Positions 1 to 20,000 are shown, counted from the first letter of the stretch. The stretch is DNA of 20,000 bases from an uncultured virus (IMG/VR IMGVR_UViG_3300020037_002893) (IMGVR_UViG_3300020037_002893); one strand, 5' to 3'. Numbers and translations are program-made. The notes: generated by a model not told the origin, from the letters alone.

Positions 1-274
1 TGTAGAGGACGAGGAAATTCCGTCCATCCCGAACGAAGTGCGCTCCGCACTCCGCCCAGATGTTCCCGAGAAACTCGGGGTCTGTGGCCACGCGGCCACG
101 GCGGACGATTGCCGAGGCGTATTGCTCGGCGATGCCGACCATTGCTTCGCGGTCGGCGTTGAGTGGGAATCTTTCAATTCCCATCCACTGCTCCGCTCTA
201 CCGCCCTTGTCGGGCTTGGCGGTGGTGAATTTGACGAGGGCGTCTTTGGTCAGTTCTTGTGGTTTCCTTTTCAT
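1..274 (-). CDS. Hypothetical protein, runs off the window edge (MKRKPQELTKDALVKF...FLVLY); second cargo gene of promoter cassette 1
   Basis: Manual translation: ATG at 274 in a CTAAGCC-ATG context, open for 91 codons to the edge. Absent from the ORF track because it has no stop in the window. Confidence 0.75.
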   Translation of the reverse strand, partial: MKRKPQELTKDALVKFTTAKPDKGGRAEQWMGIERFPLNADREAMVGIAEQYASAIVRRGRVATDPEFLGNIWAECGAHFVRDGRNFLVLY

Positions 275-306
275 GGCTTAGTTTTGTTGGTGGTAACTCT
301 CCTGGA

Positions 307-654
307 TCAGTCGCAAAATCTGCGGGATTGGTAGTCGGTCTTGGCTGGCTTGCCAGCGGGGTATGTCACGTATCCGTAGATCGCGCACTCAATCGCCCGA
401 TGGTTTTTGGTGTGAAGGAGGGAGACAACGCGCAGCCCGTCAAAGACGAGGGGATCGGTGTCGCCAGCGGCACGCTTGATCGCTTCGTTGGCCGCGTCCT
501 TGTTGGGGTAGATGGCCATTGCGACCCCATCTTGCGCGTCGGCGCACGCTTGCTTATAATCGCCCTTGTCGTCGATGACGCCAATCGGGCAGGTGGTGCC
601 CTGTTCGCGGGCGCTGGTAATGATGTAACCGTAGTTGGCTGGGAATGTTTGCAT
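307..654 (-). CDS. Hypothetical protein, 115 aa; first cargo gene of promoter cassette 1
   Basis: ATG about 45 nt downstream of the predicted transcription start, after an A/C-rich leader. No recognisable family. Confidence 0.75.
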   Translation of the reverse strand: MQTFPANYGYIITSAREQGTTCPIGVIDDKGDYKQACADAQDGVAMAIYPNKDAANEAIKRAAGDTDPLVFDGLRVVSLLHTKNHRAIECAIYGYVTYPAGKPAKTDYQSRRFCD

Positions 655-703
655 TGTCGTGGTGGTTTGGAGGTTGTGGGGTTGCTTTCTTCTTTACGTT
701 TGG

Positions 704-732
704 AGATTAACCCTTTTTTTGCTAATGGTAAA
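704..732 (-). promoter_or_regulatory. Sigma70-type promoter, cassette 1
   Basis: -35 TTTACC (732-727), 17-bp spacer, -10 TAATCT (709-704); same layout in all three cassette copies. Confidence 0.8.
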
Positions 733-882
733 GCTAAAAGATGATATTTCGTGAAAAAAGTCTGGGAACCCAGTAAAATAAAGGGTTCCAGCGTGTTGGT
801 TTTAACTCTTTTTTGGCTCAACTAAGCCTAAAAACCCTAGCAAAAACGGTTAAAATGGCCCTTTTTGGCCGTATGTGAGCAC

Positions 883-916
883 AAAAAAGCCCTTCCGGGT
901 GATGGAGGGGCTTTTT
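883..916. terminator. Bidirectional-type intrinsic terminator
   Basis: AAAAAA-GCCCTTCC-loop-GGAGGGGC-TTTTT. Confidence 0.9.
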
Positions 917-936
917 AACCTGAATGTTGGCTTACA

Positions 937-954
937 TTTGCAAACGTTTTCAAA
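937..954. promoter_or_regulatory. 18-bp near-palindrome, copy 1 (operator-like)
   Basis: TTTGCAAACGTTTTCAAA; six copies in the window. Confidence 0.8.
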
Positions 955-956
955 TC

Positions 957-1193
957 TCACTGCGTTCCAGGAACCGGAGGGGATGCTTTCTCAGGTGGTG
1001 GGGTAAACTGCGGATCGTCTGTCCAGGTGTCTGGACTAACTATGATCCTGACATTCACCTGTGCCCAGTCATCGAACTCCTGCACGGATCGAAAGTAAAG
1101 AGGCAGAGTCACTGTCTTGCGTGGGACGATGGAGCAGGAAGCGGTGGCAATCGCAAAGCTTACTAGGATAAGACAGGATAGGAGGGTTTTCAT
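957..1193 (-). CDS. Small Pro-rich lipoprotein, 78 aa (possible o-spanin-like)
   Basis: Start re-called to ATG 1193 (ATGA overlap with the upstream stop). Signal peptide MKTLLSCLILVSFAIATAS-C with lipobox; Pro-rich C-terminus. Confidence 0.7.
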   Translation of the reverse strand: MKTLLSCLILVSFAIATASCSIVPRKTVTLPLYFRSVQEFDDWAQVNVRIIVSPDTWTDDPQFTPPPEKASPPVPGTQ

Positions 1194-1564
1194 TCTGGCA
1201 GGTTCTTCGGTTGGGAGTGGACGGATACTTGAGCAGGCGACAGGCGCACCCAGAAGAGTCGAGTCAGACGGAAGTGCGTTGGAGAGAATCTCTCCACGAA
1301 GGGGGAAGTCCAGAAGCAATGAAAGTCTTCCTCCTTTGCTGGCCCTCCCTCTTCGGATTCCTCAAGGGAGCGGACGTGGATGTGCCTGCCGTCCCACTCG
1401 TCAAACGTCTCCGCTTGAATCAACAGATGGCAGGAGTTGCCCACGTCGAGCAGGTGCCGAAGGATGGCCTCTGCCAAGCGTTCAAACTCCCTGCACCCAA
1501 GAGAACCCGAAAAAGGATACTTGCGGCTCGTCTGGTATCCCAGGAAGTCAGATGGCTTGTTCAT
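1190..1564 (-). CDS. Hypothetical protein, 124 aa
   Basis: Packs tightly between neighbouring minus-strand genes; its stop overlaps the next ATG. Confidence 0.7.
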   Translation of the reverse strand: MNKPSDFLGYQTSRKYPFSGSLGCREFERLAEAILRHLLDVGNSCHLLIQAETFDEWDGRHIHVRSLEESEEGGPAKEEDFHCFWTSPFVERFSPTHFRLTRLFWVRLSPAQVSVHSQPKNLPE

Positions 1565-1573
1565 TCGAGCTGG

Positions 1574-1663
1574 CTATTTTTTCGATGGAAGATGCAAGGC
1601 TACGAAGCCAGTGATGATGGCGACAACAAGCAGGGCGAAGGATACCTCCAGAAAATATTTCAT
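1574..1663 (-). CDS. Single-pass membrane microprotein, 29 aa (MKYFLEVSFALLVVAIITGFVALHLPSKK)
   Basis: Manual translation; ATGA overlap with the upstream stop at 1660-1662; one hydrophobic helix with a basic tail; fills the intergenic gap. Confidence 0.7.
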   Translation of the reverse strand: MKYFLEVSFALLVVAIITGFVALHLPSKK

Positions 1664-2235
1664 GGCTTGAGTGCGATGGCAGTTTCAGAGTTGGTCTTGG
1701 CAAGAGCCACCTTCGTTCCCTCACGGGTGACAGTGACTCGCTCGTTGGCTCCCACCTTGGCAAGTCCGAGAGTCTCGTTGTGTCCTGCGATCTTGTCGGC
1801 CTTCCAAGCCCCGATTCCCTCCTTGAAGACGGCGCCGGTCACTACAGTTCTTACCACGCGCCAAGTCCACCCTCCGAGCGTGTCCGCCATCGTGGAGTGA
1901 TCCACGGTGCCCTGTATTTTGAGCTTACCCACCTCCAGCGCCGGAGGGGCCTGCACGTTCTCAACAGCGACCATCATATCCTTGTTGACGTATCCTCCCC
2001 CGAGTATGGGGAGGCCCCCGTTCGTGGCCGAGTTGGAGTCTCCGACATGGCTGGTAGTGACTCCGATGTTACCCATCGTCGAGAAGGCGATAGTCTGGTT
2101 GCCCGTATTGGGGTCGAACTCCTTATAGCTTGTGCATCCAGATAGCGCCATCAGCAGCCAGAGGAGCAAGCAACACAGGCAGATGAAGCGAATGTAAGCC
2201 CCCATGATCTTATCAGTTTGATCGCGTGAGTTCAT
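1660..2235 (-). CDS. Putative lipoprotein, about 191 aa
   Basis: Hydrophobic stretch FICLCCLLLWLLMA followed by lipobox LSG-C. Start placed at ATG 2235, just after the upstream stop; 2205 is an alternative. Confidence 0.75.
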   Translation of the reverse strand: MNSRDQTDKIMGAYIRFICLCCLLLWLLMALSGCTSYKEFDPNTGNQTIAFSTMGNIGVTTSHVGDSNSATNGGLPILGGGYVNKDMMVAVENVQAPPALEVGKLKIQGTVDHSTMADTLGGWTWRVVRTVVTGAVFKEGIGAWKADKIAGHNETLGLAKVGANERVTVTREGTKVALAKTNSETAIALKP

Positions 2236-2240
2236 CTTAT

Positions 2241-2477
2241 TTAGAGAGGTTTGGCGACCTGACACGCTTTTTCCTGCTCTACAGCCGTGAGATACACCTC
2301 TTCAAGGGCGCCGATTTTCCTTGCCTCCGCCATGACTAGGGCGGCGACCAGGTCTATCTTGGAGGAAAGCGTGTCTCGCTGCTCCTGTAAGGTTTTCATG
2401 TCCTCGATGATGGAATCCCTTGTAGTGTTAGCTGCTTTGAGGCAGGCTTCCAGTTCTTCAACTTCTCTTCGGTTCAT
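2241..2477 (-). CDS. Small coiled-coil protein, 78 aa
   Basis: Heptad-like L/I/E/K pattern; collinear with its neighbours. Confidence 0.75.
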   Translation of the reverse strand: MNRREVEELEACLKAANTTRDSIIEDMKTLQEQRDTLSSKIDLVAALVMAEARKIGALEEVYLTAVEQEKACQVAKPL

Positions 2478-2513
2478 AGCGTAGTTTCTTTCTCTCTTTG
2501 GTTACTCGTAAAG

Positions 2514-3179
2514 TCATTTCCCGTAGTGCCTGCGCACCGGGATGCAGGCTTCCCCTTGTTCTTTGAGGAGTCTGTCCATGTCCTTGAAGGACAGAAAGCA
2601 TTCACCTCTATCGCCCCAACCCCTGCCCCATGAATTGTGGAGCTTGAACATGCCCATGCGGTGATTGTATCCGATGCAGAGAATGGCGTGACCTCCGGCG
2701 AGCTTGCCAGTGGGGCGGATCAGTCCTCCGGCACTCGGCTCGAACATCCCCTCATACCAGTTGACTCCCAGCACAGCCGGACCCTGGTGCCCCACCGCCA
2801 AGGCAAGATCGTCCACGCCGAAGGCCCAGCGGTATTCTCCATACCAGCCTCGCTCCTTCCCCGCCTTGATGGCTCCAAGAACGGAGGAGCCTTCGTAGTC
2901 CTCCCCTGCCCATTCGTCGAAATACTGAGCACGGTGGTATATCTCCCTAGCCAAGTCGTTGGACACTCCGGCAACCATCACCGGACGCGCCGCCGCCTCA
3001 TGCGCCACGGCAAACCCCGTGCAAGCTCCCTCTCGTCCTTGGTCCAGCCATACCGGACATCCCCAAGTGTAGGAGCGGGGTTTCAATGGCACGGCCCCGG
3101 AGCGTAAGACAGCCGTGATAGGGTAATTGCGTGAGCGTTCGTCGAAACGGGTAACGCGGTCGAAGGTTCTGTCTTGCAT
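2514..3179 (-). CDS. Papain-like (C1 family) cysteine peptidase
   Basis: DQGREGACTGF (oxyanion Gln and catalytic Cys), GGHAI (His), HNSWG (Asn). Confidence 0.9.
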   Translation of the reverse strand: MQDRTFDRVTRFDERSRNYPITAVLRSGAVPLKPRSYTWGCPVWLDQGREGACTGFAVAHEAAARPVMVAGVSNDLAREIYHRAQYFDEWAGEDYEGSSVLGAIKAGKERGWYGEYRWAFGVDDLALAVGHQGPAVLGVNWYEGMFEPSAGGLIRPTGKLAGGHAILCIGYNHRMGMFKLHNSWGRGWGDRGECFLSFKDMDRLLKEQGEACIPVRRHYGK

Positions 3180-3193
3180 ACTGTTATTTTTTT

Positions 3194-3793
3194 TTAGTCA
3201 GCGTGAATGGGAATCTCCTGCCCTAAAGCCCCGCGAAGAAGGGACAGCCCATTCCTTCGCTCGCTAAAATCCCCAGGGGTGAACTCGTTGGGGGGAATGT
3301 CCGAGTCAATAAGTCCAATATGCTGGTAAGCTGCTGCGACAAGTTCCGAGCAGAAGATGGACGATAGATCCGGGTGGTTTCTCCCTCCAGGACCGTCATA
3401 CGCTGCCTTGAGCAGCTCCCTCTCATGTTGCTCGTATGGCCTTCCAACGAAGTCCTTCCTCAACTGCATGAGGCGTGACACGTCAATATCGGTGATGCCT
3501 GCCCCGAGCAGTTGGCGAACTACTACCTTCTTTGCTGAGCGTATGCTCTCGCTCAAGGGGACGACACGAACACCCTTTGTAGGAAGTCCCGTATCCATGT
3601 CAACAAGGGGGGACAACGTCGTGGATTCCCAGATTGATAGGAAATCATACTCCAGCCGCAGGACCATCCCGATGTGGGAGTATTCGGAACGGGTAAAGAA
3701 TTTTATGCTCGCACTGATGATCCCCCTCCCGGAGAAGAGGACAAGGTCGCCTGTGTTGAGCGTGGCGCGAATGTCTGAATAAAGCTTCTGCAT
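3194..3793 (-). CDS. Permuted papain-like amidase, YaeF/YiiX (C92) type
   Basis: GDLVLFSG, YSHIG (His first) and C-terminal FCSELVAAAY (Cys), the permuted NlpC/P60 order. Confidence 0.9.
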   Translation of the reverse strand: MQKLYSDIRATLNTGDLVLFSGRGIISASIKFFTRSEYSHIGMVLRLEYDFLSIWESTTLSPLVDMDTGLPTKGVRVVPLSESIRSAKKVVVRQLLGAGITDIDVSRLMQLRKDFVGRPYEQHERELLKAAYDGPGGRNHPDLSSIFCSELVAAAYQHIGLIDSDIPPNEFTPGDFSERRNGLSLLRGALGQEIPIHAD

Positions 3794-3816
3794 CGTGAGT
3801 GTTGTTGATACGAGTC

Positions 3817-3845
3817 AGCCGGAGAAGGTTCTGCCCTCTCCGGCT
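3817..3845. other. Intergenic hairpin
   Basis: AGCCGGAGA...TCTCCGGCT, 9-bp perfect stem; no U-tract on the minus strand. Confidence 0.5.
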
Positions 3846-3890
3846 TTCTCGTCCTTCGTGGCCTCACGATACCACGCTATGTCTCCCCCT

Positions 3891-4097
3891 TCAAACGGGA
3901 AGAATTTTCTTGCGGTAATACGCCTTCGAGTTGGCGTTCATCCTGTCCATGCAGGGCTGGCAGCGTGACAGGACTTTGACGACCACCGTCCCATCTTTGA
4001 GTGTCCGCTCTTTTGTTGCAAGGGGATTTCCTCCTTTGCAACATCCGCAGATTCCCTTGGCTCGATTGTTTCGTTGGTGCTTTGCTTGTGGGGTCAT
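3891..4097 (-). CDS. Small basic putative zinc-binding protein, 68 aa
   Basis: CGCC and CQPC pairs; TAGGCC-ATG start 8 nt after the palindrome. Confidence 0.7.
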   Translation of the reverse strand: MTPQAKHQRNNRAKGICGCCKGGNPLATKERTLKDGTVVVKVLSRCQPCMDRMNANSKAYYRKKILPV

Positions 4098-4105
4098 GGC
4101 CTACG

Positions 4106-4122
4106 TTTGCAAACGTTTTCAA
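4106..4122. promoter_or_regulatory. 18-bp near-palindrome, copy 2 (17 of 18 match)
   Basis: TTTGCAAACGTTTTCAA. Confidence 0.8.
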
Positions 4123-4212
4123 CCATTGACTTCCAGGGCACGGCACCCGATGATCTGACCTGCGTCGTTGCGGACGAGGTCGGCAGGAGAGCCGATGTCC
4201 TTCCGGTGCGGG
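4119..4212 (-). pseudogene. 3' remnant of a small phage gene (..PHRKDIGSPADLVRNDAGQIIGCRALEVNG*)
   Basis: Manual translation. It resembles, from memory, the C-terminal R.D...P..LVR...G.IIGCR motif of a widespread small phage hypothetical family. No matching N-terminus was seen. Confidence 0.55.
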
Positions 4213-4446
4213 TCACTTCGTTTCCGGCATAGGAAACAGTGCGGCTGTGTAGGTGCCGCCGGATAAGTCGGGGCGGATTGCTACCGGATGATCGGACGTA
4301 AGCCCGAGTTCTGCTGGGCTGTAGTTGGCATGTGCCATGCCTGGCGGGTTGATCCCAGTGGTGTCGGCGTGAATATCGACGGGCTGCCCGTAGAACGGGT
4401 ATCCAGTGTTTTTCGTGGCGGGAGTGTGGATGGTTCCTACTTTCAT
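4213..4446 (-). CDS. Hypothetical protein, 77 aa (MKVGTIHTPATKNTGYPFYG...); cargo of cassette 2
   Basis: Start re-called to ATG 4446 behind an A/C-rich leader and GAGG-A-rich spacer; the ORF track starts at 4527. Confidence 0.7.
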   Translation of the reverse strand: MKVGTIHTPATKNTGYPFYGQPVDIHADTTGINPPGMAHANYSPAELGLTSDHPVAIRPDLSGGTYTAALFPMPETK

Positions 4447-4483
4447 TTTCTTTTTCCTCAGTTGGTTGGGGGTTGGGTGATTC

Positions 4484-4564
4484 TCAAAGGGAGGAGGACA
4501 GGTCGCGGAGAGCGGCCAGTTTGCCATCGTTGATGGAACGCTTGGTGTTGTTGTTCTCTTGCAT
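4484..4564 (-). CDS. Putative leaderless 26-aa ORF (MQENNNTKRSINDGKLAALRDLSSSL)
   Basis: ATG lies 6 nt after the -10 hexamer, at the expected +1. Confidence 0.45.
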   Translation of the reverse strand: MQENNNTKRSINDGKLAALRDLSSSL

Positions 4565-4570
4565 GGTTGG

Positions 4571-4599
4571 AGATTAAGCCTTTTTTGGAAAAAGGTAAA
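4571..4599 (-). promoter_or_regulatory. Sigma70-type promoter, cassette 2
   Basis: TTTACC (4599-4594)-N17-TAATCT (4576-4571). Confidence 0.8.
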
Positions 4600-4739
4600 G
4601 CTAAAATGTGATTTTTCGTGAAAAAAGTCTCCAATCCCAGCAAAATCAAGGGTTCCAGAGCCTTCGTTTTAACTCTTTTTTGGCTCAACTAAGCCTAAAA
4701 ACCACAGCAAAAACGGTTAAAATGGCCAATTTTGGGCAT

Positions 4740-4773
4740 AAAAAAGCCCCTCCGGGGGTTGGAGGGGCTTTTT
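4740..4773. terminator. Bidirectional-type intrinsic terminator after the endolysin
   Basis: AAAAAA-GCCCCTCC-loop-GGAGGGGC-TTTTT. Confidence 0.9.
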
Positions 4774-4793
4774 AACTCGATTGTTGGCCCTTA

Positions 4794-5645
4794 TCAGGAG
4801 GCCGTGGCAAGAAGAGCACGCAGGACAAGTCCAGCTCCGGTCTGTTGGCTGACTGCATTCGGGGAGTATCTGCTGTCTGCGGTATATTTACCTTTGATGT
4901 AAGCCGTGGACCCGCTCCAGAGGTAGGGGCTTGGCTTGCCTCTGTTGCGATAGCCGAGGCCGTTGTATCTCTCCAGCTCGTCCAAGGCGATTGCGATCCA
5001 CTCGTCGCTTCCTTCCTTGTATGCTGTCCACGGGATCTTGTCCATCTCGTCATATTTCAATGCGTCGATGGCAGACTCAAGCCAAGTGTAGACCCTCCCG
5101 TTGGCTGGAGGAGCCTTCGGCCTGCCTCTTGGCACTTGCTTGGTTCGACTGGTCAAGGGATCTCCGTTATGAAGGTGCTTGCTCCACCAGCCATCCGCTT
5201 CGAGCTGATGAATGATGCCTACCAACTGCCAAGGAACGCCAGTGGCTCGCTGCACTTCCGCATATCGCTCACGAAAGGTGAGGATCTCATCACGCTCTGC
5301 CTCGACCCTCTTCTTCCACTCCGGCTTTACCTTGGCCGTCTGGTAGACTTTCAAGAGGGAGAGCTGGGCATCGTCCAAGGGGGACTCATCAAGCAGGGCT
5401 TCCAACTTGGGGTCCAGCTTGTATCCCAGGGCCGCTGGCAGGAGCAGGAGGAACTCTCTCGTCACTCCTTGTCCTACCTTGCCTATATACCCGAGCTGGA
5501 GCCACGCCGAGTCTACTGCGGATGCTGTATTCTTCCCGTAGTCTCCATCCACTTTCAGCGATTGAGCGAAGGCCGTGTTGAGCAGCTTCTGGAGTGCTTC
5601 CACCTCCGGTCCTTGGCTTCCTCTTTTCAACGGTAGTTTTTTCAT
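4794..5645 (-). CDS. Endolysin: N-terminal peptidoglycan-binding domain plus lysozyme-family catalytic domain
   Basis: LKRGSQGPEVEALQKLLN...VDGDYGKNTASAV (PG-binding). VPWQLVGIIHQLE, HLHNGDPL, LERYNGLGY and SPYLWSGS..Y.KGKY are lysozyme-family motifs. Confidence 0.9.
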   Translation of the reverse strand: MKKLPLKRGSQGPEVEALQKLLNTAFAQSLKVDGDYGKNTASAVDSAWLQLGYIGKVGQGVTREFLLLLPAALGYKLDPKLEALLDESPLDDAQLSLLKVYQTAKVKPEWKKRVEAERDEILTFRERYAEVQRATGVPWQLVGIIHQLEADGWWSKHLHNGDPLTSRTKQVPRGRPKAPPANGRVYTWLESAIDALKYDEMDKIPWTAYKEGSDEWIAIALDELERYNGLGYRNRGKPSPYLWSGSTAYIKGKYTADSRYSPNAVSQQTGAGLVLRALLATAS

Positions 5646-6109
5646 GGGGATTTCGTATGGTTAGGCGGTGATGATGGGTGAAGGAAGTCGGCAGGCATAG
5701 GATCAAGCATTCGTGCAACGGATGTATGCAGGGCAGCGGCATCGTTGCGTTCCCGCATGACCTCCCGCTCATCGTTCAAGGCTGACAGGGCTTCCCGAAT
5801 ATCCTTGAAGGACTCCTTGATCTCTCCAACGTATTCCTCGCCCACGTTCAGGGCAGCACTCCTGCGGAGCTTGAGCAGCAGACGACTGACCTTGTAAAGG
5901 AAGACGGAGCCTATGGCCGCAAGCGAAAGATACTTGCTGTCCACTGTGCTGTTCAGCTCCGTGATTAGGGCTGCGACAATCATCAGCACGGCCAGCCAAA
6001 ATTCCGAAGTGGTGAACCCCCTCGCGTCAGCCATGTTGTCGGCTGCGGTGGATTTCTTCCTTGGTGTTGGTCGTCTCTTCTGGGGGGTCCGCTTCTTCGT
6101 CGTAGCCAT
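5642..6109 (-). CDS. Putative holin, two TM helices
   Basis: Basic N-terminus, GFTTSEFWL followed by two hydrophobic segments; ATGA-coupled to the endolysin. Confidence 0.7.
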   Translation of the reverse strand: MATTKKRTPQKRRPTPRKKSTAADNMADARGFTTSEFWLAVLMIVAALITELNSTVDSKYLSLAAIGSVFLYKVSRLLLKLRRSAALNVGEEYVGEIKESFKDIREALSALNDEREVMRERNDAAALHTSVARMLDPMPADFLHPSSPPNHTKSP

Positions 6110-6136
6110 GGGTGCTGCTCTCTATGTTGTTCCTCG

Positions 6137-6154
6137 TTTGAAAACGTTTGCAAA
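6137..6154. promoter_or_regulatory. 18-bp near-palindrome, copy 3 (opposite orientation)
   Basis: TTTGAAAACGTTTGCAAA, just upstream of the holin start. Confidence 0.8.
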
Positions 6155-6196
6155 TTCCCTATATAATCTCCTTCAAGGAGATGTTACGCATAGCAC

Positions 6197-6487
6197 TCAT
6201 ACTGGAACGGCTTCAATGTCGAGATCAGGAGTTCCAGCGAAGGAAGTGAGAACGAAGGACACCGCACAGCCACCAATAAGATGAACAATCTTCCTGGTGG
6301 CCGTAGTCACTGCGGTAAGACCCTCGAAGGGAATCCCTCGTTGGCTTACTGCCACAGAGCCGTCCGTTGCGAAGGTAGCGCCACCGGAGGGATCAATCAA
6401 CAAGTGATAGTAACCTGTCTTGGATGGTGTCCACGTCTTTGTTCCGTTTTCTGAGAACGTGTCAATGAAAGTGAGTGAGTTCGCCAT
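6197..6487 (-). CDS. Small beta-rich hypothetical protein, 96 aa, possibly virion-associated
   Basis: T/G/S-rich composition; located between the tail fibre and lysis genes. Confidence 0.75.
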   Translation of the reverse strand: MANSLTFIDTFSENGTKTWTPSKTGYYHLLIDPSGGATFATDGSVAVSQRGIPFEGLTAVTTATRKIVHLIGGCAVSFVLTSFAGTPDLDIEAVPV

Positions 6488-6581
6488 AGTGAAAGTTTAC
6501 GGGAAAAACATGTTCGGTCAACATCTATGCTGGCCCGTGGCCTGGAATTTGATCTCGAAGTGGGTAGACATGGCGGCAATG

Positions 6582-7004
6582 TTAGTCTTTCAGGGCGGCG
6601 AAAGCGGATGCAAATTGCTGCTTAACCTGGGCAAAGGCGCTCGCCTGCTCAGTCGTGTAGCCGCTTGGCGGGACGGCATAGCGGATCATCGCTGAGGCGG
6701 CTTCATCGTCCCCGGCGTCAAGCAAGGCATTCGCGGCGGCGAATAGCGGTTGGAACGGACCTCGAATTCACGCCGGGAGCCCGTCCCATTGTTCGCGCAT
6801 CGCGGCGCGTTTGGTTGTCCTCAACAAGGCCCTTGCATTTTGCTCCTCGATCTCAGCAAACCATGCTAGAATTTGTGCCGCACTAGGGATCGGCCTCGGA
6901 TCTCGCCAAGTTTGCCGGAGCATGGCGTAGTCCGCGCAGTTGCCCTAGTCTGCTCCTGACATCCCGTGGTCTAATCCAAGTGAAAGCTTGTCTTGTGTTG
7001 TCAT
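6582..7004 (-). pseudogene. Tail-fibre-coupled gene (putative fibre chaperone), 140 codons, interrupted by TAG (6945-6947) and TGA (6768-6770)
   Basis: ATGA overlap with the fibre stop. One frame with no frameshift: MTTQDKLSLGLDHGMSGAD*GNCADYAMLRQTWRDPRPIPSAAQILAWFAE...QWDGLPA*IRGPFQPLF...FAALKD-TAA. Confidence 0.8.
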
Positions 7005-10000
7005 GTGAATTTGTGGATTACTACCCTTGAATATACCTCTATCACCCCAAAACTTGACGCCGGCCCGAAGCCAGTTGTCGCGTTAGTCGTCTCACACCGG
7101 TGCCGGAGCTCAAACGCCTTCGTGCCACCAATGGTCAGCACGACGGATACGGTCGCGTTGGTGGATGCGGCCGGCACGCCAGAGCAATAGCAGGACTGTC
7201 CATAGGCGGCGTAGGAGCTATCAGTCACGTTATAGATCGCCGCCTTGTGGCGGTTGACGTAGAAGCCAGGCGCCTCGGCATAAATCAAATAAGTCCCAGC
7301 CGACAGAGTGAATTGGTTGGATGCAATTGAGACGATGCCAGCCGCATCGCTGACCTCTGTATTGAGGTTGCGTGTCCGCCAAGCGCCTGAGGTAAATGTT
7401 CCGCCGTCGGTCCCGTTCGACTTCTGATCCTCAATAACCGCCATGGCGGAGTATAGGCCTCCGCCGATTTTACTGAGCAGCACCTTCTTTTCGATCCCGG
7501 CGCTGGCGTCATACGAACGCACGTAGTCAGCCGCGAGGTCCGGTGAGCTGTCCGCCGTGAGCGTCGAGATATTGCCGCCCGGCAGCAGGAAAGAATGGTA
7601 AACCGACGCATTTACCTGGACGAGCAACAGCGTATCGCCCGGAGCACCGGTAGAGATTGGCCCGACAATCGTGGATCCCGATGCCGAGAGCGTAACTTGA
7701 CCACTGGTGCCGCGATGAAGCAGAAACCATTGGTCGAAATCTGTCGCAGCATTCGCGCCGACCGTGATCGTGCAGCCGCTCGAATTACTGAAAAGGACGT
7801 TCTTGTTGGCCTCGGCGGAATTAAGTGTGTAGGTGCTGCCAGTCTTGGTCGCGGAGCCGCTGACGCCACCGCTCGACCCCGCCGCGCCGGTGGCTCCCTT
7901 CTCGGCGATGACATCCCAGTTGGCCGTTCCGGTGGCGGGATCCACAGAGGAGGACGGGTCATTGGCCGTGCAGACGTAGCTGCCCCCCCCATACGTCACG
8001 ATGTCGCCGATGACGTAGCTGGTGCCGCCCACATAGGCGCCCTGGTATTGGTTCACGAAATTCCCATCCGCACCGGCGGCGCCTGTCCCGGTGGCGCCCG
8101 TCGCTCCCGTTGCGCCCTTGTAGTTTTTCCAAAGACCTGAGAAGTCGCCCGCCGATGGGCTGAGGATCTCGGTGTCCGTGCTCAGCACCGCGATGTAGTC
8201 GAGGCCGGCGTCGAAAGTCGTGGTGAACCCTGTGCCGCTTCCGTCGGAGGCATAGGCGATGTAGCAATACGCGCTCGGCCCGCCACCTCCGCCGCCAGTG
8301 GTGCCACTCAAGGCAAGCCAGACGGAGTTTTCGTCATCCCAGACAAAGAGAGCATATTTGGAAAGGCTATCGAGGGTGATGTCCGTGTCTCCCCAGCACT
8401 TGATGTTCCCAGTTCCGTGCTTGATGACCACCGCCCGAGCCGCGTTGTTGGCGCGGAGATAGGCAACCTTCCAAGAGGCGCCACCGCTCACGGCATCCAG
8501 GTCATCAGAAGCCGCGTTTGCCTCGGTGTCCACTGAATGGAAAGATGACGTGACGGTGATCGACCCTGTGGCGATGGTCTTCTCAGAGAAGCTGGACTCC
8601 GTTGGGGTCCGCATCAGCTTCCAGACCTTCGCGTTGGTCGAGCCGTCATAGTCGTCTGGACGGATTACCAAAGGTGCTGACTCAGCATCTGTCCCGGCTT
8701 CAAGGACATACACTGCGTATCGTTCGTTGTCCCCATCGTAGATGAAGACTGCCCTCTTGGGCGTGATGTCCACTGTCACGACACTGTCCAAGTCGGAGGA
8801 GGTTCCACCCGTCAACGAGGTGATCGCTTTCAGGTGATGGATGATGAGGCCATCAACAGTCGTGGCGTCATAGTAATCCGAGAGAGGAAGAGGAGCCAAC
8901 GTGGAGATCCCAAGCAAGCCGTTCTTTAGCACGACGGGCTCATGCAATAGCTTAGTTCTGTAAGATACCCCGTCCTGCGCTAGTGCCTCCACCTCAAAGA
9001 TGGCATCCAGGGTGTTCAGTCCATAGAGCAGAGCCTCGGCAGAGGTGGTAGCGAAGTTGATCGTGGCCCTCACGCCTTCCAGCCAGACAAGGGCGGAATC
9101 ATCCACTGTGACCATTATTGCCGTATTGGCAAGGTCTTCCCGGAAGGACAAACGAAGGTCTCCCCCTCCAGCTCCCTCGACGATGACATTGCCAGTGCCC
9201 ACATTGCTAAGCTTCTCCAGGATGCCTGTCACCTCAAGAGCGGTGGCACTCCACGGGATTCCCTCCGATGTGATGTAGCCTCCCCCTGTGTCCACTCCGA
9301 GAGAGTAGACGCCACCGATGCAGTCCTCGCTGAACTTGACCTCTACGACTGCGTTGGCATCCGTTCCCCCTGCTCCGTTCTGTGTCTTGGTAAAGGTGAA
9401 GCCGGAAGTCTCCGCAGACCAGTCGGTGAAGTTATACGCAACCGAGCTTTCCACGCGCACCTTCGTCCCGTGCGCGGTCGCCCTATACCCGGCGAGGCTG
9501 TCCAGCTTGGTGGCCAGTGCAGCGGCTACGTCAACGGCATTGTCTCCCGTCACGATGGATAGGATCTCGGTTGACTGTGTAGCCGTCAATGCTGTGCCGG
9601 AAGGTGCGGCAGTGCCAGAGATGTTGAACCACACTGAGCGTGAAATCTCACCCCCTGCTCCATCCGTTTCCCAGAGGAGGAGATGCTTCCCGTTCAGGGT
9701 GCTGTCCGCTCCGTTTACCACCACAGTTGCTCCTGTCAAAGGAGAATCCCCCGCGTTGAGGTCTGCGACAGCTCCTGCGGTATTCTGCGTGACGTGAACC
9801 TCCGTTCCGGAGGCGACTGTCGTGAAGGGTGTCTTGGCATGGATGCTGGACGCAATAAGCGTGGCCATGTCCATCGCGGTGGCGTCCGGCTCGTAACCAG
9901 TAATGAGAGTTAGGTCAGAGGTAAGGGCGAGCGCACCAGCGGGAGGAGGCGTATCACCATCTTGGGAAAACCAGAAGCCAACGATGGCCCCTGTAGACGC

Positions 10001-11104
10001 CGCATAAAGGTAGAAGTAAGTTCCATCGTAATTGTCTGTCGAGGCTCCAGAGGTAACGGTGGCAGGCGTGAAGCCGGAGCTTCCTGCCGCTGCTGCTCCG
10101 TGCGCTCCCACGGTCGAATAGGTGACAGTGACCACTGCCCCGAGGACAGTTGCCGAGAACTTCAAGTCAGCATCGACGGCAGCCTTTACCTTTTGGGCAA
10201 CTGCCCCATCGGAGTCGTTGGTGTTAATCGTGGTGATCTCTACGAAGCGATCATACACTGCTGCCCCACCGGGGATCGTGGTGCCTGAGTTATCCGTGTC
10301 GATCCAGAAGGCAACACTCCCCTCATCGTCATAGAGGACGAAGTATTTCCCATCAAGGGAGTCAGACACGTCGGCGACAGTGGTGATCGAGGCGACGTGT
10401 TTAACTCCTCCCACCGCAACGCATGTTGCTTCTTCGACCTGTGCAATCGCGGCGGTGTCCCCAACGCAGGTAATCTCCACTATCTCCCTTGTCGCCTTGT
10501 TCCCCGTGGCACGCACGCTGACGGTCGCCGCTCCTGCGGGGATGGGGATGACGGAAGTGACCAGCCCCGCTGGACTTCTTTGCATCCTTGCCACGACTAC
10601 CTCTTTGATGCCTGTTGCTCCTTCCTTCTCCATTGAGAAGCTCACGGAGGATTCAGGAATGAGGTTAACCTCGTCCGATCCGAAGTCACTCTTGGCTCCG
10701 GCAGTCACCCAGGAAATGCGGTATCCTCTCTCGTAGTTGCCCGACACAGTCACCCCACCGTCCGATGTTACATCAGCCATGGCGTTCAGGGCAGTTGACC
10801 AGTCATCCGCCGTGGCATCGAAGGAGAGAGCGGCACTGGTGGAGGCTCCATAGGTCACCTTGAAGTCTCCCAGCTCCGGGGGTGTATTGACTACCCCCGC
10901 ACCGATGCGGAAGCTGTCATCCTTATAGCTTCTATCCAGCTCCCAGAACACGGAGCCAGCCTCCACCCGCTTGATGGGGACAACATCCACGATAAGCTTC
11001 TCTCCCGTGATGATAGGGCGGATGCTACCCAGCGAAGTGGATTGAGGAGAAGCGATGAGCTGCTGCTCCAGTGCGTTTACGAAGAGGCGAAGCTGGCGAG
11101 ACAT
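7001..11104 (-). CDS. Mosaic tail fibre / receptor-binding protein, about 1367 aa
   Basis: G/A/S/T-rich with internal domain repeats, collagen-like GAT triplets, a Y.IGDIVTYGG.SYVC module and a beta-rich tip. Start placed at ATG 11104 (MSRQLRLF) rather than TTG 11137. Confidence 0.85.
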   Translation of the reverse strand: MSRQLRLFVNALEQQLIASPQSTSLGSIRPIITGEKLIVDVVPIKRVEAGSVFWELDRSYKDDSFRIGAGVVNTPPELGDFKVTYGASTSAALSFDATADDWSTALNAMADVTSDGGVTVSGNYERGYRISWVTAGAKSDFGSDEVNLIPESSVSFSMEKEGATGIKEVVVARMQRSPAGLVTSVIPIPAGAATVSVRATGNKATREIVEITCVGDTAAIAQVEEATCVAVGGVKHVASITTVADVSDSLDGKYFVLYDDEGSVAFWIDTDNSGTTIPGGAAVYDRFVEITTINTNDSDGAVAQKVKAAVDADLKFSATVLGAVVTVTYSTVGAHGAAAAGSSGFTPATVTSGASTDNYDGTYFYLYAASTGAIVGFWFSQDGDTPPPAGALALTSDLTLITGYEPDATAMDMATLIASSIHAKTPFTTVASGTEVHVTQNTAGAVADLNAGDSPLTGATVVVNGADSTLNGKHLLLWETDGAGGEISRSVWFNISGTAAPSGTALTATQSTEILSIVTGDNAVDVAAALATKLDSLAGYRATAHGTKVRVESSVAYNFTDWSAETSGFTFTKTQNGAGGTDANAVVEVKFSEDCIGGVYSLGVDTGGGYITSEGIPWSATALEVTGILEKLSNVGTGNVIVEGAGGGDLRLSFREDLANTAIMVTVDDSALVWLEGVRATINFATTSAEALLYGLNTLDAIFEVEALAQDGVSYRTKLLHEPVVLKNGLLGISTLAPLPLSDYYDATTVDGLIIHHLKAITSLTGGTSSDLDSVVTVDITPKRAVFIYDGDNERYAVYVLEAGTDAESAPLVIRPDDYDGSTNAKVWKLMRTPTESSFSEKTIATGSITVTSSFHSVDTEANAASDDLDAVSGGASWKVAYLRANNAARAVVIKHGTGNIKCWGDTDITLDSLSKYALFVWDDENSVWLALSGTTGGGGGGPSAYCYIAYASDGSGTGFTTTFDAGLDYIAVLSTDTEILSPSAGDFSGLWKNYKGATGATGATGTGAAGADGNFVNQYQGAYVGGTSYVIGDIVTYGGGSYVCTANDPSSSVDPATGTANWDVIAEKGATGAAGSSGGVSGSATKTGSTYTLNSAEANKNVLFSNSSGCTITVGANAATDFDQWFLLHRGTSGQVTLSASGSTIVGPISTGAPGDTLLLVQVNASVYHSFLLPGGNISTLTADSSPDLAADYVRSYDASAGIEKKVLLSKIGGGLYSAMAVIEDQKSNGTDGGTFTSGAWRTRNLNTEVSDAAGIVSIASNQFTLSAGTYLIYAEAPGFYVNRHKAAIYNVTDSSYAAYGQSCYCSGVPAASTNATVSVVLTIGGTKAFELRHRCETTNATTGFGPASSFGVIEVYSRVVIHKFT

Positions 11105-11173
11105 GCCGCAACGTTCCACGATTTCGTGGTGACGCAAGGGGATCTCTTATCGTTTTTACTTGGCCTTTCTTAC

Positions 11174-11191
11174 TTTGCAAACGTTTTCAAA
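11174..11191. promoter_or_regulatory. 18-bp near-palindrome, copy 4
   Basis: TTTGCAAACGTTTTCAAA. Confidence 0.8.
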
Positions 11192-11198
11192 CAGACAC

Positions 11199-11229
11199 AA
11201 AAAAGCCCCTCCGGTGGGGGGAGGGGCTT
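11199..11229 (-). terminator. Intrinsic terminator closing the cassette 3 transcript
   Basis: AAGCCCCTCC/GGAGGGGCTT stem with a U-tract on the minus strand; stem nearly identical to those at 883 and 4740. Confidence 0.9.
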
Positions 11230-11258
11230 AGTTGAATGAGGTTGGAGGAGGGGGGGGG

Positions 11259-11447
11259 TCAGAACTTGATGACCTCCCCCTCCAGGAGGCGTGGGTAACG
11301 CTCCCCCTTTACGGGGGTATAGCGTCCCACAAGGTATCCCCCTCTGACGAGGTGTCCCTTGACGAACTGCTTCTTCCCTTTGCACTTCTTGGAAAGGGAG
11401 GCGAGGGCCTTGTCGATGGCCCTATGGGTGTCGTCTGAAATATCCAT
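11259..11447 (-). CDS. Small basic hypothetical protein, 62 aa; sole cargo of cassette 3 (moron-like)
   Basis: TAAGCC-ATG start after an A/C-rich leader, lying between its own promoter and terminator. Confidence 0.75.
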   Translation of the reverse strand: MDISDDTHRAIDKALASLSKKCKGKKQFVKGHLVRGGYLVGRYTPVKGERYPRLLEGEVIKF

Positions 11448-11488
11448 GGCTTATTTTAGTTGGGGTTGGGGTTCTCTTAACTGGCTGG

Positions 11489-11517
11489 AGATTACTTCTT
11501 TTTTAGCTAAACGTAAA
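11489..11517 (-). promoter_or_regulatory. Sigma70-type promoter, cassette 3
   Basis: TTTACG (11517-11512)-N17-TAATCT (11494-11489). Confidence 0.8.
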
Positions 11518-11711
11518 GCTAAAATATGATATTTCCTGAAAAAGGGCTGGGAACCGAGTAAAATGAGGCTTCCCAGCCCCCTAGTTTTAACTCTTTTTTG
11601 CCCCAACTAAGCCTAAAAACACAGTAAAAAGCGTTAAAATGCCCCCTTTTCGGGCCTTGTGGGCACAAAAAGGCCTGTGTGTAGCTACATTCGGGGTTTA
11701 TCTGTGGTCAC

Positions 11712-11742
11712 AAAAAACCCCCTGCCAATGCAGGGGGTTTTT
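11712..11742. terminator. Bidirectional-type intrinsic terminator
   Basis: AAAAAA-CCCCCTGC-CAAT-GCAGGGGG-TTTTT. Confidence 0.9.
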
Positions 11743-11758
11743 AACTCGAATGCTAAGC

Positions 11759-12844
11759 CTACTTTGCAAACGTTTTCAAATCAGGGGCCGCAGGCTCCCC
11801 GGCTGTATGCTGTTGGAAAGGAAGGAAGGACTTTCTGAGATGTCCTTCCGTGTCGGAATTTGTTTCATGGCGAGCCATTACATGCACTGCTCCTGCCTTG
11901 GCATCCCGAATGACATGATCGCACGGACAATGCGGGATTGCACAAAGTCTCAGCCCTCTGGGAAACCACCTCCTCCAGATGATGAACAGATCCTCTGTGC
12001 CCTTGCCACCATATCCGGTGAAGTCGGCGGCTGCGATGGCTTCCCAGTTCATCAAGGTGCATCCGAACCCGCACCAGTCGATGGGGACAACAGCCCCCTT
12101 CCCCAGTGCTGGGTATGCGTAGTCGAACCATCCCCTCTGTCGCCAGCCATACTCTGCGATGAGCTTCCAGATATTGCCTCCGTGCTTCGGGGGGCAGGTC
12201 TTCTCCATTTCCTTGCGCCACTCATGCTCCTCCTCAAGAAGCTGTCCAATATCCTCCGTCTTTTCTTCCTTCGCCTTTTTGAGCTTATCCTGGATGGTAG
12301 CCCACTCCGCAAGCTTCTCTTCCGGGATCTCACGTTCGTCCATGTTAAAGTCCCTGTAGATCGTTTCAGTGGGCGAGCCGAAACCCCCCATGAAGCTCCC
12401 ACCCCCCTGTGAAGGGTAGGGGCAGAAGGCTATAGAGTAATAACCCCCATCGAAGCTAAGCATCTGTAGAGAGCAGAGGAGAGCATTGTCCGGGGGCAGG
12501 ACATCGGAGTCCAGCGACCACAGCCAGTCAGCGTCGAGTTCCCTCGCATGGTCGAACATCGCAGAGCGCATCTGGGCAATGACAAGCTGGGCCTCCTTCT
12601 TGTAGTTCTCCCCTTCCTTCCAATCGTGGATGATATGCCGGACTTCGATCCCTCGCAGAAGTCTACCCTCCTTGTTGGATATTTTACGGACTTCCTCATC
12701 ACCGATCAAGACAAGGGACACGCTTAGCTCCTCCCCTAGGGATCGTCGCATCTTGTAGACATTGCGACTGATCGCTCTAAAGAGGGCCGGTAGGGCGTAT
12801 GTGTAGTTTTTCGTGGCACAGGTTCCGATTACTAAGGTTTTCAT
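11759..12844 (-). CDS. GT-A fold (GT2-like) glycosyltransferase
   Basis: N-terminal beta strand, DWLWSLDSDVLPP (DxD motif), DWCGFGCTLM, TED and a CDH motif; carries a charged helical insertion. Confidence 0.75.
   Translation of the reverse strand: MKTLVIGTCATKNYTYALPALFRAISRNVYKMRRSLGEELSVSLVLIGDEEVRKISNKEGRLLRGIEVRHIIHDWKEGENYKKEAQLVIAQMRSAMFDHARELDADWLWSLDSDVLPPDNALLCSLQMLSFDGGYYSIAFCPYPSQGGGSFMGGFGSPTETIYRDFNMDEREIPEEKLAEWATIQDKLKKAKEEKTEDIGQLLEEEHEWRKEMEKTCPPKHGGNIWKLIAEYGWRQRGWFDYAYPALGKGAVVPIDWCGFGCTLMNWEAIAAADFTGYGGKGTEDLFIIWRRWFPRGLRLCAIPHCPCDHVIRDAKAGAVHVMARHETNSDTEGHLRKSFLPFQQHTAGEPAAPDLKTFAK
11763..11780. promoter_or_regulatory. 18-bp near-palindrome, copy 5 (overlaps the last codons of the glycosyltransferase)
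   Basis: TTTGCAAACGTTTTCAAA. Confidence 0.8.
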
Positions 12845-12878
12845 GGGGAGCTAACCCTAGCATCGGAGCTGACCATCC

Positions 12879-15131
12879 TCAACCGTTATCGACATACCCG
12901 AGGAAGTCCCATGCTGGCGCCATGGTCTGCATCGTTCTCGAATACTTCCCGCTCCCCGGCATCGGCGTCAGCATGGGACAGGTCTGCATGTAGGCATTCC
13001 TTCCTTCCAAGGCAAAGGACGCTTGGCCATCCCCCGCATGCGTGAGAGCCGTGCTGGTGGTTCCGCCTGTGGAGTCCACAAGGATCAGCTCAAGAGCGAG
13101 TCCAGCCCAAGTGAGAAACGCCTGCTCATCCCTTGCTCCCATGATAAGCCCCTCCTGCGCGTGCGTGGATTCCCAAAGCATTCCCCTCGGGTCTTTCGGA
13201 TAGAGCAGGAACACCTCCACCGTTCCCTTCTGCGCTACGAGGGAGGGGAACTCCAGGAGGTAGGTGAAGGATGCTTCGTGGTTGTTCCCTCCGGCAATCC
13301 ATCCACGGTAGAGAGTGATGGTATCAGTCAGCGTGATGGTCAATGGATCTCCCTCCGTGTAACCTTCCGTGCCTTGGTAAGTTGACTCGTAGGAGACTGG
13401 CTCGCCATCCTCCATGCTCCATCCTACTCTGGACAGCTCGGTGGTTTCCACGCTCCACGAAGGCACCGTGGCAGTCGCCGTGCCCTCCATCGTGATGATT
13501 GTCTCGGAGCATCGGCAAGGAGGATCGAGGCGTGTCCTTCCATGCTGTCCAAAGTTGTCCGTGCAGGGTGCCAACCGGGAGAGGTCAAACGTGGTCCCCG
13601 TATCACCTTCGACTGAGACGGAGCGGAAGCTCCTGCTGTGGAATAGTTCAAGATCATGGGTAACCCCGGCATCAAACTCCACATACCCTCCGACTGGTTG
13701 GCAATAGAATAGAACAGGTAGAGAGGGAGAATCTGAGCCGACCCCGATCTCTCTCATCTCCACAAACTCCATCGGACTGGCATTGCCACCAAGCTGTCTG
13801 CTCTCAACAGTGTGCCTCTGTACGACAAGCCCTGCCACGCTGGCTTCCTCCGTTGTTGTCCCTTCCACGCTGTAGACAGGGACGATGGTATCTGTCGCAA
13901 GGGAGTAGGCCATGGAGGTTCCCCACACGCTGCGGGTTGATACTCCCAGTCTGGTCCCGTTCGTCCCTGCCTCGCTGTCCTCATAGGTGATGAACACTCC
14001 CTCGCAAGTGGTCAGTAAAAGCGTTAGCTCTGGATACGTGGCATAGGCAAGTCCGTAATACCCCGTAGCCTCAAAGGTTACTCCGGCAATCTCCACCGTG
14101 GCAATACTCAGCCCTCCTTCCCCGTCCGGGACGTGATAGGTGAGGCTGGTTTCTTTCCTAAGCTCAAGCGAGATGGCATCGTTCACCACGCTGTTATAGG
14201 TTCCCTGTCCCAGCTCCAGGGTTACCAAGGCGAAGGCTTTCCATGAGCTGTTCTCCGTCACCACGTCCATGGCTCCGGGATAGCTCCAGTCCAAGGCTGC
14301 GAGGGGGTCTTCGTAGAACCTCTGGCCTATCCCAGCATCGAAGGGAAAGAACACGGCCATCAGTCCTCGTTCCGCCACGACTCCAAAGGGACGCTCCTGC
14401 GGACGCATGGAGATTGCCTCCAGATAGTTCACGTTGGAGGGTAGGGCTGTGGCCTCTCCCGTCTCTCCCATGAAGGTTGACTCGAAGGACGTTGTCTCGT
14501 AGTCGAAATCCACAAAGCTAAGCTGGGCCGTCGTGGTCCCAAGAATCGTGGTCGCGTAGGTGAAGGACTCCGGCTTGCCACGCTCGTTGATTGACCAGCT
14601 CACGGATTGTATCGTGACGGGAGACTCAAGCGTCGTGTCTATCGTGCGGGTGTCTCCCTCTGTGGCCCCCGCCGCATAGAACTCCTTCGTGGAGTCTTCT
14701 GGAATCCTGTGCGTGAATGCTCCCGTGGTTCCCGTTATGCTTTCCAACAGACCGTTGGTGTCGTATCTTGCAGACGTGAAGTTGGTTCCGTCCTGATGAA
14801 ATTCTGTCGTGAATCCTAAGCTATAGACGTAGTCGGAGGTTCCGTTCGTTGTCGTTGGCGTTACTCCGTCATCACTTGTGCCCTCCCAAGAGGCATGCTC
14901 CGAGTGCGTCGTTTCGTTGATGGAGGTGAAGTCCAAGTCGTCAACCGAGAGAGCATGATGATGCGTCTCGTTCGTCAGGTTGGTTGCATGATCCGTGAAG
15001 GATGTCGGACCTCCGGTGAAGGTAGTTGCTCCGGTGCTGCCAGTCTCACTCGTCGCATCCGTTGATAGATACTTGTCTTGAACATACCCCTGATCGTAGG
15101 TGCGTTCCTGCTCGAAGGTATAAAAGGCCAT
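12879..15131 (-). CDS. Large Thr-rich acidic protein, 750 aa, probable minor tail protein
   Basis: Position downstream of the tape measure gene; T/E/G/S-rich and almost Lys-free. Confidence 0.75.
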   Translation of the reverse strand: MAFYTFEQERTYDQGYVQDKYLSTDATSETGSTGATTFTGGPTSFTDHATNLTNETHHHALSVDDLDFTSINETTHSEHASWEGTSDDGVTPTTTNGTSDYVYSLGFTTEFHQDGTNFTSARYDTNGLLESITGTTGAFTHRIPEDSTKEFYAAGATEGDTRTIDTTLESPVTIQSVSWSINERGKPESFTYATTILGTTTAQLSFVDFDYETTSFESTFMGETGEATALPSNVNYLEAISMRPQERPFGVVAERGLMAVFFPFDAGIGQRFYEDPLAALDWSYPGAMDVVTENSSWKAFALVTLELGQGTYNSVVNDAISLELRKETSLTYHVPDGEGGLSIATVEIAGVTFEATGYYGLAYATYPELTLLLTTCEGVFITYEDSEAGTNGTRLGVSTRSVWGTSMAYSLATDTIVPVYSVEGTTTEEASVAGLVVQRHTVESRQLGGNASPMEFVEMREIGVGSDSPSLPVLFYCQPVGGYVEFDAGVTHDLELFHSRSFRSVSVEGDTGTTFDLSRLAPCTDNFGQHGRTRLDPPCRCSETIITMEGTATATVPSWSVETTELSRVGWSMEDGEPVSYESTYQGTEGYTEGDPLTITLTDTITLYRGWIAGGNNHEASFTYLLEFPSLVAQKGTVEVFLLYPKDPRGMLWESTHAQEGLIMGARDEQAFLTWAGLALELILVDSTGGTTSTALTHAGDGQASFALEGRNAYMQTCPMLTPMPGSGKYSRTMQTMAPAWDFLGYVDNG

Positions 15132-15140
15132 GGCAGTGGC

Positions 15141-15755
15141 TTAGTCTGACGAGTCAAGGATTTTCCAGCGGAACCAACGGTCGAAAGGCTCGTCACGAAT
15201 GCTCTCCGGTGTCTTGGCAGAGCGTCGTGTCTCCAAGGGGGATACATTCAAATTCCGGCATACGGTCATCTTGGTCCTGCCCTCCACGATGGTTCCCAGC
15301 AGAGCGTGGAAGACGGAAGGAGGGGCACCCTTGCTGTCGGCATAGACAGCTTCGTTGGTAGACGACACGATGATCTCGAATGCTGAGACGCTGCTCTGAC
15401 CTGCCGTTGCCTTCGCCAGAATGTAGAAGGTTCCTTTCGTCTGGTAAACCACGGGCTGTCCAATGTTCGTGGCAGTCACCCCGTTGATGTGCCCGTCCTT
15501 CCAGATCAAGGCAGGCGTTCCATCAACGGACGTGTAGGTGGGAACCCACTGGCGGCACTCACCTCCTGCCGATGCCTGTGAGTTGCCCTCTATGATAAGC
15601 GCCCTGCCGTCTCCGTGAGGAGAGCGAAGACCCTTTCCAAGGACGATGTCCCTCCCAGCAAGTTGGGCAATGGAATCCATATACTCCAGCACCTTGTTGA
15701 GTGCGGACTCGATTCCCGGTTGCCCTTGGATCTTGACTCGAAAGGATGCTGCCAT
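15141..15755 (-). CDS. Probable minor tail protein, 204 aa
   Basis: Synteny; TAAGCC-ATG start directly after the upstream stop. Confidence 0.75.
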   Translation of the reverse strand: MAASFRVKIQGQPGIESALNKVLEYMDSIAQLAGRDIVLGKGLRSPHGDGRALIIEGNSQASAGGECRQWVPTYTSVDGTPALIWKDGHINGVTATNIGQPVVYQTKGTFYILAKATAGQSSVSAFEIIVSSTNEAVYADSKGAPPSVFHALLGTIVEGRTKMTVCRNLNVSPLETRRSAKTPESIRDEPFDRWFRWKILDSSD

Positions 15756-15758
15756 GGC

Positions 15759-16466
15759 TTACTTCGTCCCGTAAATGTGTTTGTTCCAACCTCCTGGGCC
15801 TGATGCCTTCCATCTCCTGGTAAGCTTGGACCCGTCACCGATCAACTCAAGGTCACCGCCAAGGAAGAGGAAGTTGGCTCCGTCCTTCATCTTTGGTCTT
15901 GCCCTCGACTGAGGGGGGTCTTCGATCTTACCAATTTTGGTAAAGTCCCGAAGCTCCGAAGCGGATCTCCCGCGAATCCAGACCTCCTCGTAAACGAAGT
16001 TGGGGGCGAGATAGCTTTCAATGCCCCGGAAATCGTCATCCTTCTCTGCTCCTTCCTCCGGGGATTCCCAACCAACGAGTTTTCCCTTGTCATCGAATAG
16101 GGCATGGAACTGAGCAGCCCACTGGGCAAATTCGGGTGCCGTCTCAATCGGCTCTGAGTTGGTTGCCGTCGTGCATTTGTAGGTCTTCTCATCCGTGTCC
16201 GGTGGAACCCCCTGGAACGTGATCGAGATGTCGCAATAGTCTGCCTCTGATCTTGTGATCTTGGCGGACGTTCTTACCAGCCAAGTAAACGCTGGATGCC
16301 TCTTGAGTCCTGCCACCTTGTTGACCACCTCTGCGTAACTGCCGAAGCGGGTTCCGAAGTTGATCGTAGACCCAGCTACACCCCAGCGGTCAAACTCGAT
16401 CTCAAGAGCGGCTTGTTCAACCAAAGTGGTAAACGGATTTCCATTCCATTGAACTCTTGCTGCCAT
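15759..16466 (-). CDS. Probable distal-tail / baseplate protein, 235 aa
   Basis: First gene after the tape measure gene; function inferred from position only. Confidence 0.7.
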   Translation of the reverse strand: MAARVQWNGNPFTTLVEQAALEIEFDRWGVAGSTINFGTRFGSYAEVVNKVAGLKRHPAFTWLVRTSAKITRSEADYCDISITFQGVPPDTDEKTYKCTTATNSEPIETAPEFAQWAAQFHALFDDKGKLVGWESPEEGAEKDDDFRGIESYLAPNFVYEEVWIRGRSASELRDFTKIGKIEDPPQSRARPKMKDGANFLFLGGDLELIGDGSKLTRRWKASGPGGWNKHIYGTK

Positions 16467-16469
16467 AAT

Positions 16470-16487
16470 TTTGAAAACGTTTGCAAA
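16470..16487. promoter_or_regulatory. 18-bp near-palindrome, copy 6 (opposite orientation)
   Basis: TTTGAAAACGTTTGCAAA, 3 nt upstream of ATG 16466. Confidence 0.8.
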
Positions 16488-16503
16488 CTTTTTTTACTAA
16501 GCC

Positions 16504-18807
16504 TTATGCGCCAGCCGCAACGATTGACACAGGGAAGGCACCTGTTGATGGGGCTGATCCTCCGTTGACGATAGCTCCCAACATTTGCTTGAGAGTCTCA
16601 TGGATACCAAGGAGCGTGTTCAGCTCTGGAGACACCGCAGAGGCTCCACCGGAGAGAGGTCCACTCGTAGACGATGAGGCAAGAGCGGCAGCAGAACCTC
16701 CCGCCAAGGCCGAGGCTCCGGACGCGAATGCCGCTCCATCGAAGAATCCTCCTCCACCGCCAATGGATCGCATGGAGTCTGCAATCGCTTTCTCCATCTC
16801 ATCCACTACTGCCTTACCTCCCTTGTCCCCTGCGTCTGCCATAGCTCCCTTCACAGGGCCAGTCAGGTCGGGCTTGGATTTCTCCATGCTGTCCGGCAAG
16901 TTCTTTTCAACTAAGCTGGCGAACTCCCCTTGAGCGGCACTGAGGTCGATCACGTCTGCTGGCGCGAAGTTCTTGAACGCCTCCACGGTGGGGTCAACCA
17001 GGTTATCCATCGCAACGGCCCCGAGACTTCCAAAGCCCTCAGTAACGGATGCCACTCCCATATCGACCATCTTCTTCCCAACGTCTGTGGCTCCTATAAA
17101 CATGCCGGAAAGTCCCGCCTTCGACACTGCCACCGCCTTGTCAAAAGTCTTGGGAATGTCAACCACCACGTTAGACCCCGCGTGCGCGGCAGCCTGTAGC
17201 TTCTTGACCTGCTCAATCATTCCATCCACGCTGATGCCCGGAATACTGTTCACGGCTTCAAGGATAGTGGATGCCGCCTGGGCAGCGAAGCCAACGAGAG
17301 TGGAGCCTGATCGAACAAAAGCGGCAAAGAGAACATCTCCCATGGTGGAGAACCCGCCCATCACATTGGCCAAAAGTGGAAGCAGCCCCTCTCCGAGGCT
17401 TACCGCGAACTGCATGGCAATTCCTCCCAGAATCATGCCAAGCCCGGAGAAGGATTCCCATAGACCACCCCAGAACGCGGGGCTGGTTATGATGTTGAAC
17501 CCCCCAACGATACGCTTCACGAATAGATCCCCAATCAGGGACAAGCCTCCTGCAAGGTAGTTTATTGCTGTCCCTGCCCCGATCTTCAGGGAGGACGTGA
17601 AGAGTGCTCCGATGTCTCCCGAAGCAAACGCATTCGAGATAGTTTTCAACACCATATCGACTTTCTTGACCCCCTCTGTCGTGGCCCTCACAATGTCCTT
17701 GAAAAGGTTTCCCACGCCAGCGTCGCCCACACCAAGGACAAGTTCCTCGAAGGCGGATTCAAGCTCTGCCAGAGCGCCCGGAAGATTATCCGTCATTGTC
17801 TTGGCCATGTCTCCGGCCCGACCTTGGGATTTCTCCATCGCGGTGGTAAGACCCTCAAGCCCCTTCTCTCCAGAAAGGTTATTTATGAGGGACAGAACAA
17901 CATCCAGATTAGCTGCCCCGAACATCTTGGCCAAGTCCTGCGTGGACATTCCCTTCAAGGCTGAGAGAGCGCCCTTCAAGCCGTGAAGTTCCGGGTTCAC
18001 GTCTGACACTGTTCTGCCCATATTCTGCAATGCCTTGGCTCCCTCTTTGTTGGGATTGATAAGCATTCCGAGAACAGCAGAAAGTCCACGACCAGCGAGC
18101 CCGGCCTTGATACCATTATTGCTAAGGATACCGACTGCTGCGGATGACTCCTCAAGGGAGATTCCAAGAGCGGCAGACAGGGGGGCCGCATACTTCATTG
18201 CCTCCCCCATTTCGGTAACATTCGTGTTGGCTTTTGAGGCGATGTTTGCCAGCACGTCAACAACACGTCCAGTCTCATCCGCACGCATACCAAAGCCTCC
18301 CAGCACGTTGGACGCAATATCGGCAGAGGCTCCAAGCTCCAGTCCTCCTGCTTGGGCGAGCTGTAGCGTGCCCTCCAGAGCTGACACGCTCTCCTCTGCG
18401 GTAAAGCCAGCCATGCCGAGGTAAGTCATGCCCTCAGCTGCCTGGGAAGCTGAGAACGTGGTGGCTGCTCCCAGTCTTCGAGCCTCCGCCGTCATCGTCT
18501 TGAACTGTTCCTCGTTGGCTCCCGTAATGGCCTTGACCTTGGACATCGACTGCTCAAATCCCCCAATAAGTTTCCCGGCCCCAACCACTCCCCGAATCGC
18601 TCCTTGGAGAGTGAGGTATCCGGCAACCAATCCAGTGGCACTCTTGAGAAGTCCTCCCATGCCGGAGGTTATTCCTCCCATGGACGATGCCGAGTTCTTG
18701 GCGGTATTGGTAAACGAGTTAATCGCCCCGCTCGCTTGATTCATTACCGCAGGGACATTTCCAATGTCGGCGCGTAGATGAATGGGGATTGTGTTATCTG
18801 AGGCCAT
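16504..18807 (-). CDS. Tail tape measure protein, TP901 family
   Basis: FEQSMSKVKAITGA, LGAATTFSASQAAEGMTYLGMAGF, NTNVTEMGEAMKYAAP and related motifs; A/G-rich helical body. Confidence 0.95.
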   Translation of the reverse strand: MASDNTIPIHLRADIGNVPAVMNQASGAINSFTNTAKNSASSMGGITSGMGGLLKSATGLVAGYLTLQGAIRGVVGAGKLIGGFEQSMSKVKAITGANEEQFKTMTAEARRLGAATTFSASQAAEGMTYLGMAGFTAEESVSALEGTLQLAQAGGLELGASADIASNVLGGFGMRADETGRVVDVLANIASKANTNVTEMGEAMKYAAPLSAALGISLEESSAAVGILSNNGIKAGLAGRGLSAVLGMLINPNKEGAKALQNMGRTVSDVNPELHGLKGALSALKGMSTQDLAKMFGAANLDVVLSLINNLSGEKGLEGLTTAMEKSQGRAGDMAKTMTDNLPGALAELESAFEELVLGVGDAGVGNLFKDIVRATTEGVKKVDMVLKTISNAFASGDIGALFTSSLKIGAGTAINYLAGGLSLIGDLFVKRIVGGFNIITSPAFWGGLWESFSGLGMILGGIAMQFAVSLGEGLLPLLANVMGGFSTMGDVLFAAFVRSGSTLVGFAAQAASTILEAVNSIPGISVDGMIEQVKKLQAAAHAGSNVVVDIPKTFDKAVAVSKAGLSGMFIGATDVGKKMVDMGVASVTEGFGSLGAVAMDNLVDPTVEAFKNFAPADVIDLSAAQGEFASLVEKNLPDSMEKSKPDLTGPVKGAMADAGDKGGKAVVDEMEKAIADSMRSIGGGGGFFDGAAFASGASALAGGSAAALASSSTSGPLSGGASAVSPELNTLLGIHETLKQMLGAIVNGGSAPSTGAFPVSIVAAGA

Positions 18808-19024
18808 CTGCTTCGAGCTGTGTCAATAGGTTTACCATTTCACTGTCCCCCGCACCGCTCTTCCACCGTCTTACATTTATCCCTTCCATCAAGTAATATG
18901 TGTTCTCAAGGTCGAAAAGAAGCACGACTGGCATGTTGAAGAATATGTCCTGCAAACTGTGACCGGACTGTCTCTGCGCGATAGCCATCACGGTGGTCAA
19001 CCATGATGGCCTGACCCGTTTCCC
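18794..19024 (-). CDS. -1 frameshift extension of the tail assembly chaperone (gpT-like)
   Basis: After G GGA AAC the -1 frame reads ..RVRPSWLTTVMAIAQRQ..ADGLR*, and its end overlaps the tape measure start. Confidence 0.8.
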   Translation of the reverse strand, partial: GKRVRPSWLTTVMAIAQRQSGHSLQDIFFNMPVVLLFDLENTYYLMEGINVRRWKSGAGDSEMVNLLTQLEADGLR

Positions 19025-19656
19025 CCCTTCTTGGCTCCCTTCTCTGGCACCGGAACAACCTTCGTAATCTGGGCTTCCTGAATGGCATTGGAGATTCCCC
19101 TGCTGAGTTCCTCGTAACGATCCATGGCCACGCCATCGCCGAACTCGTAAGCGGCTTGGCGAAGTGCCTGCACAGGCCCATAGGCAAGTTCCATCGCCTT
19201 CTCAGGGGACGTATCCTCCGAGAGAAGGAGGAGCGCAACCATCGTATCAAGAAACGGATTCTGGAGCTGCTGAGCTTCTTTGATTGCCAGCGTGTTCAGC
19301 CTGACGTAATCCTCCATCTCCCTGGCATTCCTGGACTCCAGCTTGCTCAATTCCATCAGACGCTTTCTCTCATCAGAGGTAAGCAACGGAACGAAAACAA
19401 GGTAAGCAGAGTTGACCTGCCGAAGAAGGGCGAAGGCGGATAGCCGAATGGGGCGAAGGCGAAAGCCGCAGACAACAGGGCCGCACCCCATAAGGGCGTC
19501 CATCACTGCCTTCTCTCTGCGTTGCTCAGAGAGTCCATCATCCTCGAAGGCTTGAGTATCCTCGTTCGAGTCCTCCGTGTGCTTACCAACATGGAAAATC
19601 CCAAGCTCTGAGCTGTGGGATTCCTCTTTCGTGTGAACTACCTTCGGGTTGGCCAT
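18997..19656 (-). CDS. Tail assembly chaperone (gpG-like), 219 aa
   Basis: Lies upstream of the tape measure gene and has the slippery site at its 3' end. Confidence 0.8.
   Translation of the reverse strand: MANPKVVHTKEESHSSELGIFHVGKHTEDSNEDTQAFEDDGLSEQRREKAVMDALMGCGPVVCGFRLRPIRLSAFALLRQVNSAYLVFVPLLTSDERKRLMELSKLESRNAREMEDYVRLNTLAIKEAQQLQNPFLDTMVALLLLSEDTSPEKAMELAYGPVQALRQAAYEFGDGVAMDRYEELSRGISNAIQEAQITKVVPVPEKGAKKGGNGSGHHG
19018..19024 (-). other. Programmed -1 ribosomal frameshift heptamer G GGA AAC
   Basis: In-frame X XXY YYZ a few codons before the chaperone stop, analogous to lambda G GGA AAG. Confidence 0.85.
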
Positions 19657-19681
19657 AGTCGTATCTCTTTCTTGGTTAGGT

Positions 19682-20000
19682 TTACAGTCGTTTCATCCCA
19701 CGGTTTACCGCTCCCCTGTGTCGTGGAGATCCTTCCCGCACAAGGACGGTCGCCGGAGTTCCATCATCCGAGTAGCTGCGGAACGCAAGGAAGGGGACGG
19801 GGTCCACTTCTTTCATGTGGTGCTGCATCTGTTCCCAGGTCTTGAGAGCGGCCAAGGCAAAGGAGAACGGGTGAAGGGGATTCGCATTGATAAACTCAAT
19901 GTCCTCCTTGTAAGCCCCGATGCACTCATGGGCAGTTACCTCCCCATCCTGATCCGATGGGTAGAAGTGAAACGTCCAGATGTCCTTCCCTTCCTTCGTG
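19682..20000 (-). CDS. Hypothetical protein, 3' part only (..TKEGKDIWTFHFYPS..NPLHPFSFAL..GMKRL*)
   Basis: Manual translation; open from 19999 to TAA at 19682-19684. Confidence 0.75.
   Translation of the reverse strand, partial: TKEGKDIWTFHFYPSDQDGEVTAHECIGAYKEDIEFINANPLHPFSFALAALKTWEQMQHHMKEVDPVPFLAFRSYSDDGTPATVLVREGSPRHRGAVNRGMKRL

Follow-up and report, generated by a model that had tools for sequence, protein, structure and literature searches.

A three-copy predicted terminator-promoter cassette ahead of variable ORFan genes in an uncultured, apparently siphovirus-type phage

The minus strand of a 20,000 nt stretch of DNA from an uncultured virus (IMGVR_UViG_3300020037_002893; hereafter the window) carries three copies of a cassette of approximately 240 bases, at 690-935, 4557-4792 and 11475-11761, each positioned ahead of a small ORFan 'cargo' gene. 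We consider it likely that these are composite terminator-promoter units of the type known as promoter-early stem-loops (PeSLs), and that they sit at sites where the cargo is gained, lost or replaced. Strain-level turnover of cargo was evidenced directly at all three sites. We infer that the promoters and terminators are active, that expression is early and that the indels arose by recombination.

Repeat finding in the window returned a single family of three 187 nt copies without gaps (687-873, 4554-4740 and 11472-11658), the second and third being 84 and 75 % identical to the first; these are the conserved copies present in the approximately 65 kb of genome seen. Within the repeat, the gap-free core at 701-821 (121 nt), for which the first-pass annotation had counted identities by hand, gave the same values by script (85 % for copy 1 versus 2, 81 % for copy 1 versus 3). 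The earlier placement of the end of likeness after the -10 box was also borne out: likeness ended approximately 15 nt past the -10, and the region downstream of the repeat (640-686) was at background level, with 43 and 34 % identity. When gaps were allowed, upstream likeness reached 935, 4792 and 11761, with a 10 nt indel in copy 2, a 42-column insertion in copy 3 and copy lengths of 236-287 nt. A cassette profile matched the three window sites and an identical IMG/VR fragment (E 1e-82 to 1e-91), and the homology search proposed at first pass thereby found three copies in the window and none in 21 related loci, whose own intergenic regions likewise held no repeats of a comparable kind. The exact pattern of the central block described below had no matches in genome contigs or metagenome contigs. 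Its sole match in viral contigs was a 4,791 bp fragment identical to the window, and a promoter-based pattern recovered the same single viral fragment and nothing else. The three-copy terminator-promoter repeat is confirmed as real.

Read along the minus strand, each cassette comprises a predicted stem-loop terminator (T1), three phased T-tracts, a central 28 nt block, a second hairpin and the promoter-like sequence TTTAC(C/G)-N17-TAATCT. Copy 1 has T1 at 916-883, T-tracts at 857-827, the central block at 826-799, hairpin 2 at 791-762 with a T-run at 759-754, a -35 (TTTACC) at 732-727 and a -10 (TAATCT) at 709-704, with a predicted start near 697. Copy 2, which starts at the endolysin stop codon, has the corresponding elements at 4773-4740 (T1), 4724-4694 (T-tracts), 4693-4666 (central block), 4659-4630 (hairpin 2), 4599-4594 (-35) and 4576-4571 (-10), with a predicted start near 4564. 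In copy 3, T1 lies at 11742-11712, the T-tracts at 11641-11612, the central block at 11611-11584, hairpin 2 at 11578-11545, the -35 (TTTACG) at 11517-11512 and the -10 at 11494-11489, with a predicted start near 11482; its additional inserted segment bears a small hairpin. This order agrees with the first-pass annotation, except that copy 2 has a degenerate hairpin 2 (-4.1 kcal/mol versus -12.6 and -18.1 kcal/mol in the other copies). The 'A/T-tract block' described there was likewise present, but also holds the central block, which hardly varies between copies and is reminiscent of a second promoter. The T1 hairpins folded at -14.4, -22.3 and -22.6 kcal/mol and were each followed by T6; the stem of copy 3 is made up of different letters. 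A script detected seven terminator-like sites on the window's coding strand, of which six belonged to the cassettes or to the terminator after cargo 3. No tRNA genes were found in the window. The best-conserved part of the cassette, namely the central block and T-tracts, has no role in the explanation that we favour.

The cassette promoter belongs to a wider class of predicted sites. The pattern TTTAC-N17/18-TAnnnT occurred four times in the window against 0.18 expected (the three cassettes and one intragenic site), and 12 times against 0.66 expected in G001, a 42 kb contig bearing replication and packaging genes. Eight of the 12 G001 matches were intergenic, on the coding strand and ahead of ORFs, and another class promoter preceded a GroES-like gene in L023, the window's own extension, bringing the intergenic sites beyond the cassettes to nine. 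In all of these sites the spacer is A-rich and leads into GRGT, and an ATG lies 5-7 nt past the -10 in five of the nine extra sites, a geometry typical of leaderless mRNA. All eight G001 sites fall at 0.4-24.4 kb, amid DNA polymerase, helicase, recombinase and methyltransferase genes, and no class promoter was found at 24.4-42 kb, where the terminase, portal and protease genes lie. Because none lies in this packaging and head part, we infer from the positions of the class in G001 that the cassette promoter, whose TTTAC(C/G)-N17-TAATCT fits the class, is of an early or middle type. The -10 TAATCT matches TATAAT at only three of six positions, and the host may have a different consensus. The putative assignment of G001 to the same lineage as the window is drawn from regulatory motifs present in both and from gene sets that complement one another; comparison of their proteins gave no matches. 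A usable promoter definition is thereby gained for this phage lineage.

Cargo 1 is a 115-aa ORFan (307-654, minus strand). A gap-free homologue at 60 % identity shows that this predicted frame is a real gene; its top score in a protein atlas was 0.82, which is under the meaningful level. It is followed by a 233-aa ORFan, which starts at 274 on the same strand and extends past the window edge, and by more small ORFans in L023, where no terminator was predicted as far as the sequence was read; copy 1 heads a long array of small ORFans reaching beyond the window. The sequence after copy 2, initially described as two ORFs of 26 and 77 aa, is a single 104-aa open frame (4527-4213, minus strand), which becomes 77 aa if called from an internal ATG at 4446. 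As no terminator was predicted after copy 2 until T1 of copy 1 (916), the copy-2 unit probably runs on for approximately 3.6 kb through a C92 amidase (3793-3194, minus strand), a C1 peptidase (3179-2514, minus strand), a 201-aa protein and a lipoprotein-like ORF. Cargo 3 is a 62-aa ORFan (11259-11447, minus strand) followed by a predicted terminator (11203-11229, minus strand) that shows 88 % likeness to the T1 of copies 1 and 2; of the three units, this one alone is thereby self-contained. The proposal of insulated expression of single orphan genes therefore holds at the sequence level for copy 3, but not for copies 1 and 2, which head longer units. The cargo ORFs were mutually unrelated, as first annotated (no pair at E<1), belonged to no Pfam, PHROG or PADLOC family, and had GC3 values of 0.64-0.75, similar to backbone genes. 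In a database of 5.8 billion sequences, the 115-, 104- and 62-aa products had only one or two relatives each, and no relatives were attributed to the 104-aa frame itself. The anti-defence or host-takeover role raised for the cargo at first pass is hypothetical; a PADLOC search gave no credible match for any of 14 proteins. A search with the endolysin returned only two weak relatives. The three ORFans are candidates for early-expressed accessory functions.

The phage occurs in wastewater and freshwater metagenomes from 13 studies, and strains were compared using metagenome contigs from four runs, including X5, X7 and X20, in which the flanking genes were covered at 95-99 % likeness. Depth dips at 1-667, 4003-4669 and 11340-12006 were not used alone; only contigs joining across them were considered. 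X20, the sole RNA run, was represented by sparse contigs, possibly with DNA, that thinly covered 17 of 30 bins. Each of the three cargos was absent or replaced in contigs of near-identical strains. Across cargo 1, an X7 contig joined 224 to 686 with 20 other letters between (side of 45 letters), and across cargo 2 an X20 contig joined 4104 to 4490 with 27 letters between (side of 64 letters). Contigs from X5 and X7 left the cassette precisely at 686 and continued as unrelated sequence, placing the 686/687 breakpoint at the downstream edge of the cassette in two runs from two studies; these contigs could be further genomic copies rather than alleles of copy 1. At copy 3, an X5 contig joined 11170 to 11760 (side of 77 letters, 21 in both), dropping a 589 bp module (11171-11759, minus strand) that comprises cassette 3, cargo 3, its terminator and one copy of a 16 bp near-palindrome, and a loose end in X7 agreed with this deletion. 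The module is bounded by 21 bp direct repeats, and this clean deletion would have recombined in the 21 bp palindrome repeat, not in cassette homology. Three further joints (959 to 6135, 802 to 4562 and 872 to 4813) were judged unreliable, having sides of 22-30 letters inside repeats; the latter two, which are inter-copy joints, had sides of just 25 and 30 letters.

The copy-3 site was also compared in the 21 related loci, which surround the 361-aa gene and comprise 19 viral loci and two from Planctomycetota MAGs. In L003, L009, L015 and L020, the tail-fibre gene comes immediately, or approximately 135 nt, after the 361-aa homologue, and L002 carries a different 258-aa ORF at this position, such that relatives have either nothing or another gene at the orthologous site, a comparison that the first-pass annotation had suggested. 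It had also held that identical cargo at all three loci across relatives would indicate ordinary fixed promoters; instead, cargo was missing or swapped in near-identical strains. Its view that the cassettes supply homology for exchange would rest on the two weak inter-copy joints; one break lies at the cassette edge, and the copy-3 deletion uses the 21 bp repeat.

In the explanation that we favour, T1 would act as a strong intrinsic terminator that stops transcription from upstream late genes, the A/T-rich, probably curved stretch and hairpin 2 with its T-run would add insulation, and the sigma-70-type promoter would restart transcription into the downstream gene. Because this promoter appears to share its class with those before the phage's replication-region genes, unmodified host RNA polymerase could transcribe ORFans of the tail and lysis region without reliance on late-gene control. 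Together with the 62-aa gene and the terminator that follows, copy 3 would form a self-contained moron between the 361-aa and tail-fibre genes, and copies 1 and 2 would head longer units. Cassette DNA and the 16-21 bp junction palindrome would mark sites of cargo gain, loss or replacement among close strains.

The cassette principle is already published and known from T4-type phages. PeSLs are described as mobile regulatory cassettes of these phages (Arbiol, Comeau et al. 2010, PMC2839356), and are also treated by Comeau, Arbiol and Krisch 2014 (PMC4122927). The likeness to the 2010 account comprises a terminator stem-loop, an A/T-rich stretch and an early-class sigma-70-like promoter; several conserved copies per genome with adjoining ORFans; indels between very close relatives at or beside cassettes; and transcriptional insulation of inserted genes, which is predicted here (PMC2839356). 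The present cassettes differ in their length (236-287 nt versus approximately 100 bp conserved in PeSLs; PMC2839356), in that their promoter is preceded by a near-invariant promoter-like block, three phased T-tracts and an additional hairpin, and in lying in or after tail and lysis genes, whereas PeSLs are placed by the same account in early hyperplastic regions. Inter-copy recombination and mini-circles are reported for PeSLs, which were studied with reporter fusions and inverse PCR (PMC2839356); for the present cassettes, recombination between copies is putative. Morons of lambdoid phages are presented as genes with their own promoter and terminator between two late genes and, in the same account, as not thought to move via conserved flanking sequences (PMC2839356). 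Copy 3 resembles them in having a predicted promoter (11517-11489) and terminator (11229-11203) of its own and in sitting between genes that are adjacent in four related loci and in the X5 and X7 strains; it differs in having a repeated cassette as its regulatory part and a 21 bp repeat at the borders of the module. Copies 1 and 2 lack a terminator directly after their cargo.

Judged by its gene set, which includes tape measure, terminase, portal and family-A-like DNA polymerase genes, the phage is a long-tailed, siphovirus-type phage and not a T4-type myovirus; unlike PeSL-bearing phages, it encodes a tape measure, and T4 core genes are absent from the 65 kb seen. Queried with megablast against 50,697 phage records, the window had no match, and the C1 peptidase and a protein of G001, used as tblastn queries, gave only distant actinophage matches (≤53 % identity). 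Since the gene set is not of T4 type and no close isolate was found, we use PeSL-like and moron-like in the sense of 'works like', as a claim by analogy and not of lineage membership. The analogies drawn at first pass apply to the cassette design and, as regards morons, putatively to copy 3 but not to copies 1 and 2. On these terms, the PeSL idea, in which repeated cassettes let phages add, drop or swap small accessory genes while leaving neighbouring operons undisturbed, would extend beyond T4-type myoviruses to an uncultured long-tailed phage.

We regard as unlikely that the repeat is instead a fixed regulatory region, duplicated twice and serving three units, with cargo variation reflecting general plasticity and no role in exchange. 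The presence of only three copies, with none in the 21 related loci, genome contigs or metagenome contigs, would suit such a region, as would the multi-gene units, including lysis-type peptidases, headed by copies 1 and 2, and the use of the palindrome repeat rather than the cassette in the cleanest indel. Against this, the 686/687 break falls exactly at the cassette edge in two runs and two studies, and all three cargo sites vary while their flanks stay 95-99 % alike. An insertion of a MITE-like non-autonomous mobile element on three occasions is hardly credible: three dispersed intergenic copies of similar length recall such elements, but all have the same orientation relative to genes, no target-site duplications surround the cassette proper, and the 21 bp repeats at locus 3 enclose cassette, cargo and terminator together, with their motif present at six sites. 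This reading was rejected, as no terminal inverted repeats were seen when both ends were read by eye.

There is little chance, in our estimation, that the conserved upstream half constitutes a gene or cis-acting RNA in its own right, in which a promoter in the central block (CTTAGT-N16-TAAAAC), with T-tracts at the position of an UP element, would produce a hairpin RNA of approximately 40 nt ending at the T-run of hairpin 2, either as a small RNA or as an antiterminator-dependent terminator. A promoter-proximal terminator that is read through only with a phage antiterminator is known from lambda PR'-tR'. The A6-GAGT-TA grammar of the class promoters recurs in the central block, which in copies 1 and 2 lies exactly 95 nt upstream of the equivalent element of P2; T-tracts 11 nt apart directly precede the block, the segment 799-860 is the most conserved of the cassette (97 % identical in copy 1 versus 2), and a T-run follows hairpin 2 in all copies. 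However, the -10 TAAAAC lacks the final T found in 12 of 12 other class promoters, and hairpin 2 is degenerate in copy 2 (as above). The consensus fold of the upstream half gave a positive RNAalifold covariation term (+2.34), which is no support, and no Rfam family matched at gathering score, the best E values of 0.084 and 0.16 being at chance level and on the opposite strand.

The 16 bp near-palindrome TTGAAAACGTTTGCAA at 938-953 appears to be a backbone junction element, with other exact copies at 4107-4122, 6138-6153, 11175-11190, 11764-11779 and 16471-16486. These six sites compare with 0.01 expected in the window, and a further copy in L023 and 11 in G001 bring the exact copies seen to 18. 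Every copy in the window lies at a gene boundary, in two cases on a stop codon or just past one, and the motif is found in both orientations. Its TTGAAA was considered as a -35 and dropped, as no consistent -10 follows it. Among the 80 of 95 genome-contig stretches listed for an 18 nt version of the pattern, all had single matches and came from unrelated taxa, and therefore gave no host clue. A rather doubtful reading of these features is that the near-palindrome serves as the operator of early promoters and as a universal module linker, and the cassette as an insulated platform with regulated cargo expression and integron-like capture by homologous recombination. The tandem promoter-like elements, which flank an attenuator hairpin at a distance of 95 bp (nine helical turns) from each other, would then make cargo expression regulated rather than constitutive. 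Cluster A mycobacteriophages such as L5 carry many identical short repressor sites, termed stoperators, at gene boundaries. The near-palindrome is alike in its repeated exact copies at gene boundaries but, unlike stoperators, is near-palindromic, present in both orientations and at a fixed spacing before a -35. Six sites lie 10-13 nt upstream of a -35, a position suggestive of an operator or activator site.

The window comes from an uncultured tailed phage and covers its tail and lysis genes; all credible genes are on the minus strand. In order of transcription they begin with the gene for the tape measure protein (18807-16504; PF10145, E 9e-42), followed by tail proteins of which the last is a 750-aa protein (15131-12879), and by a 361-aa protein (12844-11759). 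Then come the tail fibre (11137-7001), a 155-aa protein (6109-5642) and an endolysin-like protein (5645-4794) that has a peptidoglycan-binding domain. The last genes encode a C92 amidase (3793-3194), a C1 peptidase (3179-2514; phrog_16701, E 1e-60), a 201-aa protein and a lipoprotein-like product. Megablast of the window against phage records returned nothing similar, and in tblastn searches the C1 peptidase and a protein of G001 (IMGVR_UViG_3300020049_004541, a 42-kb contig) had distant matches only. Relatives of the 361-aa protein were present in 19 IMG/VR contigs (36-54 % identity) and two Planctomycetota MAGs, the latter being the sole hint of a host.

A repeat search of the window identified three gap-free 187-nt copies at 687-873, 4554-4740 (84 %) and 11472-11658 (75 %). 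This confirmed the three-copy repeat described in the first-pass annotation, whose identity figures for 701-821 (85 % and 81 % relative to copy 1) were reproduced exactly. Outside the repeat, at 640-686, identity falls to 43 % and 34 %. With gaps allowed, homology reaches back to 935, 4792 and 11761, about 20 nt ahead of the first terminator, giving cassette lengths of 246, 236 and 287 nt for copies 1, 2 and 3, respectively. A search of the kind that the annotation had proposed, run with a three-copy profile, recovered all three copies (E 1e-82 to 1e-91) and no cassette at 21 related loci. The cassettes have a G+C content of 40-43 %, against 54-60 % for the genes of the genome.

On the minus strand, the first element of each cassette is a predicted terminator (T1), a G+C-rich hairpin flanked by an A-run and a T6-run with predicted folding of -14.4, -22.3 and -22.6 kcal/mol. 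The T-runs of T1 lie at 883-888, 4740-4745 and 11712-11717. In copy 3 stem letters of T1 are changed and the hairpin is kept, and this copy alone has an extra inserted segment with a small hairpin. Three T-tracts at 11-nt spacing follow (857-827 in copy 1), then a 28-nt central block (826-799 in copy 1) that copies 1 and 2 share without change and that differs at 2 of 28 positions in copy 3. Next comes a second hairpin with a T-run, noted previously for all three copies; it folds in copies 1 (-12.6 kcal/mol) and 3 (-18.1 kcal/mol) but is broken in copy 2 (-4.1 kcal/mol), which carries four uncompensated changes in the 3' arm. An A/T-rich stretch of 27 nt separates this hairpin from the -35 of the predicted promoter, TTTAC(C/G)-N17-TAATCT, which is the last element, the invariant letters stopping at TAATCTCCA. 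Transcription is predicted to start at about 697, 4564 and 11482. A terminator scan of the coding strand of the window returned seven terminator-like sites, six of which were T1 (three times), the second hairpin of copies 1 and 3, and a terminator after the gene behind copy 3; the seventh was weak and lay within the tape measure gene.

The central block is the main feature that distinguishes these cassettes from a plain terminator-promoter pair. It has the A6-GAGT-TA grammar of the phage's promoter class, the T-tracts lie directly ahead of it at the position of an UP element, and its spacing to the matching element of the downstream promoter is exactly 95 nt in copies 1 and 2. Its candidate -10 is TAAAAC, without the final T found in the 12 other members of this class. 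For the half of the cassette containing the block, RNAalifold gave a covariation term of +2.34, leaving a structured RNA unsupported, and an Rfam search returned nothing.

The genes behind the cassettes differ at each locus. Copy 1 is followed by a 115-aa ORF (654-307), a 233-aa ORF and at least six small ORFs without any family, beyond which a GroES-like gene (PF00166, E 3e-8) is preceded by a palindrome and a promoter. Copy 2 precedes a 104-aa open frame (4527-4213), and the 77-aa ORF of the first-pass annotation begins at an internal start of this frame, the start also taken by the protein-database gene caller. Because no terminator was predicted between this gene and T1 of copy 1, the copy-2 transcription unit probably includes both peptidases. 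Behind copy 3 is a 62-aa ORF (11447-11259), followed by a predicted terminator (11229-11203) with 88 % likeness to T1 of copies 1 and 2. As proposed earlier, the cargo is mutually unrelated, the 115-, 104- and 62-aa proteins having no similarity to one another; Pfam, PHROG and PADLOC searches gave no family for any of them. A database of 5.8 billion sequences contained one or two relatives per protein, including gap-free homologues of the 115-aa (60 % identity) and 62-aa (89 %) proteins. Cargo GC3 (0.64-0.75) is in line with backbone genes, so the cargo is not compositionally foreign.

The cassette promoters belong to a wider class. The pattern TTTAC-N17/18-TAnnnT matched four times in the window (0.18 expected), at the three cassettes and one intragenic site, 12 times in G001 (0.66 expected), and twice in the extension of L023, a 4,791-bp contig that matches window 1-1934 at 100 % identity and runs 2,857 nt past the left end of the window. 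G001 carries genes for a DNA polymerase, helicase, UvsX-like recombinase, exonuclease, methyltransferases, terminase, portal and head protease; it has no protein in common with the window (0 matches, E<=1e-5), and the two gene contents complement each other. Given these complementary genes, shared palindromes, and a palindrome-plus-promoter unit in L023 with ~80 % identity to two of those in G001, we infer that G001 is another part of this genome or of a sister genome. Eight G001 matches and one L023 match were intergenic, on the coding strand and immediately 5' of ORFs; the remaining four in G001 and the second in L023 fell within ORFs. At all nine intergenic sites the spacer is A-rich and GRGT follows it, as in the cassette promoters, and at six the palindrome precedes the -35 by 10-13 nt. 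All eight in G001 lie within 0.4-24.4 kb, among replication and modification genes, and none was found at 24.4-42 kb, where terminase, portal and protease are encoded. The cassettes therefore bring a promoter of the replication-region class, which from the position of its sites we infer to be early, into the late region. At five of the nine sites (G001 15061, 16717, 20614 and 23276; L023:4171-4205) an ATG lies 5-7 nt past the -10, which suggests leaderless mRNAs. A Shine-Dalgarno sequence was absent at all 22 minus-strand starts listed in the window and all 10 listed in L023. Many of the listed starts have CC ahead of the ATG and C/A-rich leaders.

The palindrome is a 16-bp near-palindrome, TTGAAAACGTTTGCAA, with six exact copies in the window against 0.01 expected (938-953, 4107-4122, 6138-6153, 11175-11190, 11764-11779 and 16471-16486), all at a gene boundary or overlapping a stop. 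An IMG/VR scan returned 36 loci, including 11 sites in G001 (loci L085-L087) and two in L023 (982 and 4143), one of them in its extension, for 18 copies in ~65 kb of this lineage. It looks like a candidate operator for a phage regulator. A putative regulator gene in G001 (L085:9376-9870) has its end within one copy.

Sampled 31-mers from window 2500-12400 were shared at 17-47 % with 19 DNA runs and at 6 % with one RNA run, the matching runs belonging to 13 studies that sampled wastewater, freshwater, groundwater and sediment. We compared contigs of three DNA runs from three studies (X1, X5 and X7) and an RNA library that may contain DNA (X20) to the window at >=80 % likeness. An X7 contig skips cargo 1, joining 224 to 686 with 20 other letters between (flank of 45 letters). 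Contigs of both X5 and X7 also part from the cassette exactly at 686, where 132-145 nt of unrelated sequence follow with a consensus identical across runs; such contigs may instead represent additional cassettes at other places in the genome. In X20, a contig connects 4104 with 4490 (27 letters between, flank 64) and so lacks most of cargo 2 together with one palindrome. At copy 3, an X5 contig joins 11170 to 11760 (flank 77), deleting the cassette, its cargo, the following terminator and one palindrome. Twenty-one letters fit both flanks of this joint and correspond to the palindrome and its flank, TTGAAAACGTTTGCAA being the probable crossover site; a loose end of X7 at 11760 reads as the ten letters of 11161-11170, matching the X5 junction. 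Joints 802->4562, 872->4813 and 959->6135 were set aside, as their flanks were 22-30 letters of repeated sequence.

Relatives are empty or carry another ORF at the copy-3 site, which from these comparisons is a recurrent insertion point. In four related loci (L003, L009, L015 and L020) the 361-aa homologue is succeeded by the fibre gene, either immediately or across a gap of ~135 nt, and in L002 a different, 258-aa ORF (L002:7313-8089) occupies this junction, which is empty in its close relative L003. The 258-aa ORF has its own TTGACA-type promoter-like site. The 620-nt insert of the window has a classical moron layout. Three terminators are predicted upstream of the fibre gene in the window, but the strains of X5 and X7 have none there; the fibre gene would then either be served by a separate promoter, perhaps one associated with the palindrome at 11175-11190, or be reached by late transcription that is resistant to terminators.

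The closest described system is the PeSL of T4-type phages, an analogue already named in the first-pass annotation. In the cited accounts a strong sigma-70-like promoter of the early type is coupled to a terminator stem-loop, with ~100 bp conserved, sited beside ORFans and mediating indels and mini-circles (PMC2839356, PMC4122927). Judged by sequence, the present cassettes would serve the same function, but in a different kind of phage, at more than twice the length, with extra elements and in the late region. The earlier reading, in which expression would be insulated and genes may be exchanged by recombination, appears largely right at the level of design.

Several minor features were also observed. 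Downstream of the endolysin and behind cassette 2, window 2514-3793 holds two genes of cysteine-peptidase type, the C92 amidase and C1 peptidase, a possible second lysis unit; relatives of the C1 peptidase carry lysin or peptidase annotation in actinobacteriophages. No convincing gene was found in 6488-7000 (513 nt, after the fibre gene) or 3794-4212 (419 nt, after cargo 2), the latter containing a palindrome and a doubtful 68-aa ORF with its ATG 9 nt past it. Window 222-294 and L023:3555-3627 are a 73-nt duplicate (100 % identity) comprising a 20-nt leader and the first 18 codons (MKRKPQELTKDALVKFTT), which precedes a 233-aa and a 75-aa ORF that otherwise differ from each other; the joint of X7 at 224 falls at its edge. 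The leader of a 71-aa ORF in L023 is like that of cargo 1, and neighbouring 126-aa and 93-aa ORFs (L023:2320-2978 and L023:3268-3327) have a common motif, …IATTMTT…, as if they were paralogues.
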